Source: Candidatus Woesebacteria bacterium RIFCSPHIGHO2_01_FULL_44_10
Lineage (GTDB): Bacteria > Patescibacteriota > Microgenomatia > UBA8517
NCBI GenBank assembly: GCA_001792465.1
Contig: MGGO01000031.1
Span: 1,172 to 65,171 of the forward strand
Direction of reading: 5' to 3'
Length of the DNA stretch: 64,000 bases
Under the pieces are notes generated by a model. It was not told where the DNA came from, searched no databases, and was given only the letters and a program-made list of their open reading frames with translations. Of the stretch, positions 1 through 64,000 are shown one piece after another. The position numbers and the translations under genes were made by a program. Within the stretch, counting starts at the first letter, position 1, and each line of letters opens with the position of its first letter.

Positions 1-588
1 ACCCAGGACGATAATATCAATCACTATCGGAACGGCCATGAAGGTTGCAATTTTCCTGAAGAGAGTGCTGTCGGGAACAAAGGAAAACCTAACACCAAGT
101 AAATAAAGGCCAACTGCAACAAGGGCCAAAACCAGAGCCACAATCCAAGCGTCTTTGACATCCTCGCGGCTTGAAAACATGGTATTGCCGATTTCAAAAA
201 CCCCGTAGCCGGCAGCCAACACTACCCAGAAATTTTTGAAAGCTTCATTTTTGATAAGTAAGCCAAATCCTAAAACAATAAGCACAATGCCCAAAATCAC
301 CGGGGCAACTCCAATAATGGTCCGACGAAAAGGATCAGCTTTGCCAATCGGCACACTCCCCAACTTCATTATTTTCCCCTCGCGTTCGGGGAAAAACTCA
401 GGCTGACCTACCGGAACAAATAAAATTAGAGCCGTTAAAAAATGAGCTATCTCATGGATAAATGTTCCGGGCAAAAATAAAACGGCAAAAAGGTAAGTTG
501 AAAGCATTCCCCCCAACTTCTTAGTCAGTTTTCGGGAAAGAAAATAAAGAACCAAAATCTCAAGTAAAAATAAAATCAGGTAAACCAT
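1..588 (-). CDS. Membrane zinc metallopeptidase-like protein (HEIAH motif). The 5' end (ATG at 588..586) is inside the window and the C-terminus runs off the window start, so the gene is partial.
   Basis: I translated the minus strand by hand. An open frame runs from ATG (588..586) to position 1. The protein is hydrophobic with multiple TM-like segments and an HExxH motif (FIHEIAHFL). Confidence 0.45.
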   Translation of the reverse strand, partial: MVYLILFLLEILVLYFLSRKLTKKLGGMLSTYLFAVLFLPGTFIHEIAHFLTALILFVPVGQPEFFPEREGKIMKLGSVPIGKADPFRRTIIGVAPVILGIVLIVLGFGLLIKNEAFKNFWVVLAAGYGVFEIGNTMFSSREDVKDAWIVALVLALVAVGLYLLGVRFSFVPDSTLFRKIATFMAVPIVIDIIVLG

Positions 589-591
589 TGT

Positions 592-981
592 CTAATTTGC
601 CGTTAGTTTTCTTAATTTTTGATCAAAAGTAAAAAGGCTGTATTCCTTTAGCCTTGACCGAGCAACCAGATAGCAATCGGTGAAACTGATTTTCTCCTGG
701 CTATAAATTTCAAGGCCCAACAAAAACGCTTCGCGATTCTCAACATCCAAGTAATCCGAGGATAAAATCATATCCAGCTTTTGGCCCACGGTTTTTTTGT
801 CCAATCCGTAATACTTCTCCAGCGAAAAAATAATTTCAAAAATAACAATGCTTGGCACAAATAATTTTATTTTCCGATTCTTCGCCTCTAAAAATAGAGA
901 CTTTACATCCTTGGTCTGCGGGGGAACATCCGCAAGCAGAAATCTTAAAAAAGCGTTCGTATCAACAAGGAAAGTTCTCAT
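592..981 (-). CDS. vapC: PIN-domain toxin (VapC-like)
   Basis: N-terminal 'FLVDTNAF' is a PIN signature. The size is about 129 aa. It overlaps the upstream antitoxin gene by 4 nt. Confidence 0.7.
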   Translation of the reverse strand: MRTFLVDTNAFLRFLLADVPPQTKDVKSLFLEAKNRKIKLFVPSIVIFEIIFSLEKYYGLDKKTVGQKLDMILSSDYLDVENREAFLLGLEIYSQEKISFTDCYLVARSRLKEYSLFTFDQKLRKLTAN

Positions 982-1214
982 AACCTGGCCAAATTTGCCT
1001 CAAATAACGCCCGCATTTTTTGAGCGGAGAGCGATTTTTTTTTGGTTTTGAGGCTTCCTTCCAACTCAAGAACGTCTTTAATCGGCTTGATCGTCAGCTG
1101 ATCGCCATCAATTCTGACTAAGGCGCGTCCCCTTTTTTTAAGGCCCAAAAAGCGCCGTGCCGCCACGGGAATACTTATCTGCCCCTGAGAAGTAATAGAA
1201 ACAGTGTACACCAT
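978..1214 (-). CDS. vapB: AbrB/MazE/SpoVT-type antitoxin (VapB-like)
   Basis: 78 aa. 'VYTVSITSQGQISIPVAARRFLGLKKG' is a swapped-hairpin AbrB-like motif. It is translationally coupled to the PIN gene. Confidence 0.6.
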   Translation of the reverse strand: MVYTVSITSQGQISIPVAARRFLGLKKRGRALVRIDGDQLTIKPIKDVLELEGSLKTKKKSLSAQKMRALFEANLARL

Positions 1215-1255
1215 ACATTAAATTTATCATTACTCATTATATTTGTCAATATGTA

Positions 1256-1981
1256 TTAAACTATTAAAAGTTTAATACCAACCAGAAGAAGAAAAATTGC
1301 TACAATTTTGCGAAATAATTTCTGCGGGATTTTGGTCACGACTTTCTCAGCAATTACTGCCCCCAGAAATGACGCGGGAATAAAAACCAAAAGCCCCAGG
1401 GTAAGCGCTCTGGGCAAGCCAATCCCACCGGCTGCGTAGCGGGTCAGCCGAGTTAAATCAACCAAAATGCCAATTGCGCCAGAGGTGGCAATATAGACGA
1501 CTTTGTCTAAGTTAAAAGCCGCCAGAAACGCTCCCCGCACCGGCCCACCCACACCAAAAATCCCTGCCAAAAACCCAGATAATGCTCCACCGGTTAGGCT
1601 ACTGCCTACATTTTGCGGTAGCTTGAATTTGTGGTTGACAAAAATGAAAACAGGATATGCTGCTAACACTGCTCCCAAAATCCGTGAAAGCGTGGCCTGT
1701 GGGACTGCAAAAACAAGTGAGGCGCCAGCAAGACTAGCTACTACTCCCGGGATGCCAAAAAGTAAAATCAGCCGCCATTTAATACCCTTTTTAAAAAGCA
1801 CTACTTTCCAAATGTCTCCAAAAAAGTGAATTATGCCCACCAGAAGCAAAGTAACCGGCAGAGGATAAAAAAGGGTTAGGACAGGAACCATAACAGTTGA
1901 AGTTCCAAACCCTGTCACAGTTCCCACTGCCGCAGCTACCACCGTCAAGCCCCCAATGAGTAAAATTTCCACTGGTTTCAT
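1256..1981 (-). CDS. TauE/SafE family (DUF81) sulfite/anion exporter-like membrane protein
   Basis: 241 aa, polytopic and Gly-rich in TM helices. It shows the two-fold repeat typical of TauE/SafE. Confidence 0.55.
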   Translation of the reverse strand: MKPVEILLIGGLTVVAAAVGTVTGFGTSTVMVPVLTLFYPLPVTLLLVGIIHFFGDIWKVVLFKKGIKWRLILLFGIPGVVASLAGASLVFAVPQATLSRILGAVLAAYPVFIFVNHKFKLPQNVGSSLTGGALSGFLAGIFGVGGPVRGAFLAAFNLDKVVYIATSGAIGILVDLTRLTRYAAGGIGLPRALTLGLLVFIPASFLGAVIAEKVVTKIPQKLFRKIVAIFLLLVGIKLLIV

Positions 1982-2000
1982 TATATAATGAATACCTATT

Positions 2001-2618
2001 ATGGCAGGAAAGAAAACAAAAGAAGTTATTTTTGACGTCGAGACTCAGAAGTGGTTTGATGAGATCGATTCGGAAAACCATGCTGATCTGGGGGTTTCAA
2101 TTGTTTCCGTCTACTCACGGCAACTTGACGGGGATTTCACCGAAAGTCAGGGGCAAATGCAGAGTTTTTGGGAAGATGAGATCACCCAAATGTGGCCACT
2201 TTTCCAAGAAGCAGATCGGGTCATTGGTTTTAATTCAATCGGCTTTGACGTCCCGGTTTTAATCCCATATGCTGCCTTTCCCCTCACCAAACTCCCCCAT
2301 TTTGACATCATGGCCAAAGTCAAAGAAGTTCTTGGGCACCGCTTAAGTCTTGACGCCATTGCCAAAGAAACCCTGAAAAGACAAAAAACAGAAACCGGCG
2401 CAATGGGAGTTGAGCTTTGGAAAAGGGGTGACAAAGAGTCGCTGGCCCGTTTGCAGCGTTATTGTGAAGCAGATGTCGCCATTACCCGGGATATTTATGA
2501 CATTGGTTTAAAAGAAAAACAACTCAAATACAAAGATAAATGGAACAGTCTCCGCACCTTTGAAGTTGATTTCTCCTACCCAGCCCCCGACCCGGTAAGC
2601 CAAGCGGGATTATTCTAA
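2001..2618 (+). CDS. DEDD-family 3'-5' exonuclease (DnaQ/RNase T-like)
   Basis: Exo I motif 'VIFDVETQ'. The C-terminal 'YCEADVAITRDIY' is an Exo III-like motif with a YxxxD core. Confidence 0.6.
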   Translation: MAGKKTKEVIFDVETQKWFDEIDSENHADLGVSIVSVYSRQLDGDFTESQGQMQSFWEDEITQMWPLFQEADRVIGFNSIGFDVPVLIPYAAFPLTKLPHFDIMAKVKEVLGHRLSLDAIAKETLKRQKTETGAMGVELWKRGDKESLARLQRYCEADVAITRDIYDIGLKEKQLKYKDKWNSLRTFEVDFSYPAPDPVSQAGLF

Positions 2619-2636
2619 TCCAGCTCGATTTTTGGT

Positions 2637-3062
2637 ATGACCCACTTTCCTGTATCGTCTAGATGGTACAATTGGGATATGCCCAAACCTAGCCCTTTTA
2701 AAGTACGTCCCAACCTCTTACCAAAATCCGATCCCAGATATAAAAAATGGAGAGAAAGCTTAAAGAAAAGGCCACCTCCGTGGGACGCTGGACACACAAA
2801 AGAAACACATCCGGGCCTAAAGAAAATCTCTGAGGCAAGAAAAAGGATTGACAACTTTGCCAAGTGGAGGCAACATGCTAGAGAAAATGGTTTAATTCCT
2901 GCATCATATCCGCCATTCGAAAAAACCAAAGATCTAGCAACTTTGATAGATTTGACTTTGGGTGATGGACACATCAATAAATTTCCCCGCACAGAAAAAC
3001 TATTCATCTACTCACGTATACTTACAACTTCGCCTTTTCAAACAGAAACGAGAAATTATTAA
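2637..3062 (+). CDS. Hypothetical protein
   Basis: ORF of 141 aa, basic and K/R-rich. No family recognised. Confidence 0.3.
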   Translation: MTHFPVSSRWYNWDMPKPSPFKVRPNLLPKSDPRYKKWRESLKKRPPPWDAGHTKETHPGLKKISEARKRIDNFAKWRQHARENGLIPASYPPFEKTKDLATLIDLTLGDGHINKFPRTEKLFIYSRILTTSPFQTETRNY

Positions 3063-3186
3063 AAGACGTCGAATTGGCATTAAAAAGACTTGATTTTCAT
3101 CCAGAAGTGCGAGCCTACGCAATTCGACTCAGGAAGAAAAATGAGGTAAAATACTTCAAGGAATTGATAAAATTCCGAGATTACAT

Positions 3187-3262
3187 TGCGGGGTAGTCTA
3201 ATGGTAGTTGACGTCGCTCTCTGGAAGCGAAGATCCAGGTTCAAGTCCTGGCCCCGCAGCCA
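3187..3262 (+). tRNA. tRNA-Gln (anticodon CTG), with encoded CCA
   Basis: I folded the sequence by hand. The acceptor stem is TGCGGGG/CCCCGCA. The anticodon stem is TCGCT/AGCGA with loop CTCTGGA, giving anticodon CUG. The T-stem is CCAGG/CCTGG with loop TTCAAGT. The discriminator is G, followed by CCA. Confidence 0.8.
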
Positions 3263-3502
3263 AGACGGGCACCCCAGTGACCGTGATGCCTAGAATAGCT
3301 CGAAAACACCTTCAAAAACCCCAGTCTTTATTCAAGACATTCGTACCACACGCTTGTTGTTCGGACAAATGCCTTGAAAGGGGCCTTTTTGAGTCGTTAT
3401 GTTGATAGTTTAAAGTAGTGTATTACTCTGGAGTTTGAACCTAGTGTTCTGCGATAGCTTTGCCCGGTCAGTCGGGAATAGTACCGAATAATCCCATAAT
3501 AC

Positions 3503-4816
3503 TCAGTGTGCCCGTAGCGAGGTAACATTTCTATTTTGGATAAATAGTGGAAAGTCAAAGAGGTTAAATAATTCTCGTTTTTCTTCAGTGTTTTTGTTTG
3601 TGAGAACATATCTGGCATAATCTCTGATATCCCAAACCCTTGAATTTGGATTAATGTCCTGTTGGAGGAATATTGCTTCTCTCATGTTTTTAAATTCCTC
3701 TAAACCCTCTTGGATTTTGTCTGTGAGTATCAGTTCGTGCCGGTGGGCAATGTACATGAAGTTGATAAGTTTAAGTAAACTTTTCGCTAATTTTTCTTCT
3801 GACACATAAGGCTCTTTGCAATCGTGATCCACTTGGCGTGAGCAATGATAATAAATATGATATCTTGGTTCACCGACCAATCTTTGTCGGTATCTGTCTT
3901 CTCCAACAATACTTGCTTTGCAATTTGCACATTTTAAGAGCCCTTTATAGGTAAAGTTTTTAGATCCCCACTTGGACTTAGCAGGAACTGTTAGTTTTTC
4001 CTGAACTTCATCGTATAACTGCTTCGTAATTAGAGGAGGGTATGCCCCTTTGTACCAATTTCCACTTTTAATGGGGAATTCAAATTCTCCGTAGTAAAAT
4101 GGATTTTTAAGCATCAAATAAATTTGACTTAAGGTAACTTTCTTTCCTGATTTATTAGTGAAATTTATCTCATCTAGCCATTTTTTAATTTTTCTCCCAC
4201 TTGCTTTTTCATCAATAACTTTTGTGAACATTTGGGCAACAACTGCCCCTCTTTCTGGATCAATAATTACGTCTTTGATGCCATTAAAAGATCTATTCAT
4301 ATAACCAATTGGCGTTGGTCCTGGTCGAAATCCCATTTCGCATTTTGCTCTAATTCCGCGTTTAACATTTATTCCTTTTTGGTCATTTTCCAGTTTTGCC
4401 TGACTACAAAGGATCATGAGTAAAAACTTTTCATTGGGATTATTTGAAAAAGTTTGGGAAAAGGTTCTAATTTTTAATAGTTTTCCTTGATCCATCAGGT
4501 CGACTAACATACCAAGATCTCCAGCGTTTCTACTTAGCCTATCAGGAGCCCAAGTTAAAATCCCGTCAAATCTTTTCTCTCTGATGTCATTTAGCAACTT
4601 CATGAACATTGGCCTTTGCCCTGAGTCTTTTGCAGAATGGCTTTCTTGCAAAACCTCTGCAACTTTCAGATTTTCTTTAACTGCAAGTGCCTGCATTTCT
4701 TTTAATTGGCTGTCTATGCTCATTATTTGCCGCTCATCACTTTCCGAAGATTTTCGGGCATACAAGCAGTATTTTATTTCCGGGGTACTATCCATTCTAG
4801 GGAGGGAGAGTACCAC
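3503..4816 (-). CDS. Large serine recombinase (integrase)
   Basis: The N-terminal resolvase catalytic region is 'YCLYARKSS..SIDSQ'. A recombinase domain and a Cys-rich zinc-ribbon region ('CANCKAS','YYHCSRQ') follow, for a total of 437 aa. The gene lies about 240 bp from tRNA-Gln. Confidence 0.75.
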   Translation of the reverse strand: MVLSLPRMDSTPEIKYCLYARKSSESDERQIMSIDSQLKEMQALAVKENLKVAEVLQESHSAKDSGQRPMFMKLLNDIREKRFDGILTWAPDRLSRNAGDLGMLVDLMDQGKLLKIRTFSQTFSNNPNEKFLLMILCSQAKLENDQKGINVKRGIRAKCEMGFRPGPTPIGYMNRSFNGIKDVIIDPERGAVVAQMFTKVIDEKASGRKIKKWLDEINFTNKSGKKVTLSQIYLMLKNPFYYGEFEFPIKSGNWYKGAYPPLITKQLYDEVQEKLTVPAKSKWGSKNFTYKGLLKCANCKASIVGEDRYRQRLVGEPRYHIYYHCSRQVDHDCKEPYVSEEKLAKSLLKLINFMYIAHRHELILTDKIQEGLEEFKNMREAIFLQQDINPNSRVWDIRDYARYVLTNKNTEEKRELFNLFDFPLFIQNRNVTSLRAH

Positions 4817-4831
4817 AAAGGTGGGGGAAGT

Positions 4832-6319
4832 CTAGCCGAAGTATCCGCGGTTCATCATTTCTGTAATACTTAGGCCTCGGTTGGGTGGTGGTCCATAGTC
4901 GGCAATATATATCTGCGGATCTACATGCGTATCCGAAATCAGATGTAAAATTAGTATAGAGAAAGCATCTGCTAAATCATCATGCTTTTCAATTCCAAAC
5001 CCAACAAGTTGCTCAATCAGTCTTTCTGCCCCTTTTCTTGGAAATAAAATCTTGCCTGTTCTTATCATGTGTGTTGTTAAAGAAAGTCGCGCTCTTTTAT
5101 CGCTTCCTTTTAATTTAACTCCCTCAGCTGGTATCTCTTTTTGTTCCAGTTGCTGAGTGAAAGCTGACTGGTATGCAACCTCTTCAATAAGCAGCTTAGT
5201 TGGAGTTCCCTCTCCTAGTGCTTTTGATAAGTTTTTAGCCTCCTCAATCGCATCAGGGAAAGATAGACGTTTGTTTATAGGATTAGGAAGGATATAAATC
5301 TTTCTTTCTTCAGAATAGTCATAAACGCTGGCAGATACCATGGCTGTATAGTCGGCTGTATCTTTTTCAGATATTGCAAGGTCAACTCCGGTCAATGTGT
5401 ACATAAATTCGTTTCCCGTAGGTGGTCCATCGTAATATTGTATCCACTCAGGATGAACAATCCTGTCTTCGTCAGATATTATTGTCAGTAAGAACTCTCG
5501 CGACCATGAGGATTCACTTGCCACTTTTAACTTTTGTTCTTTTACTGTCTTTTCATCTGGAAATTTTCCCGGCCAAATAATTTTATCGTCTTTAATCAAA
5601 GGATATTCTTTATAAGTTCCACTTAGCTTGTTTTTAATAATTTGATTTTTAAGCCTCATCATCAACGAGTCTTCGTGCAACAAATTGCCAATAATTACAT
5701 ATTTAGAGTTGGGGTTCCCGGCTGGGATAACATCTCCAGTTAACCATTCATAAGATTTGTTTCGTCCCTCTCTGGTTTTTACTGAATTTAGATCTTCCAC
5801 ATCATCGCAAATTATCAAGTCCGGCCTGTTTTGTAAGTGCCGAAGCCCTCTGATGCTCTCACCGCTTGATATCGCCGTTATTCTGGTATTATATTTTGAA
5901 AGGACTAAAGAGTTTGCCCGCCATTCGTCATCATCTTGTCCAAATGGCCCAAAGTCAGACATGAGTGTCGTGTTTGTTTCAAACTCTTTCTTGATGTTAG
6001 ATAGTATCAACCGTGATTGTTGCTGGGTTTGACTGATGAGAATTATGAATTTTTTGTTTAAATTACCAACCATCGCCCAGATGGGGTATGAGAGTGTCAT
6101 TATTGTTGATTTTGCCGAGCCTCTAAATGCAACAATTACTACAAACTTCTCGCTCTCGTTTTGAGTTAAACCAAAAATCTCTTTTTGGAAATCTGCAGTC
6201 TTGAATTCCACATAATGAGGGAAGTAGGTATTGAAAAACCAGAAATGGCTACGTTTTGTAAGGTGTATGCGAAATGACCTGTCCTGGATAAGCTTTTCAT
6301 GAATTTTGTGATCTTCCAT
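4832..6319 (-). CDS. Phage terminase large subunit-like ATPase/nuclease
   Basis: Walker A-like 'AFRGSAKST' and Walker B 'LIICDDVED'. A C-terminal acidic nuclease-like region is present. The size is 495 aa. Confidence 0.55.
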   Translation of the reverse strand: MEDHKIHEKLIQDRSFRIHLTKRSHFWFFNTYFPHYVEFKTADFQKEIFGLTQNESEKFVVIVAFRGSAKSTIMTLSYPIWAMVGNLNKKFIILISQTQQQSRLILSNIKKEFETNTTLMSDFGPFGQDDDEWRANSLVLSKYNTRITAISSGESIRGLRHLQNRPDLIICDDVEDLNSVKTREGRNKSYEWLTGDVIPAGNPNSKYVIIGNLLHEDSLMMRLKNQIIKNKLSGTYKEYPLIKDDKIIWPGKFPDEKTVKEQKLKVASESSWSREFLLTIISDEDRIVHPEWIQYYDGPPTGNEFMYTLTGVDLAISEKDTADYTAMVSASVYDYSEERKIYILPNPINKRLSFPDAIEEAKNLSKALGEGTPTKLLIEEVAYQSAFTQQLEQKEIPAEGVKLKGSDKRARLSLTTHMIRTGKILFPRKGAERLIEQLVGFGIEKHDDLADAFSILILHLISDTHVDPQIYIADYGPPPNRGLSITEMMNRGYFG

Positions 6320-6773
6320 TTTCTTCCTCCTTTCCAGCGTCTGGAATAAGTGACGCCAGCTCCAGCGCTCTTCTCACCACCTCCTCCTGATCAGGTTCAA
6401 GTTTTTCAATTTGTTTATTGGGAGTTGTTATCTCAACTCTGGTTGCATATGTTTTGTGATGGTGTTTAAGCCAGAAAATAATTGCCGTCATGTTTTGCTC
6501 TTTTATTGCGGAAAGCAATTGCGATTCTGCAATGTCGTTAACAAACGAAGATCCTTCTTCCAAAGCCTCATCCGCAGCCTTTGAGAAAGCCTCATCTTCT
6601 TTTTTCCAGCGATAATATGTCGCTCTGCTCACCCCAGTTTTTTGGCAAGCAACCTGTACAACTGGCGTCTTTTTAAATTCCTCTATCAAAGCAACCCTTT
6701 TGTTGTGTTGTCTTTTTAGTATTGAGCTACTCATGATATTTTCTTTGTTTCCTTCCCTGCGAGCTTCTCCCAA
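6297..6773 (-). CDS. HTH protein, terminase small subunit-like
   Basis: HTH 'KTGVSRATYYRWKK'. It is co-oriented with and overlaps the TerL-like gene. Confidence 0.4.
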   Translation of the reverse strand: MGEARREGNKENIMSSSILKRQHNKRVALIEEFKKTPVVQVACQKTGVSRATYYRWKKEDEAFSKAADEALEEGSSFVNDIAESQLLSAIKEQNMTAIIFWLKHHHKTYATRVEITTPNKQIEKLEPDQEEVVRRALELASLIPDAGKEEENGRSQNS

Positions 6774-8080
6774 CGTTTCTTAATTACCTCTGCATATACA
6801 GGGGACTTTTCCATTAGGTAACATTTTCTTTTCATTTTCGTGGCTGCAATTAAAGTAGAACCACTTCCACCGAAGGGCTCGATTATAAGATCGCCACGCT
6901 TAGTTAAAACTTTTATATACGGAGTTAATATTTCAATAGGCTTTGTCCCAAAGATTATTCCCTGGCCGGAGGATTTTTCATCGGATGCTTTATATTCGAT
7001 AAAATCAGTTGGGCAATACTTTTTGCCTTTCTCGTAACTTTCCCAGTTTGGTTTTCCTGAAGTGGCAAAAATGGCAGTTTCATACTCCTCTTGAAGTAGA
7101 GGCTCCTCCTCTGGAGTCATATTTAAGGATACCTTTCCTGAGGTTCCAACCATTGCAAAGTCGTACTTGTTAAAAAACTTATACTTTGCAGCAAACCCCT
7201 GCATTCTATTGGGTAAATGCCAGATTATTGTATTTCTGTATTTCCAGTGTTTTTCTAGTTCATTCCAAATAGTTCTTAAATTTTTCGGGTTTTCATAGAT
7301 GATAATTGAGAAATCAGCTTTCTGAATCTTAGCAATGTTATTCATCCACAACTGCGTAAAGTCCGGAGGTAATACATCTGTTTCCAAATATCTCCTGTCT
7401 CTTTTGGCTCCGAAGCCAGTAATTGCTCCTTTATATTTTTTCTTTCCCCGCAGATAGTCCAGGATATATGGAGGGTCAGTAAAGCACATATCAGCCTTCT
7501 CACCATCCATTAACTTGAGCACATCTGCTTCAACAGTTGAATCACCACACATAAGCCTCGAGTCTCCTAATGCATAAACATTCCCCTTTTGGATTTTTAT
7601 TTCCTTGATGTCCAGTTTTTGAAGCTCTTTTTCCAAATCAAATTGCTCAGGCGTAATATCAATTTCAAAAATATCGTCCAGCTCTTCAGAGGTAAAGCCA
7701 ATTTCCGATAAAATGTTCTCATCGAAATCGGCCAGTAATTTCCAATCCCAATCTCCAAGATTTTTATTTAGCCTGAGGTTTAGCTCTTTTTCTTTACTCT
7801 CATCTGGAATATTTAGATAGACTACGGGGATCTTTTTAAAGCCTAAGTCCCTTGCAACTTTAAGTCTAAAGTGCCCGCCAATTACAATGTTCTTTCTTTT
7901 CTCTGCTCCATTTACAATTATCGGGTCAACCAGGCCAAATTCTCCAATGCTTTCTTTTAAGCCATGAATTGCCTCCTCAGACCATTTTCTGGGGTTGTAA
8001 GTTGCAGGTTTTAATTCGTTTATATCAACCTGAACGATGTTGAGCTGGTTGGATACAGTTTCCATAAGTATCTGAAGCAT
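6731..8080 (-). CDS. ParB-like nuclease domain fused to beta-class DNA N6-adenine/N4-cytosine methyltransferase
   Basis: N-terminal ParB/Srx-like motif. The MTase motifs are 'FTDPPY' (motif IV) upstream of 'EPFGGSGST' (motif I), which is the beta-class order. Confidence 0.7.
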   Translation of the reverse strand: MLQILMETVSNQLNIVQVDINELKPATYNPRKWSEEAIHGLKESIGEFGLVDPIIVNGAEKRKNIVIGGHFRLKVARDLGFKKIPVVYLNIPDESKEKELNLRLNKNLGDWDWKLLADFDENILSEIGFTSEELDDIFEIDITPEQFDLEKELQKLDIKEIKIQKGNVYALGDSRLMCGDSTVEADVLKLMDGEKADMCFTDPPYILDYLRGKKKYKGAITGFGAKRDRRYLETDVLPPDFTQLWMNNIAKIQKADFSIIIYENPKNLRTIWNELEKHWKYRNTIIWHLPNRMQGFAAKYKFFNKYDFAMVGTSGKVSLNMTPEEEPLLQEEYETAIFATSGKPNWESYEKGKKYCPTDFIEYKASDEKSSGQGIIFGTKPIEILTPYIKVLTKRGDLIIEPFGGSGSTLIAATKMKRKCYLMEKSPVYAEVIKKRWEKLAGKETKKIS

Positions 8081-8137
8081 AAAACACTATAAAATCAGAA
8101 GAAACGATAAAATTGGAGGAAAAAAGGAGGAAATTTG

Positions 8138-8761
8138 TTAATTCATAAGTTTCCGAGCATACAGCAATCTATGACCATGCTTTCGTACTCTGCGTATCCC
8201 AACTTCAATACCTGCACGCCGCAAATATTTTTTTAAATCCCTTCTTATGTATCCAATCCCCTTTGATTCATCGGTAACATCTATCTTGTCCAGGAATTCT
8301 TTATCACTCACATAGTTATTTTTATAAGTTAATAACATCCTCAAGAATCTGCCGTGCTTAGACCCTGTGGTAATAATGCTAATTGGTTGATTGTTAAAAA
8401 GAAAAATACCCTCAAATGTAATAATCATATTGAATACTCCTTCATTTTCTTTAACTATCTCAACTTCCTGAATATTGGCAACAGGTTCAAACTGTAGGGC
8501 AAATGGATTCAACGCATATTGGAAACGTCGTGCCATGTGTGCCTGTGTTTCTTGAATGCTTCTTAATAACTCTGCAAAAGGAAAATTTAAAGCCGCTGAA
8601 ACAACCTCGTTATAGTGTTTAACCATATTTATATGCGCCAACCTGATTTCTTCTACTTGTTTTGCCAAGGCCATAGTGAGAGTCAATGCCTGATTTGGGT
8701 AAAAACTTAAGATGTCCGTTCTTTCTTCCATATCTAATTTTATCAGGCTATGCAAGTACAA
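8138..8761 (-). CDS. Hypothetical protein
   Basis: ORF of 207 aa with no recognisable motif. Confidence 0.3.
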   Translation of the reverse strand: MYLHSLIKLDMEERTDILSFYPNQALTLTMALAKQVEEIRLAHINMVKHYNEVVSAALNFPFAELLRSIQETQAHMARRFQYALNPFALQFEPVANIQEVEIVKENEGVFNMIITFEGIFLFNNQPISIITTGSKHGRFLRMLLTYKNNYVSDKEFLDKIDVTDESKGIGYIRRDLKKYLRRAGIEVGIRRVRKHGHRLLYARKLMN

Positions 8762-8830
8762 CTACTGCTCGAAGCGCCGAAAGTGGTAAAATTCATGTAA
8801 GTTTAAACTCTTGGACGTTGGAACTAAATA

Positions 8831-11800
8831 ATGTCGAGATATTATAGAAAATTTGACGCCAAAAAATATTGGGCTAGTAAGCCTTACTGCGAAGTATGCA
8901 AGACCAAAAAAGTTAAATATGGGAGAATATGTAGTGAGTGTGAAAAGAAAGCGGGTTTTAAAGAAGTTGAGATGAAAATAAATAATGACAAAATTAACAA
9001 TGATGATCTGGTTGCAAAATTCGCCTCGGCAGATCTTGAGCATACAGAAGCTGATCAAAGGTTAATATCGCTTGTTGGATATTTAAAAGATTGTGCCCAG
9101 GCTCTGCTGCGCTCAGTTGCTTTGAATGATTTGGGCACAAAAGATGTTTCTTTTCTTCCGATGTCCCCCGATTCTTTAGAGAAGTTAGCAGCTGATGATC
9201 TGGTTCTCAAAGGGCAGGAAGTGCTTGACCTGCTTTATAAACTAAAGGCAAGACCAACAGAATTCGAATTAATACTTGGAACACTTTTTGTAAAAGGGTT
9301 CAAAGGAAAAGGGGACAAAGTAACTCGTATTAACGCTCCCCTTATTTTTATAAAGCTTGAAGCCGAGAAAACGGAAGATGACTCAGTAGTTTTTAGTGTT
9401 AAAGAAGACATGATACATCTCAACCAATCCTTAGTGGCTAGTTTGGTTAGTGTAATCAATGAAGAGGAATTGGAAATACGTTTTCAAGATTTATGGAGCG
9501 CAACGCCAGAATGGCCATTGTCTTTTGAATCAATCCAACAATTTTATGAAAGTTTCAATAATTATTTTCCTGAAATTTTTTCTACAGATGAAAAAATTAG
9601 TAATTTTGTTGAACTGGATTCTATAGAAGCTAAAAAAGAAAAATATCAGATTTGTCCAGCTCACTGTCTGATAGTAGCACCAAAATTGGCAGCCGAGGGG
9701 ACTGTTGTCGAAGAAATAAACCAAATCCTGCAGGATATGAAAAACAACACGTCTGCAGATTTTCTGTTTCTGGAGAATAAAGCTGGCGGGGACCCCGTGT
9801 CTGAGGTAATAGATCAAACAACTGATGGATATTCAGAAGGAGGAAGTGAGGAGAATGAAAAATGGCACAACCTTTTTCCGTTTGACCTTAGTGATACACA
9901 GAAGGGTATTGTGCGCGCAGCTAGAGAAAACAATCTGACCGTTGTTTCTGGGCCACCTGGCACAGGGAAATCGTATACCATTGCTGCTATTATTTTAGAT
10001 CATTTGTTGGGTGGAAAACGCGTATTATTTGTTTCCCGAATGGACAAAGCGGTCGAGGTGGTAAGCGAGTGGCTTGAAGAATCTGTTGGTACTTTTTCTA
10101 TTGCTAGATCTGGAGGAAGAAAAGCACAACGTGCTTTAGCTGATAAGCTCGATTCCATTACTGGTGCAAAGACTCCAGTGAAGCACTATACAAAGGAAGA
10201 AATCGAAAGTGTGCTCAATGGATATTCCGACGCGCAAGAAAAACTAACAACTCTTGAAGAGCAGTTTTTGAATACGCTGTCTCAAGAAAGAACGTGGTCT
10301 AAGGTAAAGGAAGAAATTAATAACCTTGATGACAAAATAAAAACTGATCCAGATCTTTTATCTTTACCCATAGACAAGAAAAAAGCTGAGAAATTAAAGG
10401 AGAAAATCCGTGGAGCAGATTTTCTCATCAAGAATAAGAAGTTTTTCGTTCAGACATGGTGGGGAAACCACGTTCTCTCAAATGTCAAAAAACAGTTAGG
10501 TGCTAGAGATAATGCTACCCCGGATGAGTTAATTTATAAGGCAGAGCGCATAGAGAATGAAAGGAAGCTGGAAGAAGTTGAAAATGAAATCTCCAAATTT
10601 GACGAAATAAACCAATTGTGGACACAAATTTCTAGTCGAAAAGAAGAATTAAAGGATCTTGCTTTAAATAACCTAAAGGCTATGTTGTTGGGCAACTTAT
10701 ACACCATTGTACATAATTATGATAAACGTGTTGAGCTAAGAAACTTTATAAAATCGCTACGAACAGCAAATATGCGAGAAAAGTTGGCGCTCTTAGAGAA
10801 AGTCGAAACTGAAACTCTACTAAGCGCATTCCCTTGTTGGGCAAGTACAACTTATCACCTTTCCCAGATATTGCCCATAGAGCCTGGAATGTTTGATCTA
10901 GTCATTTTCGATGAATCTAGTCAGTGCGATTTAGCCTCTACGTTACCCGCTCTTTATAGAGCAAATAGAGCATTAATAGTTGGTGATCCGAAACAACTAA
11001 CTCATGTCGTATTTTTGGGGCGCCAGGCAGAATACTCTGCGTTTGCAAAGAATAACGTACCACCTGAAATGCAGGCCAACTATCGATTTTCGACACAAAG
11101 CCTGTTTAATGTGGCCGAAAATGCAGTTCCTCAAGCAAACTATTTTATGCTCGACGAACATTTTCGTTCTGATCCACATATCATAGGTTTTTCTAATAAG
11201 ATGTTTTATGAAGACAACATTAGAATTATGACCAATAGACCGAAACTCGGCTCAAATAAGGAAGATGCAGCAATTCAAATAGAATATATAAACGGCAAAC
11301 GTACCAATGGAGCAGCTAATCCGAAAGAGATAGAACATATTTTTTCACACGTAAGGCAGCTAATTGCGCAATCTCCGTTGGATAAACCAACTTCAATTGG
11401 AATACTTTCCCCTTTTAGGGACCAAGTAAATGCAATTACTAAAGAACTTCCGAATTGTGTAAATCTAAACGAAGTTGAGCGACATAATATTGTCGTGGGT
11501 ACTGCTCATAGTTTACAAGGTAACGAAAAGGATGTGGTAATTTTATCTTTGTCTCTTGACCCTAAGTTTCACCATGGGACATTGAGATTTCTAGAAACCC
11601 CTAATGTCTTTAATGTATCTATCACGCGCGCCAGAAAGAAATTAATTGTCATATCCTCCGTCGCTCTAGGCGACTTACCAAACGGGTTACTTAAGGAATT
11701 TTTATTATATGCAGGTGACTCTGCGACGAATATATTGCCTCGTGATGTGTTTGAATCCAGATTTGAGGAACAAGTTGCTCAAGCACTGGAACGAGAAGGT

Positions 11801-12064
11801 TTAAAGGTCTGGCCTCAATATGAGGCTGCCGGATTCTCAATCGACTTAGTAGTTAGAGATGGTAAGAATTGGATTGCAGTTGAGTGTGATGGGCCAACTC
11901 ATTTTGATATGAAACAAGGGCAGAGTTTTAACGATGCGTGGAGGCAAGGAATATTGGAAAGAGCTGGCTGGAAATTTGTAAGAATTCCTCATAGGGATTG
12001 GGAAAGAAATTCAGAAGAGCAAATTGAAAAGGTAAAGAAAAAATTGGATCAACTGCAGTATTAA
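8831..12064 (+). CDS. Zn-ribbon + Upf1-like SF1 helicase (AAA_11/AAA_12) + C-terminal DUF559 (Vsr-like PD-(D/E)xK) endonuclease
   Basis: N-terminal CxxC..CxxC. Walker A 'VVSGPPGTGKSYTIAAI' and Walker B 'VIFDESSQCD'. 'GDPKQL' and 'VGTAHSLQGNEKDVVILS' are helicase motifs. The C-terminal 'IAVECDGPTHF...AGWKFVRIP' is a DUF559 signature. Confidence 0.75.
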   Translation: MSRYYRKFDAKKYWASKPYCEVCKTKKVKYGRICSECEKKAGFKEVEMKINNDKINNDDLVAKFASADLEHTEADQRLISLVGYLKDCAQALLRSVALNDLGTKDVSFLPMSPDSLEKLAADDLVLKGQEVLDLLYKLKARPTEFELILGTLFVKGFKGKGDKVTRINAPLIFIKLEAEKTEDDSVVFSVKEDMIHLNQSLVASLVSVINEEELEIRFQDLWSATPEWPLSFESIQQFYESFNNYFPEIFSTDEKISNFVELDSIEAKKEKYQICPAHCLIVAPKLAAEGTVVEEINQILQDMKNNTSADFLFLENKAGGDPVSEVIDQTTDGYSEGGSEENEKWHNLFPFDLSDTQKGIVRAARENNLTVVSGPPGTGKSYTIAAIILDHLLGGKRVLFVSRMDKAVEVVSEWLEESVGTFSIARSGGRKAQRALADKLDSITGAKTPVKHYTKEEIESVLNGYSDAQEKLTTLEEQFLNTLSQERTWSKVKEEINNLDDKIKTDPDLLSLPIDKKKAEKLKEKIRGADFLIKNKKFFVQTWWGNHVLSNVKKQLGARDNATPDELIYKAERIENERKLEEVENEISKFDEINQLWTQISSRKEELKDLALNNLKAMLLGNLYTIVHNYDKRVELRNFIKSLRTANMREKLALLEKVETETLLSAFPCWASTTYHLSQILPIEPGMFDLVIFDESSQCDLASTLPALYRANRALIVGDPKQLTHVVFLGRQAEYSAFAKNNVPPEMQANYRFSTQSLFNVAENAVPQANYFMLDEHFRSDPHIIGFSNKMFYEDNIRIMTNRPKLGSNKEDAAIQIEYINGKRTNGAANPKEIEHIFSHVRQLIAQSPLDKPTSIGILSPFRDQVNAITKELPNCVNLNEVERHNIVVGTAHSLQGNEKDVVILSLSLDPKFHHGTLRFLETPNVFNVSITRARKKLIVISSVALGDLPNGLLKEFLLYAGDSATNILPRDVFESRFEEQVAQALEREGLKVWPQYEAAGFSIDLVVRDGKNWIAVECDGPTHFDMKQGQSFNDAWRQGILERAGWKFVRIPHRDWERNSEEQIEKVKKKLDQLQY

Positions 12065-12094
12065 AATCTGATATACTTTGACCTAGTCTCGAAG

Positions 12095-13510
12095 GTGAGA
12101 TATACTTCAACTATGAGTGATTCAAACAAAATTAAATGTCCAAAATGTGGAGAAAGTTTTGAACCTTCTGAGGCATACAAACATGAGTTAGAAGAATCTT
12201 TACTCAAAGAGACTCAGGCAAAGCATCAGGAAGATATTAAACGGCTTGAAAAGGAGAAGCTAGATCTTGCCGAATCAACGCGTCTCGAAACAGAAAAGAA
12301 AGCTAAAAAAGAGTTAGAAACTGCGGTAGAAGCAGCTAAAGAGGAAGCTGAGGCAAAAAATAAGCAAAATTCGAAACTTAAAGAAGAACTGGAAGAACAA
12401 AGTCAACTTTTAGCAGACCTAAAAGAAGAAAAAAGTAAGCTTCGTCGTGATCATGAACAAGAGCTTGAGGATGTCAGAAGGCAAACCGCCGAGATATCTC
12501 GTAAAGAAGCCGAAGAAAAAATTCGCAAAGAGCTTAAGAGTCAAATAACAGCCTCAAATGAGGAATCTAAAGCTCGTGAAGATCAAAACAAAGAACTCCA
12601 AGATCAGGTAAAAGAGTTACTTAAACAGATGCGCGAACTTAAAGATGATAGGGATAAATTAGGAATTGAATATGAAAAGAAGTTGCTTGAAGGTCAAGAC
12701 AAGATAAAACAAGATGCAAAAAAAGAAGCCCAGGACGAACTTAACCTCAGAATAGCTGAAAAAGATAAAAAACTTCAAGATGCAGAGAAACAAATACTTG
12801 AGTTGCAAAGGAAAATCCAACAAGGCCCCCAGAACCTACAAGGCGAGGTTCAGGAATTAGAACTACAAGAAATTCTATCAGTAGAATTTCCTTTTGATGA
12901 AATAAAAGAAGTGCCTAAAGGTGTCAGCGGAGCTGATGTACTTCAGACAGTTAAATCTCAGACTGGAGAAGTTTGTGGAACTATTATCTGGGAATCCAAG
13001 CGTACGAAGACTTGGGGTTCGGATTGGATTCAAAAATTAAAAGATGACCAAAGAATGATTAAAGCTGATCTCGCTATTTTGGTGTCTACAGTTCTGCCAC
13101 AAAATGTTTCTTCAATTGGCATTATTGATGGAGTTACGATCTGTGAATTGAGAATGGCTGTGAGCATTGCCCAACTTCTTAGACAGCAACTTATGAAGGT
13201 GCATTCGGCACAGGTTGCCAACGATGGCAAAGCTACAAAAGCTGAAATTGTTTACAATTATCTGATTAGTAATGAGTTTAGGCAGAGGATAGAGGTTTGG
13301 GTTGAATATTTTAAGGATAGACAGGAAAAAATCAATAGAGAAAGAATCTACTTTAACAAGAAGTGGCAAGAAGAAGAGAAAAGTATACAAAAAGTTATTA
13401 CAAACACAGCAGGTATTTATGGTGACTTGCAAGGCTTAATAGGAAATGCTTTACCAAAAGTGAGCTATCTTGAGCTTCCTGATTCTACAGAAGAGACAGA
13501 AAATAATTGA
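12095..13510 (+). CDS. Zn-ribbon / coiled-coil / C-terminal PD-(D/E)xK nuclease-like protein (DUF2130/RmuC-like)
   Basis: 'CPKCGESF' sits at the N-terminus. A coiled coil of about 250 aa rich in E/K/Q follows. The C-terminal 'GADVLQ...GTIIWESKRTK' gives a D...ExK nuclease core. Confidence 0.55.
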   Translation: MRYTSTMSDSNKIKCPKCGESFEPSEAYKHELEESLLKETQAKHQEDIKRLEKEKLDLAESTRLETEKKAKKELETAVEAAKEEAEAKNKQNSKLKEELEEQSQLLADLKEEKSKLRRDHEQELEDVRRQTAEISRKEAEEKIRKELKSQITASNEESKAREDQNKELQDQVKELLKQMRELKDDRDKLGIEYEKKLLEGQDKIKQDAKKEAQDELNLRIAEKDKKLQDAEKQILELQRKIQQGPQNLQGEVQELELQEILSVEFPFDEIKEVPKGVSGADVLQTVKSQTGEVCGTIIWESKRTKTWGSDWIQKLKDDQRMIKADLAILVSTVLPQNVSSIGIIDGVTICELRMAVSIAQLLRQQLMKVHSAQVANDGKATKAEIVYNYLISNEFRQRIEVWVEYFKDRQEKINRERIYFNKKWQEEEKSIQKVITNTAGIYGDLQGLIGNALPKVSYLELPDSTEETENN

Positions 13511-13606
13511 TTAATAAAGGTAAGTGTAAGTACTAAATTTTTGTCGTACAACAACCATTCTCAGTAGTGAATTTATTATTATTATCAAATGAGTTAAAAT
13601 ACGGCT

Positions 13607-14590
13607 ATGTCCGATAAAAATATGCATGAAAGGATTAATCAAATTTCAAAAGAAACAGGAGTACCGACAAAAAAGGTTCTCGATTTGTTATTTGCACTGC
13701 GAGATGGCGAAGTTGTTGAAAATAATGAATTGGTCCGAAAGGTAGGTGTTTCTAAAAATGCCCTAAATAAGGTAAAAGAGAGGCTGGCCTCGGTATTAGA
13801 ACCTGTGTCAAAAGACACACAACTTGATGGCGACCATGTTCAAGAAATACGAGCAATCTTTGATGAAGGCTATAAATTTGAAGATGCTATGTGGACTATC
13901 CTAGAAGATGATAAATACAAAAAGGCATCTGAATTGTTAGAAACTATTTCCGATAAGAGACCTTCACCTGAAAGAAGGTTTGATCAATTTACTGCAACTA
14001 TAGAAACAACGGCTCGTCGTGCTTCTCTCCTTCAATTCTTTGGAGACATTAAAGGTAAAAGAATTTTGTTTCTAGGTGATGACGATTTTACCTCGATAGG
14101 AGTGGCTTCTTTGGGATTGGCTGCTCATATAGAAGTACTAGATGTAGATAAACGCATTCTTGAGAGCATCAAAGGTGTCGCTGAGACAGAAGGTTTTACT
14201 ATTTCAACCACAAGAAGTGATTTAACACAGAGGCTGCCGAATCAGCTTATGAGAAATTTCGACATTGTATTTACAGATCCTCCGTACACGGAAAATGGCA
14301 TGAATCTATTTCTCTCAAGAGCTATTCAGGCATTGGATCCGGATAATCACGCAGCAAGGATATATACGTGCTATGGGAATAGTGACAGGGCTAGGGAGAG
14401 ATACCTGCCTGTACAAAGGTTATTTACAGAATCCGGATTAATGATGAGGTGGGTTTTTGACGGATTTAATCGCTACAGAGGGGCAGAATCGATTGGCAGC
14501 TCAAGTGCATTGTTAATAGCTGATGTAACACCAAAGACAAAACCTTTAGTTAAAGGAGGCTATGATAAACCCATCTATACCAACAATTGA
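13607..14590 (+). CDS. DUF43/BpsA-family aminopropyltransferase-like protein (class I SAM-fold; predicted dcSAM-dependent)
   Basis: Motif I is 'ILFLGDDDFTSIG' and the motif 'FTDPPY' is present. The N-terminus is winged-helix-like. The gene directly precedes and overlaps an AdoMetDC gene. Confidence 0.5.
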   Translation: MSDKNMHERINQISKETGVPTKKVLDLLFALRDGEVVENNELVRKVGVSKNALNKVKERLASVLEPVSKDTQLDGDHVQEIRAIFDEGYKFEDAMWTILEDDKYKKASELLETISDKRPSPERRFDQFTATIETTARRASLLQFFGDIKGKRILFLGDDDFTSIGVASLGLAAHIEVLDVDKRILESIKGVAETEGFTISTTRSDLTQRLPNQLMRNFDIVFTDPPYTENGMNLFLSRAIQALDPDNHAARIYTCYGNSDRARERYLPVQRLFTESGLMMRWVFDGFNRYRGAESIGSSSALLIADVTPKTKPLVKGGYDKPIYTNN

Positions 14591-14909
14591 ACACCATACG
14601 GCTCTTATTAAACTTGAAAAATTTCCCAACAATCAAAACAGCCTAGAACAGTTTGCTGATAAGCTAATAGAAAGTCTTAATTTGACTGTGGTTAAAAGCG
14701 TTTTTCATTCTTTCAAACCTCAAGGGAAAACTCTTGTATATATTCTTTCAGAGTCACACCTTGCAATTCACACATGGCCAGAATACAAGCTTCTTCATAT
14801 TGATTTGGTAAGTTGTGTTAAGGTCTTAAATTTTGAAAATTCATTGAAACTAATATTAAATAATTATGGGATTAGTAGTTTAAAGGTAAATCCGGCACTA
14901 GAAAGTTGA
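14562..14909 (+). CDS. speH: S-adenosylmethionine decarboxylase proenzyme (pyruvoyl-dependent, SpeH-type)
   Basis: 'VYILSESHLAIHTWPE' contains the ES self-cleavage site and the class 1 AdoMetDC signature. The size is about 115 aa. Confidence 0.75.
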   Translation: MINPSIPTIEHHTALIKLEKFPNNQNSLEQFADKLIESLNLTVVKSVFHSFKPQGKTLVYILSESHLAIHTWPEYKLLHIDLVSCVKVLNFENSLKLILNNYGISSLKVNPALES

Positions 14910-14997
14910 TGCCAGACAGTTTTGTGATACAATTATCATTAACAAAACTTAAATAAGAAAGTTTTGATGGTTAAACAAGCCATTTTAAATACGAGCT

Positions 14998-15567
14998 ATG
15001 GCAACTCGAAACCACACTAAACTAATAGTGGATCTTCTGGAGCTATATGGAGAGGATCCAAACAGAGAGGGACTCAAAGAAACTCCCGAAAGAGTTCTTC
15101 GAATGTACAAGGAGCTTCTGGGTGGTTATCAACAAGACCCATCTTCGGTAATTAAGACTTTCGAAGGAAATGGACATAATGACTTGGTGACTGTTAGCGA
15201 CATCGATTTTTATAGTCTTTGCGAACATCACATGATACCCTTTTTTGGAAAAGTTCATATAGGTTATATTCCAAACGGCCGAATACTTGGACTTTCGAAA
15301 TTCGTTCGATTGACAGAAATTTACGCCAGGAGACTTCAGGTACAGGAGCGGCTAACCAGACAAATAATGGATGCAATCGAAACAAATTTGCACCCACAAG
15401 GAGCAATCGTTCATGTTGAGGCGGAGCATCTTTGTATGGTAATGCGTGGTGTCAAGAAGAAAGGGGCAATCACCAAAACTACAGCTCTTTGTGGAGATTT
15501 TGAAAAAGACCCTTTACTTGTGGATAGATTTTTTAGACATATAAATCGTAGTGATAATTCAAAATGA
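14998..15567 (+). CDS. folE: GTP cyclohydrolase I
   Basis: 189 aa. 'FYSLCEHHMIPFFGKVHIGYIP' and 'VEAEHLCMVMRGV' are FolE signatures. Confidence 0.85.
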   Translation: MATRNHTKLIVDLLELYGEDPNREGLKETPERVLRMYKELLGGYQQDPSSVIKTFEGNGHNDLVTVSDIDFYSLCEHHMIPFFGKVHIGYIPNGRILGLSKFVRLTEIYARRLQVQERLTRQIMDAIETNLHPQGAIVHVEAEHLCMVMRGVKKKGAITKTTALCGDFEKDPLLVDRFFRHINRSDNSK

Positions 15568-16019
15568 AGGTAACAAAACAAATTGAGTGGGATATGGGGC
15601 ACAGAGTAACTAACCATCACTCTAAATGTCAAAACATACATGGCCACCGCTATCGGGCCGAAATATGCATGGAGGGGAAATTAGTAGACATAGAAGGCAT
15701 ATCAGAAGAAGGGATGGTTATTGATTTTGGAGATATTAAAAAGATTGCCATGGAACATGTCCACGATGTTTTAGATCATGGATTTATGGTCTGGAGGAAA
15801 GATAAGGAGGTTATGAAATTTTTTGAGGATAACCCAAAGCAAAAGCACATAATTGTTGATTTTGTGCCAACTTCCGAAAACATTGCAGCCTGGATTTTTA
15901 AAGAGTTAGATGGACGATTTATCGATAAATTTAAAACAGATTTGAGGCTTTGCTGGGTCAAACTTTGGGAAACACCAACGAGTGTTGCGATCTGCACCAG
16001 AGAGGATTTAGAAAAATAA
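15564..16019 (+). CDS. queD: 6-carboxy-5,6,7,8-tetrahydropterin synthase (PTPS family)
   Basis: 151 aa with a 'CQNIHGHRY' Zn-binding motif. It has a 4-nt overlap with folE. Confidence 0.8.
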   Translation: MKVTKQIEWDMGHRVTNHHSKCQNIHGHRYRAEICMEGKLVDIEGISEEGMVIDFGDIKKIAMEHVHDVLDHGFMVWRKDKEVMKFFEDNPKQKHIIVDFVPTSENIAAWIFKELDGRFIDKFKTDLRLCWVKLWETPTSVAICTREDLEK

Positions 16020-16020
16020 A

Positions 16021-16809
16021 ATGAGTGGCGAGAGACAGATTTACCAACCCACACCGGAGGATCGGGAAAGAATCAGGCCAAAACCTGACCTTCTTAAAGT
16101 AAGCGGAGATGGAGTTTTTGCTACTTTGCAAGGTGAGGGAGTTACAGCAGGAGAGCCTTCAGTATTTTTGCGGTTGCACTATTGCAACTTGACTTGTGGT
16201 AAACCTGAAGGGTGGAAGTGCGACACTTGGTATACATGGGATAAGGAAAGGGAGGAGTATTGGACGGAGTCATCTGATGTGAGTTTTAGAGAAATAGCAG
16301 CGACTATGGAAGCTGCTTGGGAAAGCGCTTTTGATGCTAATGGGACAAAAAGGGCGGTTATTACCGGAGGTGAGCCTCTTCTGCAACAAAGTAAAATTAT
16401 TAAGCTAATAGAAGAATTACCAGATTGGGACATAGAAATTGAGACTAATGGCACGATCGTTCCCGCCCCTGAGCTCGGTGATTGTCAATTTAATTGCTCG
16501 CCAAAACTGGAGAACAGCGGAAACAGTAAAGCGCGTAGATATAACCCATCGGCGCTAAAAGCAATAAATGCACTACCCAACTCATGGTTTAAATTCGTAG
16601 TTTCAGACACAAGCGATCTTGATGAAATAGATGAACTCGTGCGAGATTGCGAGCTCAATGAAGATAAATTACTTATAATGCCGGAGGGTCAAACAGCAGA
16701 TGTTGTCGAAGGACATGCACAACTTGTGAGAGATGCTGTTAATGAACGAGGGTGGAAAATTACTATGAGAAATCAACTAATTTGGTATGGTGACAAAAGA
16801 AGAACTTAA
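16021..16809 (+). CDS. queE: 7-carboxy-7-deazaguanine synthase (radical SAM)
   Basis: Cys cluster 'CNLTCGKPEGWKC' and 'ITGGEPLL'. It sits in que gene context. Confidence 0.7.
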   Translation: MSGERQIYQPTPEDRERIRPKPDLLKVSGDGVFATLQGEGVTAGEPSVFLRLHYCNLTCGKPEGWKCDTWYTWDKEREEYWTESSDVSFREIAATMEAAWESAFDANGTKRAVITGGEPLLQQSKIIKLIEELPDWDIEIETNGTIVPAPELGDCQFNCSPKLENSGNSKARRYNPSALKAINALPNSWFKFVVSDTSDLDEIDELVRDCELNEDKLLIMPEGQTADVVEGHAQLVRDAVNERGWKITMRNQLIWYGDKRRT

Positions 16810-17949
16810 ATGATAATTGGATCAATAGACAATAAAGAAGTAGATAGTTCAAATTTAATACTTGATACAGTTGATAATTTTCAGCTTGATGAAGTTGTTA
16901 GCAATGCATTGTTGCTTACACTGGCCGGATACTTAGAAAAAGATGACATCACAGTAAACGGTAAACAATACTTTGATAAAAAGAGACTTGAACAATTCTT
17001 TAGTTACGTTCTTAACGATAAAAGGGCAGCGCCACGAAAGTATAACCTTCAATTAAGTTTTTCGAACAAAAACCACGAAGTAAATTCTGCAAAGAAAAAC
17101 AATTACAAATACATTATTTCATATAGTGGTGGTATAGACAGCACTGCAGGGCTTTTGTACGCACTAGACAAGGGATACCCCATACAACCAGTTTGGGTTG
17201 GTTTTGGGCAAAAAAATGAAAAAGATGAGTTAGAGGTAATAAATAAAATCTGCAAGAAACTTAAAACCAGACCTATTGTTATCAATATTAATCTAAAGAG
17301 ATATGTTGATGAAGGTTGGAACAGGTGGAAAATGGGGATTATTCCTGGAAGAAACTATATTTTTGCGTCTATTGCTGCTTCTATGGTAAACCTATCAAGT
17401 AGCGATAAAAACACAATATATATTTGCGCGCATAAAGAAGAAATCAATCCTGTTAATACGGATAAAAGTGAAAGGTTTTACAACACATGTACTAAGATCT
17501 TTACAAAAAGCTACAACAAAGATATCGAGCTTACTACTCCATTTTTTAATGCCACTAAACCGGAAATTATCTATTACTGGATCAAGCACTGGAAACAGAA
17601 ATATAACATTTCACCACAAGAAACTGTTAGTTGCTATCACGGTACCAACTGTGGAATTTGTAAAGCTTGTATAAATCGTGCAGTTGCTTTTGCGTGTTGT
17701 GGGCTACAAACAGAAAGTTATAAAAATGATCCCTTTAAGGATACCGAGCATGTGATTCAAGAAGGATATATTGATCGATTTAATATATTAAAATTAGAAC
17801 GAAAACTTGATTTTCTTTTTGCCCTTAACTTTAACAAAAATTCCCTGCCAACAAACTTGAGAAACTTCGTAGATACAAACTATAAAAGATACAGCAACAA
17901 AATAATCGACAGACAAAAAATGATTAGAGAGGGTTTAAACATAAAATGA
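16810..17949 (+). CDS. queC: 7-cyano-7-deazaguanine synthase-like PP-loop ATPase (QueC) with an N-terminal extension of about 100 aa
   Basis: PP-loop 'ISYSGGIDST'. The C-terminal Zn site is 'CYHGTNCGICKAC'. The N-terminal extension was not recognised. Confidence 0.7.
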   Translation: MIIGSIDNKEVDSSNLILDTVDNFQLDEVVSNALLLTLAGYLEKDDITVNGKQYFDKKRLEQFFSYVLNDKRAAPRKYNLQLSFSNKNHEVNSAKKNNYKYIISYSGGIDSTAGLLYALDKGYPIQPVWVGFGQKNEKDELEVINKICKKLKTRPIVININLKRYVDEGWNRWKMGIIPGRNYIFASIAASMVNLSSSDKNTIYICAHKEEINPVNTDKSERFYNTCTKIFTKSYNKDIELTTPFFNATKPEIIYYWIKHWKQKYNISPQETVSCYHGTNCGICKACINRAVAFACCGLQTESYKNDPFKDTEHVIQEGYIDRFNILKLERKLDFLFALNFNKNSLPTNLRNFVDTNYKRYSNKIIDRQKMIREGLNIK

Positions 17950-18617
17950 AGCTATCAGTTGAATTACATAGCCTAGAGAGTAAGGATTCATTAACCTTAC
18001 TAAAAGCAATATATAAATCACTAGATGATTTCAAATCAGTGACCAAAGTTGATTTAGATAATATCCAAATTACGTGTACTAATAGCCATCGGCAGATGGA
18101 GCAAATACTTGGTTACAAGCGCCCAATGTGGGGAGTAAGCACTATCAAGAAAGGAAAGATATTTTTATATAATCCTAGGCTGTGGAACAAAAAACAAACA
18201 GGACACACTCCGGGCGATGTGGTAGCCAGCATTACTCATCAACTAGTACATCTTTACTTTGAGCAGGAAAAAATTAAATCACCTGTCTGGTTTGAGGAAG
18301 GGTATGCAACATATGTTAGCGATAGACAAAATGAAAAATTTAGGAAAAATGAGCTGAAAAAACTAGTTAAAAAGTATGGCGTATGTGACTATAACAGTCT
18401 AAAGGTCAGCTTTGCTAAACTTTCTGTTCCTGCGTTGTATTATCAAAGTTCATACGGCTTCATGTTTTATCTAGTTAAGCTACAAAAAGAAAATTCGCTT
18501 AACAAGTTAACTGATAAGTTAAAAAATGGAGAAAATTTCGAAAATAGTTTCATAAACATTTATGGCAGAAGTGCAAAAGATATATGGGAAGAGTTTAACA
18601 ATAAATTAATCAAATAA
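17946..18617 (+). CDS. Hypothetical protein with an HQxxH motif (possibly a metallopeptidase-like fold)
   Basis: 'ITHQLVHLYFEQE...EEGYATYV'. It is translationally coupled within the operon. Confidence 0.3.
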   Translation: MKLSVELHSLESKDSLTLLKAIYKSLDDFKSVTKVDLDNIQITCTNSHRQMEQILGYKRPMWGVSTIKKGKIFLYNPRLWNKKQTGHTPGDVVASITHQLVHLYFEQEKIKSPVWFEEGYATYVSDRQNEKFRKNELKKLVKKYGVCDYNSLKVSFAKLSVPALYYQSSYGFMFYLVKLQKENSLNKLTDKLKNGENFENSFINIYGRSAKDIWEEFNNKLIK

Positions 18618-18618
18618 T

Positions 18619-20298
18619 ATGAGCGGATATATTTTAGGAATCACCGGATGGTTTGAAAGAAGTCACGACGCATCTGCGTGTATTGTTAAAGACGGCAAGG
18701 TTTTGGTTATGGTTGAAGAGGAGAGATTTATCCGTAAGAAACATGCATACGACAAGACACCGGTTCGTTCGATTTCTTGGTGTTTAAATAAGTTGAGCCT
18801 AACTTTGGATGACATTGAGACTGTTGCGGTAGGTTGGGACTATAAGTATCTTTACCGTCTTGCTGGATTAAATGAGCCCAGATTGAATAATCTCGCAGAT
18901 GTGTTCTTTCCCAAAAAATATTTTTCGTATTCAAGGAAGCTAAAAATCGAAATTGTTCCCCATCATTTGGCACATGCGGCTTCATCGTATTTTCTCTCCG
19001 GATTAGACGAAGCAGCAATTTTAGTAGTAGATGGCCAAGGCGAAAACGAATCAACTACCATAGCTCGAGGTAGATCTGGAAAGATAGATATACTGCGAAC
19101 TTTTAGTATTGAGAATTCTTTAGGATATTTCTATGAAGCAGTGAGTGACTACATAGGACTAGGTCTTGACTCAGCTGGTAAGACCATGGGGCTTGCTTCA
19201 TATGGAGATATTATTTATGAATTTGACGAAATAAAGCTCTCTCCAAATGGGTATAAAGTTAATCTTAAGTTTGATAAAAAAGACAACTCACTTGATCAAC
19301 AGCAGCGTGTTCTTAGTGCATGGAAAAGAGTATTAATAGACACATTTGGTAAGCAAAACCAGGTGGACACAAAGTTTAATCCACTATATGGAGACTTCAC
19401 TAAAAGCGTGAAGATATCTAAGTTGCAAAAAGACACCGCCGCCTCAGCACAGGATGTTTTAGAAAGAACTTTGATGCATCTTTCTGAAATTGCTGTCAAC
19501 GAAACTGGCATAAAAGACTTATGTATGGCGGGTGGTGTGGCGTTAAACTGTTCGTCAAATACCAAAGTCGCCAGATCCGAGCACATAAACAGTCTATTTA
19601 TTCCACCCAACACTTCTGATGCCGGTGTTTCTCTTGGAGCTGCCCTGCTTATATCTGGAAAGGATAATTCGGGTGGGTCTCTGGAGTCTGCATATTTTGG
19701 ACCTTTATACACAAACTCTGAAATTAAATCTGTACTTGATAAAAACAATATCGCATATGAATACCATGAGGATATTGAAGATGTAGTTGCTAAACTACTA
19801 GCAAATGGAAAGATTGTTTCTTGGTTTCAGGACTCATTAGAGATTGGACCAAGGGCGCTTGGCAATCGAAGCATTGTAGCAAATCCAACGCTTGCGACAA
19901 TACACAAAAAGGTTAATGAGGCAAAAAACAGAGAGCAATGGAGGCCTCTAGCCCCCAGTATTCTAGAGGAGTCGATTGGTAAATATTTGGTAAATCCGAT
20001 GAAATCTCCTTTCATGCTTCATACATTTGATGTAAAAAAAGAAGTAAGAAGTAAAATTTCCGCGATTGTGCACGTTGATGGATCAACTAGACCTCAAACA
20101 GTGAGTAAAAAGGCAAACCCCCGATACCATAAAATGATCAGTAAATTTGGTAAATTAACAGGTTATGATCTTGTGCTTAATACATCTTTTAATGGTAGTC
20201 GTGAGCCAATAGTTTGCTCTCCATATGATGCATTAACCTCATTTATTAGTAATTCTACCGATTGCCTTGCTATTGGAAACTTTCTTGTAAGCAAATGA
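18619..20298 (+). CDS. NodU/CmcH-family carbamoyltransferase
   Basis: 559 aa. The N-terminal 'ILGITGWFERSHDASACIV' is a Kae1/YgjD-like carbamoyltransferase N-domain. A C-terminal YrdC-less CmcH-like domain is present. Confidence 0.7.
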   Translation: MSGYILGITGWFERSHDASACIVKDGKVLVMVEEERFIRKKHAYDKTPVRSISWCLNKLSLTLDDIETVAVGWDYKYLYRLAGLNEPRLNNLADVFFPKKYFSYSRKLKIEIVPHHLAHAASSYFLSGLDEAAILVVDGQGENESTTIARGRSGKIDILRTFSIENSLGYFYEAVSDYIGLGLDSAGKTMGLASYGDIIYEFDEIKLSPNGYKVNLKFDKKDNSLDQQQRVLSAWKRVLIDTFGKQNQVDTKFNPLYGDFTKSVKISKLQKDTAASAQDVLERTLMHLSEIAVNETGIKDLCMAGGVALNCSSNTKVARSEHINSLFIPPNTSDAGVSLGAALLISGKDNSGGSLESAYFGPLYTNSEIKSVLDKNNIAYEYHEDIEDVVAKLLANGKIVSWFQDSLEIGPRALGNRSIVANPTLATIHKKVNEAKNREQWRPLAPSILEESIGKYLVNPMKSPFMLHTFDVKKEVRSKISAIVHVDGSTRPQTVSKKANPRYHKMISKFGKLTGYDLVLNTSFNGSREPIVCSPYDALTSFISNSTDCLAIGNFLVSK

Positions 20299-21152
20299 AT
20301 ATCTCTGTAGTAATACCAGTATGTAATGATCTTAGGCTGAAAGCGTGCATAGATTCTATTGACGAAAAGGTCGAAGTTGTTATTTCTTTAAATAAACCAA
20401 CTAAAGAATTAAAAGACTTGATAAAGTCGATTCTGAAAGTTCAAAAAGAGAAAAATAAATATAAAAATATTAAATTTAATATTTGCGAGATCGGTTACCC
20501 CAGTATTGCAGGTGCCTATAACAATGGTATAAAACACGCGAGCTATGAAAATATTTTATTAATGGATTCTGATTGTATATTTGAAAAAGGATGTATCAGA
20601 AAGCTACATCAAAACATAAAAGGCCATCTTCTTTCGAAAGGAAAGGTTGTTTTCTCGAGTAATTCGCTTGTAACAAAAGTGGTGGCCAGAGCACGAGAGT
20701 TTCATACTTCCGATAAAGTCAGCGCATATTCTCCTCCCCTGCTTTTTAAAAAGAAAATAATCAACAAAATTGGTGGATATTATTTTCATCCTTCTTTGTG
20801 CTGGCTTGAAGATAGCGAATTTGATAAACGAGTTCAAAATGCCCAGTTAGAAATAGCATACGATAAATCTGCGAAGGTTATACACCCCTCTTTGAGTCCA
20901 GCACGGGATCTAAAGAGCGCCATTTGGTATGGAGTTGGAAAAAGAATAGGTGTAGAACTGGGAATTCACGATAAACCTACTGGCTTGATAGGCAGTATAA
21001 AGAAATATATTATTATGGCTCCCAAAAGCAAGGGATATTTGTCAGGCTTATATTTATTTACTTGGAAAATGGCTTTGTTTGTGGGTTATTATAGCCAAAA
21101 GTTTTTTAAGATAAGACCGGTGAGTATGATTATGTCTCAAAAAGAGAACTAA
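20295..21152 (+). CDS. Glycosyltransferase family 2
   Basis: 'MNISVVIPVCND' is a GT-A N-terminus and 'LMDSDC' is a DxD-like motif. The start was trimmed to the internal Met. Confidence 0.6.
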   Translation: MNISVVIPVCNDLRLKACIDSIDEKVEVVISLNKPTKELKDLIKSILKVQKEKNKYKNIKFNICEIGYPSIAGAYNNGIKHASYENILLMDSDCIFEKGCIRKLHQNIKGHLLSKGKVVFSSNSLVTKVVARAREFHTSDKVSAYSPPLLFKKKIINKIGGYYFHPSLCWLEDSEFDKRVQNAQLEIAYDKSAKVIHPSLSPARDLKSAIWYGVGKRIGVELGIHDKPTGLIGSIKKYIIMAPKSKGYLSGLYLFTWKMALFVGYYSQKFFKIRPVSMIMSQKEN

Positions 21153-21780
21153 ACCTTTTAATTGCAAATACTTCAGCAAAATCGCATTGCTCATGTAGCA
21201 ATCCTCGGTATTGATTTAAACCTTTTATTGCCAAGTCAATTCTGGAAGTTTCTAATTGCGATTTGTAATACGACATGGCTTTCATCTTAATTCCAATATA
21301 TTTAGTAATATCTTCAACTAGATTGTAAGCTTGAAGAGGCTTGTGCACTTCGTATAAAATCAACCCTTTTGTTTTTTTATTAGAATTTATATTGTATCTC
21401 CAGTAAGCTTGGGAAATTATTTGATAGGAAATTTTATGTTCATAATCAGCATCAAGGTCGTGGTTTATGTAAATAAAATCTGGTTTAATTTTTTTCCAAT
21501 ATTTTATAATTTTTGAAATATTCTGAACTGACACCTTGAATGTTTGATCTTTTAGTCGGAGAAATTGGCAATCAGTTATTTTCATATATGAACAAACTTT
21601 TTTCGCTTCTTCCTCTCTTCGTTTTTCTATCCTGTCGCCAGAAGATAAATATTGAATATAAACGTTGTTATTATTTTCTATCGCTTTAGCAATAGTTCCT
21701 CCACACCCTATAATTTCGTCATCTGGATGGGGTGCTATTACTAAAATTTTGTTTTTGGTACTTTTAGATGAATTTATCAT
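21130..21780 (-). CDS. PIG-L/LmbE-family N-acetylglucosaminyl deacetylase
   Basis: 'ILVIAPHPDDEIIGCGGTIA' signature. Confidence 0.7.
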   Translation of the reverse strand: MINSSKSTKNKILVIAPHPDDEIIGCGGTIAKAIENNNNVYIQYLSSGDRIEKRREEEAKKVCSYMKITDCQFLRLKDQTFKVSVQNISKIIKYWKKIKPDFIYINHDLDADYEHKISYQIISQAYWRYNINSNKKTKGLILYEVHKPLQAYNLVEDITKYIGIKMKAMSYYKSQLETSRIDLAIKGLNQYRGLLHEQCDFAEVFAIKRFSSLFET

Positions 21781-21825
21781 GAGCCTGTAGTATTATATCA
21801 AAGCTAATCGTAAATAACATTATAT

Positions 21826-22890
21826 ATGGATAAAGACAGGGATAAATTAACAAATCATGACCAACAAGCTCGTTCTGAGATAACTCTGATTATGAAATCT
21901 GGGTGGTCCGATATCGATATCGTAGATATTGAAGATCATACAGAACAAGGGTATTTCGGAGGAGTGTATTGTATAAAATCAACGGAGCGATCATACGCAT
22001 TAAAAAAACATCCAAGATCATTTAAAGGAAAATTTGATTTTCACAATCAAGTTTCTAATTTTATCAGCAACACTGGAGATGTTCGTTACTTCCCTTCCAC
22101 TATTCCAACTGAAAGTCGCGAACTGGCTGTTGATGAACCAGAGACTGATTCCTTTTGGGTACTAAATGAATGGGTAGAGGGGAGGGATATGAGATATCGT
22201 AGCAGACAAGAGAACGTAGATCACCATCTTCCGTTAATCTTTCGAAAAGTAGCACAAATGCATTCTCAGCTGGCTTCATTTCCCATAGGTGATGACAGCG
22301 TTGTGGATCGTAGCCTGTCAGAACACTGGGTACCAGAAATGTTAGAAAGATTTGATTTGGTCAGCAAAGGAGATTCGACCAGAAGAATAATTGATTTAAC
22401 CGGAATCGATTCTGCTAGTCTGACCAGATTTATGAGTATGAGTGACAGGTTTATTGAAGATATGTTGCAACATGACAAGCCTAAATATTGGGACCACAAT
22501 TTAACTAGAACTGTTATTCATGGTGATCTTAATCTCTCTCATGTTTTTGAAGCAAGTGGCGACTATGTATTGGTTGATATTGATAGGATGAAATACGGAA
22601 TGAGACTTGATGATCTTGGGAATCTAATCTCGGAGGCTTTTTTGTCTTGTGGGCAAAATACAGTGCTCGAGTCACTGCGTACGGCTGAGCAAGTGTTACC
22701 TTTAACAGATGTTGAAAAAGAAGACCTGACACAATACGTTAAATACGGTAAAATTAGGCAAAATTTTTGGTTGCTAAATGAAATTCTTACAAGAAATGAT
22801 CCTATGACATCTTTCCCTTTACAGCTTGAGCAAGAAGTTGCTAACACAGTTTTACTCGTTGAAAACTTAGAGATAAATGACAGAACGTAA
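21826..22890 (+). CDS. APH/choline-kinase-like phosphotransferase
   Basis: 'VIHGDLNLSHVF' is a Brenner HxDxxxxN-like motif and 'VLVDIDRM' is a DxD motif. Confidence 0.55.
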   Translation: MDKDRDKLTNHDQQARSEITLIMKSGWSDIDIVDIEDHTEQGYFGGVYCIKSTERSYALKKHPRSFKGKFDFHNQVSNFISNTGDVRYFPSTIPTESRELAVDEPETDSFWVLNEWVEGRDMRYRSRQENVDHHLPLIFRKVAQMHSQLASFPIGDDSVVDRSLSEHWVPEMLERFDLVSKGDSTRRIIDLTGIDSASLTRFMSMSDRFIEDMLQHDKPKYWDHNLTRTVIHGDLNLSHVFEASGDYVLVDIDRMKYGMRLDDLGNLISEAFLSCGQNTVLESLRTAEQVLPLTDVEKEDLTQYVKYGKIRQNFWLLNEILTRNDPMTSFPLQLEQEVANTVLLVENLEINDRT

Positions 22891-23599
22891 TAATAAATAT
22901 TTAAAACATTTTGAAGGAGACAGAGCACTAAAGAGATATCAAAATGAAATCCAGTGTGCCCAGATGTTTCCATTAATTACACCTCGTGTGATTTCAAGAG
23001 ATGATAAAAATCTTCGACTTGAATTCGAGTTGTTGCGGGGGGATAATACAGCGTTTACCAAATCGGGCTTGGTAGCCATTGGTAGAACTTTGGCTCAAAC
23101 TCACAAACAGGCAGGAATTGAATCAGGAGAATGGGTGGAGTCGGGACTACTTAGTAGGTACCAGGCAACTAATATTTCATCTCTCAGAGAGAGATATCAA
23201 AGCGCCAAAGGTGAGATTGAAGCGCCAAGATACAGCTTGACTCACGGAGATTACAGACGCAGAAATATATTTCTCACAGAGGGTGACGGGGTCAAGGTCA
23301 TCGACTGGGAATTTGCCGGTACAAATCTAATTTATTGGGATTTAGCAATCTTTATAGGAGATATGAGACATCAAAGATATCACAAGATACATGATTTAGA
23401 TGATTCACATTTTCTAGAAGCATACACTGGAGAGATTCCCTTAACCGATGAAGAAGCAAACTTCTGCCGTGTTTTAGGTGGAGTGGACATCGTACTTGAC
23501 CACATGGAACCAAGACAGGGAGAAAAACCGCCCGAACCGTCAGATTTGTTTGTGAATTTTAACGAAGAAGAAATGAAGTATTTATTACACAGTAACTAA
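22877..23599 (+). CDS. APH-like phosphotransferase (second paralog)
   Basis: 'LTHGDYRRRNIFL' and 'VKVIDWEFAG'. Confidence 0.55.
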   Translation: MTERNNKYLKHFEGDRALKRYQNEIQCAQMFPLITPRVISRDDKNLRLEFELLRGDNTAFTKSGLVAIGRTLAQTHKQAGIESGEWVESGLLSRYQATNISSLRERYQSAKGEIEAPRYSLTHGDYRRRNIFLTEGDGVKVIDWEFAGTNLIYWDLAIFIGDMRHQRYHKIHDLDDSHFLEAYTGEIPLTDEEANFCRVLGGVDIVLDHMEPRQGEKPPEPSDLFVNFNEEEMKYLLHSN

Positions 23600-23601
23600 T
23601 C

Positions 23602-24567
23602 ATGTCAATCGAAAATCAAATACGCACTAACTTGGAAGAAAACGAGGTTTATTTGTCAGAGAATCTTGGCCAACATATTTTGATAGATGAAGAAGCCCTA
23701 GAGTTAATCGGCCGTCAAGTAATTTCTGGTGGGAATGTGCTAGAGATTGGATCAGGGCCAGGAAATCTTACCGCAAAATTAACCGAACGGGCCAATCGAG
23801 TTGTAGGCATTGAGATAGACAGACAATTTGCCCCTGTATTAGAAGATCTTCAGGCAAGTTCACCAAATCTTGAGGTGATATATGGTGATGCATTAAGAGT
23901 TAATTTTCAACAGATAGTAGAATCTGAGAGAGATGAAGAGTGGCAAGTGGTATCTAACTTACCTTTCCATATCTCTGAACCGTTCTTAAAAAAGGTCGCA
24001 GGTCTTCCTGTCGAAAATGTCGTCCTAGTTGTAGGAGATGCTCTTGCAAGATCTATGCAAATTACAGATCCGGATTCTAGTGAGTTTAGTAGAACTTCTT
24101 TTTTGAGTCAAACCTTTTTTGAAACAAGTGTCATTGCAGATATTGAAAAGTCGGCTTTTTATCCTCCCCCTAGAACAAACGCAACAGCTGTTGTTTTGAC
24201 TCCGAGAGAAAGAGACGAGTTTAAATCAAATCCAAGGCTGGCAATCCAACATCGTTTATTTCTGACTGAGCATAAAAGTCCTACTGTGGGTAAAGTGATA
24301 AAGGAAGCCAGAGATAACCAAGTTGGTGGTGCGGGTAAAGATTCACACAGACCAAGCAGAAGAAAGGCAAGGCAAGAATTAAAACAACTTATTTACGAAG
24401 CTAACAATGGTGGTTTAGGGCAAGGGAATCGTCAGGATGGGGGAATTGGACACAGAGATGATAGTTTGGGTCTAGATGAGAGAATTCTAAGCACTCCATT
24501 TTCAAGGCTCGATAATCAAGAAGTTAGAGAACTGGCAAAAGCACTTAGAGATAAGTTTGGGCAGTGA
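23602..24567 (+). CDS. ksgA: rRNA adenine N6,N6-dimethyltransferase (KsgA/RsmA/Erm family) with an R/G/K-rich C-terminal extension
   Basis: 'LGQHILIDE', 'VLEIGSGPGNLT' and 'SNLPFHIS' (NLPY-like). An additional tail of about 60 aa, 'GGAGKDSHRPSRRKARQ..', is present. Confidence 0.7.
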   Translation: MSIENQIRTNLEENEVYLSENLGQHILIDEEALELIGRQVISGGNVLEIGSGPGNLTAKLTERANRVVGIEIDRQFAPVLEDLQASSPNLEVIYGDALRVNFQQIVESERDEEWQVVSNLPFHISEPFLKKVAGLPVENVVLVVGDALARSMQITDPDSSEFSRTSFLSQTFFETSVIADIEKSAFYPPPRTNATAVVLTPRERDEFKSNPRLAIQHRLFLTEHKSPTVGKVIKEARDNQVGGAGKDSHRPSRRKARQELKQLIYEANNGGLGQGNRQDGGIGHRDDSLGLDERILSTPFSRLDNQEVRELAKALRDKFGQ

Positions 24568-24619
24568 CGACTTGTACAAAATCTACCGTGCAATTGCGAG
24601 AAGGAAAGTAATATCTACT

Positions 24620-25027
24620 TCAGATTAAATCAAAAGCTTTCTTCTCGTCTTCGTGTTTCATTACTTCCTTAACTTTTTCGATCGGCATCCAATCATAACC
24701 GATACTTTCTTCATTTAGTTGAATCGATATATCTATGCGTTCAACTTTTAATGCTAAGAAATGGGCTTCAGTTAACCCATGTTTGCCCTCAAACTCAATT
24801 TTATAATTTAAGTTTTTGGTTTCTTTGAATTCGCTTGTCCCGAATTCTTCACCAGCCTCTCTTTTAGCTGCTTCCTCAAGGTTCTCATCTTTTTCAACGT
24901 CACCAAAAGTAATAGTCCATTCGTCCTCGTATTCGTCAAAAGGTTTATTGTGACGAAGTAAGAACCTTTTGTTTCCTTCTGGATCTATAGTCCATACTAT
25001 TACGGCTACTTTTTGATGTTTGCTCAT
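24620..25027 (-). CDS. NUDIX hydrolase (copy A of a duplicated module)
   Basis: Nudix box 'GDVEKDENLEEAAKREAGEEFG'. It is 135 aa and about 88% identical to the ORF at 42689..43096. Confidence 0.65.
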   Translation of the reverse strand: MSKHQKVAVIVWTIDPEGNKRFLLRHNKPFDEYEDEWTITFGDVEKDENLEEAAKREAGEEFGTSEFKETKNLNYKIEFEGKHGLTEAHFLALKVERIDISIQLNEESIGYDWMPIEKVKEVMKHEDEKKAFDLI

Positions 25028-25533
25028 ACTTTCAAGATTCTATTATAAAACTCATACTTTGCTCTTTGATAGTCCTTGTAATTTTTTCCATCAAAAGACA
25101 ATTTCAAATCTTCATACTCTTTTAATAATTTGTTGTTAGATCTTAGAATTTCATAGACTTTGATTTGCCTATCTGGAGGTTCTGTCAAATAAACTTCTAT
25201 CTCGTAACCGTCCTTATTAAATTTCCATTCAACGAAGGACTTTTTGACATATCTCCCTTGTTTATTAACTTCTCCAAAAAGCTTTTCAAAAGTTGGCAAA
25301 TACTTATCAAAGTCTTCCATGTTGGCAAGGGCATAAATATCAATGTCTTTTTGCCCTGATATTTCTAGAGCCACAGACCCCATGAACAGCACTTTAAGAT
25401 TAGAAAATGATTTTTTTATCTGTTTAACAATTGCTTCTCCTAATTTTTTGCCTTTTGAGTTAAATGGATGTATCGAGACTTTTCTATTAGGATCAATTTT
25501 TGATAAATAATCATTTTCTTCTTTGGTAAGCAT
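25024..25533 (-). CDS. GrpB-like nucleotidyltransferase-fold protein (copy A)
   Basis: 'LFMGSVALEISGQKDIDIYAL'. The annotated 234-aa ORF was trimmed to the internal Met (MLTKEEN) by comparison with its paralog at 43093..43590. Confidence 0.5.
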   Translation of the reverse strand: MLTKEENDYLSKIDPNRKVSIHPFNSKGKKLGEAIVKQIKKSFSNLKVLFMGSVALEISGQKDIDIYALANMEDFDKYLPTFEKLFGEVNKQGRYVKKSFVEWKFNKDGYEIEVYLTEPPDRQIKVYEILRSNNKLLKEYEDLKLSFDGKNYKDYQRAKYEFYNRILKV

Positions 25534-25569
25534 GTTTTGATTATATCGCACAACTGGTAAAATTGGATC

Positions 25570-25986
25570 ATGGCTAGAACTGGTACTCGCGCGGTTGCAA
25601 TAATTATCAAAGATAATAAAGTTGCCTTGATTCATCGTAAAAAAGAAGGAAGAGACTACTGGGTATTCCCTGGTGGTGGCGTAGAAAAAGGAGAAACCCC
25701 TGAAAAGGCAGTTATCAGAGAAGTGCAAGAGGAGTTGAGTTTGACAGGTAAGGTGGAAAGACTACTTTTTTCGGTAGAAAGTTACCCCAATGGCAATAAA
25801 GATCCATATTTTTTGTGCAGCGTTGGAAGCGAAGAAATTGAGTTGGGTGGACCAGAAAAGCAGCGACACTCAAAAGAGAATTGGTACGCCCCGCAGTGGG
25901 TTGAATTTGAAAAGGTTGGTAGCTTAAATTTATTACCCGAGACGGCTAAAGAACAATTTTTAGAAAAAGTTAGATCTGAGTTATAA
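25570..25986 (+). CDS. NUDIX hydrolase (MutT-like)
   Basis: 'GGGVEKGETPEKAVIREVQEELS' is a Nudix box. Confidence 0.65.
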   Translation: MARTGTRAVAIIIKDNKVALIHRKKEGRDYWVFPGGGVEKGETPEKAVIREVQEELSLTGKVERLLFSVESYPNGNKDPYFLCSVGSEEIELGGPEKQRHSKENWYAPQWVEFEKVGSLNLLPETAKEQFLEKVRSEL

Positions 25987-26044
25987 TCACATTTAGGTTG
26001 ATTTTGTAAAGTTATATCTCAAATTATAACTATACCAAACCACA

Positions 26045-26300
26045 TCAGGTATAGCAGCTGAGACAAATCCCTTTTTATACTGTCTCATTTGTCTCGTTTG
26101 GCCTCGTTTGTGATACACTTGAAGGAAGCAGCTATGGGATCGAAAGGTTCCAGACCGACATGCTCAGCCAAACAGGGCACCCCAGCGACCGAGATGCCTC
26201 GAGAAGCCCAACCTTTCCTTCTAAACCGCTAGTTTTTCTTCCAAACATTCGGACGGTACGCTCGTAATTCGGATATTAGCCTTGAAATAAGTCTCTGGTT
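26045..26300. repeat. Intergenic repeat family, copy 1, containing a GAGACAAAT/ATTTGTCTC hairpin and a degenerate tRNA-Gln-3'-like segment
   Basis: Shares 'GAGACA..CCCTTTTTATA.TGTCTCA..TGTCTC', 'GTGATACACTTG' and 'GGTTCCAGACC..GCTCAGCC' with the copies at 40362-40615 and 44842-45000. Its distal part, 'GGGCACCCCAGCGACCGAGATGCCT', matches 3266-3292 just downstream of tRNA-Gln. Confidence 0.5.
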
Positions 26301-26374
26301 AAGTGGACAGGTACCCCTTAAAATGCAAGAAGTTTCTATATAATTAGAAGCTTATTTTAAGGAGGTGATTTATT

Positions 26375-26632
26375 TTGAAACCTGTTATTGCCAAAGAAGT
26401 CAAAGAGGAAATATTGGCTAAAGTTAAGGCCGGTGAACCAGCCGCTTCAGTTGCCCAGAAATTCGGAATCTCGGTCAAAACGATATATGGCTGGTTAAGA
26501 TGGAATACCATTAAAGGAGTAAGTTGGCTAGATTATGCCAAGTTAAAGAGAGAAAATCAGCAACTAAAAGAGATTATTGGGGTATTGTCCCTTGAGGTTG
26601 CAAAGTCAAAAAAAAAGACAGGTAGGGCGTGA
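26375..26632 (+). CDS. IS3 transposase OrfA (HTH)
   Basis: 'VAQKFGISVKTIYGWLR' is the HTH. The leucine-zipper-like 'LKRENQQLKEIIGVL' follows. Confidence 0.7.
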   Translation: MKPVIAKEVKEEILAKVKAGEPAASVAQKFGISVKTIYGWLRWNTIKGVSWLDYAKLKRENQQLKEIIGVLSLEVAKSKKKTGRA

Positions 26633-27449
26633 GCTTGAAGCTAAACTGCCTGGAATCTCCAAACCCCTTATCTCCCGAACTCTTGGGATTGGAGAAAGAA
26701 ATCTTTACAACCAAAATACTAGACAAAAAGAGGCTGATCTGGCCCTAAAAGACCAGATACTCAAGGTTTTGGAACTAAACCCAAGTTATGGTCACAGAAG
26801 AGTCGCTTTAGCCTTGGGGATTGGCAAGAAAAGGACAAGAAGAGTTATGAGGCTGTTTGGTATCAAGCCTTACAAAAGAAAAGCTAGATGGACCAAAAAG
26901 AAGGATTATGGCAATCCACCCTCAGGAATTCCGAACCTTATCAAAGGTTCCTGCCCAGTTAAACCCAATGTTTATTTTGCCGGAGATTTTACAAGGCTAA
27001 TTTGGAATCAAAAGATTATCCATCTGGCCACTTTTATTGATTTATTTACCCGGGAAATTGTGGGCTGGTCAGTTTCCATTAGGCACACATCAGAATTTGT
27101 AATTGAAGCATTTTTAGATGCAGTGAGGAATGCGGGTTTACCTCTAATTGTCCATACCGATCAGGGAAGCGAATACAACTCAAAAGAATACACAAAGTTT
27201 ATGGAAAGCCTGGGAGTTAAGGTAAGTATGTCTGCTAAAGCCAGCCCTTGGGAAAATGGCTACCAAGAATCTTTCTATGACAACTTTAAAACTGATCTAG
27301 GAGCAGAATTTGAAAGGTTTGAGACCATCGGAGAGTTTGTCGAGGCTCTCCATTCAACAATTAACTATTACAACAACCGAAGGATTCACACCAAACTTAA
27401 AACATCTCCTCTCAAATTCAAGCTAGAATTTCTATCCCGTAATATGTAG
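26577..27449 (+). CDS. IS3 transposase OrfB (DDE/rve integrase core). It is expressed as an OrfAB fusion via a -1 frameshift.
   Basis: 'HTDQGSEYNS' marks the DDE region. The C-terminal 'YNNRRIHTKL' matches the conserved IS3 end. Confidence 0.7.
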   Translation: MGYCPLRLQSQKKRQVGRELEAKLPGISKPLISRTLGIGERNLYNQNTRQKEADLALKDQILKVLELNPSYGHRRVALALGIGKKRTRRVMRLFGIKPYKRKARWTKKKDYGNPPSGIPNLIKGSCPVKPNVYFAGDFTRLIWNQKIIHLATFIDLFTREIVGWSVSIRHTSEFVIEAFLDAVRNAGLPLIVHTDQGSEYNSKEYTKFMESLGVKVSMSAKASPWENGYQESFYDNFKTDLGAEFERFETIGEFVEALHSTINYYNNRRIHTKLKTSPLKFKLEFLSRNM

Positions 27450-27473
27450 AAAGTTTTTGCAAAAAAGGGGTAC

Positions 27474-27914
27474 TTGACACACGCGAGTTATCGGGAAAGA
27501 TATAAAGAGTTTTTGAAAATTGACTTTCCTCATATTCCGTATCCAAAAGATAAAAATAGCTTTAAGAAATTGGTTGCATTAGGTACAGAATTACGCTTGC
27601 TACATTTGCTTGAATCTCCGAAAGTAAACCAATTTATAACAACTTATCCTGTTGCTGGATCCAATGTAGTTGAAAAACCAAACTACAAAGATGGCAAAGT
27701 ATTTATTAATGAAAGCCAATATTTCGGAAGTGTTCCAGAAGTTGCATGGAACTTCTGGATTGGCGGTTACCAGCCAGCTCAAAAATGGCTTAAAGACAGA
27801 AAAGACAGAACTCTTACCAATGAAGACATTGAACATTATCAGAAGATGATTGTGGCGTTGGTGGAGACAGAAAGAATTATGAAAGAGATAGACAAAATTC
27901 CAAATGGTTTATAA
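27474..27914 (+). pseudogene. C-terminal fragment of a Type IIG/Type ISP/BREX-PglX-like DNA methyltransferase-restriction protein, truncated by the IS3 insertion
   Basis: 'YFGSVPEVAWNFWIGGYQPAQKWLKDRKDRTLTNEDIEHYQKMIVALVETERIMKEID' is the conserved C-terminal module of MmeI/PglX-like enzymes. The ORF begins inside the IS right end. Confidence 0.5.
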
Positions 27915-27962
27915 GCTGTATGACCTCGCACCGGAAGAAATTGCGATTATGGAGGGTAAAGA

Positions 27963-28970
27963 TTAGTTTCTCTCGGTATATTTATGGTTGTCGCTGAACC
28001 TTTTACAATCTCGACTTGCCTCATCTTTTTTAACCCCTACTTGCATCAGAGGATGAACTAACATCTTTTCTGCGAATTTCCCAAGCTTGACCCCCTGCGT
28101 TTTCGACACTGACTTTGCAAAGCTTATTTTCCCTTGTATTTTGCAGTAGTCATTGGAGGGAATGTATCCTTTCAATGACGCTGTTTCTAAAATTAAATTT
28201 CGTATCTGCTGGATGTGCCCCCTGCCAATTGAAAGCTTTCTGTTAACTGGTATACCTGTGACTTTTTGACTATAGTTTGAAGTTATCACTTTCACCTTTC
28301 GTTTTCTGACTGCATAGCCGTGCTTGACTAGTATTTTGATGATAGGTTCTATTGAGTCGGTAATACTCTTTTTACTGCCTGAAACGGTGATGTCATCAAT
28401 AAAAATGGTAATGTCTAGACCCGCGCTGTCGGCTACGGCTTTTATCTCTCCAAATACGGGTGCGAGTGCAAAGTTGCAAAGCAAAGGACTTGTTGGTGCA
28501 CCCTGGGGCAGTCTGTGTTGAAATGTAGTTAACTTGGTGAGTAGGTTTGCAGTCTTGTACCCGCAGCCAAAATGGTCAATCCACACTTGGTTTATCTGAT
28601 GATAATTCGTGCTGGGAAAACAGTTTTTTATATCGATGACCCCTATACATTCCTTTCCTATATGAATTTTCGCATTTTCGACAATTGACCTACCAGATAT
28701 TCCTCCCGTCATACCATCAGGCAGTCGGCGAATATTTCGATTGAGAATATTTTTAAGTATCCGTTTTTGGAGCGTCTTCAATGGGTGTTGGGGGTTATCT
28801 ATATGCCGCCACTTGTCTGTACCTTTTTTGTGGATATCAAAAGGTTGATAGTAACTACCAGCAGAGGTTGCGATTTTTTGCAACCTATCTCTTTTCGTGC
28901 CCAACAAGTATTCAAGGTATGAAAGCGAAACCAGTGGACGCAATTCTGGGGATTGTTTTTTTGTGCTCAC
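27963..28970 (-). CDS. Retron-type reverse transcriptase
   Basis: 'DIKNCFPS', 'LPQGAPTSPLLCNFAL', 'FIDDITVSG' (an F/YxDD variant) and 'KVTGIPV' (the retron VTG motif). It is collinear with RT-Ec86 over domains 2-7. The size is 335 aa. Confidence 0.7.
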   Translation of the reverse strand: MSTKKQSPELRPLVSLSYLEYLLGTKRDRLQKIATSAGSYYQPFDIHKKGTDKWRHIDNPQHPLKTLQKRILKNILNRNIRRLPDGMTGGISGRSIVENAKIHIGKECIGVIDIKNCFPSTNYHQINQVWIDHFGCGYKTANLLTKLTTFQHRLPQGAPTSPLLCNFALAPVFGEIKAVADSAGLDITIFIDDITVSGSKKSITDSIEPIIKILVKHGYAVRKRKVKVITSNYSQKVTGIPVNRKLSIGRGHIQQIRNLILETASLKGYIPSNDYCKIQGKISFAKSVSKTQGVKLGKFAEKMLVHPLMQVGVKKDEASRDCKRFSDNHKYTERN

Positions 28971-29254
28971 TATTTGTTCTCTAATAAAACATTGAGCAGA
29001 TTTTCGCCTATTTTATCTACACTTTTCTTATCCGAATTTTTAAGAACTTTTTTTTCAGAGGAGAGGAGGACCAGAAGATAAAATGGAACATCCAGCTTTT
29101 TGGCAATTTTTTCCAATACATCAATGCTGGGTGTCCTATCACCTTTCTCTATCCTTGACAAATAGCTATTATCCACGTTGAGAGCCTTAGCAAGGTCTTT
29201 TTGTGTTACACCTTTGGCAGCTCTAATGGTTTTTATTGCTTTTCCGTATTTCAT
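28970..29254 (-). CDS. XRE-family helix-turn-helix protein
   Basis: 'IRAAKGVTQKDLAKALNVDNSYLSRIEKG'. Its stop overlaps the RT start in an ATGA arrangement. Confidence 0.7.
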   Translation of the reverse strand: MKYGKAIKTIRAAKGVTQKDLAKALNVDNSYLSRIEKGDRTPSIDVLEKIAKKLDVPFYLLVLLSSEKKVLKNSDKKSVDKIGENLLNVLLENK

Positions 29255-29316
29255 ATCATCCTTACATAAAAATCTGAGTTTCCTCCGGTTTTTATATAAG
29301 AAATTAAGGATGAAGT

Positions 29317-29511
29317 TTATCGCACTTTCTCCAAAAGTTTCTTACAAATTTTATTAACCGATTCTTTAGCCTTGCGGTGATTTCTCACGCTCAGCGAGTG
29401 GTTAAAATCCTTCAGAGCTTTTTTCAAAAATCGCTCATCTTCTGATCCCAGCACTCCTGACTTAACAAGACTGTTGATAGAATCAACAATTTGTTGAAAT
29501 CGTTTAGCCAT
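29317..29511 (-). CDS. Small basic helical protein (64 aa) of unknown function
   Basis: The ORF has a strong RBS (AAGGAGGTG) 7 nt upstream. It is the first gene of the HTH-RT operon. Confidence 0.4.
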   Translation of the reverse strand: MAKRFQQIVDSINSLVKSGVLGSEDERFLKKALKDFNHSLSVRNHRKAKESVNKICKKLLEKVR

Positions 29512-29519
29512 AATATTTT

Positions 29520-29920
29520 CACCTCCTTAATCTGTAGCTGGCTCCTCTTTAGAAAGAGGACTACGAGTGCCACTCGTCCTCTTTATGAAAGTGTTGGGAT
29601 CTCCTTAATTCTTAAGGTGCCGTTAAGTTAAAGTATCAGCAGGATAGACGCGTGCAACGAAACATTGCATATCACGTTGTCCATTCATGCTCAAATACTC
29701 GCCCCGGCCAAAAAGCAGAGCAAATTATTACTCTGCGACCTTCCTTTCGGAAAATCATCAGTAGCTCGTTTGAGCTGAGCCAGTCGAAACTGACTTGTTA
29801 GGTACGATATGGCGTAAGGTGAAAAATTAATGTGCTAAGGCGGCATCCGCCGTCAGAAAGAATATAACAGCTCGTGTTCACTTTGTCAAATAGTTGTACT
29901 GATAGACAATTTTAGCCTGA
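29520..29920 (-). ncRNA. Candidate structured non-coding RNA (possible retron msr/msd-like region) upstream of the small-ORF/HTH/RT operon
   Basis: About 400 nt without a long ORF. Hairpins are present at 29538-29572 (tcctcttt..aaagaggac-acgag..ctcgt-cctcttt), 29706-29727 (gcagag..ctctgc), 29753-29768 and 29828-29843 (ggcgg..ccgcc). Confidence 0.3.
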
Positions 29921-29921
29921 C

Positions 29922-30716
29922 GTGTTATCATCCAATTACTTCCCTATGACCAATCAAATGGCAGAAAAAATGAATAAATACGGACAAAGAGGAGAGAAGT
30001 ACCGATACATGCCTGGTTCAAAGAAGCCGTTTAGTTTGAGCCGCAGCAAAATTGATCTCTTTTTAGAGTGTCCGCGCTGTTTTTATCTTGACAGAAGGGT
30101 TGGTCTGGGTAGGCCAGGCATGCCAGGCTGGCCTTTGAATAGTGCTGTGGATGAGCTTTTGAAAAAAGAGTTTGATCTGCTTCGAAAAAATGGCGAGGCA
30201 CACGCTATTATGGAAAAGTACAAAATTGACGCTGTTCCCTTTCAACACCCGGATATTGATACCTGGCGAGCAAACTTTACCGGCAGGCGTTTTCTTCACA
30301 AGCCCACCAACCTAGAAGTCTTTGGAGCCGTCGATGATATTTGGGTTAACAGAAAAGGAGAGCTCATTATTGTTGATTACAAAGCAACCTCTACCAGTAA
30401 AGAGATTTCCCTTGACGATGAGTATAAGGAAGGCTACAAAAAACAAATTGAAATTTACCAGTGGATTTACAGGCAAAACGGACACAAGGTGAGTGACACT
30501 GGCTACATAGTATATGCCAATGGGATAAAAGACCGGGACAAGTTTGATGGAATCTTGGAGTTTGAGATGAGCCTTCACCCGCACAAAGGTGATGATTCTT
30601 GGGTTGAGCCAACTATTTACGAAATGAAAAAGTGTCTAGATTCAGACAAAATTCCCGATCCCAATCCAAATTGTGAATTTTGCAAATATCGGGAATTAAT
30701 CAGAAAAGAAGAATGA
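29922..30716 (+). CDS. PD-(D/E)xK nuclease of the Cas4/RecB family with a four-Cys cluster
   Basis: 'VDDIWV...LIIVDYKAT' gives the D..D/EYK core. Cysteines occur at 'CPRCFY' (N-terminal) and 'CEFCKY' (C-terminal). Confidence 0.6.
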   Translation: MLSSNYFPMTNQMAEKMNKYGQRGEKYRYMPGSKKPFSLSRSKIDLFLECPRCFYLDRRVGLGRPGMPGWPLNSAVDELLKKEFDLLRKNGEAHAIMEKYKIDAVPFQHPDIDTWRANFTGRRFLHKPTNLEVFGAVDDIWVNRKGELIIVDYKATSTSKEISLDDEYKEGYKKQIEIYQWIYRQNGHKVSDTGYIVYANGIKDRDKFDGILEFEMSLHPHKGDDSWVEPTIYEMKKCLDSDKIPDPNPNCEFCKYRELIRKEE

Positions 30717-30767
30717 TGAAACAAAATGAGTTAAAATATTTGTTATGTCGGAAATAGACAAGAATAA

Positions 30768-31301
30768 ATGAAAATAAATAAAAACCCTGAAGATAATTAC
30801 AAAATTGAAGAGGCAATTAAATTTTTAGTCCTTTCAGTAGAAAAAACTGGGACAAATCCAAAACCAGTTATAACCCACTCTATTAGGGTTGCTTTTCGAT
30901 TGGATTTCTATGGTTATGGCATGGATGTTATTTTGGCAGCACTCCTTCATGATTTACTTGAGGATACTGTGACTTCTTTAGAAGAAATCGAAGATAAATT
31001 TGGGAAGACGGTTTCGGAGTTGGTATCGGCCAGCACTTTTAACAAAGAAATTGAGGATAAGGAAGAGAGATACAAAACAAGCTTTGATAAAGCTTTGCAA
31101 TCCGGTAGGAATGCTCTGGTAATACGAGCCGCCGACTTACTTGATAATAGTTTCTATTACTCTTTGGTTGACGATCAAAAAGTTTATAATCATTTGCTCG
31201 GAAAGTTATCCTACTTTCTAAAAACAGCCAAAAATAAAATAGGTAAGGAAAAAATATATAAGGATTTGGATGGTAGATTGAAGATACTTAAGAAAAAATG
31301 A
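30768..31301 (+). CDS. HD-domain phosphohydrolase ((p)ppGpp-hydrolase-like)
   Basis: 'HSIRVA' and 'AALLHDLLEDT' are HD motifs. Confidence 0.5.
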   Translation: MKINKNPEDNYKIEEAIKFLVLSVEKTGTNPKPVITHSIRVAFRLDFYGYGMDVILAALLHDLLEDTVTSLEEIEDKFGKTVSELVSASTFNKEIEDKEERYKTSFDKALQSGRNALVIRAADLLDNSFYYSLVDDQKVYNHLLGKLSYFLKTAKNKIGKEKIYKDLDGRLKILKKK

Positions 31302-32521
31302 AAATTCTTTACACAAATAACATAAAATTCCCGGGGGATAGTCCTTTTGAAGTAGTAGAAAGGAAAGGAATTGGTCATCCAGATACAGTCGCAGATGCGG
31401 TTGCCGAAAGAATTTCTGTGGATTATTCAAAATATTGCATTGAACACTTTGGTGCAATTTTACACCACAATGTTGATAAATTTGCCGCCCTTGGAGGTCT
31501 TGTAAATGTTGATTGGGGTAAGGCAGAAATGACCAAGCCTGTGCGGGCTTTGGTAAATGGGCGCATAAGTGGATCCTTCAATAAAAACACAATTCCTCTC
31601 AAAGAAATCTATAAAAAGGCTATTAAAGATCAGCTTGCGATTGCGCTACCTTCTCTGAACACAGACAAATCATTAGAAATAATTGATCACTTTACAACTT
31701 ATTCGAAAAACCCGCGTTGGTTTAATCCCTTGAGTTTAGATGATCTTCCTGACCACTCAAATTTGTTTGCCAACGACACTTCCGCGGTCGTGAGTTATTG
31801 GCCATTGACAAAAAGTGAGCAACTTGTATTGAAACTGGAAGGATATTTCTATGATAAAAATCAAAAACCCAAATTCAAAAACTTCGGTCAAGATATAAAG
31901 GTTATGGTTGTGAGAAGAGAGAATAAATTTGATATTACTCTCTGTGTTCCCTTTTTCTCAAAATATCTCGATGGTCCGGATTCATATTGGACTAAGTTAC
32001 ATGAACTCGAGTCTAAACTTACGAAGTATGCAAGAAGTCTTTTGGATATTGCAGCCACAATTGATCTTAAAGTAAATCCTCATGATCAAAGAAAAAAGGG
32101 CAGCATTGATGCCAAATCCTTTTACTTCGTAGCAGCCGGAGGAGCTTTGGACTATGGTGAAGAAGGAGTCGTGGGTCGCGGGAATAATCGCTTAGGCATA
32201 ATTCCATCGTTCAGACCATATACCATGGAGGCAGCTTGTGGCAAAAATCCCGTTTATCATGTGGGAAAAGTATTGGGGCTTGTGTCAGATGTACTAGCAA
32301 AGGAAATAGCAAAGAAATGCAAATGCAACGTAGAAGTTTGGATTATTACCAGGAATGCAGATCCCCTGTTTGAGCCTAATAATATAATAATAAATACATC
32401 TGAAAAGGTAGATAAACAGAAAATTGAGGGGGTTGTAAAGTCGATTCTTTCCCAAAGAGATTGGACAGATAAAATAATTCGTGAGGGAGTCATTATCCCT
32501 AAAACCGGAAACATGTATTAA
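31298..32521 (+). CDS. Archaeal-type S-adenosylmethionine synthetase
   Basis: '[19 protein letters not shown]'. The length of 407 aa is typical of archaeal/CPR MAT. Confidence 0.7.
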
Positions 32522-32563
32522 ATCCTCCACAGAATTTGATAATCACGCTCAATCGATGTATTA

Positions 32564-33445
32564 TTGCCCTATAATATGGTAATTACAGCACTAATAGGCT
32601 TGCCTGTCGAACACAGTGTCTCTCCAACGCTATTCTCCATTTATGCCAAATCCTCAGGACTTGAATACTCACACTTAAAAATAGACGTTCGAGCTAAAAA
32701 CTTGAAGAATGCTCTTGAAGCTTCTAAAACGTTGAATTTTAGTGGTCTGAACGTAACTCTGCCTTACAAAATGGACGTAATCAGATATCTGGATCATGTT
32801 GATAAGGAAGCTCTGAAAATAGGTGCCGTTAACACAATCGTAAATAAAAAAGGGAAATTGTATGGATTCAACACAGACTCCTATGGTGCTATAGAATCGA
32901 TAAAAGATCACAGTAAAATTGTTTCGAGGGAAGCGGTTGTTTTGGGTACTGGGGGTGCCGCTAGGGCCTTAGTAGCAGGTTTACTGGCTGGTGGTTGTAC
33001 AAGAGTTGTTGTTGCTTACAGAAGGCCAAAGTCCATCAGAACAAAAGGAATTATGAAGGACTTTAAAGGAAAAGTTGAATTTATCACTTATCACGATAAA
33101 AATCTTATTGAGAAACTGGCTGAGGCTAACATAGTCTGTAATGCTACCAGCTGTGGAATGGCTCCTAAGTCTACTGAGTCACCAATACCTTATGAAACCT
33201 TAAAAGAGGTTTCTCTTAAGGGAGATTTTGCAAAAAAATTGTTTTTCGACGCAATATTTAACCCTTATGAAACTCAGTTTTTGAAAAATGCCAAGAAGCT
33301 GGGGGCAGACATACAAGGAGGTACTGAGATGATGATTTATCAAGGAGTGAGGGCATTTGAACTCTGGACAGGGAAGAAAGTTAGCAGAAAATCTGTAGCG
33401 GAAGCTAAAAAAATGCTAAGAAAACATCTTTTGAAAGTCAAATGA
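32564..33445 (+). CDS. aroE: Shikimate/quinate dehydrogenase (AroE family)
   Basis: 'LIGLPVEHSVSP' and 'VLGTGGAARA'. Confidence 0.7.
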   Translation: MPYNMVITALIGLPVEHSVSPTLFSIYAKSSGLEYSHLKIDVRAKNLKNALEASKTLNFSGLNVTLPYKMDVIRYLDHVDKEALKIGAVNTIVNKKGKLYGFNTDSYGAIESIKDHSKIVSREAVVLGTGGAARALVAGLLAGGCTRVVVAYRRPKSIRTKGIMKDFKGKVEFITYHDKNLIEKLAEANIVCNATSCGMAPKSTESPIPYETLKEVSLKGDFAKKLFFDAIFNPYETQFLKNAKKLGADIQGGTEMMIYQGVRAFELWTGKKVSRKSVAEAKKMLRKHLLKVK

Positions 33446-35274
33446 AAAATAAGATTAACATCTCTATAAATCTTGATGAAATTTCTGATGATTTTGATAA
33501 AGCGGTGAAATTTCTAGTCAAGAATAAAGTCAAATTTGTGGAGATAAGGACAATAAATCGAAAGAACATTGTTGACTTCGATATTGAAGATGTAAAAAAA
33601 GTTGCAGCTGGCCTTTCTAAAAATGACCTGAAAGTCTCTGCGATTGCTTCCCCTCTTTTTAAGTGGTATCTAAACCAAACCGGAGAAAAAATTTTGCACG
33701 ATAATTTTTCATTTAACCCCGCTCTTAACGAAAACCAAAAACGAGAGTATATTTTGAAAACAATCAAAATCGCTAAGATCTTTGGTACGAAAAATGTCCG
33801 AGTATTTTCAAATCTCAAACAGGATGGATTAAAGTCAAAAGATTTATTTAGAGATGTGATGTTTAAATATATGCTTCAGGAATTCTCTAAGGCGAGGATC
33901 GTTCCCCTTTTGGAAAACGAACCAGTATGCTTAATTTCCAAAGCAGATGACTATCTAGTCACATTACAAAAATACGGGAAACAAGGACTTAAAGCATGGT
34001 GGGATATTGCCAACTCATATGACGTGGGCGATCTTGTCGACGGAAATCTCATTAAAAACCTAGCGATTTTTGTAGAATATCTCCATGTTAAAGACAAGGT
34101 ATCAAGAATTGAGAAAACATATGTTCCACTAGGAAAAGGATATATCAACTATAAAAGAATATTTTCAGATCTACTACCTGTTATCGAAAAGGATATCTTT
34201 TCCAGCATTGAAACCCATGTTCATTCAGACAAAGTTCAGGCAACGAAAACATCTTTAGATCATCTAAATGGTCTCTTAAACCAAAAAAGAGCTGCATACG
34301 CCATTGTTGGTGCCGGAAGGATTTCGAAGAAACACTCTCTGGCCATCAAAGAGAATATAAATTCAGAACTAAGGGGAGTATTTGATATAGATCGTAAAAA
34401 AGCGGAATCTTTTGCATCGGAAAGCGATGTTAAAAATTATCAGAATTTAAACGATCTTCTTTCAGACCAAAAAGTTGAAGTAGTTGATATCTGCACCCCT
34501 CATCATACACATATAAAAATTGCACAGAAAGTTATTGCCGTCAATAAGATCGTTCTTTCGGAAAAACCATTTTCTATTAACTCTAAAGGATTGGAGGAAT
34601 ACCTAAAGGACAACAAATCTGCCGGAAATACGTATGTCGTATTTCAAAATTTATTTAATAAACCAGTACAGCAATTTATTGACAATTTTAGAAAAGGTAA
34701 ATTTGGGAAAATACAATTTTTTGCTGCGAATATCAGGTGGAGTCGAGACGATGATTACTTTAAAGATTGGCATGGAAAAATCCGATTTTCAGGGGGATCA
34801 CTTTTCAATCAAGCAATTCATTCAATACAACTCTTACTCCTCTTGTTGGGAAACCAGACAAAAAATGTTTCCTATCAAAAAAGAACAGTTAGAAAAGGTT
34901 CTGAAGTGGAAGATATCGGAAATGCAGTTATTAATTTGAAAAACGGGGCTTTCGGATATCTGGAATTATGCTTGGTTAATAAAGGAGAAAATTTAGAATC
35001 CTCATTTTATTTATCTGGTACAAAAGGTTCAATGAAGATAGACGGTAAAGCTCTTAATAGCCTTGTTTATGAGTATTTTGATAGTGAAAAAAACAAACGT
35101 GTTTATGGAGGCAAGAGCATAAGCGATATTTATGGCAACGGCCACAAAATTCTTATCAAAACCCTGAGTGACAAAATTCTGGGCAAAAAAGATGTAAACC
35201 AGAAATATTTGATTAAAGCAAAGGATGTTCTGCCCGTTATTAGATTCATAGAAAAATTATATGGAAACTCTTAA
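33442..35274 (+). CDS. Fusion protein: N-terminal xylose-isomerase-like TIM barrel (sugar-phosphate isomerase/epimerase) and C-terminal Gfo/Idh/MocA oxidoreductase
   Basis: 'AYAIVGAGRISKKH' is the Rossmann N-terminus of the second half. The first half resembles a TIM barrel. 610 aa in total. Confidence 0.4.
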   Translation: MKNKINISINLDEISDDFDKAVKFLVKNKVKFVEIRTINRKNIVDFDIEDVKKVAAGLSKNDLKVSAIASPLFKWYLNQTGEKILHDNFSFNPALNENQKREYILKTIKIAKIFGTKNVRVFSNLKQDGLKSKDLFRDVMFKYMLQEFSKARIVPLLENEPVCLISKADDYLVTLQKYGKQGLKAWWDIANSYDVGDLVDGNLIKNLAIFVEYLHVKDKVSRIEKTYVPLGKGYINYKRIFSDLLPVIEKDIFSSIETHVHSDKVQATKTSLDHLNGLLNQKRAAYAIVGAGRISKKHSLAIKENINSELRGVFDIDRKKAESFASESDVKNYQNLNDLLSDQKVEVVDICTPHHTHIKIAQKVIAVNKIVLSEKPFSINSKGLEEYLKDNKSAGNTYVVFQNLFNKPVQQFIDNFRKGKFGKIQFFAANIRWSRDDDYFKDWHGKIRFSGGSLFNQAIHSIQLLLLLLGNQTKNVSYQKRTVRKGSEVEDIGNAVINLKNGAFGYLELCLVNKGENLESSFYLSGTKGSMKIDGKALNSLVYEYFDSEKNKRVYGGKSISDIYGNGHKILIKTLSDKILGKKDVNQKYLIKAKDVLPVIRFIEKLYGNS

Positions 35275-36289
35275 TAGGGCAGGTATAACTGAAAAACTAT
35301 CGGCTAGTTACTATTTAGGTAGCGGTGTTACGGGTTTGGTGCCTTTTGAAGTAATTGCCACCAAATCTTTGGATGAAGGATCAAAATTACCTTCTTCATT
35401 CGAAGTGGTAAGAGATAGTCATTCATCATCTCTATTTTTAGCAAGTAGTGAGACTCATAAAAAACCGGGTGATGATAGCGTGTTATTTATTCTCAAAGAC
35501 GATTCGGGACAGTCTCAAATCGAAGTTGTCTCTCCAGATTTATTTATAATAAACGGCCCCATAGATTCTGAGGGCTTTCAAGACCGTCTGCCGTACCTAT
35601 TTTATAATCTTGCCGAGAGGGCTAGGCAGGAAAAATTTGAATTGCTGACAGCACACGCTGCAGCAGTGTCCAAAGACGGAAGAGGAATACTAATACTTGG
35701 CGATAAAGGTTCAGGTAAAACTTCAATTATGTTGGCTCTGTGTTTAACTCAAGGCTACGAAATGGTTGGGAACGACTCTGTAATTTTAGGAACTCAAAGA
35801 GAATTATCAGTAATGGCAGGTAGTCGGCAAATTAATGTAAGGCTCCCTGTTGCAAAAAAACTTTCCCTACCGCTAAATGAAGAACTAAGAAAAGAGGATC
35901 AAATCGATTACGAAATAAAATCATCGTTTTTGCCTGAGGACTTAGGAATTAAAGCCAACGAATCGAGTAATCCAATATCTATGGTTGTGAGAATAAATCT
36001 ACACTCTGATAATCCCGACTTTGTTGCAACAAATATTCCATCACTTGAGATTGAGGCATTAAGACTGAGTGAAAATTTCTCCAGGTATATTCGTGGAATA
36101 CCTACTCCCTTAGAACTTTCCAGTACGGGAATACGCGGATATTTTCCTGATTTAGATTCTCCAGAATTGACCGAAACCAGAAATAACGTGGTTAATGCTC
36201 TATTGACACAGACAACCTATCTATATGTTGCAGGCAACGATCCAACACACACGGCCCAACAACTTGATGCCATAATTAAGAAATTATGA
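35261..36289 (+). CDS. P-loop protein with an HPr-kinase C-domain-like motif
   Basis: 'GRGILILGDKGSGKTSIMLAL'. Confidence 0.35.
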   Translation: METLNRAGITEKLSASYYLGSGVTGLVPFEVIATKSLDEGSKLPSSFEVVRDSHSSSLFLASSETHKKPGDDSVLFILKDDSGQSQIEVVSPDLFIINGPIDSEGFQDRLPYLFYNLAERARQEKFELLTAHAAAVSKDGRGILILGDKGSGKTSIMLALCLTQGYEMVGNDSVILGTQRELSVMAGSRQINVRLPVAKKLSLPLNEELRKEDQIDYEIKSSFLPEDLGIKANESSNPISMVVRINLHSDNPDFVATNIPSLEIEALRLSENFSRYIRGIPTPLELSSTGIRGYFPDLDSPELTETRNNVVNALLTQTTYLYVAGNDPTHTAQQLDAIIKKL

Positions 36290-37413
36290 AAATTATTGTA
36301 ATAATTCCTACTCTGAATGAAGCAGACAGTATTGCGTTTGTAACAAAAACGATTGATAAGGGTCTGAGAAAAATTTCAGGAAACCCCAGGGCACTAATCG
36401 TTAATTCTGATGGTGGCAGTACCGATAAGACTTCTGATGTTTTTCTTAAAACAGGCACTTTTTTCCCAAAAAAAGTAATCTCTTACAACGGTAAAAGAGT
36501 CGGCAAGGGAAGAAACGTTTTTGAGGTGCTAAAATTGTTTCATAACTCAGCTGATTACTTCTTAATGATCGATGGAGACATTACTTCTATTGAAACAGGT
36601 TGGGTAAGTAAACTTCTAAATCCTCTCTTGAACAAAAATGCTGATCTGGTTGTCCCTATCTACAAACGAAATAGATATGAAGGAAATACAACAAATCATT
36701 TCTCTTCACCATTAATTTACGCTTATTTTGGTAAAAACATTTCACAACCAATCGCTGGAGATTTTGCCTTTACAAAGAAGTTGGCAAAAAAGATCTATGC
36801 GTCTTTTTCTTCTGATTCGGATTATGGATACGGAGTGGATACGTTGATTACTTGGACTGCACTTTTAAGCCAATTCAAGATAAAACAAATTAGACTCGGC
36901 AGGAAAATTCATAAGCCCAGTTTTCCCAAGATAGTCCCGATGTTTGGACAGGTGTGTTTTTCAACCATTAATCTTCTTAGTGAGAATAGAGAGAGCATTA
37001 AAAAAAGATTGAGTATCAAGAGAAAGCAATTATCTAATATGTTAGAAGTAATCGACGATACTTATATCAAAGTACCAACTACAAAAAAGGTAGTCGAAAT
37101 TGAAAATATTGTTCATAAGTTATTAAAAAAACAAAGAATTTCGGAAGAAATCCCGGGAAGTAAAACCACAAGTTGCCTTAATATGGATATTTGGACAGAT
37201 ATTTTATGTAAGCATATAAATATTGTTCTAAAAAAGAAACTCAAAAAGAAAGAAAAGGATGAATTTATAGAATCAATCACTGCATATTATTTACTGAGAG
37301 TGCTGGGCTACTTTAAGGAAATAGAAAAGCTGTCGGCAAAAGAAATCGATCGGCTTTTAATCGCGCAAAAACAAATGCTTCAAGAGAAAGTTGGCAAGAT
37401 GCTGTCTGATTAG
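36286..37413 (+). CDS. GT-A fold glycosyltransferase (glucosyl/mannosyl-3-phosphoglycerate synthase-like)
   Basis: 'KIIVIIPTLNEADSI' and 'MIDGD' (DxD). Confidence 0.5.
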   Translation: MKIIVIIPTLNEADSIAFVTKTIDKGLRKISGNPRALIVNSDGGSTDKTSDVFLKTGTFFPKKVISYNGKRVGKGRNVFEVLKLFHNSADYFLMIDGDITSIETGWVSKLLNPLLNKNADLVVPIYKRNRYEGNTTNHFSSPLIYAYFGKNISQPIAGDFAFTKKLAKKIYASFSSDSDYGYGVDTLITWTALLSQFKIKQIRLGRKIHKPSFPKIVPMFGQVCFSTINLLSENRESIKKRLSIKRKQLSNMLEVIDDTYIKVPTTKKVVEIENIVHKLLKKQRISEEIPGSKTTSCLNMDIWTDILCKHINIVLKKKLKKKEKDEFIESITAYYLLRVLGYFKEIEKLSAKEIDRLLIAQKQMLQEKVGKMLSD

Positions 37414-38420
37414 GTTGAGGAATAAACCCCGTGGGTAGATAACCAATCTCGAGCTTCTCTGACCTTTCGTTCTAGTTGATTTTTAGATAGTTTCTCTGAA
37501 GGCTTTTCTACAACAACCCATCTATCCAAATCTTTATCCAATTGAAGTCTTCCAAACCCAAAAAATACTTCTTCGGTTTCTAACCCAGGACACTTGTCAA
37601 AAAAATAACAGGTGTTTCTTAAGTAATTAACGATATCTTCGTGCTTCTTGGTTCTGTAAACGTTTGCGACCGCTTCGGGAGATTCCAGATGATAGGCGTG
37701 GATATCTTCCCTGTAAACAGTATGGTAATCATGGTTTGAATGAAGTCTGTAAGAAAGCTCTTGATCATAATTTCCCCAGCCGATGTAACTTTCATCGAAT
37801 TCTACTTCAGGATTATTGGGAACACTCAGGTTACATGCGAAGGCGGCTCTCCACGGGGATTTTGAATGCAACCATTGTTTTCTTTTTTCGCTCTCACCCA
37901 GCTCTCTTCTTTCGGAGACTTCGTCTGTCTGCCAATCGTGTTCAAGGTCGTTCAATGCCACCCTGATAGGTTTACCGTCCAGAGACTCAAATACAATCGG
38001 GTTTATTTCACCCCTCCAGTTTCTGTTTCCTGCAACTATCAACTTGGGTTGAACATGTGTTTCCATATGTTTTTTGACTAAATCAATGCTAGGTACCATG
38101 TCTCCTGCAAGAAAAAGCAAATAATTCCCTCTTGCCAGTCTTATGCCATTGTTAAAGGACACATTCTCTCGCATCCCCCTGTCTTGTTGCCAGACGTATT
38201 TAAGAGGAATACCAGCCCTATCAAAATCTTGATAAATCCCTAAAAATGTATCTGAATCAGAGCCGTCGTCGGCAACAATAACCTCTTGAAAGCCAGTAAA
38301 ATCCTGAGCAAGCAATGAACGCAAAGCCAACTTCAAGGATAGTGGTTGATTATGAACATTTATAATTACACTAACGTCTATATCAAGCCTCTCTTTGGAA
38401 ATCTCAGATTCTTTGAACAT
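37410..38420 (-). CDS. Glycosyltransferase family 2
   Basis: 'VSVIINVHNQ' and 'VIVADDGSDSD'. Confidence 0.55.
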   Translation of the reverse strand: MFKESEISKERLDIDVSVIINVHNQPLSLKLALRSLLAQDFTGFQEVIVADDGSDSDTFLGIYQDFDRAGIPLKYVWQQDRGMRENVSFNNGIRLARGNYLLFLAGDMVPSIDLVKKHMETHVQPKLIVAGNRNWRGEINPIVFESLDGKPIRVALNDLEHDWQTDEVSERRELGESEKRKQWLHSKSPWRAAFACNLSVPNNPEVEFDESYIGWGNYDQELSYRLHSNHDYHTVYREDIHAYHLESPEAVANVYRTKKHEDIVNYLRNTCYFFDKCPGLETEEVFFGFGRLQLDKDLDRWVVVEKPSEKLSKNQLERKVREARDWLSTHGVYSST

Positions 38421-38511
38421 ATTGTGGCTATTGTAGCATAATTAGCAACAAAGACTAACCTATAGCCTTTGATTTGTTGGATGTTATTCTCATGCTATAA
38501 TAGCGGCAGTT

Positions 38512-39255
38512 ATGATAAGACGAGAATTTGATCGTGGTTTAGAGGGGAATGTAGAGCAATTTACAACAATTGCCATACCAGGAATACCTGAAATCAAGGA
38601 AGGCGATGACATTGGAACGATAATTTGTAAGCAGAGTCGTGGGATTGGAGGTTTATTGGGCGGTGATATTATAGTTGTAGCTTCAAAAATAATATCCAAA
38701 GCAGAAGGAAGAATAATTGATAAATCGAGTATAAAAGTATCCGATAAAGCCAATGAATTGTCTCAAGCTACGGGCAAACCTGCTCCCGTTTGTCAACTTA
38801 TCTTGGATGAGTCGAGTGATTTAATTGTTCGAGGACACACTATAGTTGCACACCACAAATTGGGTTATATTCTGACCTCAGCCGGAGTTGACCAAGTTGA
38901 TGAATTTCATATTTCTTTAATACCAGAAGATCCTGATTTGTCTGCCAAAAAAATGAGAGAAAAGATAGAAGAGCTTTCGGGTAAAAAAATAGCAGTTGTT
39001 ATTACTGATAGTGAGGGGAGGGAGGATAGGGCTGGAGCTGGGGCTGTTGCACTAGGAGTATCTGGTATAGATTCCATCAGAAGGACCGCTTCTCCATCCG
39101 GAAAACAGCAAGAGGAAACAATATCGGATATGATTGCTAATGCAGCAAGTTTATTAATTGGGCAGAGAGGGAAAAATACTCCCGCGGTTGTATTAAGAGG
39201 ACTTAACATTGGAAGAAATACAGAGTCTAGGCTCCAAGATTATTTGCGAAAGTAG
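38512..39255 (+). CDS. CofE-like (F420-0:gamma-glutamyl ligase family) protein
   Basis: 'EGDDIG..I' and 'VVASKIISKAEGR'. The region is Gly-rich. 247 aa. Confidence 0.5.
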   Translation: MIRREFDRGLEGNVEQFTTIAIPGIPEIKEGDDIGTIICKQSRGIGGLLGGDIIVVASKIISKAEGRIIDKSSIKVSDKANELSQATGKPAPVCQLILDESSDLIVRGHTIVAHHKLGYILTSAGVDQVDEFHISLIPEDPDLSAKKMREKIEELSGKKIAVVITDSEGREDRAGAGAVALGVSGIDSIRRTASPSGKQQEETISDMIANAASLLIGQRGKNTPAVVLRGLNIGRNTESRLQDYLRK

Positions 39256-39263
39256 CTATTTAA

Positions 39264-39941
39264 CTACTTCTCTTCTAGGTCTGAAAATATCTCCATCGCT
39301 TTATCTTCATAAACAGGCTCTTTAGTCTCTGTGTCTCGATAACTATGGTCTGCTTTTGGAATTTCAAAATACCTAATTTGTCTTGATTTGACATCTTTTA
39401 AATCTCCTTTAACAACTTCAATATTACCAAATTTATCTTTTTCTCCTTGAATAACAGTGATGGGACCGTTGAAGTTTTTAAGTCTTAGGCTTCCGGTTAC
39501 ATAACCTAAAATTATTATTGAAAATTTACTTCTCAAACTTTTATTTAATTTATCCAAATAAAAACTGGCAACAATTCCACCTAGTGATTTACTAATTAAT
39601 CTTACTTTTTTATACTTTTTATAGTCACAGAAGTCTAAAAATTTTTGTAAAACTCCCAATTCTTCCACAAGCTCAGGACCGGATGATTGATCTTGACCTC
39701 GCTCGGCAAAAGGAAAATTAAAAGCGATTACGCTGTGACCCTGATTGACTGACAGTTGATAAACCTTCCTTATAAGTGACATTTCCATTCCTTCCGATGA
39801 GCCTCCGTGAAGAATTACATCTAAGGTGTCTGATTTGGAATTATGATAGATCTGAAAACTAGTAAAGTCCATCATGTTGTGTTTATAAATCCATTTTATA
39901 ATGATATTTATCTTTTTCCTTACCAATTCTCTTAAAACCAT
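39264..39941 (-). CDS. Alpha/beta hydrolase
   Basis: The nucleophile elbow is 'ISKSLGG'. 'VILHGGSS' is also present. Confidence 0.5.
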   Translation of the reverse strand: MVLRELVRKKINIIIKWIYKHNMMDFTSFQIYHNSKSDTLDVILHGGSSEGMEMSLIRKVYQLSVNQGHSVIAFNFPFAERGQDQSSGPELVEELGVLQKFLDFCDYKKYKKVRLISKSLGGIVASFYLDKLNKSLRSKFSIIILGYVTGSLRLKNFNGPITVIQGEKDKFGNIEVVKGDLKDVKSRQIRYFEIPKADHSYRDTETKEPVYEDKAMEIFSDLEEK

Positions 39942-40344
39942 TCTTCTCGTAAAAACGATGAGCTCTTTTCATTAGAAAATGGGTATTTAATACTACCTCT
40001 TTATAACCCTGTTTTTTCGCAAAAGCTATTGCATGATTAAATAAAGCTTGTCCTACTCCTTTGCCATGATAATCACTCAAAACAAACATTCTATTTAGTT
40101 TTGCGGTGTCATTCCCCATATCTCTAATGGCAACGGTTCCAATTACCAGGTCTCCTTCAAGAGCAACCCAGAATCTGCCTCTGTCTTTATAAATTTCAGG
40201 AATCTGGTATAAGTCTTCATCTTGAAGTGGTTCATCAGATTTAGGAATTACTTCAAGCTCCATCAAACCTTTTCCCACTACATCAACTACTTGGCCTTGA
40301 TATTTTGGCTCAAACTCGGCTATTTCAAAATTTATTTCAGCCAT
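39883..40344 (-). CDS. GNAT-family N-acetyltransferase
   Basis: 'VLSDYHGKGVGQALFNHAIAFAKKQGY' is the acetyl-CoA binding motif A. Confidence 0.7.
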   Translation of the reverse strand: MAEINFEIAEFEPKYQGQVVDVVGKGLMELEVIPKSDEPLQDEDLYQIPEIYKDRGRFWVALEGDLVIGTVAIRDMGNDTAKLNRMFVLSDYHGKGVGQALFNHAIAFAKKQGYKEVVLNTHFLMKRAHRFYEKNGFKRIGKEKDKYHYKMDL

Positions 40345-40361
40345 AACTAAAGTTTACCATA

Positions 40362-40615
40362 AATATTACTATATCAAAATGTATCAAGACTGAAATTTGA
40401 GACACCCTTTTTTATACTGTCTCATTTGTCTCATTTAGCCTTGATGTGAGACAATTACACCACCGAGTTATAAGGATAGAAAGGGTCCAGACCGGCCTGC
40501 TCAGCCGATTCGACTCGCTACGCTCGCTCACGGCTTACAGCCCAAAACCAAGAATTGTCCTGTTATACACTTATACACCCCAGGGGTGGTCTAGGTTGGC
40601 ACAGGTGGGATTTTG
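40362..40615. repeat. Intergenic repeat family, copy 2, adjacent to the IS200-like TnpA remnant
   Basis: 'TATCAAAATGTATCAAGACTGAAATTTGAGACACCC...TGTCTCATTTGTCTC...GGTCCAGACCGGCCTGCTCAGCC'. Confidence 0.5.
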
Positions 40616-40619
40616 TTAT

Positions 40620-41290
40620 TTACTCTAATATCAAGCCTTTAATCTTTCCTAGTTTTCTCTGATAATCCGCTTGGTTGTATACAAATTGTTCATATTTTCC
40701 CCTAGAACCTACCATTTTAGTTATAAATGATGAATTTATTAGATCGTTATTATCTTCTTTTTCGGCTAAATAATAAGGAAACGATGTCCACGGGTATTTA
40801 TCTAAATCCACTATATTAATAAGAAATGAAGTTACCGGATTTAAATGTATATACCTTGACAGGTGCAGTAAATAATTATCTTTTTCTATTCTTTTTGCTT
40901 TAAAAGGTCCTTGAAAGACGCTTCCGAATCTTTTATTTCTTAAATTATAGTATTTTGCAAAACTGTTTTGTAAATTAGAGATAAACTGTACAACTCCATA
41001 ATCTTTGATTTGTTTAAGAAGAATGTGATAATGATTAGGCATAAAGGCAAATGAATAAATTTCTACAATTGGGGTTGATTTTCGAAAATTATCTTCATAT
41101 GTCTTTTTGAGATCTTTTTGAAGTGTTAAGTATTTAGAAAACTTTAATTTTTATGGAAATCTATAAAAGTCGATAAGGGAAAGAGCTCTCTTTAGTATTT
41201 TATTGCCTTTATATATTGATATTGCTCCAGTTGAACGATTAAACAAATGGTAATATTCATTATTTGCAAAGACTACTTTTCTTTTGGGCA
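40620..41290 (-). pseudogene. Decayed IS200/IS605-family (Y1/HuH) TnpA or RAYT-like transposase
   Basis: The ORF at 40620..41042 begins at the HuH motif 'MPNHYHILL' and carries the Tyr region 'LSRYIHLNPV'. The missing N-terminal segment ('YYHLFNRSTGAISIYKG') is found upstream in the same orientation but is separated by a stop. Confidence 0.55.
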
Positions 41291-41457
41291 CAATTAAAGA
41301 TTAATCGGAAAATCCCAGGTGCGTCAACCCAATCCACACCTGGTGTGTATTATGGTGTGTATTATTTTGAGCAAGCAAAGCTTGTTCTTGAATTTTTCGA
41401 AATGACTCCGTTCCTTGTAGTAAACTTCTTGAGATTTTGATTGTCTGAGGGTGGGCG

Positions 41458-42090
41458 GTGTTCATGTTCAGATTATGCCCAATAATTTGGTACAATACCA
41501 AAGAGTTTATTTATATGAGTAACTCAGATGTTTATTACAAAAAGACAATTGAATATCCTTTTAATGGTCAGAAGTTTTCGTTTGATGTCGCAAATACATT
41601 ATTCTCAACTTTTGAGATGGACCATGGCACTGACATTTTAATTCGTTCTATTGTTACAAAAAGTCCAAAAACTATTCTTGATTTGGGATGTGGTTATGGA
41701 CCTCTGGGAGTTATTCTTGCAAAAACCAATCCAAAAGCAGAAGTTACTATGCTTGACTCAAACCTTCTTGCTGTGCGTTATTCCAAATATAACTTGCTGA
41801 AAAATAATGTTACTAACGCAACCGTTGTGGGGAGTGTTGGTATTGAGGCAGTAAAAGATAAAACATTTGATTTAATTGTTTCAAATATCCCGGCTAAAAT
41901 TGGCGATGAAGCGATTACTCAGGAGTTCATTTTGGCACCATATGAGCTTCTTGACCCAGGAGGAGAATTGTGGGTTGTGGTAGTCAGTGCGCTAAACAGA
42001 TTAATACCAAAAATAGGAGGCGAACATAATATTAAAATTAGAAATGTACGGAAACGCCGTGGGCACACTGTTTATCAGATAACAAAATAA
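41458..42090 (+). CDS. Class I SAM-dependent methyltransferase (RsmC/small-domain type)
   Basis: 'ILDLGCGYGPLG' and 'VSNIPAK'. Confidence 0.55.
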   Translation: MFMFRLCPIIWYNTKEFIYMSNSDVYYKKTIEYPFNGQKFSFDVANTLFSTFEMDHGTDILIRSIVTKSPKTILDLGCGYGPLGVILAKTNPKAEVTMLDSNLLAVRYSKYNLLKNNVTNATVVGSVGIEAVKDKTFDLIVSNIPAKIGDEAITQEFILAPYELLDPGGELWVVVVSALNRLIPKIGGEHNIKIRNVRKRRGHTVYQITK

Positions 42091-42094
42091 TAAT

Positions 42095-42697
42095 ATGACT
42101 GAAGAAAAAGAATTATTAACAATTTTATCTGAAGACGAGTACAAACGAGTTTTGGCCCGTTTGCGAAAGGAGTTTGGTGAGCCTAAAACTCAAAAACGTC
42201 TATCGCTCCAATCTGATGATTATAGTCAAACAGATATTGATACCAGAATCCGGATTACAAATGGCAATGCTGAGTTGATGCAAAAGGTTGGTGATTGGAA
42301 GAATATTACCAAAGGAAAGTCCCGCACAGAAATTTCTATCCCTCTACCAAGTGACTCCAATGTAATTGCGGGTTTATACAGAATAATTCGTAATCTAATG
42401 AAAGGGCCGAAGATTGAAAATATTGTTATGCAGTTTGAAAGTTTTATCTGGGAAACTAAGAATATCGAAATTAAGCTGACTCATCAGTTTGGCAAAAGTG
42501 ATGCTTACAACTGTGAATTTGAGGTGCTAGATAGCTCGTACAAACCTAAAGATCTTATGAAAAAATATAATGTCCCTATAAATTCACCCACACAAACTGA
42601 GGATTTTTGGAGAAAGTGGAATGAAAAGGTAAATTTAAACGCTGACCAACTAGCTGATGAGGAGTTATTGGAGATTATTAAAAAATATCTAGATTAA
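42095..42697 (+). CDS. Hypothetical protein with possible weak CYTH-like features
   Basis: 'QSDDYSQTDIDTRIRITNG...LMQK' resembles the CYTH 'D.YFDT..LRiR..g..LT.K' pattern. Confidence 0.25.
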   Translation: MTEEKELLTILSEDEYKRVLARLRKEFGEPKTQKRLSLQSDDYSQTDIDTRIRITNGNAELMQKVGDWKNITKGKSRTEISIPLPSDSNVIAGLYRIIRNLMKGPKIENIVMQFESFIWETKNIEIKLTHQFGKSDAYNCEFEVLDSSYKPKDLMKKYNVPINSPTQTEDFWRKWNEKVNLNADQLADEELLEIIKKYLD

Positions 42698-43096
42698 ATC
42701 AAAAGCTTTCTTCTCGTCTTCATGTTTCATAATCCCTTTTACTTTTTCAATTAACTTCCAGTCACATCCAATACTTTCTTCATTTAAAGTAATGGTGACA
42801 TCCAAATTTTCCACTTTTAGTGCTATAAAATGAGCTTCGGTTGGCCCGTGTTTGCCCTCAAACTCAATTTTATGATTTAAGTTTTTGGTTTCTTTGAATT
42901 CGCTTATCCCTAATTCTTCACTGGCCTCTCTTTTAGCTGCTTCCTCAAGGTTCTCACCATCTTCAACATCTCCAAAGGTGATAGTCCACTCATTCTCGTA
43001 TCCATCAAAAGGTTTGTTGTGCCGAAGCAGAAATCTTTTATTTCCTTCTGGGTCAATTGTCCAAACAATTACAGCTACTTTTTGATGTTTGCTCAT
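42689..43096 (-). CDS. NUDIX hydrolase (copy B)
   Basis: Near-identical to the ORF at 24620..25027. Confidence 0.65.
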   Translation of the reverse strand: MSKHQKVAVIVWTIDPEGNKRFLLRHNKPFDGYENEWTITFGDVEDGENLEEAAKREASEELGISEFKETKNLNHKIEFEGKHGPTEAHFIALKVENLDVTITLNEESIGCDWKLIEKVKGIMKHEDEKKAFDLI

Positions 43097-43590
43097 ACTT
43101 TCAAGATTCTACTATAAAATTCATACTTCGCTTTTTGATAATCTTTATAACTTTTTCCATCAAAAGATAGCTTCAAGTCTTCGTATTCTTCTAATAATTT
43201 TTGGTTGGATCTCAGAATTTCATAAACTTTAATCTGCCTTTCTGGTGATTCAGTCAAATAAACTTCTATCTCGTAACCATCTTTCTGAAATTTCCACTCA
43301 ACAAAGGTTTTGTGTGTATGCTTTGGTTTTCCAAATAGGTTTTCTAAAGCTGGCAAGTATTCACCGAATTTATTAGATTCTGATAACGCATAAATATCAA
43401 TATCATTCTGTCCTGCAATTCCAAGTGCTGTTGCTCCCATAAATGATACCTCAACATCAGGCAACTTCTCTTTGATTCTTTTAACTATCAAATCTCCAGC
43501 CTCTTTTGCTTTTGGATCGAAAGGCAAGACAGCAATTTTCTTTTTCGGATCAATTTTAGCTAAATAATTTTGTTCATCTCGCGTAAGCAT
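43093..43590 (-). CDS. GrpB-like nucleotidyltransferase-fold protein (copy B)
   Basis: 'SFMGATALGIAGQNDIDIYAL'. The C-terminal 90 aa are near-identical to copy A. Confidence 0.5.
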   Translation of the reverse strand: MLTRDEQNYLAKIDPKKKIAVLPFDPKAKEAGDLIVKRIKEKLPDVEVSFMGATALGIAGQNDIDIYALSESNKFGEYLPALENLFGKPKHTHKTFVEWKFQKDGYEIEVYLTESPERQIKVYEILRSNQKLLEEYEDLKLSFDGKSYKDYQKAKYEFYSRILKV

Positions 43591-44569
43591 GTTTTATTAT
43601 ACCCGTGTTGAGACTATAATTCATTGTATGAAAGTAATCATCGGCTCCAACAACAAAGATAAAATAAAGATCGCTAAAGATGCTTTAGGTGAACTTCATC
43701 TGGATGTTGAAGTTGAAGGGAAAAAAGCAGATTCTGGGATTGCAGATCAACCACTGGACAAAGAAACCACTCAAGCAGGTGCAATAAACCGTGCTAGAAA
43801 TACAAAGATGCAAAATCCAGAGGCTGATTTTTCGCTTGGATTGGAAGGCGGACTCCATGATTACGGCGAGGGTTATCATCTCGTAACTTTTGCTTGTTTA
43901 GTTGACAAAACCGGTAACAAATTTGTCGGTGAAGGCGAGGAAATCCACTTGCCGATAGAAGTTTCTGAAAAAGTAAAAAACGGAGAATGGTTTGGAAAAG
44001 TTATTCGAGAGTACGCAAAGAAAAACAAAATTGACAACAATTTAATAACCAGATTGTCTCCTTTTGCCCAAGCAATTCAAAACGCATATGCTGAATATCT
44101 CAAAAGTTATGGAGACTTGGGACATAGGGATAAAGCTTCAGGAGTTATTACGAATAGTGATGGTAAGCTTTTGATAGTTCAATTAACTACCTACGGGGAA
44201 GGCCAATGGAATTTTCCTGGCGGGGGGATTGAAGACAACGAATCCGAAGACCAAACTATTTTGAGGGAGCTTAAAGAAGAGTTGGGAACAGATAAGTTTG
44301 AGATTGTCAGAAAAAGTAGGTACATTGAAAAATACGAATGGCCGCCTTTTGTAATTGCTAAACGGCTAAAAGCTGAAAAAAGAACCTGGAGAGGTCAAAG
44401 AGTAAGATATTTTTTAATTAAGTTTCTCGGCAACGACAAAGATTTAAAACCTGATTCTGGAGAAATCGAAAAAATAAAATGGATTAAGAAGGAAGAACTA
44501 AAAGGCCATTTCATTTTTCCTAAACAATTGGAATTAGCAGAAAAGGTGATTGAAGAGTTTCTTATTTAA
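43589..44569 (+). CDS. YjjX/ITPase-like non-canonical NTP pyrophosphatase fused to a C-terminal NUDIX domain
   Basis: The N-terminal 'VIIGSNNKDKI..' through 'EADFSLGLEGG' is collinear with YjjX. The C-terminal 'GGGIEDNESEDQTILRELKEELG' is a Nudix box. Confidence 0.5.
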   Translation: MFYYTRVETIIHCMKVIIGSNNKDKIKIAKDALGELHLDVEVEGKKADSGIADQPLDKETTQAGAINRARNTKMQNPEADFSLGLEGGLHDYGEGYHLVTFACLVDKTGNKFVGEGEEIHLPIEVSEKVKNGEWFGKVIREYAKKNKIDNNLITRLSPFAQAIQNAYAEYLKSYGDLGHRDKASGVITNSDGKLLIVQLTTYGEGQWNFPGGGIEDNESEDQTILRELKEELGTDKFEIVRKSRYIEKYEWPPFVIAKRLKAEKRTWRGQRVRYFLIKFLGNDKDLKPDSGEIEKIKWIKKEELKGHFIFPKQLELAEKVIEEFLI

Positions 44570-44825
44570 AGCCAATTACTTGATATCCGTGTTTTTCAAT
44601 TTCTTCTTTACTCCAAAAAGACAAGTCCTTGGTTTTAACAATGTAAGTAACCTTTTTATCAATGGTTCTACCCGTGTAATCTTTTCTTTCTGGATCCCAT
44701 TCGCGGAGGACCAGAACATCTCCTTTATTGCACCCAAAGTCAGCCAACCTAATTTCAAAAGTTTTATCGCCCCTAAGAATTGCCTCAAAATACTTTGGCC
44801 AGACTTTCTTTTCTATTTTTGCCAT
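44562..44825 (-). CDS. ASCH/DUF3850-like small protein
   Basis: 'WPKYFEAILRGDKTFEIR' and 'GDVLVLREW'. Confidence 0.45.
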   Translation of the reverse strand: MAKIEKKVWPKYFEAILRGDKTFEIRLADFGCNKGDVLVLREWDPERKDYTGRTIDKKVTYIVKTKDLSFWSKEEIEKHGYQVIGFK

Positions 44826-44841
44826 AACTTAAGTCTACCAC

Positions 44842-45000
44842 AAACAAAACTGTATCAAAACATATCAAGATTGAAGTTTGAGACAACCCCTTTTTATAGT
44901 GTCTTAAATGTCTCACTTCGGCTACACTCAGTGCAGGCATTTAGCCTTAAAAGTGATACACTTGGAGTTAGAGCATATGGGACTATCTGGTACTAGACCC
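44842..45000. repeat. Intergenic repeat family, copy 3
   Basis: 'TGTATCAAAACATATCAAGATTGAAGTTTGAGACAACCCC...GTGATACACTTGGAG...CTAGACCCTGAAGCTCAGC'. Confidence 0.45.
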
Positions 45001-45096
45001 TGAAGCTCAGCAAGTGAGCTTTATTTTTATTGACATAACCTCTTAAAACTTTTGTTTAAAACCTGCTAAAATGTGTCCAGAATAAGGTTTTGATCC

Positions 45097-45438
45097 ATGA
45101 AATTAATAGCTAAAAAGATTTCTCTAAAAGCTATCGAAAAACTGGCGAAAGCTAAATTTGGGAATTTAGTTAAGGCTGTGGTCGATGTTGAAAAAGAGAT
45201 CATGGTCGTTGACGGTGAGCTTCATTCGGATGAGGAGGCACTCCTTTTGTCCCATAGTTCAAAACAAGAAAATCTTTGGGGTATCAACCTCTACCCGCAG
45301 CTGAAAGGAGAGGATTTTATCGAATTTGATTCCATGATAAATGTCAGGCCATCTTTCGGAAATAGCTCCCGAGGCATTGATAACCCTAAAGTAAGAGAGA
45401 AAATAGTGGAGATTGTCGAAAAATTGGTTAAAAAATGA
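45097..45438 (+). CDS. Hypothetical protein
   Basis: ORF of 113 aa. It overlaps the next ORF by 4 nt, so the two may be a coupled pair. Confidence 0.3.
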   Translation: MKLIAKKISLKAIEKLAKAKFGNLVKAVVDVEKEIMVVDGELHSDEEALLLSHSSKQENLWGINLYPQLKGEDFIEFDSMINVRPSFGNSSRGIDNPKVREKIVEIVEKLVKK

Positions 45439-45797
45439 GTGTCCAACACAAAAACTTAGCGTCCGGTAATTGGGGTAAAATGCCTCTTGCCGCGCAGCTT
45501 GCCAATGTAGGCAGCGAAGTAGAAAGAACAATTTCCTGGAGTCAAAAAGGCAACCAAGATTACAGCCAAAAAGCATTTGCGCGGGCGCTTGAGCTTCTGG
45601 CTCTGACAAAAACTCACTGCAAGAAAAATTCTCAACTGAAAGAAGTTGGTAGAATTTATGAACTTTTGGTCGATTATTTTGCAGGCAAAAACGACTATGG
45701 CTCAACTGACCAGTTGTGGAAAAGATATTTTAGCTGCTACACCTACCTGACCGCTAATGTTAGAAACACATCCTTAGATACAAATTTGATATCTTGA
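45435..45797 (+). CDS. Hypothetical protein
   Basis: ORF of 120 aa. Confidence 0.3.
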   Translation: MSVQHKNLASGNWGKMPLAAQLANVGSEVERTISWSQKGNQDYSQKAFARALELLALTKTHCKKNSQLKEVGRIYELLVDYFAGKNDYGSTDQLWKRYFSCYTYLTANVRNTSLDTNLIS

Positions 45798-45827
45798 CTT
45801 CGGGAAATATTTGGTCTATCGTAAATT

Positions 45828-46658
45828 ATGCCCGTAGAAAAAATTGCCCTCTTCAAAGGTAAAAAAATTCGCCGTCATTGGGAAAACAATCAAGAACAGT
45901 GGTATTTTTCTGTAATCGACATTGTCGCTGTATTAACAGAAAGTACAATCCCCAAAAGGTACTGGTCAGACCTAAAAAGTAAACTTCGTGAAGAAGGTAG
46001 TGAGGTGTACGAAAAAATCGTACACCTGAAAATGGTAGCACCAGATGGTAAATATTATCCAACCGATGCTGCAGATACTGAGACTGTGCTGCGTCTAATC
46101 CAGTCGATCCCCTCACCCAATGCCGAGCCGTTCAAACTCTGGCTGGCACGGGTGGGTTATGAGCGACTTGAAGAAACTGCCGACCCTGAATTAGCTATAA
46201 ATCGTGCCCTCAAAATTTATCTTCAAAAAGGTTACAGCCGCGAGTGGATCAATCAAAGGCTCAAAAGCATAGAAATTCGTAAAGACCTGACTGATGAATG
46301 GGAAACACGTGGCGTCAAAGAGGGAATAGAGTTTGCTATACTAACAGATGAAATTACCCAAGCCTGGGCAGGTTTAACTACAAGACAATACAAAAATCTC
46401 AAAAGCCTAAAAAAAGAAAGCCTGCGGGATAACATGACTAATTTGGAATTAGTCTTGAATATGCTGGCTGAAACGGTCACAACTGAAATATCAAAAAAAC
46501 GAAAACCAAAAGGCTTCATTCCAAGTAAAAAGATTGCCAAAGAGGGCGGCGGTATTGCCGGCAATGCCAGAAAACAAATCGAAAGAAAAACCGATAAAAA
46601 AGTTGTCACTAAAGAAAATTTTCAAACCATGAACAGGAAGAAATTGACAAAAGGCTAA
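45828..46658 (+). CDS. Bro-N/KilA-N domain protein, DinD/RhuM-like
   Basis: The N-terminal Bro-N-like region precedes the conserved 'LIQSIPSPNAEPFKLWLARVGYERL'. It is a paralog of the ORF at 51430..52305. Confidence 0.5.
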   Translation: MPVEKIALFKGKKIRRHWENNQEQWYFSVIDIVAVLTESTIPKRYWSDLKSKLREEGSEVYEKIVHLKMVAPDGKYYPTDAADTETVLRLIQSIPSPNAEPFKLWLARVGYERLEETADPELAINRALKIYLQKGYSREWINQRLKSIEIRKDLTDEWETRGVKEGIEFAILTDEITQAWAGLTTRQYKNLKSLKKESLRDNMTNLELVLNMLAETVTTEISKKRKPKGFIPSKKIAKEGGGIAGNARKQIERKTDKKVVTKENFQTMNRKKLTKG

Positions 46659-46681
46659 CTTTTAAGTTATCGTAGTCAGAC

Positions 46682-47095
46682 ATGAAAACTGCAGTTATAG
46701 TTGTAGTTTTAATTGCTGTTTTGGCCGGGGGTGGGTTTTTTGCTTATCGATCAATGACTTCCAGGACCCCCAGCCAACCTGCAGTTACCGAAACGGCAAC
46801 TGTTACAACGCAAACCCCTCAAGCTTCACCAACAATTACATATGATAGCTCCGGCTTTTCTCCAGCGACCATCACCGTTGGCGTCGGGGAGGCCGTAACT
46901 TTTGTAAATCAGTCAAGCCGCGCAATGTGGATTGCCAGCAATCCCCACCCGATTCACACCGGTCTGGCTGGTTTTGACGCCAAAAAAGGCATTGGTAACG
47001 GGGAAAGTTTCAGTTTCAGTTTCACCAAGGCAGGAGAATTTGGCTATCATAACCATCTCAATCTTTCTGATACGGGAACCGTTGTTGTCGAGTAG
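46682..47095 (+). CDS. Secreted or membrane-anchored cupredoxin-like protein lacking the canonical Cys ligand
   Basis: An N-terminal TM helix is present. The C-terminal 'EFGYHNHLNLSDTGTVVV' is beta-rich. Confidence 0.3.
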   Translation: MKTAVIVVVLIAVLAGGGFFAYRSMTSRTPSQPAVTETATVTTQTPQASPTITYDSSGFSPATITVGVGEAVTFVNQSSRAMWIASNPHPIHTGLAGFDAKKGIGNGESFSFSFTKAGEFGYHNHLNLSDTGTVVVE

Positions 47096-47097
47096 AA

Positions 47098-48543
47098 TTA
47101 TTTCTGATGGCGATCTGTGTAGCCCGGGAAAAAGTCTGTTTTGATCCCTGCCACTTTCATCTTTGAAAGCATTTTGGCAAAAATATCAACCATCGGTTGG
47201 GGGCCGGAGACGTAATAAATTCTTTTTTTCCAGTCGGGGACTTTTGTTTTAATCAGTGCTTCGTCAATATAACCGTCCTTTTCGGTAACAACATAATGGG
47301 TTTTAATCCCCACCTTTTGGGCTTCGTCAAAAAGCTTTCTAAAAGCAATATCCTGGAGCGTGGAATTTGAATATAAAAGCACAATGTCTCTTTCTTGCTT
47401 TTTATCAATCAACCAGCGGGCCATGCTGGCAAAGGGCGTGATCCCGATACCTCCGGCGATAAAAGCCAGGGGAATTGTTTTATCTTTGGGCAGGACAAAT
47501 TCACCAGCCGCGTCCATGGCCACAATTTGGTCCCCTCCTTTGAGGTTGGAAAGAGTCTTTTTAAAAGAACTGGCCTCATCTGGAACCCTGACCGCAATCA
47601 TAATGTCTTTTTGGGTTGGTGAGGAGGCAATGGTGAAATAGCGCCGTACGCCCCGGGCGTCAGGTCCAACGTGAGGCAGAGTCCAGTGCAGAAATTGGCC
47701 GGGCCGATAATCAAACGAAGCCGTTTTTGCAAAATGAAACGCGTAGGTATTGTTGGCCAGTTTTTCTTTGGTTTTTAAAGTCAGAATTGTCCTGAAAGGC
47801 AGAGAAAGCAAGTAAAAAAGAATATTACCCGCCAGAAGTGAAGCTTCCAGGGTGTAGCCCACTTTTACAAACTGCTGAGTTAGAATAAGCACGACCGCGA
47901 CAAAGCCGGCATAAATAATTTGTTTTTTGGTTTCCACCGGGGAGGTCAAAGGCTCAATAAGCATGACCGAAACAAAAAAGATAATCGGGCTTACTCCCAG
48001 AAAGCCTGATCCAAGCAAGTAAGTTGCCAAAAAGACGGCTGCCAGTGTAAATCTTTTGATTTTAGTCAGAATCAAAAAGCCACCAATGGCTGTAAAGGCA
48101 GTTAAAGGTGGGCTGCCCACCCACCACGAAGCACCAATACCGCCAAAAACCGCCATTGCCGTTACTGCCAAAGCCGCCGGGTTGAAAATGTGCCTTTTCC
48201 TGATTGCCAGAACGTATTTTGAGACCATGGCGGCAATTGCCACTAAAGTCAGAAAAACAAGCTGTCCGGGAAAATCTACCGGACCGACAATTAAGGAAAG
48301 AATTAAGGCGGTAATGGTGGCCGATTCGGAATTGGTAACCGCACCAAAAATTTTCGAAAAAATTCTGTTGGCAATATTTGCTACCAGAAAAAGATAAACA
48401 GCCTGAAGAGCAATCTGAACCGGCGGGAGTGGTAAAACTCCCAAAAAACCTTCAACGACCGCAAGTGTTAAATAACCAATCAATACATACAGGATTAACC
48501 GATACATGGTTAGCCTATTGAGAAGATTGGTCAGCCAAGTCAT
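47098..48543 (-). CDS. Membrane protein (RnfD/NqrB-like polytopic N-terminus) fused to an FNR-type FAD/NAD(P)-binding oxidoreductase domain
   Basis: 'RRYFTIAS' is the RxYS FAD motif. 'AFIAGGIGITPF' is the NAD(P) GxGxxP motif. At least 8 TM helices are present in the N-terminal half. Confidence 0.55.
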   Translation of the reverse strand: MTWLTNLLNRLTMYRLILYVLIGYLTLAVVEGFLGVLPLPPVQIALQAVYLFLVANIANRIFSKIFGAVTNSESATITALILSLIVGPVDFPGQLVFLTLVAIAAMVSKYVLAIRKRHIFNPAALAVTAMAVFGGIGASWWVGSPPLTAFTAIGGFLILTKIKRFTLAAVFLATYLLGSGFLGVSPIIFFVSVMLIEPLTSPVETKKQIIYAGFVAVVLILTQQFVKVGYTLEASLLAGNILFYLLSLPFRTILTLKTKEKLANNTYAFHFAKTASFDYRPGQFLHWTLPHVGPDARGVRRYFTIASSPTQKDIMIAVRVPDEASSFKKTLSNLKGGDQIVAMDAAGEFVLPKDKTIPLAFIAGGIGITPFASMARWLIDKKQERDIVLLYSNSTLQDIAFRKLFDEAQKVGIKTHYVVTEKDGYIDEALIKTKVPDWKKRIYYVSGPQPMVDIFAKMLSKMKVAGIKTDFFPGYTDRHQK

Positions 48544-48549
48544 ATCCTA

Positions 48550-49155
48550 ATGTTATCAAACAATTTGGCATTAATTTTCATTCTGATGCTATTATATACC
48601 TGCAATATGAAAATCGTTGCCACACTAAGAAATCAACAATATATATTCGAAACCAAGCCAGGTTTGTTTTCAAAAGACAAAATAGATTTAGGAACTCGGT
48701 TATTAATTGAAAATATGGAAATCAAAAATGGTGATACCGTCGTAGATCTGGGGTGCGGCTACGGCCCCATTGGCATTGTTGCAGCCAATCTTGCACCCGA
48801 AGGAAGAGTCTATCTGGTCGATATAGATATTCGAGCCCTCAAATACGCAAAAATTAACGCCGAGATCAATAGCACAAAAAATGTCGAAATTCTGGCAAGC
48901 GATGGTTTTGAAAAAATACCGCCCGAAATAAATTTTGATGTTGTGCTGTCAAACCCTCCAAGTCATATGCCTAAAGAAACGATTATTGAGTTTATAGAAA
49001 ATTCAAAAATGCGACTCAGAGAAAACGGCAAATTATATTTTGTAACCGTAAAGAGGATCAAACCGCTGATTAAGCGTGAATTTGAAAGAGTCTTTGGCAA
49101 TTACAGCTCAGTTGCGTCAAAGTATGAACACGTAATCTCATTAGCTAATATATAA
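48550..49155 (+). CDS. Class I SAM-dependent methyltransferase (RsmC-like, NPPSH motif)
   Basis: 'VVDLGCGYGPIG' and 'LSNPPSH'. It is a paralog of the ORF at 41458..42090. Confidence 0.55.
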   Translation: MLSNNLALIFILMLLYTCNMKIVATLRNQQYIFETKPGLFSKDKIDLGTRLLIENMEIKNGDTVVDLGCGYGPIGIVAANLAPEGRVYLVDIDIRALKYAKINAEINSTKNVEILASDGFEKIPPEINFDVVLSNPPSHMPKETIIEFIENSKMRLRENGKLYFVTVKRIKPLIKREFERVFGNYSSVASKYEHVISLANI

Positions 49156-49299
49156 AATGATTGTCAAGAGAAAAACTGGTTACTTTGTTTTAAGCGAGAA
49201 AACGCGGAGGAACTTGGGTGGACCGTACAAAACCAGAGAAGAAGCCAAAAAGCGCCTGCGGCAGGTGGAATTTTTCAAAAGGCAAAAAAAGTAACTATC

Positions 49300-49923
49300 T
49301 TAAGCAGGTTCCATAATATAACCTCTAGTCACACAGTTTTCCCGCATCTTTCTGATTTTCCCCATTAAATCAGCGTTAGAAACTAATCCGTCGAGATGCA
49401 GTTTATAACTGAATAAGGTTCCACTCTTGATAGAATCGTGTGTAGTTGTTTCTTCATAGACCGGTGGCTGGTCCGGAAGATTGAGAAGCCGCTGTCTGAA
49501 TTGATGCATACTTTTTACAGTGGCTCCTCGTAAAAAATTCATGCGAGGAAAATTCTCACTAAAATTGTCTTCATTTCTCCACCAATCAACCAAGGCTGAT
49601 AGGGCAGCCCCAAAAACCGTGCCGTATTTAATAGGATTGCCTTTACCATACCTGCTTGAGTACCGATCAGGATAAAAATGCATGTGCCAACTATTCCCTG
49701 TACGCTCAATTCTCAAGCCGGTATTTCCAAAAGCTACGGCGTGAATGTTTTCTCCATCATATATATACTTAGTCTCAAAATTTATTGGCTCGAGCTTTTT
49801 TTCCTCTTCCATCATATAATTAAATAATACTATAGCCCTTGACAGATAAAATTCATATATGCGTATACTGGTATATAAGTTTTTTGAAGGGGGTGAGGAG
49901 AAATGGCAGCAAAAAAACCTCAA
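49300..49923 (-). CDS. Hypothetical protein
   Basis: ORF. The true start is probably the internal 'MMEEEKK'. Confidence 0.3.
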   Translation of the reverse strand: MRFFCCHFSSPPSKNLYTSIRIYEFYLSRAIVLFNYMMEEEKKLEPINFETKYIYDGENIHAVAFGNTGLRIERTGNSWHMHFYPDRYSSRYGKGNPIKYGTVFGAALSALVDWWRNEDNFSENFPRMNFLRGATVKSMHQFRQRLLNLPDQPPVYEETTTHDSIKSGTLFSYKLHLDGLVSNADLMGKIRKMRENCVTRGYIMEPA

Positions 49924-50115
49924 ATGAAAGGGTTAGATTGGGTAGCTTGGGTACTTGTGGTTGTGGGTGCCCTTAACTGGGGATTCGTAGGAGTAGCTAA
50001 CTTGAACTTGGTAGAATCAGTTTTTGGCGTTAGCGCTTCCCTAGTTTCAGTCTTTTACATACTAGTTGGCCTCGGAGGACTCTATATGGTCTGGATGGCC
50101 CTAGGAAAGAAGTAA
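49903..50115 (+). CDS. DUF378-like small membrane protein
   Basis: 'VLVVVGALNWGFVGVANLNLVESVFG'. Confidence 0.5.
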   Translation: MAAKKPQMKGLDWVAWVLVVVGALNWGFVGVANLNLVESVFGVSASLVSVFYILVGLGGLYMVWMALGKK

Positions 50116-50401
50116 GGAGTTTATAACTTTCACCTGATCTCTAATCAATTGTCCTGCGTCGCTATCGATCTTTTCGTTTAAGTATTGAATGATTGATTCG
50201 TCGTAGGGGTTTAAGTGGAATTTATCCAAGAACTCTTCGTGATGGTCAGAGTGGAGGTTGTCTAAGATGCAACCGACTATTTTGTGGTGGATAAGTTCAT
50301 CTACTATCTGCCACAATTCTTCTTTCTCTTCCTGAGTTTGCGCTACTTTACTGATGTGTTTTTCTACGTCAGATAAATCTAGTAAACTGTCGTAGAAAAT
50401 T

Positions 50402-51394
50402 TTAGACATTGATTAAATTCACTCCTTCTAAGTTTAGTTTATTATATTCCACCGGACCAATGGGAACTTGATTTTGTGGATCATCAACAAAGAAAAGGAC
50501 GACCGGTCCCTTTTTGTAGCGCGAGCCACCAAGGTAATCCATAACTTCCGGGCTACCACCAAAATGTTTCCCTGTCCAGGCCGCCGGGCCGGAGTCGGCA
50601 ATGGCGGCAACGACTGCGTTTCCATTGGCAGTGTTTACAATTAAAACTTTACGATATTTATACCAATCCCGCAGGTACGGTTGGCGGCGACCCCAGTCAG
50701 GCAGATACAGAGTTTGAACTACGGCATACCAGCGTTCGGTTTCCTCCAAGTTACGGGTAAACTTGTCTTTTGAAGGGGCAAAATAACCCCAGGCTCCAAG
50801 GCCCGGAGCAATGCCCTCTTTAAGCATTTCGCTGTCCTGGCTGTGATTGGCCAGGGTATCGCCGGGGTAGCGCCTCAAGTGCTGCTCAGCCCCAATGTAG
50901 CCGTAAGTGGTGTTAAGGTGCTCCCCCTCTAATGTTGCCCGTGCTTTAATTCCAATAACACCCTCAAAAACCTGCTCAAGATTTTTTTCTTCTTCGCGGC
51001 TCAAGGGCCTGGGTTTTTCGGGAATAACCTCTTTCAAGGATTCAATCAATACTTTTTTGGGTGCTTCAGGAGATTGAGTAGATTCACCCACAGTTTTTAG
51101 TCTTTCCACAACTTCATGGGCAGGGGGCAGGGCTTTTTGCCCCTTAGGTGGGGAAAGAAGAAGCACTCCGGCCAAAGCGCTAGCACCAATGATTTTAGCG
51201 GAGTGCTCACGGACACGGCCCAAATCCAGCCCCTTCTTTTCCAAATATTTCTTTGCTTTGGGATACTTTTGGGCAAACTCATCTCTTACCTCGAACTGTT
51301 TGACTTTGAGCTTTTGCCGCAGGGCCTCGGCTTTCTCCCGGGCAGCATCAACTTTAATGTCAAAATAAGTCTGTGTGGGTACCTTTCCCCCCAT
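50402..51394 (-). CDS. Hypothetical secreted protein with a possible DPBB (RlpA/3D-like) C-terminal domain
   Basis: 'VLIVNTANGNAVVAAIADSGPAAWTGK'. Confidence 0.3.
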   Translation of the reverse strand: MGGKVPTQTYFDIKVDAAREKAEALRQKLKVKQFEVRDEFAQKYPKAKKYLEKKGLDLGRVREHSAKIIGASALAGVLLLSPPKGQKALPPAHEVVERLKTVGESTQSPEAPKKVLIESLKEVIPEKPRPLSREEEKNLEQVFEGVIGIKARATLEGEHLNTTYGYIGAEQHLRRYPGDTLANHSQDSEMLKEGIAPGLGAWGYFAPSKDKFTRNLEETERWYAVVQTLYLPDWGRRQPYLRDWYKYRKVLIVNTANGNAVVAAIADSGPAAWTGKHFGGSPEVMDYLGGSRYKKGPVVLFFVDDPQNQVPIGPVEYNKLNLEGVNLINV

Positions 51395-51429
51395 GTTATT
51401 TCATTATACAATGAAGTTGGACAAGTTCA

Positions 51430-52305
51430 TTATCCTCCAATCAACTTTTTACTCTGGGGCAAAAAATTCTTCCTGGAAACAATTGAGCGCTTGAGGCGCT
51501 TCTCAAGTTTTTTTCTGGCACCACCGGCAATATCTCCACCGGCGCGGGCATCTTTTTTAAGTTTGGGCACCCCTTTTGAGTCCTCAACCCGATGGATCTC
51601 AGTTGTGGCCCGCTCTCCCAACATGGTAAAAATCAATTCAAAATCGTCCATATGGTCGCGTAGATTTTCCCTTTTTAGCCCCTTTAATCTTTTGTACTGG
51701 CTGGGGGTAACTCCAAATGCGGCTTTGGAAATCTCAGCGGTCAAAATTTTGTAATCTTTTTTGGCTTTTGCGCCACGTTTTTGCCACTCGTCGGTTAGTT
51801 CTTCACGAATAACAATCCCACGCATCCTTTTTTCAATCCAGTCGCCAGGGTAACCTTTGGCTTTATACAAAACCCTGGTTCTCTTAGTCGCCAATTCCGG
51901 ATCTTCAATCTCTTGAATGCGTTCATACCCAACCTTTGCCAACCATCGTTTAAATGGCTCTGCCTTCGGGGAAGGGATAGATTGAATGAGGCGAAATATC
52001 CCTTCTGTGTTCCAACAATAAGCCTTCTGTTTGCCTCCAGGAGTTCTAATTTCCAACATAAGGGGTGGTACAAATTGTACCCCCCCTTTGCTCATTAATT
52101 TTCTCAACTCAGTATCCCTGGATTTGAGGCGCTTGAAATACTGAGCCGGATCTCTGGAGTCTGTCAGAGCTTCAATTATGTCGTTAACCACGAACCACCA
52201 CTCATTTTTATAAATGGTCTTTCTAATTCCTTTCCCCCTAAAAATGGCAATCTTTGTGTTTTCTTCCATTTCTTTATTTGTATCAACTCCGACACCAAAA
52301 CACAA
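51430..52305 (-). CDS. Bro-N domain protein, DinD/RhuM-like (paralog)
   Basis: 'LIQSIPSPKAEPFKRWLAKVGYERI'. It is about 50% identical to the ORF at 45828..46658. Confidence 0.5.
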   Translation of the reverse strand: MCFGVGVDTNKEMEENTKIAIFRGKGIRKTIYKNEWWFVVNDIIEALTDSRDPAQYFKRLKSRDTELRKLMSKGGVQFVPPLMLEIRTPGGKQKAYCWNTEGIFRLIQSIPSPKAEPFKRWLAKVGYERIQEIEDPELATKRTRVLYKAKGYPGDWIEKRMRGIVIREELTDEWQKRGAKAKKDYKILTAEISKAAFGVTPSQYKRLKGLKRENLRDHMDDFELIFTMLGERATTEIHRVEDSKGVPKLKKDARAGGDIAGGARKKLEKRLKRSIVSRKNFLPQSKKLIGG

Positions 52306-52399
52306 TTGCCCAACTTAAGCCCAGAAATTATACAAGAATGAAGTCTAAACTCGAATCAGTTTTTGAAATACGTGCAAGGACGGACCTTGTACGTCATTC

Positions 52400-53626
52400 C
52401 TAGCCCAGAACTTTTTGAAGTCTTTTGATGGATTCCTCCCTCCCTAAAATCTCAATTGATTCATTGATCGGGGGGGTGATTTTTTGACCGGTGAGGGCAA
52501 TACGTAAGTCCATAAAAAAGTCCCCTACTTTAAAGCCATTCTTTTGGGGAACTTTATCTAAAGATTCGTTCTTCTCCAAAGCTGCAATAGCGGCAGCAAG
52601 ATGCTTTTTATAATTCCTGCCTAGTAATTTTCTATCCACTTCCACTTCGGAAGTGGCCAGAAAGAAAGAGCACAGCGAGTCGAATTCTTTGAGAGTTTTG
52701 ATGCGGGTTTTTACTAAGGGAACTAATTTTTCGACTAGATCTTTATCATACTTACCTTCAAAGAAATCATAAATTTTTGCTTTTAGATCCTCGTTTTTCA
52801 TTTCCCGAATATATTCACCGTTGATCCAATCGAGTTTATCTCTGTCAAAAATTGGTCCGGTCTTGCGGACGCGGGCAAGGTCAAGATTTTTAACAAAATC
52901 GTCAAAAGAAAAAATTTCTTTTTCTTCCGGATGACTCCAGCCCAAAAGGCATAAAAAATTTACCAAAGCTTCGGGTAGATAGCCTTCCTGCTGATACCAA
53001 GACAAAGCCACCGGATTTTTTCGCTTAGAAATTTTGCTGCGGTCAGCGTTTCGCAAAAGCGGCATGTGGCCAAACTCCGGCAAGGCGGCCCCAAGCGCCT
53101 GATAAACCGTAATTTGGCGGGGGGTGTTGCTGATGTGATCCTCGGCCCGAATGACGTGGCTTATTTTCATCTCAATATCGTCAACCACGACCGCAAAATT
53201 GTAAGTCGGAAAGCCGTCTTTTTTGATGATGGCAAAATCTTTCATTTCTTCCTTAGGAAAAGTAATTTCTCCTCGAATCAGGTCTTGCCAAGAAACGTAC
53301 TCTCGGGGTACGCGCAAAATTATACCCCCGTCTTCCTCATACGCTTTATCTTCATCCAGAAGCCTTTGAGCATATTTTTTATAAACATCCAGCCGGTCGG
53401 ACTGACGGTAAAATTCATCCCAAGTAAAACCCAACCATTTTAGTCCTTCCTCAATCACTTTGATTCCACCTTCCACTTCCCGTTTTTTATCCGTATCTTC
53501 GATTCTTAAAATAAATTTACCTTTATTTTTGCGGGCCATGGCCAGATTAAACAAAGCAATGTAGGCTGTCCCCACATGAGCAAAGCCGGTAGGTGATGGG
53601 GCGATTCTGGTTCGTACGTTAGGCAT
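52400..53626 (-). CDS. gltX: Glutamyl-tRNA synthetase
   Basis: HIGH-class 'PSPTGFAHVGTA' and KMSKS 'KISKRKN'. The start was trimmed to 'MPNVRTRIAPSPTG'. Confidence 0.75.
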   Translation of the reverse strand: MPNVRTRIAPSPTGFAHVGTAYIALFNLAMARKNKGKFILRIEDTDKKREVEGGIKVIEEGLKWLGFTWDEFYRQSDRLDVYKKYAQRLLDEDKAYEEDGGIILRVPREYVSWQDLIRGEITFPKEEMKDFAIIKKDGFPTYNFAVVVDDIEMKISHVIRAEDHISNTPRQITVYQALGAALPEFGHMPLLRNADRSKISKRKNPVALSWYQQEGYLPEALVNFLCLLGWSHPEEKEIFSFDDFVKNLDLARVRKTGPIFDRDKLDWINGEYIREMKNEDLKAKIYDFFEGKYDKDLVEKLVPLVKTRIKTLKEFDSLCSFFLATSEVEVDRKLLGRNYKKHLAAAIAALEKNESLDKVPQKNGFKVGDFFMDLRIALTGQKITPPINESIEILGREESIKRLQKVLG

Positions 53627-53632
53627 CTTCAA

Positions 53633-54715
53633 TTGAATTTTACCACCGACCCCACGTATACTCAAAAGAGAATGACCAGTCTGACTCAAGTTGCTATCTC
53701 AACCCGAAAAATAATCCGCTATGGCATCTACGGTATCTTGGGATTAATTGCTTTAAGAATTATTTTTGGGCTGGGTATTAATTTGTACAAAAGGCTTTTC
53801 CCCAAGCCTCCGCCTCCCCCAACGGTCGCTTTTGGCAAATTGCCTGGTTTGCCGTTTCCTGAAAAAGAGCGACCGCAAGTAACCTATACTCTGCAAACCG
53901 TAACTGGGCAGCTGCCTGCTCTGCCTACCCAGACCAAGGTTTACTTCATGCCCCAGCTGTCATCTAACCTATTGGCCCTGGAGTCGGCCAAACAAAAGGC
54001 CACTTCTCTAGGTTTTGTCAGCGAACCAATTGCCAAAAGTGAAACTATTTACACTTTTCCCCATCCCAGAGTTCCATCAGATCTTGAAATGAATATCATT
54101 ACCGGAAGCTTCTCCATTAGTTACAACCTCTCCATTGATTCCTCTCCAGTTGAAAGAAGGCCTTCCTCACCAGAAATTGCGGCAAGCCAGGTAAGGAGCT
54201 TTCTGTCCTCGGCAAATCTTCTACCGGAAGATCTAACCGGCCAGACCAGCCATGAATTCCTAAAAATTGAAGCTCTCAGGCTGGTTGACGCTATTTCTCT
54301 CTCAGAGGCAGATCTGGTCCGGGTAAACCTTTTCAGACGTGCTTACGATGAGTTGCCGGCGGTCACTCCGGATCCTAAGCGAGCTAATGTTTGGTTCTTG
54401 GTAACAGGGGCCAGCCAGCGCGAAAAACAAATTGTCAACGGTGAGTATCACTACTTCCCCGTCGATGAAGAGCAGTCCTCTACCTACCCCATTAAAACCG
54501 CGCAGGACGCCTACAATGAGCTTGCCGCGGGCGCAGGATATATCGCCAATATGGGACAAAGTGAGAGTGGGCAGGTAGTGATAAGGGAAGTGTATTTAGC
54601 TTACTATGACGCCGGTGAACAAGTAGAATTTTACCAGCCAGTTATTGTCTTTGCCGGCGACAACAACTTTATAGCCTACGTCCCCGCTGTCACGGCTGAT
54701 TATTACGAAGAGTGA
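53633..54715 (+). CDS. Hypothetical exported protein
   Basis: An N-terminal TM/signal segment is present. 360 aa. Confidence 0.35.
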   Translation: MNFTTDPTYTQKRMTSLTQVAISTRKIIRYGIYGILGLIALRIIFGLGINLYKRLFPKPPPPPTVAFGKLPGLPFPEKERPQVTYTLQTVTGQLPALPTQTKVYFMPQLSSNLLALESAKQKATSLGFVSEPIAKSETIYTFPHPRVPSDLEMNIITGSFSISYNLSIDSSPVERRPSSPEIAASQVRSFLSSANLLPEDLTGQTSHEFLKIEALRLVDAISLSEADLVRVNLFRRAYDELPAVTPDPKRANVWFLVTGASQREKQIVNGEYHYFPVDEEQSSTYPIKTAQDAYNELAAGAGYIANMGQSESGQVVIREVYLAYYDAGEQVEFYQPVIVFAGDNNFIAYVPAVTADYYEE

Positions 54716-55131
54716 AAATCATCCCCTTCGAAGCTCTCGAAAAAGCAATCCCGCCCCTAAAAGCAAAATCCCCCACGACACAATAATCAGTAAGGTTAAA
54801 TTACTCATCGTAAACTCATGTTACCTTTTCTTTATCAGAAAGTAAATAAATAAATAAAGCAAACCCGTTAGGGCAGTTGCCACCGAGAAAATCCTTATAA
54901 TATCTTCAAAATTCATAAATTAACTACTTTTATTAATCAGCAAGGCGAAACTTACAGAAACCAAAGATAAAGATAGCCCCCATATTCCAGTAGTAATAAT
55001 ATTCTGTAAATCCCTGGTTGAAAAGATGGGGGCGACAACTCCACCGGCAAACCAAGTAACCCCCACATTCGCGACGAACTCAGAAAGTATGCGGCGCTGG
55101 TGGACAGTTAACCTCACTAATAAATTCTAAC

Positions 55132-56022
55132 CTAAAATTTAACTTCTTGCCAGGAGTAATTTTCAAAAATCCAATCAATTAATTCCCTTGTTTCACCAAA
55201 CCGATCTTGGGAACCTAGAAGAGCAATAATTATTTTGTGCCCATCCCGCTCAATATAAGTTACCAGATTCTCCCGTGCATCCTCAGTCCAGCCGGTCTTA
55301 ATGCCAACAACCCCGTCAACCACCCCCAAAAGCTCATTGATATTAATTAGATAATGAGCAATTTCTCCGTCAACGCTCGTGACTCTGGTTTCCTTAGTCC
55401 CAACAATCTGGGCAAATTCTGGATTTTGCATGGCAATTTGAGAAAGCCGAACTAAATCTCTGGCCGTGGAAACGTGATCCTCACCATCAAGACCGGTGGG
55501 GTTTGCAAATAGGGTGTGGTCAAGATGGTACCTGGCCGCTTTCATATTCATGGCTGCGACAAACATTTCTCTGCCACCGGGATAGTCAGCGGCCAGTGCT
55601 TCAGCCGCGTCATTGGCTGAATAAATCAAAAGACCCTTCAAAAGATCCTTCGCGACCATTTCCTCCCCTGCTATCAATCCCATTTTTTGCCCGACCACTG
55701 ACAGCGGTTTGACTTTCACTACATAGTCGTCAGGGTAATAGTCCATGGCAACCAGCGCCGTCATTATCTTAGTTGTTGAGGCAGGAAGAAGTGTTTGGTC
55801 CGCATTTTTCTCATACATAACAACTGACGAGTCGAGGTCAACCGCAGTCACCCCTTGGGCTGAAAGCACGGGAAACCCCTCGGTGTTGCCCAAAACCGGC
55901 AGAAGGCTAAAGGCAGCAACCGGTTTTGGTTGGCTAACCACAACAAAGTCAGGTTTGGACAAGGCCAGGGCCGAGCTGGCTATAAAAACAAATGAGAGCA
56001 TGGACAGCAAGAGAAGTTTCAT
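55132..56022 (-). CDS. dacA: D-alanyl-D-alanine carboxypeptidase (S11, PBP5 family)
   Basis: The SxxK motif is 'PASTTKIMTA'. An N-terminal signal peptide is present. Confidence 0.7.
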   Translation of the reverse strand: MKLLLLSMLSFVFIASSALALSKPDFVVVSQPKPVAAFSLLPVLGNTEGFPVLSAQGVTAVDLDSSVVMYEKNADQTLLPASTTKIMTALVAMDYYPDDYVVKVKPLSVVGQKMGLIAGEEMVAKDLLKGLLIYSANDAAEALAADYPGGREMFVAAMNMKAARYHLDHTLFANPTGLDGEDHVSTARDLVRLSQIAMQNPEFAQIVGTKETRVTSVDGEIAHYLININELLGVVDGVVGIKTGWTEDARENLVTYIERDGHKIIIALLGSQDRFGETRELIDWIFENYSWQEVKF

Positions 56023-57299
56023 GGTTTTAATCTCTTCACGTCACGAGGCAGAAAAGTCGCTTCTTTTACACTTGGTAAATCAAGAATTTTCATGACGATC
56101 CGCCCAGGTCCAATTCCACCACCGCCGTGTGGGGGACAACCATATCTAAAAAAGTTCAGGTAATCTTTTAAATCGTCCAAGGACATCTTCTTTTCTTTTG
56201 CTTGCTTTTCCAAAACTTCAATTCTATGTTCCCGTTGAGCTCCAGTTGTAATTTCAATACCTTTGTAAAGTAAGTCAAAACTCATCGTTAAATCAGGATT
56301 ATCTTTATGTCGCATGTGGTAAAAGGGTCTTGCCTCCTTCGGATAATCAATCAAGAATACAAAATCGTGCCCGGTTTCCTCCTTGATTAGACGTGATAAT
56401 TCTTTTTCTTCTTCGGGAGTTACATCGTATTCTTTCTCACTTTCTATTCCCAACTTATTCAATTTATTTTTAGCCTCAGCCATAGAAATTTTTGGGAACG
56501 GAATTTGGGGAATTTCTAGATCTACACCCACATCTGCTTTAACTCTCTTAAATGCGCTTACCAACATCTTCTCTTCTTCAGCCATAACGTCGTAATGCGA
56601 CTCAATAAATGAGATCTCGAAATCCCAACCTGTAAACTCGGTCATGTGTCTAGTAGTAAACGAGAGCTCGGCTCGAAAAACTGGACCAACCATGAAAATT
56701 TTTTCAAAACCAGCCGCCATTGCCATCTGTTTGTAAAACTGGGGTGACTGTGCAAGAAACGCTTTTCTTTCAAAATATTTTACCTCGAAAACCTCCGCTC
56801 CTGATTCACTTGCTGTGCTCATAAACGATGGGGAATAAACCTGAACATAGCCACCCTGTTCCCAATAGTCACGAAAGCCCTTTTCCAAAGCAGTCCATAC
56901 CTCAAAAATTTGTCTTTTTCCTTCCTGCCTCAAGTTGATCCAACGCCAGTTAAATCTTTTTGTGGCTCCAACTTCTCCCTCTTTCGCTTGTATGGGTATA
57001 GGCAGCTCATCGGCAAGAGATAGAATTTTTAGCTTTTTTATTTGAATCTCCACTACGCCTGTTTCAAGATTTTTGTTGACTAGCTTTTCCGGGCGTTTTT
57101 TGACTTCGCCAGCAATTTCTACTACTGACTCTGGTGTAACTCTCGGTAAACCTTTACCAACACATTGGACTAATCCACTTCGGTCCCTCAAATCAATGAA
57201 GGTAATCCCACCATGATCCCGGACTGAGTCCACCCAACCTTTAAGGAGAACTTTCTCCCCAACTTTTTTTGTTGTCTCAATGGCTAACGTTCTGTCCAT
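56019..57299 (-). CDS. aspS: Aspartyl-tRNA synthetase, archaeal/eukaryal-type (class IIb)
   Basis: The N-terminal OB fold is 'VLLKGWVDSVRDHGGITFIDLRD'. Class II motifs are 'FRAE' and 'GGGIGPGR'. Confidence 0.75.
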   Translation of the reverse strand: MDRTLAIETTKKVGEKVLLKGWVDSVRDHGGITFIDLRDRSGLVQCVGKGLPRVTPESVVEIAGEVKKRPEKLVNKNLETGVVEIQIKKLKILSLADELPIPIQAKEGEVGATKRFNWRWINLRQEGKRQIFEVWTALEKGFRDYWEQGGYVQVYSPSFMSTASESGAEVFEVKYFERKAFLAQSPQFYKQMAMAAGFEKIFMVGPVFRAELSFTTRHMTEFTGWDFEISFIESHYDVMAEEEKMLVSAFKRVKADVGVDLEIPQIPFPKISMAEAKNKLNKLGIESEKEYDVTPEEEKELSRLIKEETGHDFVFLIDYPKEARPFYHMRHKDNPDLTMSFDLLYKGIEITTGAQREHRIEVLEKQAKEKKMSLDDLKDYLNFFRYGCPPHGGGGIGPGRIVMKILDLPSVKEATFLPRDVKRLKP

Positions 57300-57562
57300 A
57301 CTGTCCGTATTTTAGCCCGCTTGACAGACAATCGCAAGCTGTTATAAAATTTCTCGGCATGGCAAACCAACTCCTAAGGACTAGGGGTTTTTTAATGCTT
57401 ATGGCGGAAAGAGAACAAATTGAAAAAATGGTTCGCGGGGCTGACCCTGAACAAGTGTTACACCTTAAAGTGTTGACGGCTCGGCTGCTGTCACAGCGTA
57501 AAAAAGTGGATTTCGGACCAGCTTTATGCAAAGTAGCCACAAATGAGAGGCTGATTGAGCAA

Positions 57563-59197
57563 CTAACTGTCTTGGCCAATGGCTCGAATGTCTCTAACTT
57601 TCAATTGTAAGCTTTTGTGGCCGTTCCAGACGTTTTCTTCCAGATTATAAGCGATGTCAATTTGATCTCCCAGAGATAGTTTTTGGGCTAGGTGGCCAAA
57701 GCTAAATGCAATGGCTTCAAATACTTTTTCTTGATTTCGCAGTACCAACTTCAAATGTTTATTATCTCCCCCCACGCTGCGTGCTTCCAATACTTCAACA
57801 CCAAAAGTCGCAAAGCTGGGCGTCGGATTACCCAACCCCGTAGGGTCAAAGTCGGCAATTTTTTCAGCCAGATCCTGGGTAAGGCTGCCAAAGCCAATTT
57901 CCGTATCAACGGTTAGACTACGAGATAAAACCTCGTCGGTTAACAAGGGCTTGGCTATTTCATCCAGTTTTTGGTGGAATTCACTAATTCTTTCGGTTTT
58001 AATGCTAAATCCGGCCGCCATCGGATGGCCTCCGCCCTCTTCAATTAAGTCAGAAAGCTGCCGGATCGCCGCAATAATATTAAAGCCCGGAATTGAGCGG
58101 GCAGAGGCTTTGCTCATTTCACTGCCTTTGGCAATAACAACCGCTGGCCGCCAATGAGCTTCAACCAGCTTTGCCGCCGCCAAGCCAATCACCCCCTCGT
58201 GATAACTCTCATGAGCCAAAAGAATTACCCCCTTAAAACTTTTGTCTTTACTTGCCCCCCGGGTATGGGCAACAACCTCTTCAACGATTCTCTGCCGCTC
58301 GCTATTGGTTCTCCCCAAAAGCTGAGCTAATTCTTGAGCGCGACTTTGCGCCGGGGTACACAAAAGCCGCAGTGAATCCAGAGCATGGGCAAGTCTGCCC
58401 ATGGCATTGATTCGGGGTGCAATCACAAAGCCCACGTGGTAAGCGCCAACCCCTCCAGGGAATAAAGCTGCCTCACGCAAAAGTTCCAAGAGTCCCGGCC
58501 GCTGGGTGGTATTAAGATCGTTAAGACCGTATTTGGCAAATGATCGATTGGGGCCAATCAGAGGCAAAACGTCTGCAATGGTTCCAATTCCAGCCAGTTC
58601 CAAACCACTTTGACTGCCCAGTTCGCGGGCCAGAATCCAGGCTAGTCCCGCGCCACCGATTTTGTCCGTATGCACAGTTGCATACGCTTTGGGTAATTTT
58701 TTTTCTTTTTGATGGTGATCCGAAATAATAACATCAATCCCCAACTTGTTAGCTGTGTCAACACCTTTGTGGGCTACTATCCCGTTATCAACGGTAAGTA
58801 TTAATTTGAGGCCAGGATTTTGGTCCGCCAGCCGGCGGATTGAGTCTTTGTTGAGTCCGTATCCTTCTGAAAACCTCTCCGGAATATAGGGCATCACGTC
58901 AGCACCAAGGCTGTGAAGCGCTTCCCAGGCAATGGCAGTGGCACAAACTCCGTCTGCGTCATAATCCCCATAAACAATTATTTTTTCTTTGGCTTTGATG
59001 GCTTTTTTGATTCTTGCTGCCGCCTTTTTTACCTCACCTGATGAAATTCCAAGCTCTTTGAGAGTCAAATCCTTTGGGTGTTTAGGATTAAAAAATTCTT
59101 GACTGTTTTTAACACCTCTGTTTTCCAAAAGAATCTCTACAATTCTACTTGCACTACTTTTACTACTTGTAATACTTTTCTTAACTTCCCACTGCAT
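57563..59197 (-). CDS. recJ: Single-stranded-DNA-specific exonuclease RecJ (DHH/DHHA1)
   Basis: 'IVYGDYDADGVCAT' and 'DHH'. The GGGH DHHA1 motif is 'GGGHPMAAG'. Confidence 0.75.
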   Translation of the reverse strand: MQWEVKKSITSSKSSASRIVEILLENRGVKNSQEFFNPKHPKDLTLKELGISSGEVKKAAARIKKAIKAKEKIIVYGDYDADGVCATAIAWEALHSLGADVMPYIPERFSEGYGLNKDSIRRLADQNPGLKLILTVDNGIVAHKGVDTANKLGIDVIISDHHQKEKKLPKAYATVHTDKIGGAGLAWILARELGSQSGLELAGIGTIADVLPLIGPNRSFAKYGLNDLNTTQRPGLLELLREAALFPGGVGAYHVGFVIAPRINAMGRLAHALDSLRLLCTPAQSRAQELAQLLGRTNSERQRIVEEVVAHTRGASKDKSFKGVILLAHESYHEGVIGLAAAKLVEAHWRPAVVIAKGSEMSKASARSIPGFNIIAAIRQLSDLIEEGGGHPMAAGFSIKTERISEFHQKLDEIAKPLLTDEVLSRSLTVDTEIGFGSLTQDLAEKIADFDPTGLGNPTPSFATFGVEVLEARSVGGDNKHLKLVLRNQEKVFEAIAFSFGHLAQKLSLGDQIDIAYNLEENVWNGHKSLQLKVRDIRAIGQDS

Positions 59198-59214
59198 ACT
59201 GGTATACTAAAACT

Positions 59215-60552
59215 ATGCACTTCACTATACCAGATGAGGTTGGCGGTGTAATCGCTAAGTTTGAGAAAGCCGGCTTTGAAATCTACATCGTTGGCGGAGC
59301 CGTTCGTGACTTGCTTATGGGTAAGAGCGTTATTGACTGGGACTTTGCCACCAATGCCACGCCCGATGAATCACAAAAAGTATTAGGCAAAGACAGCTAT
59401 CATCAGGGATTCGGTACGGTCGGCCTCCCGACCCAAACCGAGGGCTTTAAACCATTTGAAATTACTACCTACCGGATTGAATTTGGTTACTCTGACAAAA
59501 GACGGCCGGACAAAGTCGCCTGGGGTAAAACTCTTGAAGAAGATCTCAAAAGAAGAGATTTTACGATTAATGCCATGGGGCTTACTAAAGTAAAAATAAT
59601 TGATCCACACGGTGGGCAAAAAGATTTAGAAAAAAAACTGATCCGTGCCGTCGGTGGCCCCCAGGAGCGCTTTGCCGAGGATACTCTGCGCATGATGCGG
59701 GCGGTACGCCTGGCAGCTGAGCTTAATTTTAAGATTGAAAAAAAGACACTTGATGCCATCAAAGCAAACTCTACTTTAATCAATAAAATTGCCAGAGAGC
59801 GCATTAGAGACGAACTCATTAAAATCTTGGCTTCACCAAATCCTCACGAAGGTGTGCTCCACTTAAGAGAAACAGGTCTCCTGATCGAGATTCTTCCGGA
59901 GCTCGAAAAAGCTTTTGGAGTCGAACAAAAATCTCCTCAAAGACACCACATTTACGACGTCGGGACACACTGTTTGCTTTCTTTGAAACACTGCCAGTCG
60001 ACTGATCCCATTGTCCGCTTTGCCACTCTTATTCATGACATAGGCAAACCCCAGACTTACAAAAAAATGCCCAACGGGGTAATTACTTTTTATAATCACG
60101 AGGTCGTGGGAACTAGAATTGCCAAAAGGATCGCCGAACGTCTGCGTTTTTCCAATGAACAGGCCAGAAAGTTAATTAAACTGGTCCGCTGGCATCAGTT
60201 CTCGGTTGGCGAAACCCAGACCGATAAAGCCTTGAGAAGGTTTATCACTCGGGTGGGAGTGGAAAATGTTGAAGATATGCTTGAGCTTCGGCGGGCTGAC
60301 CGTCTGGGCAGCGGCGCTCGTGAGACTTCCTGGCGCACGGAGGAGTTTAAAAAGCGCCTCATTGAAGTCCAAAAACAACCCTTTACCATTCACGATCTAA
60401 AAATTACCGGTAACGACGTTATGAAAGTGCTCGGAATTAAACCGGGGCCAAAGATAGGGGAAATTTTAGAAAAACTCTTCGCTGAAGTTGTGGATCAGAA
60501 ACTGCCTAACGACAAAAAGGCCCAATTGACAAGATTAAAAGAACTGGAGTGA
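59215..60552 (+). CDS. cca: CCA-adding tRNA nucleotidyltransferase with HD domain
   Basis: 'IYIVGGAVRDLLMG', 'DWDFAT' and the C-terminal HD 'LIHDIGK'. Confidence 0.7.
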   Translation: MHFTIPDEVGGVIAKFEKAGFEIYIVGGAVRDLLMGKSVIDWDFATNATPDESQKVLGKDSYHQGFGTVGLPTQTEGFKPFEITTYRIEFGYSDKRRPDKVAWGKTLEEDLKRRDFTINAMGLTKVKIIDPHGGQKDLEKKLIRAVGGPQERFAEDTLRMMRAVRLAAELNFKIEKKTLDAIKANSTLINKIARERIRDELIKILASPNPHEGVLHLRETGLLIEILPELEKAFGVEQKSPQRHHIYDVGTHCLLSLKHCQSTDPIVRFATLIHDIGKPQTYKKMPNGVITFYNHEVVGTRIAKRIAERLRFSNEQARKLIKLVRWHQFSVGETQTDKALRRFITRVGVENVEDMLELRRADRLGSGARETSWRTEEFKKRLIEVQKQPFTIHDLKITGNDVMKVLGIKPGPKIGEILEKLFAEVVDQKLPNDKKAQLTRLKELE

Positions 60553-60933
60553 ATATCATATGTGATATTATCTAACTATAAAAAATAAAATTTACACCTT
60601 CGAGAATCATCTTAAAGAAAGCCTTAAGGCCCCGAGTTTCGAAAGACTTGGGAAGATCCGAAGCTTGAGTCTTGGGCGGCAAAACAACTAAACAAACATC
60701 GTTGCCGTCAAAAATTGAGGTTGAAGAATTGTCTTTAGATTGTTTAAAATTATCTGGGGTTGATTAAATCAAAAGGTCACGGCTTCTTGAAATCTTCCTC
60801 TAAAGAAAAAAAGAAAAACTTGGTGTGTTGTACTGGTTGATTCGTTTTCCCATTCGGAAAACTTTATCACAAATAAAATACAGCCGGTTACCAGTTTTGT
60901 GCCGGCAGTGGTTTAAGATGGTACAACTCACGC

Positions 60934-61062
60934 AAAACCGACTCGGATGGTAATCCGAACGTTTTCAATCTGAATCACAACGAAGATGGCCTCTGGTTGA
61001 ATGACAATTGGGCCAATCCTGACAGTCGGTGGAATTCTGACAACGAATTCGTTTTCTCTCTA
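60934..61062 (+). repeat. DGR template repeat (TR)
   Basis: About 125 bp, near-identical to the reverse complement of 62480-62606. Every mismatch is an A in this copy against a non-A in the other. Confidence 0.8.
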
Positions 61063-61080
61063 ACGAAAGTCTTTCTTTTT

Positions 61081-61107
61081 ACCGCACCATTCTAGGTGCG
61101 GTTTTTC
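61081..61107 (+). terminator. Hairpin (ACCGCAC/GTGCGGT stem) followed by a T5 run immediately after the TR. It is terminator-like, or may be a DGR-associated structural element.
   Basis: Read directly from the sequence: a 7-bp perfect stem, an 8-nt loop, then TTTTT. Confidence 0.45.
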
Positions 61108-61361
61108 TTCCAGCCACCAAACATTCTCCCAACCTCATCTAATTTCACCGCCGTTCGCTCGTATTGTTTATGAGAAATAAACTTCGCCTCCCAAGCGATT
61201 GAAACTAGAAATTTAAGAGCATCCAAACAAACAATGCATTCCGTAATTTTTTGGATTTTTGTTTCTTTCGGGCTAAAATAGGCTACATATGAAAACTCCA
61301 AAAGATCCAGAAATTTATTTTCAATTCTGGCTCCAATTAAGTAGCGTGCAGACTTGGGCAT
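61092..61361 (-). CDS. avd: DGR accessory variability determinant (Avd, four-helix-bundle family)
   Basis: '...LVSIAWEAKFISHKQYE...LDEVGRMFGGWKK' matches the Avd/TIGR02436 C-terminus. The annotated ORF start at 61484 runs through the (GA)n tract, so the gene was trimmed to the internal Met. Confidence 0.6.
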   Translation of the reverse strand: MPKSARYLIGARIENKFLDLLEFSYVAYFSPKETKIQKITECIVCLDALKFLVSIAWEAKFISHKQYERTAVKLDEVGRMFGGWKKNRT

Positions 61362-61398
61362 ATGAGGAACGCTAGCCAGCCACAACAAGTATCCCTCT

Positions 61399-62583
61399 TT
61401 GATTTTCCTCAAAATCGAGGAGCTCACCGAGAGAGAGAGAGAGAGAGAGAGAGTAAGGCTGCGCCATACATATAATGATATCATCCGCCTTGAAAATTTT
61501 CTTTCATCCTGGCAAGAGTTTCTAAAGGGTAAGAAAAAGCGCAGGGATGTTTTTGAATTTTCCCTCCACCTGATCGATAATCTTGTTGATCTTCACAAGA
61601 AGTTGACTGACAAAACTTACAGGCACGGAGAATATTTTGCCTTTAAGATAAACGATCCAAAACCAAGGAGTATCCACAAAGCGGGGGTGGCAGACAGACT
61701 TCTCCACCACGCAATCTATAGAATTCTGTATCCCTATTTTGATAAAAAATTCATTTTTGACTCCTATTCTTGCCGTATTGATAAGGGCACTCACAAGGCC
61801 ATCAACCGCTTTCGATACTTCGCCAGAAAAGCTTCCAAAAACAACACACGAACTGCCTGGGTACTAAAATGCGATATCAAAAAATTTTTTGCCAATATCG
61901 ACCACCAAATCTTAAAAAAGATCCTCAAAAATCACATCGCAGACCAAGAAGTACTTTGGTTGCTCAGGCAAGTTATAGATAGTTTTGAAACACCTGAAAA
62001 GCCAGAGACTGGTTTGCCGCTGGGAAACCTAACCAGTCAGCTTTTGGTGAACGTTTACATGAATGAATTTGATCGGTTTATTAAAAGGAAACTCAAAGTG
62101 AAATACTATCTTCGTTATGCCGATGACTTTACCGCCCTGAGTGAAGACAAACAATATTTAGTCGATCTAATTCCTAAAATGTCTCAGTTTTTGCAAACTG
62201 AGCTAAAACTTTCTTTGCACCCAAAAAAAATTTTCATCAAAACGCTGGTTTCCGGAGTTGACTTTTTAGGTTGGACCCACTTTCCCCACCATAGAGTGCT
62301 AAGAACAAGCACAAAACGAAGAATGCTAACAAAATTAAGCAAAAACTTTTCACTAGAAAGCTTGGCCTCGTACCTGGGCCTTTTGAGCCACGGAGACACC
62401 TTCAAACTAAGACAAAAAATCACCAGTAGGCGCCCCGCTTGCGCCGCCAAAGTGTCAAAGAGGCAAAATCTCAAGATTACTTGCGGAGAGAGAAAACGAA
62501 CGCGCTGCCAGAACGCCACCGACTGTCAGGACTGGCCCAATAGTCATCCAACCAGAGGCCATCCCCGTCGTGATCCAGAATGA
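61399..62583 (+). CDS. DGR reverse transcriptase
   Basis: 'LPLGNLTSQLL' is the [I/L]GxxxSQ motif diagnostic of DGR RTs. 'YLRYADDF' is YxDD. The N-terminal 'LKGKKKRRDVFEF..LHKKLTDKTYRHGEY' is typical. The apparent start is TTG, and the exact 5' and 3' ends are uncertain. Confidence 0.8.
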   Translation: MIFLKIEELTERERERERVRLRHTYNDIIRLENFLSSWQEFLKGKKKRRDVFEFSLHLIDNLVDLHKKLTDKTYRHGEYFAFKINDPKPRSIHKAGVADRLLHHAIYRILYPYFDKKFIFDSYSCRIDKGTHKAINRFRYFARKASKNNTRTAWVLKCDIKKFFANIDHQILKKILKNHIADQEVLWLLRQVIDSFETPEKPETGLPLGNLTSQLLVNVYMNEFDRFIKRKLKVKYYLRYADDFTALSEDKQYLVDLIPKMSQFLQTELKLSLHPKKIFIKTLVSGVDFLGWTHFPHHRVLRTSTKRRMLTKLSKNFSLESLASYLGLLSHGDTFKLRQKITSRRPACAAKVSKRQNLKITCGERKRTRCQNATDCQDWPNSHPTRGHPRRDPE

Positions 62584-64000
62584 AAACGTCCGGACCACCA
62601 CCCGAGTCGGCGACTTGTTTCATGCCAATAAATAACCATTCATATAGAGGCTGATCTTTGTATTTCAAGCGCAAAGATGGTCCGACTTCCGCAGGACACA
62701 ACTCAAGTCCCAAAGATTGTGCTTTTGCATATATCTCATCGGTTGTCGCTCCTCTTTCAAAACCCAAGGTACTAATTGTCAACCTAACCAGAGCCAATTT
62801 CCGAGGATTTTTCTCGACTTCAAATTCTCTATTTCGCATCATACTTTCCGCATAGTCACTTACATTAATTCCCTGCCTCTTTAATTCGTTTTGAAGCTGA
62901 TCTTTTGTTTTTCCCCCAATTGTTAAGATTTCACGTCCTATTTTGCCTTCCGGAAAGGACGTATATATCTCAATAGATTCAGGCAAAAACTCAAAAATCC
63001 CCGGGAAGAGTGATCCAATATAGGCTTTTGTACGCTCGTTTATGACGTCAGATGGTCCCCAAGCGATTTGATTGTTATAGATAATTTTAGCGTCACCTAT
63101 CGGATCGCGATCTGGCCTCAATCTTAACTCGGCAATCCGAGGGTCATCTTCATACCCAAATCCCTGTATCTTGGAGTCAACTTCATAAATAAATCTCAAA
63201 TCTTCAATTGATAATTCTTGTCCCTTGTTTACTTTTTCCTCAAGCCCAGTCAATCGCTTCATATCAGCAGAGGCTTTGCGGTACTTTTCCGCGCCAGGAA
63301 GTTGGTCAATTTTTTCCTCGGCAATGGTAACCATATTTGCTTCCAAGTTTTGATCTTTATCTGCTACTCCCCGGGCTTCAAAAATTTCTCCCTTTTGCAT
63401 CCGGATGGCAATTCTGGGAATTGTTGGATTACCGTATTTATCAGGTGTGTAGTAAACATAAAAATCCCCACCTTCCAGTTGTGCCTTTGCGGTGCCAAAA
63501 CCAGCAGTGCACCAAGAGGTACCTTTATTTTGCAGTGATTTCCAAAGTTCAGTTGGGTCAGACCCTTGACGGTAAGCAATCCACATTCCTTTGGTTTCCT
63601 CTTTCATCTCAGAGGTGATCTCGCCCTTTTGTTTTATTCCTTCAGCATATTGGTCAGCAAACGACATCCTTGCAAATTCCCGCGCTTCTCTTTGTGTTAA
63701 AACGTCGTTTTCTGGGACATTCATCCTTCTTTGCGCTTTTTGAATATTCTCAAGAGCCCGATTGTCATACGCCGCGCTGATCATATCCTGAACATACCCC
63801 AAAGCACTCCTGTCTATATCCGGAAAAAGAAAGTTCGTTCCTGGAGAGCGCTTGGGGAACTTACCTTCATCCTTGTCCCAACGACCTAAACTTAAAATAC
63901 TTCGGAAAGCATAGTAGCGGAACCATGGGGCATATGGCTCATTGGGGTCAGAAAAATAATTTATCCATTGGTCCAGCGATTTTTCCAGATCCTCAACTGC
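62477..64000 (-). CDS. DGR target protein with C-terminal variable repeat. The N-terminus runs off the window end, so the gene is partial.
   Basis: The reading frame stays open to position 64000 upstream of the annotated start. The C-terminal 42 aa are encoded by the VR. Confidence 0.7.
   Translation of the reverse strand, partial: AVEDLEKSLDQWINYFSDPNEPYAPWFRYYAFRSILSLGRWDKDEGKFPKRSPGTNFLFPDIDRSALGYVQDMISAAYDNRALENIQKAQRRMNVPENDVLTQREAREFARMSFADQYAEGIKQKGEITSEMKEETKGMWIAYRQGSDPTELWKSLQNKGTSWCTAGFGTAKAQLEGGDFYVYYTPDKYGNPTIPRIAIRMQKGEIFEARGVADKDQNLEANMVTIAEEKIDQLPGAEKYRKASADMKRLTGLEEKVNKGQELSIEDLRFIYEVDSKIQGFGYEDDPRIAELRLRPDRDPIGDAKIIYNNQIAWGPSDVINERTKAYIGSLFPGIFEFLPESIEIYTSFPEGKIGREILTIGGKTKDQLQNELKRQGINVSDYAESMMRNREFEVEKNPRKLALVRLTISTLGFERGATTDEIYAKAQSLGLELCPAEVGPSLRLKYKDQPLYEWLFIGMKQVADSGGGPDVFILDHDGDGLWLDDYWASPDSRWRSGSAFVFSLRK
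62480..62606 (-). repeat. DGR variable repeat (VR) at the 3' end of the target gene
   Basis: See the TR entry. The TR-A to VR-N substitutions include GG, G, T, G, CG, G, G and C. Confidence 0.8.

What the first reader, a model, noticed from the sequence alone, without database searches (positions are those of the whole stretch)
60934..64000. Complete diversity-generating retroelement (TR-Avd-RT-target/VR)
The TR (60934-61062, + strand) and the 3' end of the minus-strand ORF at 62477.. (VR) are about 125 bp of reverse-complementary near-identity. Every difference is an adenine in the TR against a non-adenine in the VR, which is the hallmark of DGR mutagenic retrohoming. The RT carries the DGR-specific 'GNLTSQ' motif. 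A four-helix-bundle Avd-like gene lies between the TR and the RT on the opposite strand. The TR/VR identity breaks down in the last roughly 15 nt ('ctccgcaag' against 'ctaacgaaag'), consistent with the IMH and IMH* sites. The target protein is long (more than 500 aa, partial) and ends in 'DGLWLDDYWASPDSRWRSGSAFVFSLRK'.
Basis: seen in the sequence. Interest (0 to 1): 0.7.

Follow-up and report, generated by a model that had tools for sequence, protein, structure and literature searches.

The report
Patescibacterial DGR with unstable repeat switch
This is a genuine, complete diversity-generating retroelement of the kind already known from Candidate Phyla Radiation bacteria, ordinary as such, but it carries an unreported, length-unstable purine repeat between its avd and reverse-transcriptase genes that may gate the mutator.

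Summary
TR 60938-61061 (+) and VR 62487-62610 (coding on -) align without gaps over 124 nt. All 18 mismatches are TR-adenine against VR non-adenine (chance about 3e-11). The RT is closest to Bordetella phage bRT and has GNLTSQ and YADD. An Avd gene lies between TR and RT on the opposite strand. The VR ends a 618-aa cytoplasmic protein whose C-terminal domain models as a divergent C-type-lectin fold. The host is a Rifle groundwater Woesebacteria MAG. More than 30 related Patescibacteria loci share the same TR / reversed avd / RT cassette, so this is a member of the known CPR DGR clade.

Three features were new to me:
- The TR sits in a self-contained structured RNA with its own promoter, a covarying 5' domain and a terminator hairpin. 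No Rfam family matches it.
- A homopurine repeat, (GA)n or poly-G, lies at the avd/RT junction in all 29 related cassettes. It is 19, 21, 23 or 25 nt long in otherwise identical assemblies of this strain. Its length decides whether the RT has an in-frame start codon.
- An 8-nt periodic array follows the target gene.

The VR is identical in eight assemblies, so recent activity is not shown.

The parts
60721..60750 (+). Promoter-like site for the TR RNA (TTGAAG-18-TAAAAT, with an extended -10 TGTTTAAAAT at 60741-60750)
   Evidence: Consensus scan hit. A TGnTAnAAT-type element sits at the same aligned position in most of 33 related loci. Function is inferred.
60757..60937 (+). Structured 5' leader of the TR RNA. 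Helix 1 is 60772-60787. The A-rich strand is 60805-60822. Helix 4 pairs 60823-60834 with 60920-60933. Helix 5 is 60838-60869. Helix 6 is 60883-60906. Helices 2/3, present in all 32 relatives, are deleted here.
   Evidence: RNAalifold on 33 loci. Pair counts: 94.3% of cells paired against 75% in shuffles and 38-50% when partners are slid, and 35 of 45 pairs have compensatory changes. Column-to-coordinate mapping. No Rfam match.
60938..61061 (+). Template repeat (TR), 124 nt, 32 adenines, 10 AAY codons
   Evidence: The TR is identical in all 7 sequences compared (the window and L001-L006).
61062..61080 (+). TR 3' flank: IMH*-like AACGAAAGT plus a U-rich strand (about 61066-61079) that can pair with the A-rich strand 60805-60822
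   Evidence: The flank is conserved in relatives. Cognate A-rich:U-rich duplexes average -5.3 kcal/mol against -4.1 for non-cognate pairings, permutation p<0.0002.
61081..61107 (+). Terminator-like hairpin (ACCGCACC-ATTCTA-GGTGCGGT) followed by T5. Its 3' arm also encodes the last Avd codons on the other strand.
   Evidence: Terminator scan. In helix 8, 6 of 6 pairs covary across relatives.
61092..61427 (-). avd (accessory variability determinant), 111 aa from the GTG at 61425-61427. Alternative upstream ATGs exist in all three frames, so the longest ORF runs to 61484 through the repeat.
   Evidence: Pfam bAvd 2.2e-16. NCBIfam DivGenRetAVD 66.6 bits, model positions 3-104 on ORF residues 24-127. 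PHROG 3206. Start-codon analysis.
61429..61453 (.). (GA)12G simple sequence repeat at the divergent avd/RT junction
   Evidence: It is the only dinucleotide repeat of 5 or more units in the window. Its length is 25, 23, 21 or 19 nt in otherwise identical assemblies. A homopurine tract occupies the same place in all 29 related cassettes.
61399..62583 (+). Reverse transcriptase ORF. The conserved core is about 61456-62427, with GNLTSQ at 62023-62040 and YADD at 62116-62127. There is no ATG/GTG/TTG between the repeat and the conserved N-terminus. The ORF tail 62428-62583 runs antisense through the target's 3' flank and VR.
62429..62445 (-). GC-rich hairpin (GGCGC-N7-GCGCC) downstream of the target stop codon, followed by a T-run
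   Evidence: Comparable GC hairpins plus T-runs lie downstream of the VR in relatives. A role as terminator or target-site determinant is inferred.
62445..62476 (-). Four units of an 8-nt periodic NNNCTTWG array directly after the target stop codon
   Evidence: 164 motifs in 34 sequences (the window and 33 related loci) against 38.8 +/- 5.8 in shuffles, with the dominant spacing at 8 nt.
62487..62610 (-). Variable repeat (VR), encoding the last 40-odd residues of the target. The IMH-like CCGCAAGT lies at 62479-62486.
62477..64000 (-). Target (variable protein) gene: the C-terminal 507 of 618 codons, cut by the window end. It has no signal peptide. Its C-terminal 200 aa form a C-type-lectin-like domain.

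Best explanation
This is a chromosomal diversity-generating retroelement of the Patescibacteria (CPR) DGR clade, in a Woesebacteria genome.

Inferred mechanism:
1. A roughly 350-nt RNA is transcribed from its own promoter (about 60721-60750) and ends at the hairpin and T-run at 61081-61107.
2. In this RNA the 124-nt TR is held as a loop between a covarying 5' domain and a 3' U-rich strand and hairpin.
3. The RT, together with Avd, copies the TR into cDNA and misincorporates opposite adenines.
4. The cDNA replaces the VR at the 3' end of the convergent 618-aa target gene. The 3' boundary is set by the short IMH-like CCGCAAGT.
5. This rewrites up to 20 codons (about 1e18 variants) on the binding face of a C-type-lectin-like domain of a cytoplasmic protein of unknown function.

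Shown here: all sequence parts, the adenine specificity, the RNA covariation, the fold class, the family context and the repeat polymorphism.
Inferred: transcription, priming, homing and present-day activity.

Activity is probably low or gated. The RT lacks a canonical start after the (GA)n tract, so its translation depends on tract length or on a non-canonical start.
For: - TR/VR: 124 nt, 18 of 18 mismatches at TR adenines.
- Lineage: 32 distinct related TR/VR pairs show 52.7% of A sites changed against 0.68% of non-A sites.
- RT: closest solved relative is bRT 8ub7 at 6.9e-40, aligned from its N-terminus. GNLTSQ and YADD are present. PHROG 1423 matches at 2e-107.
- Avd.
- Cassette: the order TR(+) / avd(-) / RT(+) recurs next to target homologues in about 30 species.
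- TR-flanking RNA: 94.3% of cells paired, 35 of 45 pairs compensatory, and well above both controls. The long-range A:U clamp is supported.
- Terminator and promoter scans.
- Target family: its last roughly 45 residues are hypervariable on a conserved scaffold.
- Host and literature: the RT is GenBank OGM29523.1 from Candidatus Woesebacteria. The CPR DGR clade 2, with domain-less and TM-less targets and below-average activity, is described in PMC8144416.
Against: - No sign of ongoing diversification. The VR is identical in the window and 7 further assemblies from different samples. These assemblies are almost clonal, so little time has passed.
- The RT has no ATG/GTG/TTG between the repeat and its conserved N-terminus.
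- The window's TR leader lacks helices 2/3, which all 32 relatives have.
- The TR 3' end departs from the lineage consensus.
- The Avd match is below NCBIfam's cut-off.
Confidence: 0.88

Rival explanations
1. The cassette is a decaying or silenced DGR. The parts are recognisable but it no longer diversifies the target, and the VR is a frozen product of past activity.
For: - The VR is invariant across 8 assemblies.
- The RT start codon position is AGG where relatives have ATG.
- The TR leader has a lineage-specific 65-nt deletion, and the IMH*-like end is aberrant.
- A clearly broken cassette, with a split RT and a 78-aa Avd, lies next to an intact target in L109-L111.
- CPR clade 2 DGRs show below-average activity (PMC8144416).
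Against: - There are no non-adenine differences over the 124 nt of TR/VR.
- The RT ORF is intact and has its catalytic motifs.
- Avd is intact, and the TR is identical in all copies.
- The assemblies compared differ by 0-18 positions over about 14 kb, so the lack of VR change says little.
- 9 of the 13 contigs counted carry repeat lengths that keep the RT in frame with the upstream TTG.
Confidence: 0.1
2. The homopurine tract between avd and RT has no switching role. It would be a promoter, 5'-UTR or ribosome-binding element, or a tolerated slippage-prone spacer, and its length polymorphism would be a by-product or partly an assembly artefact.
For: - In 6 of 29 related cassettes both genes have canonical starts between the tract and the gene core, so tract length cannot shift their frames, yet the tract is kept.
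- In this locus Avd has a start in every frame.
- Across species, the share of loci with an in-frame upstream start is about what chance gives.
- Some relatives have (GA)nGGAAAATG, where the tract could act as a Shine-Dalgarno-like element.
- Dinucleotide and homopolymer lengths are error-prone in short-read assemblies (general knowledge).
Against: - Two chemically different but equally slippage-prone tracts, (GA)n and poly-G, occupy the same place.
- The tract is the sole difference between otherwise identical 8-15 kb assemblies in two lineages.
- Short or interrupted tracts are not polymorphic.
- In the window and the Yanofskybacteria locus, the tract lies between the only canonical start and the RT core.
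- Poly-G lies 13-34 nt from the ATG in four loci, too far for a Shine-Dalgarno element.
Confidence: 0.5
3. This is not a DGR at all. It would be a chance inverted repeat next to a retron, group II intron or defence-type reverse transcriptase.
For: The RT also matches group II intron, Drt3a and retron models, all below their cut-offs.
Against: - The mismatch pattern has a chance probability of about 3e-11.
- An Avd gene is adjacent.
- The best solved relative is bRT.
- The same arrangement, with A-only mismatches, recurs in more than 30 species.
- No intron RNA or retron msr/msd was found by Rfam.
Confidence: 0.01

Closest known systems
Bordetella phage BPP-1 DGR (mtd-VR / avd / TR / brt), the prototype
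   Same: - The RT is homologous along its whole length, including the N-terminus (8ub7, 6.9e-40).
- An Avd partner is present.
- TR-to-VR differences are adenine-specific.
- The template is flanked by required upstream and downstream RNA (abstracts of PMC6182149 and bioRxiv 10.1101/2023.10.23.563531, listed).
   Different: - avd is inverted and lies between TR and RT.
- The TR RNA has its own promoter and terminator, rather than being avd-TR-Sp-brt on one strand.
- The flanking RNA is a different, lineage-specific fold.
- The IMH-like element is only about 8-10 nt.
- The target is a cytoplasmic cellular protein, not a phage tail fibre.
- A hypermutable repeat precedes the RT.
Patescibacteria/CPR DGRs (DGR clade 2 of Roux et al. 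2021, PMC8144416; first surveyed by Paul et al. 2017, Nat Microbiol, not held here and cited from memory)
   Same: - The host phylum and groundwater habitat are the same.
- The element is cellular, not viral.
- The targets have no recognisable domain or transmembrane segment, and apparent activity is low.
- More than 30 GTDB species carry the same cassette and target family.
   Different: Nothing separates this element from that clade. I found no paper that links DGRs with simple sequence repeats or phase variation. I found no published description of the TR-RNA scaffold or the 8-nt array either, but I ran no literature search for those two.
Treponema denticola TvpA and other FGE-type C-type-lectin DGR variable proteins
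   Different: - There is no sequence-family match in Pfam, NCBIfam or PDB.
- The scaffold motif is different (VFxLxxxxxGLWLxxxWAxPxxxWxxxxxFVFRLRK).
- The domain is fused to a 420-aa N-terminal region with no fold match.
Simple-sequence-repeat contingency loci, for example the Haemophilus influenzae hifA/hifB (TA)n divergent promoter and Neisseria poly-G/C tracts in promoters or 5' coding regions (general knowledge; reviews PMC11868660 and PMC11475388, listed)
   Same: - A long mono- or dinucleotide tract lies between divergent genes or just after a start codon.
- Its length is polymorphic within clonal populations.
- Its length changes the reading-frame relation between start codon and gene.
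   Different: - It controls a mutagenesis machine rather than a surface antigen.
- Switching of expression has not been shown.
- In some relatives the tract cannot act by frameshift.

Membership tests
Diversity-generating retroelement (DGR) | Reverse transcriptase of the DGR clade with catalytic YxDD and the [I/L]GxxxSQ motif | tested here: met
   YADD at 62116-62127 and LGNLTSQ at 62023-62040. The best PDB relative is bRT at 6.9e-40. PHROG 1423 matches at 2e-107.
Diversity-generating retroelement (DGR) | A template repeat and a variable repeat that differ (almost) only at TR adenines | tested here: met
   124 nt with 18 of 18 mismatches at TR adenines. Lineage-wide, 554 of 573 differences are at A.
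Diversity-generating retroelement (DGR) | Accessory protein (Avd or HRDC) next to the RT | tested here: met
   Pfam bAvd 2.2e-16. PHROG 'Avd protein of DGR' 3.6e-18. NCBIfam DivGenRetAVD scores 66.6 bits, below its 80-bit cut-off.
Diversity-generating retroelement (DGR) | VR at the 3' end of a protein-coding target, in a variation-tolerant (C-type-lectin or Ig) fold | tested here: met
Diversity-generating retroelement (DGR) | IMH/IMH* asymmetry at the 3' end of VR and TR that sets directionality | tested here: inconclusive
   Relatives show a fixed VR CCGCAAGT against TR CCGAAAGT/CCGAAACT. The window has VR CTCTCCGCAAGT against TR CTCTAACGAAAGT. The element is short, unlike the 35-bp Bordetella IMH, and its function is untested.
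Diversity-generating retroelement (DGR) | Ongoing diversification of the VR in populations | tested here: not met
   The VR is identical in the window and 7 other assemblies. This is a consensus-level comparison of near-clonal samples only; reads were not available.
SSR-mediated phase-variable (contingency) locus | A simple sequence repeat long enough to slip, with length polymorphism among otherwise identical genomes | tested here: met
   (GA)n is 19, 21, 23 or 25 nt long across the 13 contigs counted and is the only difference over 5-15 kb in L001, L002, L005 and L087. The Yanofskybacteria strain has G10 or G9. Short or interrupted tracts are invariant.
SSR-mediated phase-variable (contingency) locus | The repeat is placed so that length changes alter expression (promoter spacer or reading frame) | tested here: inconclusive
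   In the window, the RT is in frame with TTG 61399 at 19/25 nt, with ATG 61362 at 21 nt, and with no start at 23 nt, while Avd always has a start. In 6 of 29 relatives neither gene depends on tract length. No sigma-70-like promoter was found across the tract.
SSR-mediated phase-variable (contingency) locus | Reversible ON/OFF change of the gene product or phenotype | not testable with these tools
   This needs reporter fusions, proteomics, or read-level linkage of tract length to VR heterogeneity.

The most novel reading that the evidence does not exclude
The homopurine repeat at the avd/RT junction is a contingency switch on the mutator itself. Slippage of (GA)n, or of poly-G in sister lineages, would stochastically move the RT (and in some lineages Avd) in and out of frame with its start codon, or change its expression. 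Only a shifting minority of cells would then run mutagenic retrohoming while the rest keep a fixed VR. This would be a heritable, reversible ON/OFF gate for targeted hypermutation. It could explain the low apparent activity of CPR DGRs.
Probability: 0.35. Interest if true: 0.75.

Novelty: new member of a known kind. Interest (0 to 1): 0.45.

Why it matters
As a DGR, this adds nothing new in kind. It belongs to the CPR clade already catalogued from the same aquifer, although its genes are still labelled hypothetical in GenBank.

The comparative by-products are worth keeping.
- How cells restrain DGR mutagenesis is an acknowledged open question. [quoted passage not shown] A conserved, demonstrably unstable repeat sitting exactly between avd and RT is a concrete regulatory candidate. 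It can be tested with existing metagenome reads.
- The covarying TR-RNA scaffold gives a second, independent example of how a DGR template is presented to its RT. It could guide reconstitution or engineering of a compact CPR DGR.
- The target family is very large (5,537 clusters at 50% identity), restricted to Patescibacteria as far as named sources show, cytoplasmic, and of unknown function.

Tried and rejected
- Second target: a degenerate (A-masked) TR scan on both strands of the 64 kb window found no other VR.
- Rfam, with permissive thresholds, on the window region and on three relatives with complete leaders: nothing at the TR RNA.
- Pfam, NCBIfam, PDB sequence search, PADLOC and PHROGs on the target: no family.
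- VR differences among sister assemblies, sought as direct evidence of activity: none.
- Shine-Dalgarno role for the tract: (GA)n pairs over only about 3 nt with the anti-SD, and poly-G lies 13-34 nt from the ATG, so this was judged weak (my reasoning).
- A sigma-70 promoter spanning the tract: none found.
- Enrichment of RT-in-frame states across species: 23 of 29 have some in-frame start, about what two start-bearing frames out of three would give, so this is uninformative.
- Column-wise pair counting for the A-rich:U-rich helix was spoiled by indels. I replaced it with a cognate against non-cognate duplex-energy permutation test.
- Look-ups of P0110 and P0004 for more population data gave a target without a cassette and a degraded cassette.
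- Paul et al. 2017 could not be read because it is not held.
- Literature searches for DGR together with SSR, phase variation, slipped-strand, homopolymeric tract or dinucleotide repeat returned no paper linking them.
Full report
**1. The observation**

The region holds one long inverted repeat, 60938-61061 against 62487-62610, 124 nt and 85% complementary. I aligned the + strand of the left arm against the coding (-) strand of the right arm, without gaps. This gives 18 mismatches. In every one the left arm has A and the right arm has G (14), T (2) or C (2). 18 of the 32 adenines are changed and none of the 92 other bases. With 25.8% A, the chance of this pattern is about 3e-11 (my arithmetic).

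In the reading frame of the right arm, 16 of the 18 changes fall on first or second codon positions. The template has 10 AAY codons and 20 variable codons. No substitution at A can create a stop codon, and about 1e18 peptides are reachable. No other copy of the template exists in the window, even with adenines masked.

**2. The genes**

- *RT.* ORF 61399-62583 (+) is a reverse transcriptase (RVT_1, 4.6e-24). It carries LGNLTSQ (62023-62040) and YADD (62116-62127). Its best solved relative is the Bordetella phage DGR enzyme bRT (8ub7, 6.9e-40), aligned from bRT residue 6. It matches PHROG 1423 at 2e-107. Group II intron, Drt and retron models score far below their cut-offs.
- *Avd.* ORF 61092-61484 (-) is an Avd: Pfam bAvd at 2.2e-16, PHROG 'Avd protein of DGR' at 3.6e-18, and NCBIfam DivGenRetAVD at 66.6 bits against an 80-bit cut-off.
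- *Target.* The frame is open from the window end down to the stop at 62477. Sister contigs give the full gene of 618 aa. It has a hydrophilic N-terminus and no signal peptide.
- *Context.* The flanking genes are aspartyl-tRNA synthetase, RecJ and the CCA-adding enzyme, so the element is chromosomal. The RT is GenBank OGM29523.1, a 'hypothetical protein' of a Candidatus Woesebacteria MAG.

**3. The target protein**

It has no Pfam, NCBIfam, PADLOC, PHROG or PDB sequence match. It nevertheless belongs to a very large family:
- 1,353 hits in the word-indexed search. The 120 best listed are full-length or nearly so, at 53-66% identity apart from the query's own cluster. All named ones come from Patescibacteria and are called hypothetical.
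- 5,537 cluster representatives at E<=1e-3 in the exhaustive search, some sharing only the N-terminal 420 aa.

The alignment shows a strongly conserved body, with motifs such as EPYxxWFRYYxFR and WCTxGxxTAxxQLxxGDFYVYYT. The hypervariable last roughly 45 residues sit on a fixed scaffold, VFxLxxxxxGLWLxxxWAxPxxxWxxxxxFVFRLRK.

Foldseek puts C-type lectins first, at weak E-values. So the VR decorates a divergent lectin-type fold, as in classical DGRs. The N-terminal 420 residues match nothing reliable.

**4. Relatives**

A scan of GTDB species representatives found 331 loci encoding a relative of the target, and 80 were fetched.
- About 30 of them have the RT and Avd within 5 kb, always in the order TR(+), avd(-), RT(+). 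This cassette lies downstream of the target in the same orientation (most cases), inverted as in the window, or upstream.
- 33 loci have a TR/VR pair. Over 32 distinct pairs, 52.7% of A sites differ against 0.68% of non-A sites. There is a lineage-wide A>G excess, 363 of 554 changes.

This is the CPR-restricted DGR clade 2 of Roux et al. 2021. Its targets are reported to lack recognisable or transmembrane domains, and its activity is reported as below average (PMC8144416). The first survey of CPR DGRs (Paul et al. 2017) could not be read here. From memory, it used genomes from the same aquifer, so this element may already be listed there.

**5. How the template is presented**

An alignment of 33 TR regions shows these conserved features, in order:
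- an extended -10 promoter element (window TGTTTAAAAT, 60741-60750; scan hit 60721-60750)
- a leader of about 190 nt
- the TR
- a fixed CGAAAGT/CGAAACT
- a U-rich stretch
- a GC hairpin followed by T5 (window 61081-61107, a terminator-like site)

RNAalifold predicts 45 pairs, and the tool counted 34 with compensatory changes. In the independent pair count, 94.3% of cells are paired, against 75% in shuffles and 38-50% when partners are slid. 35 pairs have changes on both sides. The covariation score is 0.64, against 0.27 for shuffles and 0.11-0.19 for slid partners.

Helix 4 (60823-60834 with 60920-60933) ends 4 nt before the TR. The A-rich strand just 5' of it (60805-60822) is complementary to the U-rich strand just 3' of the TR. 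Cognate duplexes are more stable than non-cognate ones (-5.3 against -4.1 kcal/mol, permutation p<0.0002). Variants switch together, for example AAAUGAAG with CUUCAUUU and AAAUAAAAA with UUUUUAUUU.

I infer that the TR is a loop clamped at both ends by a quasi-continuous helix, in a stand-alone RNA of about 350 nt. This parallels the Bordetella requirement for RNA upstream and downstream of the TR (abstracts listed). No Rfam family matches. The window's copy lacks helices 2/3, which all 32 relatives have.

**6. The repeat between avd and RT**

The (GA)12G tract at 61429-61453 is the only dinucleotide repeat of 5 or more units in the 64 kb.

*Polymorphism in this strain.*
- Looking up the neighbouring CCA-enzyme gene returned six assemblies of the same strain from different samples, and a further look-up added a seventh.
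- They are 99.84-100% identical to the window. In L001, L002, L005 and L087 the tract length is the only difference over 5-15 kb.
- Among the seven assemblies fetched, the tract is 25 nt in L004 (as in the window), 23 nt in L003 and L087, 21 nt in L001, and 19 nt in L002, L005 and L006.
- The RT protein cluster lists matching length variants on 13 contigs: 392 aa on 6, 394 aa on 3, 405 aa on 2, and 298 and 326 aa on 1 each.

*Conservation in relatives.*
- Every one of the 29 related cassettes has a homopurine tract at the same spot, (GA)5-17 or G7-11. One has both.
- In 718 kb of related loci there are only 17 dinucleotide repeats of 6 or more units. One search found such repeats at about 17 avd/RT junctions. 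I did not cross-tabulate the two sets, so how many of the 17 lie at the junction is inferred rather than counted.
- A Yanofskybacteria strain has G10 in four assemblies and G9 in one, again the only difference in 7.9 kb. With G10 the RT is in frame with an ATG 22 nt upstream of the tract; with G9 it is not.
- Two lineages with short or interrupted tracts show no polymorphism, over 7 and 4 assemblies respectively.

*Effect on reading frames.*
- In the window there is no ATG, GTG or TTG between the tract and the RT's conserved N-terminus. The bRT alignment puts that N-terminus at the end of the tract.
- The RT is in frame with TTG 61399 at 19 or 25 nt, with ATG 61362 at 21 nt, and with nothing at 23 nt. 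Avd has a GTG directly after the tract plus an upstream ATG in each frame.
- Across relatives the picture is mixed. At the observed lengths, both genes have starts in 15 loci, only the RT in 8, only Avd in 4, and neither in 2. In 6 loci neither gene depends on tract length.

I found no paper connecting DGRs with simple sequence repeats or phase variation. A recent DGR study states that the regulatory mechanisms of retrohoming await discovery.

My reading is this. The tract is real, conserved because of its place, and hypermutable. Whether it is a switch (about 35%) or a promoter/UTR element with incidental instability is open.

**7. Is the element active?**

The TR and VR differ at no non-adenine position, the TR is identical in all copies, and the RT and Avd are intact. 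Against this:
- The VR is identical in eight assemblies.
- The RT lacks a canonical post-tract start.
- The leader has lost helices 2/3.
- The TR 3' end is CTCTAACGAAAGT where relatives have CTCCGAAAGT.

The assemblies are nearly clonal, so the lack of VR change is weak evidence. I put about 10% on a dead element. A clearly decayed cassette beside an intact target exists in another lineage.

**8. Verdict**

The element is a complete DGR of a known clade, hence a new member of a known kind and of modest interest in itself. The conserved unstable repeat at the avd/RT junction, the covarying TR-RNA scaffold and the 8-nt array after the target gene are the points worth following up.

Noticed in passing
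window 61429-61453; L001-L006, L087; L088-L092: The homopurine repeat at the avd/RT junction is length-polymorphic in two near-clonal populations: (GA)n at 19, 21, 23 or 25 nt, and poly-G at 10 or 9. A tract is present at the same place in all 29 related cassettes. In the window its length decides whether the RT has an in-frame canonical start codon.
   Followed up: yes
window 60757-61107; alignment A3 of 33 loci: The TR is embedded in a conserved, covarying RNA with a 5' multi-helix domain, an A-rich:U-rich clamp and a terminator hairpin. The RNA has its own extended -10 promoter and no Rfam match. The window copy uniquely lacks helices 2/3.
   Followed up: yes
window 62445-62476 (- strand); downstream of target stop codons in L007-L086: An array of NNNCTTWG units with 8-nt spacing follows the target stop codon: 164 motifs in 34 sequences (the window and 33 related loci) against about 39 expected. 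It is also present at target homologues with no DGR cassette within 5 kb. Its function is unknown; it might be a homing determinant or an mRNA element.
   Followed up: partly
window 62428-62583 (+): The RT ORF continues about 50 codons past its conserved end. It runs antisense through the target's hairpin, the 8-nt array and 97 nt of the VR before reaching a stop. If translated, the RT tail would change whenever the VR is rewritten.
   Followed up: no
window 58301-58350 (recJ, - strand): L003 and L004 differ from the window in this 50-bp patch (16 substitutions in L003), changing 6 amino acids (PAQSRAQELAQLLGR to PVQARARQLADLLGK). Apart from the (GA)n tract, the rest of the 10-15 kb compared is identical. 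This looks like a short recombination tract.
   Followed up: partly
L091:5749-6179 against L088: One Yanofskybacteria contig is identical to its sisters through the target, TR, avd and poly-G tract. From just after the tract onward it diverges (110 mismatches in about 430 nt) and continues into different genes. The breakpoint at the repeat is either recombination or an assembly chimera.
   Followed up: no
L109-L111 (relatives of the target, protein P0004): An intact target gene lies next to a degraded cassette: the RT is split into 125-aa and 175-aa ORFs, and the Avd-position ORF is 78 aa with no Pfam hit. This suggests the cassette can decay while the target persists.
   Followed up: no
32 related TR/VR pairs (L007-L085) and window 62487-62610: There is a lineage-wide bias in the fixed VR substitutions: A>G 363, A>T 117 and A>C 74 (window: 14, 2, 2). 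The cause could be an RT misincorporation preference or selection.
   Followed up: partly
target protein residues 1-420 (window 62820-64000 and beyond): The N-terminal region is very strongly conserved, with an invariant WCT...GDFYVYYT...IPRIAIRM block, across thousands of Patescibacteria proteins. It has no family or fold match. Some relatives pair it with different C-termini.
   Followed up: partly

What the first reader, a model, noticed from the sequence alone, without database searches (positions are those of the whole stretch)
61429..61452. (GA)12 microsatellite at the 5' end of the DGR RT ORF and antisense in the Avd upstream region
A perfect (GA)12 tract lies 30 nt into the apparent TTG-initiated RT reading frame, where it encodes (ER)4. 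It also falls in the region where the minus-strand Avd transcript would initiate. Slipped-strand changes of plus or minus one GA unit would frameshift the RT N-terminus, or change promoter spacing. This gives a plausible ON/OFF phase-variation switch for DGR activity. Alternatively the true RT start lies downstream and the tract is 5'UTR.
Basis: partly seen in the sequence, partly recalled or inferred. Interest (0 to 1): 0.55.

Follow-up and report, generated by a model that had tools for sequence, protein, structure and literature searches.

The report
Hypervariable repeat at DGR avd–RT junction
A GA repeat wedged between the two head-to-head enzyme genes of a targeted-mutation system (a DGR) in an uncultured groundwater bacterium changes length between otherwise identical natural populations and has a counterpart in over 130 related elements, so it most likely acts as a random on/off or dimmer switch for the mutation machinery.

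Summary
The (GA)12.5 tract at 61429-61453 is real and is the only long simple repeat in the 64-kb window. It lies where a minus-strand avd and a plus-strand DGR reverse transcriptase (RT) meet head to head (TR-(avd)-RT architecture, Candidatus Woesebacteria).

- Hypervariable: six other assemblies of this locus carry 25, 23, 21 or 19 nt, and that is the only difference in 3.4-5.6 kb. All three reading frames occur.
- Conserved as a repeat, not as a sequence: 134 of 138 related CPR loci carry poly-G, (GA)n, mixed or (GT)n at this position, always G-rich on the RT-sense strand. None of comparable length occurs in 967 kb of flanking DNA.
- In the window, the RT has canonical start codons only upstream of the tract. 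Each GA unit rotates it through a TTG frame, a no-start frame and an ATG frame. Avd keeps a start in every frame.
- In many poly-G relatives the tract abuts a -10-like hexamer of a leaderless-type RT promoter.

Best reading: a contingency-type repeat switch controlling DGR expression. I found no prior description. An effect on expression is inferred, not shown. The main rival is a constitutive purine-rich leader.

The parts
61429..61453 (.). (GA)12.5 simple-sequence tract; (TC)n on the avd-sense strand. Alleles of 25, 23, 21 and 19 nt are seen in natural populations.
   Evidence: sequence and chance expectation; alleles in L001, L083-L088; protein-length variants
61399..62583 (+). DGR reverse transcriptase ORF as delimited by its only in-frame canonical start in the 25- and 19-nt alleles (TTG 61399). 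The conserved RT body begins at His23 (61465). Residues 1-20 comprise the antisense of the Avd N-terminus, (ER)4 and VR.
61362..61364 (+). Alternative upstream ATG that comes into frame with the RT body in the 21-nt (and 27-nt) alleles, giving the 405-aa product MRNASQPQQVSLFD...(RE)n. It is the antisense of a conserved Avd His codon.
   Evidence: P0122 / L084
61092..61427 (-). avd (bAvd-like four-helix-bundle accessory protein). GTG 61427-61425 lies 1 nt from the tract. The ORF stays open through the tract, with an upstream ATG in each frame (61484, 61471, 61467).
61454..61464 (+). 11-nt segment TAAGGCTGCGC between the tract and His23. It holds no ATG/GTG/TTG, and its TAA is out of the RT frame. 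It holds a CTG at 61459.
60938..61061 (+). Template repeat (TR), in the same sense as the RT.
61081..61102 (+). GC-rich hairpin followed by a T-run directly after TR (terminator-like; possibly the Avd-binding stem-loop equivalent). It overlaps the avd stop codon.
   Evidence: comparable hairpins follow TR in many related loci
62487..62610 (-). Variable repeat (VR) at the 3' end of the convergent target gene. It overlaps the RT ORF tail in antisense.
62477..64000 (-). 3' part of the DGR target gene (618 aa in the public gene call; it runs beyond the window end).
61395..61422 (+). Conserved imperfect hairpin CUCUUUGAUUUU-CCUC-AAAAUCGAGGAG just upstream of the tract. It has two U-G pairs that exist only on the RT-sense strand. 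Its status is inconclusive.

Best explanation
The tract is a slippage-prone simple-sequence repeat that is kept by selection at the head-to-head junction of avd and the DGR reverse transcriptase. It acts as a stochastic, heritable, reversible switch or dimmer on expression of the DGR machinery, mainly the RT.

In this window the mechanism would be translational. The RT body (from His23, 61465) has no start codon of its own. Gain or loss of one GA unit rotates it through three states:
- in frame with TTG 61399 (19 or 25 nt);
- no canonical start, so OFF or near-OFF (17, 23 or 29 nt);
- in frame with ATG 61362 (21 or 27 nt).

Avd keeps a start in every state.

In poly-G relatives, where both genes have their own ATG, the homologous tract fills the stretch directly upstream of a -10-like hexamer of a leaderless-type RT promoter. 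There it would act on transcription through -35/-10 spacing.

Shown: hypermutability in nature, position-specific conservation of 'repeatness', and the frame consequences. Inferred: that translation or transcription actually responds to tract length, and that this modulates mutagenic retrohoming.
For: (1) Natural length polymorphism on a clonal background. WIN and L001 carry 25 nt, L085 and L086 23 nt, L084 21 nt, and L083/L088 and L087 19 nt. The GA units are the only differences in window 60501-63900. L084-L088 show 0 mismatches and 1 gap over 5.3-5.6 kb. The protein clusters mirror this, with RT calls of 394/392/405/326/298 aa and Avd calls of 130/128/125 aa.

(2) Other lineages with identical 40-nt flanks also differ in tract length: L112 29 nt against L124 37 nt, L106/L150 G18 against L115 G9, and L110/L148 G9 against L117 G8. 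L089 (21 nt) and L145 (15 nt) have near-identical flanks. The changes are not restricted to multiples of 3.

(3) Position-specific conservation. 134 of 138 related loci, from many CPR lineages and with RTs about 57-71% identical, carry a tract between avd(-) and RT(+). Among the 115 unique flank signatures there are 54 (GA)n of 6-43 nt, 53 poly-G of 6-18, 7 mixed and 1 (GT)13. In 967 kb of their flanks the longest G or C run is 7 and the longest dinucleotide repeat is 5 units.

(4) The repeat unit changes (G, GA, GT, mixed) while the location and purity are kept. This points to selection on repeat behaviour rather than on a specific sequence.

(5) The solved bRT aligns from its residue 5 to ORF residue 21, so a natural RT N-terminus maps to the tract's 3' edge. 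In the GA-flank family only 18 of 73 loci have a canonical start there, 32 have only upstream starts reached through the tract, and 21 have none in frame.

(6) The stretch between the tract and His23 avoids in-frame stops: 2 observed against 15.3 expected, although TAA/TAG usually follows the tract. On the other strand the Avd N-terminus x-N-A-S-I-L-x-R-I-K-E-G-Y is conserved as protein right up to the tract, with synonymous Leu codons and no start codon in 70 of 71 loci. Both ORFs therefore run open into the tract.

(7) Allele-by-allele frame table for this window.

(8) In the poly-G class, 17 of 38 loci have TAnnnT abutting the tract (background about 7%). Nine of these have the RT start exactly 7 nt further on, and -35-like hexamers lie 16-19 nt upstream. 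This is the geometry of known promoter-spacer phase variation.
Against: - There are no expression data, so ON and OFF are predicted from frames only.
- Across loci, being in frame with an upstream start is exactly at chance: RT 14 of 23 against 14.0 expected, Avd 11 of 23 against 11.3, and Avd 25 of 71 against 30.7. Consensus sequences therefore show no selection for ON. This is equally what a non-coding leader would give.
- 18 of 73 GA-flank loci and most poly-G loci have their own start after the tract yet still keep the tract, so frameshifting cannot be its universal role.
- (GA)n lengths of 6-43 nt are incompatible with a -35/-10 spacer role in that class, and no consensus promoter flanks the tract in the window.
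- The G-rich strand is always RT-sense (134 of 134). This may reflect common descent, but it could also signal a strand-specific RNA function.
- VR is identical in all assemblies whatever the allele, so no link to DGR activity can be read off.
- A near-cognate start (CTG 61459) could give low constitutive RT synthesis.
- Consensus assemblies could in principle misreport repeat length, although 150-nt reads and k = 141 contigs span 19-25 nt easily.
Confidence: 0.55

Rival explanations
1. The tract is a constitutive purine-rich leader or ribosome-recruiting element. It would be part of the RT mRNA 5' leader and work through its composition, as a Shine-Dalgarno-like or standby site that pairs with the pyrimidine-rich 3' end of 16S rRNA. 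RT initiation would occur just downstream, at ATG where present and otherwise at near-cognate codons such as CTG 61459. Length variation would be a tolerated by-product, not a switch.
For: - Where a start exists in the GA class it sits 1-5 nt after the tract, for example GAGAG-GAAA-ATG, GAGAG-TAGA-ATG and GAGAGA-A-ATG.
- Tract-less L079 has a decayed purine run containing AAGGAG followed by a TTG start two codons before His.
- The natural bRT N-terminus maps to the tract's 3' edge.
- The frame across the tract is random.
- The G-rich strand is always RT-sense.
Against: - 53 of 73 GA-flank loci have no canonical start after the tract.
- (GA)n matches the core anti-SD by only about 3 nt.
- In the poly-G class the tract is 4-52 nt from the ATG, most often 13 nt, and is often separated from it by a -10-like hexamer, with the ATG placed as in a leaderless mRNA. 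The tract may therefore not even be in that mRNA.
- One locus uses (GT)n.
- The idea does not explain why perfect, long, slippage-prone repeats are kept rather than a stable purine-rich sequence, when such repeats are purged everywhere else.
- It does not explain stop avoidance in the RT frame right after the tract.
Confidence: 0.25
2. The tract is a structural nucleic-acid element of the retrohoming machinery. The homopurine tract, as RNA or DNA, would be bound by RT/Avd, or would pair with pyrimidine-rich sequence downstream of TR, or would serve like a polypurine tract or non-B (H-DNA) element needed for cDNA synthesis or for control of divergent transcription.
For: - The strand asymmetry is strict (134 of 134 G-rich on the RT/TR-sense strand).
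- A hairpin lies next to the tract in both classes, is more stable on the RT-sense strand in 53 of 73 GA-flank loci, and has invariant U-G pairs.
- A pyrimidine-rich stretch and hairpin follow TR in nearly all loci.
- In the Bordetella phage DGR the RNA just upstream of brt binds bRT (bioRxiv 10.1101/2023.10.23.563531).
Against: - TR and VR 3' ends show no complementarity that covaries with tract type: there are no C-runs in poly-G loci.
- Hairpin covariation is not significant, and its conservation is explained by Avd codons.
- Lengths from 6 to 43 nt and unit switches among G, GA and GT are hard to reconcile with a specific binding or pairing site.
- G6-G12 is too short for H-DNA.
- There is no Rfam match.
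- The tract lies about 370 nt beyond TR, past a terminator-like hairpin.
Confidence: 0.12
3. The tract is a neutral mutational hotspot or an assembly artefact. It would have no function, and the length differences would be sequencing or assembly noise or drift.
For: - Dinucleotide repeats stutter in PCR-based libraries.
- Several assemblies break or have N-gaps at the tract.
Against: - The tract is present at the same position in 134 of 138 loci from independent projects and many CPR lineages, against zero comparable repeats in 967 kb of flanks.
- Repeat purity is maintained over RT divergence down to about 60% identity.
- The same length is recovered in independent assemblies (WIN and L001 25 nt; L083/L088 and L087 19 nt; L085 and L086 23 nt).
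- The tracts (19-25 nt) are far shorter than the reads and the k-mers used.
Confidence: 0.05

Closest known systems
SSR-mediated translational phase variation in contingency loci (for example poly-G tracts in Campylobacter jejuni genes, tetranucleotide repeats in Haemophilus influenzae lic/mod genes, dinucleotide CT/GA repeats in Helicobacter genes)
   Same: It is a perfect, slippage-prone repeat near the 5' end of an ORF. Unit changes shift the frame relative to the start codon. Different lengths coexist in otherwise clonal natural populations. Repeats are otherwise depleted in the genome.
   Different: - The controlled gene is not a surface or restriction-modification gene but the reverse transcriptase of a targeted hypermutation system.
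- The repeat lies in the overlap of two divergent ORFs.
- Two of the three frames have a start, so it is a three-state switch rather than a two-state one.
- The host is a CPR bacterium, a group in which I found no report of phase variation.
- Switching of expression has not been demonstrated.
Promoter-spacer phase variation (Neisseria meningitidis porA poly-G and opc poly-C between -35 and -10; H. influenzae hifA/hifB (TA)n in overlapping divergent promoters)
   Same: In the poly-G relatives the G-run abuts a -10-like hexamer and fills the spacer, with -35-like hexamers 16-19 nt upstream and G lengths clustered at 8-11. As with hif, the tract sits between divergently oriented genes that work together.
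   Different: In the window itself and in the GA class, lengths of 6-43 nt rule out a -35/-10 spacer role, and no consensus promoter flanks the tract. CPR promoters are uncharacterised. The comparison with porA, opc and hif rests on my own knowledge of those systems plus PMC3639595 (abstract seen).
Diversity-generating retroelements, architecture B3, TR-(avd)-RT (Wu et al. 2018, PMC5758913)
   Same: The window's element has exactly this architecture, which that survey reports for 90% of its CPR DGR set. It has a DGR-type RT, a bAvd-like protein and a TR/VR pair with adenine-specific differences.
   Different: That survey has no occurrence of 'promoter' or 'spacer' and none of the passages I retrieved mentions a repeat tract at the avd-RT junction. 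The prototype Bordetella phage DGR has avd-TR-brt co-oriented with a 140-nt structured spacer, not a repeat.
5'-UTR SSR phase variation acting through mRNA structure or processing (H. influenzae, PMC12721329)
   Same: It is an intergenic or leader SSR whose length could change 5'-UTR structure or processing rather than the frame. This would cover loci where RT has its own start after the tract.
   Different: There is no evidence here for a processing site. The adjacent hairpin is not statistically supported.

Membership tests
SSR contingency (phase-variable) locus | Perfect simple-sequence repeat long enough to slip (about 7 or more G/C, or about 5-6 or more dinucleotide units) | tested here: met
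   (GA)12.5 with 100% matches. Relatives carry G6-G18 and (GA)n of 6-43 nt.
SSR contingency (phase-variable) locus | Repeat located in the 5' part of an ORF or in its promoter or leader | tested here: met
   The tract lies 30 nt into the only canonical RT ORF and 1 nt from the avd GTG. In poly-G relatives it abuts a -10-like hexamer.
SSR contingency (phase-variable) locus | Repeat-number polymorphism among otherwise near-identical genomes or populations | tested here: met
   Alleles of 25, 23, 21 and 19 nt, with 0 mismatches in 5.3-5.6 kb. Further identical-flank groups also differ in length.
SSR contingency (phase-variable) locus | Repeat number changes expression (ON/OFF or graded) | not testable with these tools
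   Only predicted: TTG frame, no-start frame and ATG frame. There are no transcript or protein data.
SSR contingency (phase-variable) locus | High-frequency, reversible switching within a lineage | not testable with these tools
   Inferred from four alleles spaced one unit apart on a clonal background. It needs read-level or culture data.
Diversity-generating retroelement (architecture B3) | DGR-type RT, Avd accessory gene, TR/VR pair with adenine-specific mismatches, gene order TR-(avd)-RT | tested here: met
   RVT_1 and bAvd matches. The best solved-structure match is bRT 8ub7 (E = 6.5e-40). TR 60938-61061 and VR 62487-62610 differ at 18 positions, predominantly at TR adenines. The architecture is named in PMC5758913.
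Promoter-spacer SSR (porA/opc/hif type) | Tract lies between -35 and -10 hexamers so that spacer length (about 16-18) depends on repeat number | tested here: not met
   Window: no -35/-10 pair flanks the tract, and 19-25 nt of tract plus flanks exceeds any spacer. Relatives: partly met in 17 of 38 poly-G loci.
Shine-Dalgarno / ribosome-binding leader | Complementarity to the 16S 3' end, 5-10 nt upstream of a start codon | tested here: inconclusive
   The window has no ATG/GTG/TTG after the tract, only CTG 5 nt downstream. Spacing fits in the 18 GA-flank loci with their own start but not in the poly-G class. The 16S rRNA is not in the window. SD usage by the window's genes looks weak.

The most novel reading that the evidence does not exclude
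CPR bacteria have coupled two diversity generators. A hypermutable simple-sequence repeat, conserved for its mutability and interconverting among poly-G, (GA)n and (GT)n, sits in the overlap of the divergent avd and RT genes. It stochastically switches the DGR mutagenesis machinery between OFF and different ON levels. A clonal population therefore always contains 'mutator' and 'stable' subpopulations for the DGR target protein. This would be the first regulatory principle described for DGRs of the TR-(avd)-RT type and the first contingency locus in the Candidate Phyla Radiation. In the GA class both proteins would be initiated across the repeat, which would be a two-gene, head-to-head overlapping switch.
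Probability: 0.45. Interest if true: 0.88.

Novelty: new variant of a known kind. Interest (0 to 1): 0.78.

Why it matters
How DGRs are regulated is largely unknown, yet unrestrained adenine mutagenesis of a functional target gene should be costly. A heritable but reversible random switch on the reverse transcriptase would give a simple population-level answer: bet-hedging between diversifying and keeping a working variant.

The tract is found in more than 130 elements across many CPR lineages, the group richest in DGRs. It offers a directly testable handle: tract length against RT level and against VR turnover, in metagenomic time series or in reporter constructs.

It also has practical consequences.
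- Gene callers give these RTs and Avds variable, artefactual N-termini (MILLRIEAL..., MRxNxxPxQISLFD..., (ER)n, (LS)n) depending on tract length.
- Assemblies often break at this point.

It also shows that CPR genomes, which otherwise purge simple repeats, retain one at a specific regulatory position.

Tried and rejected
(1) Pairing of (GA)n with the TTTTCTCTCT shared by the TR and VR 3' ends (a primer-template idea). Rejected: in 60 or so related loci the TR/VR 3' ends do not covary with tract type, and poly-G loci have no C-runs there. The window's TCTCTCT is just the target's C-terminal F-S-L codons.

(2) Avd start at TTG 61412, by homology with the poly-G-class ATG. Rejected as a general start: the homologous codon is an ordinary Leu (TTG 31, CTC 17, CTT 11, CTG 8).

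(3) The public annotation's Avd start at ATG 61388 (98 aa). Rejected: it removes helix 1. The Pfam bAvd match begins at profile position 17, and the conserved N-terminus extends to the tract.

(4) Selection for in-frame upstream starts. Tested for both genes, and the result is exactly at chance.

(5) Hairpin beside the tract as an RT-sense RNA structure. It is more stable on the RT-sense strand (53 against 20 loci), but covariation is not significant and the invariant stem is confounded by Avd codons. Left inconclusive.

(6) Exact-flank scan of JGI metagenome contigs for more alleles of this locus. It gave 0 hits.

(7) Rfam scan of 60400-62700. It gave no match.

(8) Consensus sigma-70 promoter at the tract in the window. 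None was found.

(9) SD usage survey of the window's genes. It was too noisy to decide.

(10) Solved-structure search for Avd. It gave no sequence match.

(11) Literature. Five full-text searches and text look-ups in two DGR papers found no description of a repeat tract in DGRs. Paul et al. 2017 (Nature Microbiology) is not held in the library and could not be checked.
Full report
OBSERVATION

Window 61429-61453 reads (GA)12 plus a final G, 25 nt with 100% repeat identity. It is the only dinucleotide microsatellite TRF reports in the 64-kb window. A 12-nt GA pattern is expected 0.34 times by chance, and 0 of 100 shuffles reach the observed count. The window has no G or C run longer than 7 and no other dinucleotide repeat of 6 or more units. 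The tract starts 30 nt into the ORF 61399-62583 (TTG start) and reads (ER)4 there.

CONTEXT

The window matches a Candidatus Woesebacteria genome (RIFCSPHIGHO2_01_FULL_44_10; P0001 is 100% identical). The local layout is as follows.
- TR lies at 60938-61061 on the + strand.
- A GC hairpin with a T-run lies at 61081-61102 (+).
- avd is on the minus strand from 61092 up to the tract.
- The tract follows.
- The RT is on the + strand.
- The target gene is on the minus strand from 62477 onward, with its VR at 62487-62610.

This is the TR-(avd)-RT 'architecture B3', which Wu et al. report for 90% of their CPR DGR set (PMC5758913).

THE TRACT IS HYPERVARIABLE IN NATURE

The 90%-identity protein clusters of the RT and Avd contain otherwise identical sequences of different length: RT 394, 392, 405, 326 and 298 aa, and Avd 130, 128 and 125 aa. 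They differ only by the number of ER or LS repeats, or by the N-terminal frame. I fetched the contigs and aligned window 60501-63900 with them. The only differences are GA units:
- 25 nt in the window and L001;
- 23 nt in L085 and L086;
- 21 nt in L084;
- 19 nt in L083/L088 and L087.

Over the full 5.3-5.6 kb shared with the window, L084-L088 have 0 mismatches and a single gap, which is the tract. Four alleles spaced one unit apart on a clonal background, covering all three reading frames, means that the tract mutates far faster than anything around it. TR, avd, RT and VR are identical in all of them.

THE TRACT IS A CONSERVED FEATURE OF A LARGE CLADE

The N-termini of the 120 closest RT homologues (63-72% identical) nearly all contain an (ER)n or (RE)n stretch of varying length at the same position. 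It is preceded by one of two recurrent peptides, MILLRIEAL... or MRxNxxPxQISLFD.... These are the same DNA read in two frames, and both are the antisense of the Avd N-terminus.

At DNA level I examined 80 loci from GTDB genomes and 73 loci from metagenomes. Of 138 loci with enough upstream sequence, 134 have a simple-sequence tract between avd(-) and RT(+). Among the 115 unique flank signatures there are 54 pure (GA)n (6-43 nt, median 22.5), 53 poly-G (6-18, median 9), 7 mixed GA/G and one (GT)13. The G-rich strand is always the RT-sense strand. In 967 kb of DNA flanking these same loci, the longest G or C run is 7, the longest A or T run is 9, and the longest dinucleotide repeat is 5 units.

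Simple repeats are therefore purged everywhere except at this one position, where they are kept long and pure while the repeat unit itself changes. Other lineages with identical 40-nt flanks also differ in tract length, and not by multiples of three: 29 against 37 nt, G18 against G9, and G9 against G8. L089 (21 nt) and L145 (15 nt) have near-identical flanks.

WHERE DO THE TWO GENES START?

RT. The solved Bordetella phage bRT (8ub7_A) aligns from its residue 5 to ORF residue 21, so a functional DGR RT N-terminus corresponds to the 3' edge of the tract. The window has no ATG, GTG or TTG between the tract and the invariant His23 (61465). The 11 nt in between are TAAGGCTGCGC, with only a CTG at 61459.

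In the 'GA-flank' family (73 unique loci):
- 18 have a canonical start in that short segment, typically ATG 3-4 codons before His, as in bRT;
- 32 have only an upstream start reached through the tract;
- 21 have no canonical in-frame start at all;
- 2 have a stop in the RT frame after the tract.

The segment between tract and His avoids stops in the RT frame: 2 observed against 15.3 expected, although TAA/TAG usually follows the tract directly. This suggests that ribosomes read from the tract into the RT, with the caveat that the loci are phylogenetically related.

Avd. The peptide x-N-A-S-I-L-x-R-I-K-E-G-Y is conserved right up to the tract. The codon homologous to the ATG of poly-G-class Avds is an ordinary, synonymously varying Leu (TTG 31, CTC 17, CTT 11, CTG 8). 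70 of 71 loci have no start codon between the tract and this peptide. The window is the exception, with GTG 61427.

Both ORFs therefore run open into the tract. Being in frame with a start on the far side is nevertheless exactly at chance: RT 14 of 23 against 14.0 expected, Avd 11 of 23 against 11.3, and Avd 25 of 71 against 30.7. Tract length modulo 3 is uniform (p = 0.31). That pattern is what rapid switching would produce. It is also what a non-coding leader would produce, so it does not decide between the two.

THIS WINDOW, ALLELE BY ALLELE

- 19 and 25 nt put the RT body in frame with TTG 61399.
- 21 and 27 nt put it in frame with ATG 61362. This is the 405-aa product actually called in L084.
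- 17, 23 and 29 nt leave it with no canonical start, because a stop lies at 61400 in that frame. In L085 and L086 the gene callers fell back to internal starts of 326 and 298 aa, which delete conserved residues.

Avd always has GTG 61427 on its own side of the tract. It also has an ATG in each of the three frames upstream of the tract (61484, 61471, 61467). These ATGs are the antisense of conserved RT codons. In this element one GA unit therefore toggles the RT, not Avd.

THE POLY-G RELATIVES

Here both genes have their own ATG, and the tract is truly intergenic. In 17 of 38 loci a TAnnnT hexamer abuts the G-run, against a background of about 7%. In 9 of these the RT start codon lies exactly 7 nt further on, which is the geometry of a leaderless-mRNA promoter. 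Hexamers resembling -35 elements (TTGCAA, GTGGCA, CTGGCA) lie 16-19 nt upstream, so the G-run occupies the 3' part of the spacer. G lengths cluster tightly at 8-11. From my own knowledge, this mirrors promoter-spacer phase variation at Neisseria porA and opc, and the (TA)n between the divergent hifA/hifB promoters of H. influenzae. PorA poly-G phase variation is cited from the abstract of PMC3639595.

INTERPRETATION

The best-supported reading is a contingency-type repeat kept for its mutability. It acts on RT translation in the GA class, including this window, and on RT transcription in the poly-G class. It gives stochastic, heritable and reversible control of the DGR machinery.

Shown:
- the repeat, its natural length polymorphism, and its position-specific conservation against a repeat-free background;
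- the lack of an own start codon for the RT in this window;
- the frame consequences of each allele.

Inferred:
- that translation or transcription follows these predictions;
- that DGR activity changes as a result.

RIVALS

(a) A constitutive purine-rich leader or ribosome-recruiting element, with length variation as a by-product. Points in favour are the 1-5 nt spacing to ATG where one exists, and L079, where a decayed tract contains AAGGAG followed by a TTG. Points against are the 53 of 73 loci without a start, the poly-G geometry, the one (GT)n locus, and the unexplained retention of perfect repeats.

(b) A structural RNA or DNA element of retrohoming. The strict strand bias and the adjacent hairpin are suggestive. 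However, TR/VR ends do not covary with tract type, hairpin covariation is not significant, there is no Rfam match, and the length and unit variability argue against a specific site.

(c) A neutral hotspot or an artefact. The conservation statistics and the concordant independent assemblies exclude this.

COMPARISON WITH WHAT IS KNOWN, AND NOVELTY

SSR phase variation and DGRs are each well known. Five full-text searches and text look-ups in the main CPR-DGR survey and in the bRT-RNA structure preprint found no description of a repeat tract in a DGR, or of phase-variable control of a DGR. Paul et al. 2017 is not held in the library and could not be checked. I therefore rate this as a new variant of a known kind: a contingency repeat governing a targeted-hypermutation retroelement, in a bacterial radiation where I found no report of phase variation.

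VERDICT

Interest 0.78.

Noticed in passing
window 62487-62583 (RT ORF tail) against VR 62487-62610 on the minus strand: The last 30 or so codons of the RT ORF are encoded antisense to the target gene's VR, so adenine mutagenesis of VR would also rewrite, and could truncate or extend, the non-conserved C-terminal tail of the RT. Homologous RTs end near residue 345 of this 394-aa ORF.
   Followed up: partly
L153 (metagenome contig ERZ1292640...39313), just after its (GA)7.5 tract: A second microsatellite, (TAG)9, directly follows the GA tract. Sister loci L109 and L156 have a single TAG there followed by the RT's ATG. The post-tract TAG/TAA seems itself prone to expansion.
   Followed up: no
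L012, L015, L040, L044, L062, L063, L077 (upstream ends or N-gaps): Several assemblies end, or carry a scaffold gap, exactly at the tract. L012 and L077 start in long C/G runs. This fits population heterogeneity or sequencing difficulty at the repeat, and is a practical reason why many CPR DGR contigs are truncated here.
   Followed up: no
L076, upstream of RT: One locus has (GT)13 in place of poly-G or (GA)n at the homologous position. It is the only non-homopurine tract among 134.
   Followed up: no
967 kb of flanks of L002-L081, L089-L161 and the window: Simple repeats are strongly depleted in these CPR genomes: the longest G or C run is 7, the longest A or T run is 9, and the longest dinucleotide repeat is 5 units. 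The junction tract is the sole exception.
   Followed up: yes
window 60553-60937 and 61062-61110: The TR appears to be its own transcription unit. Promoter-like sites lie at 60562-60591 and 60721-60750 (+). A terminator-like hairpin with a T-run lies at 61081-61102 (+) and overlaps the avd stop codon. Comparable pyrimidine-rich stretches with a GC hairpin follow TR in most related loci.
   Followed up: partly
L079, L020 (tract-less relatives), upstream of RT His codon: Two of the four loci without a tract have their own TTG start 2-3 codons before the conserved His. L079 shows a decayed purine run (AGAAGGAGAAAGAAGAAG) containing an SD-like AAGGAG, which looks like a fossil of the tract.
   Followed up: partly
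public gene calls for this locus (L001, L083-L088; P0121-P0134): Automatic annotation gives the same RT five different N-termini and lengths, and gives Avd lengths of 89 to 130 aa across the locus gene calls and the cluster members, depending only on tract length. Database clusters of CPR DGR RTs and Avds are polluted by these artefactual extensions.
   Followed up: yes
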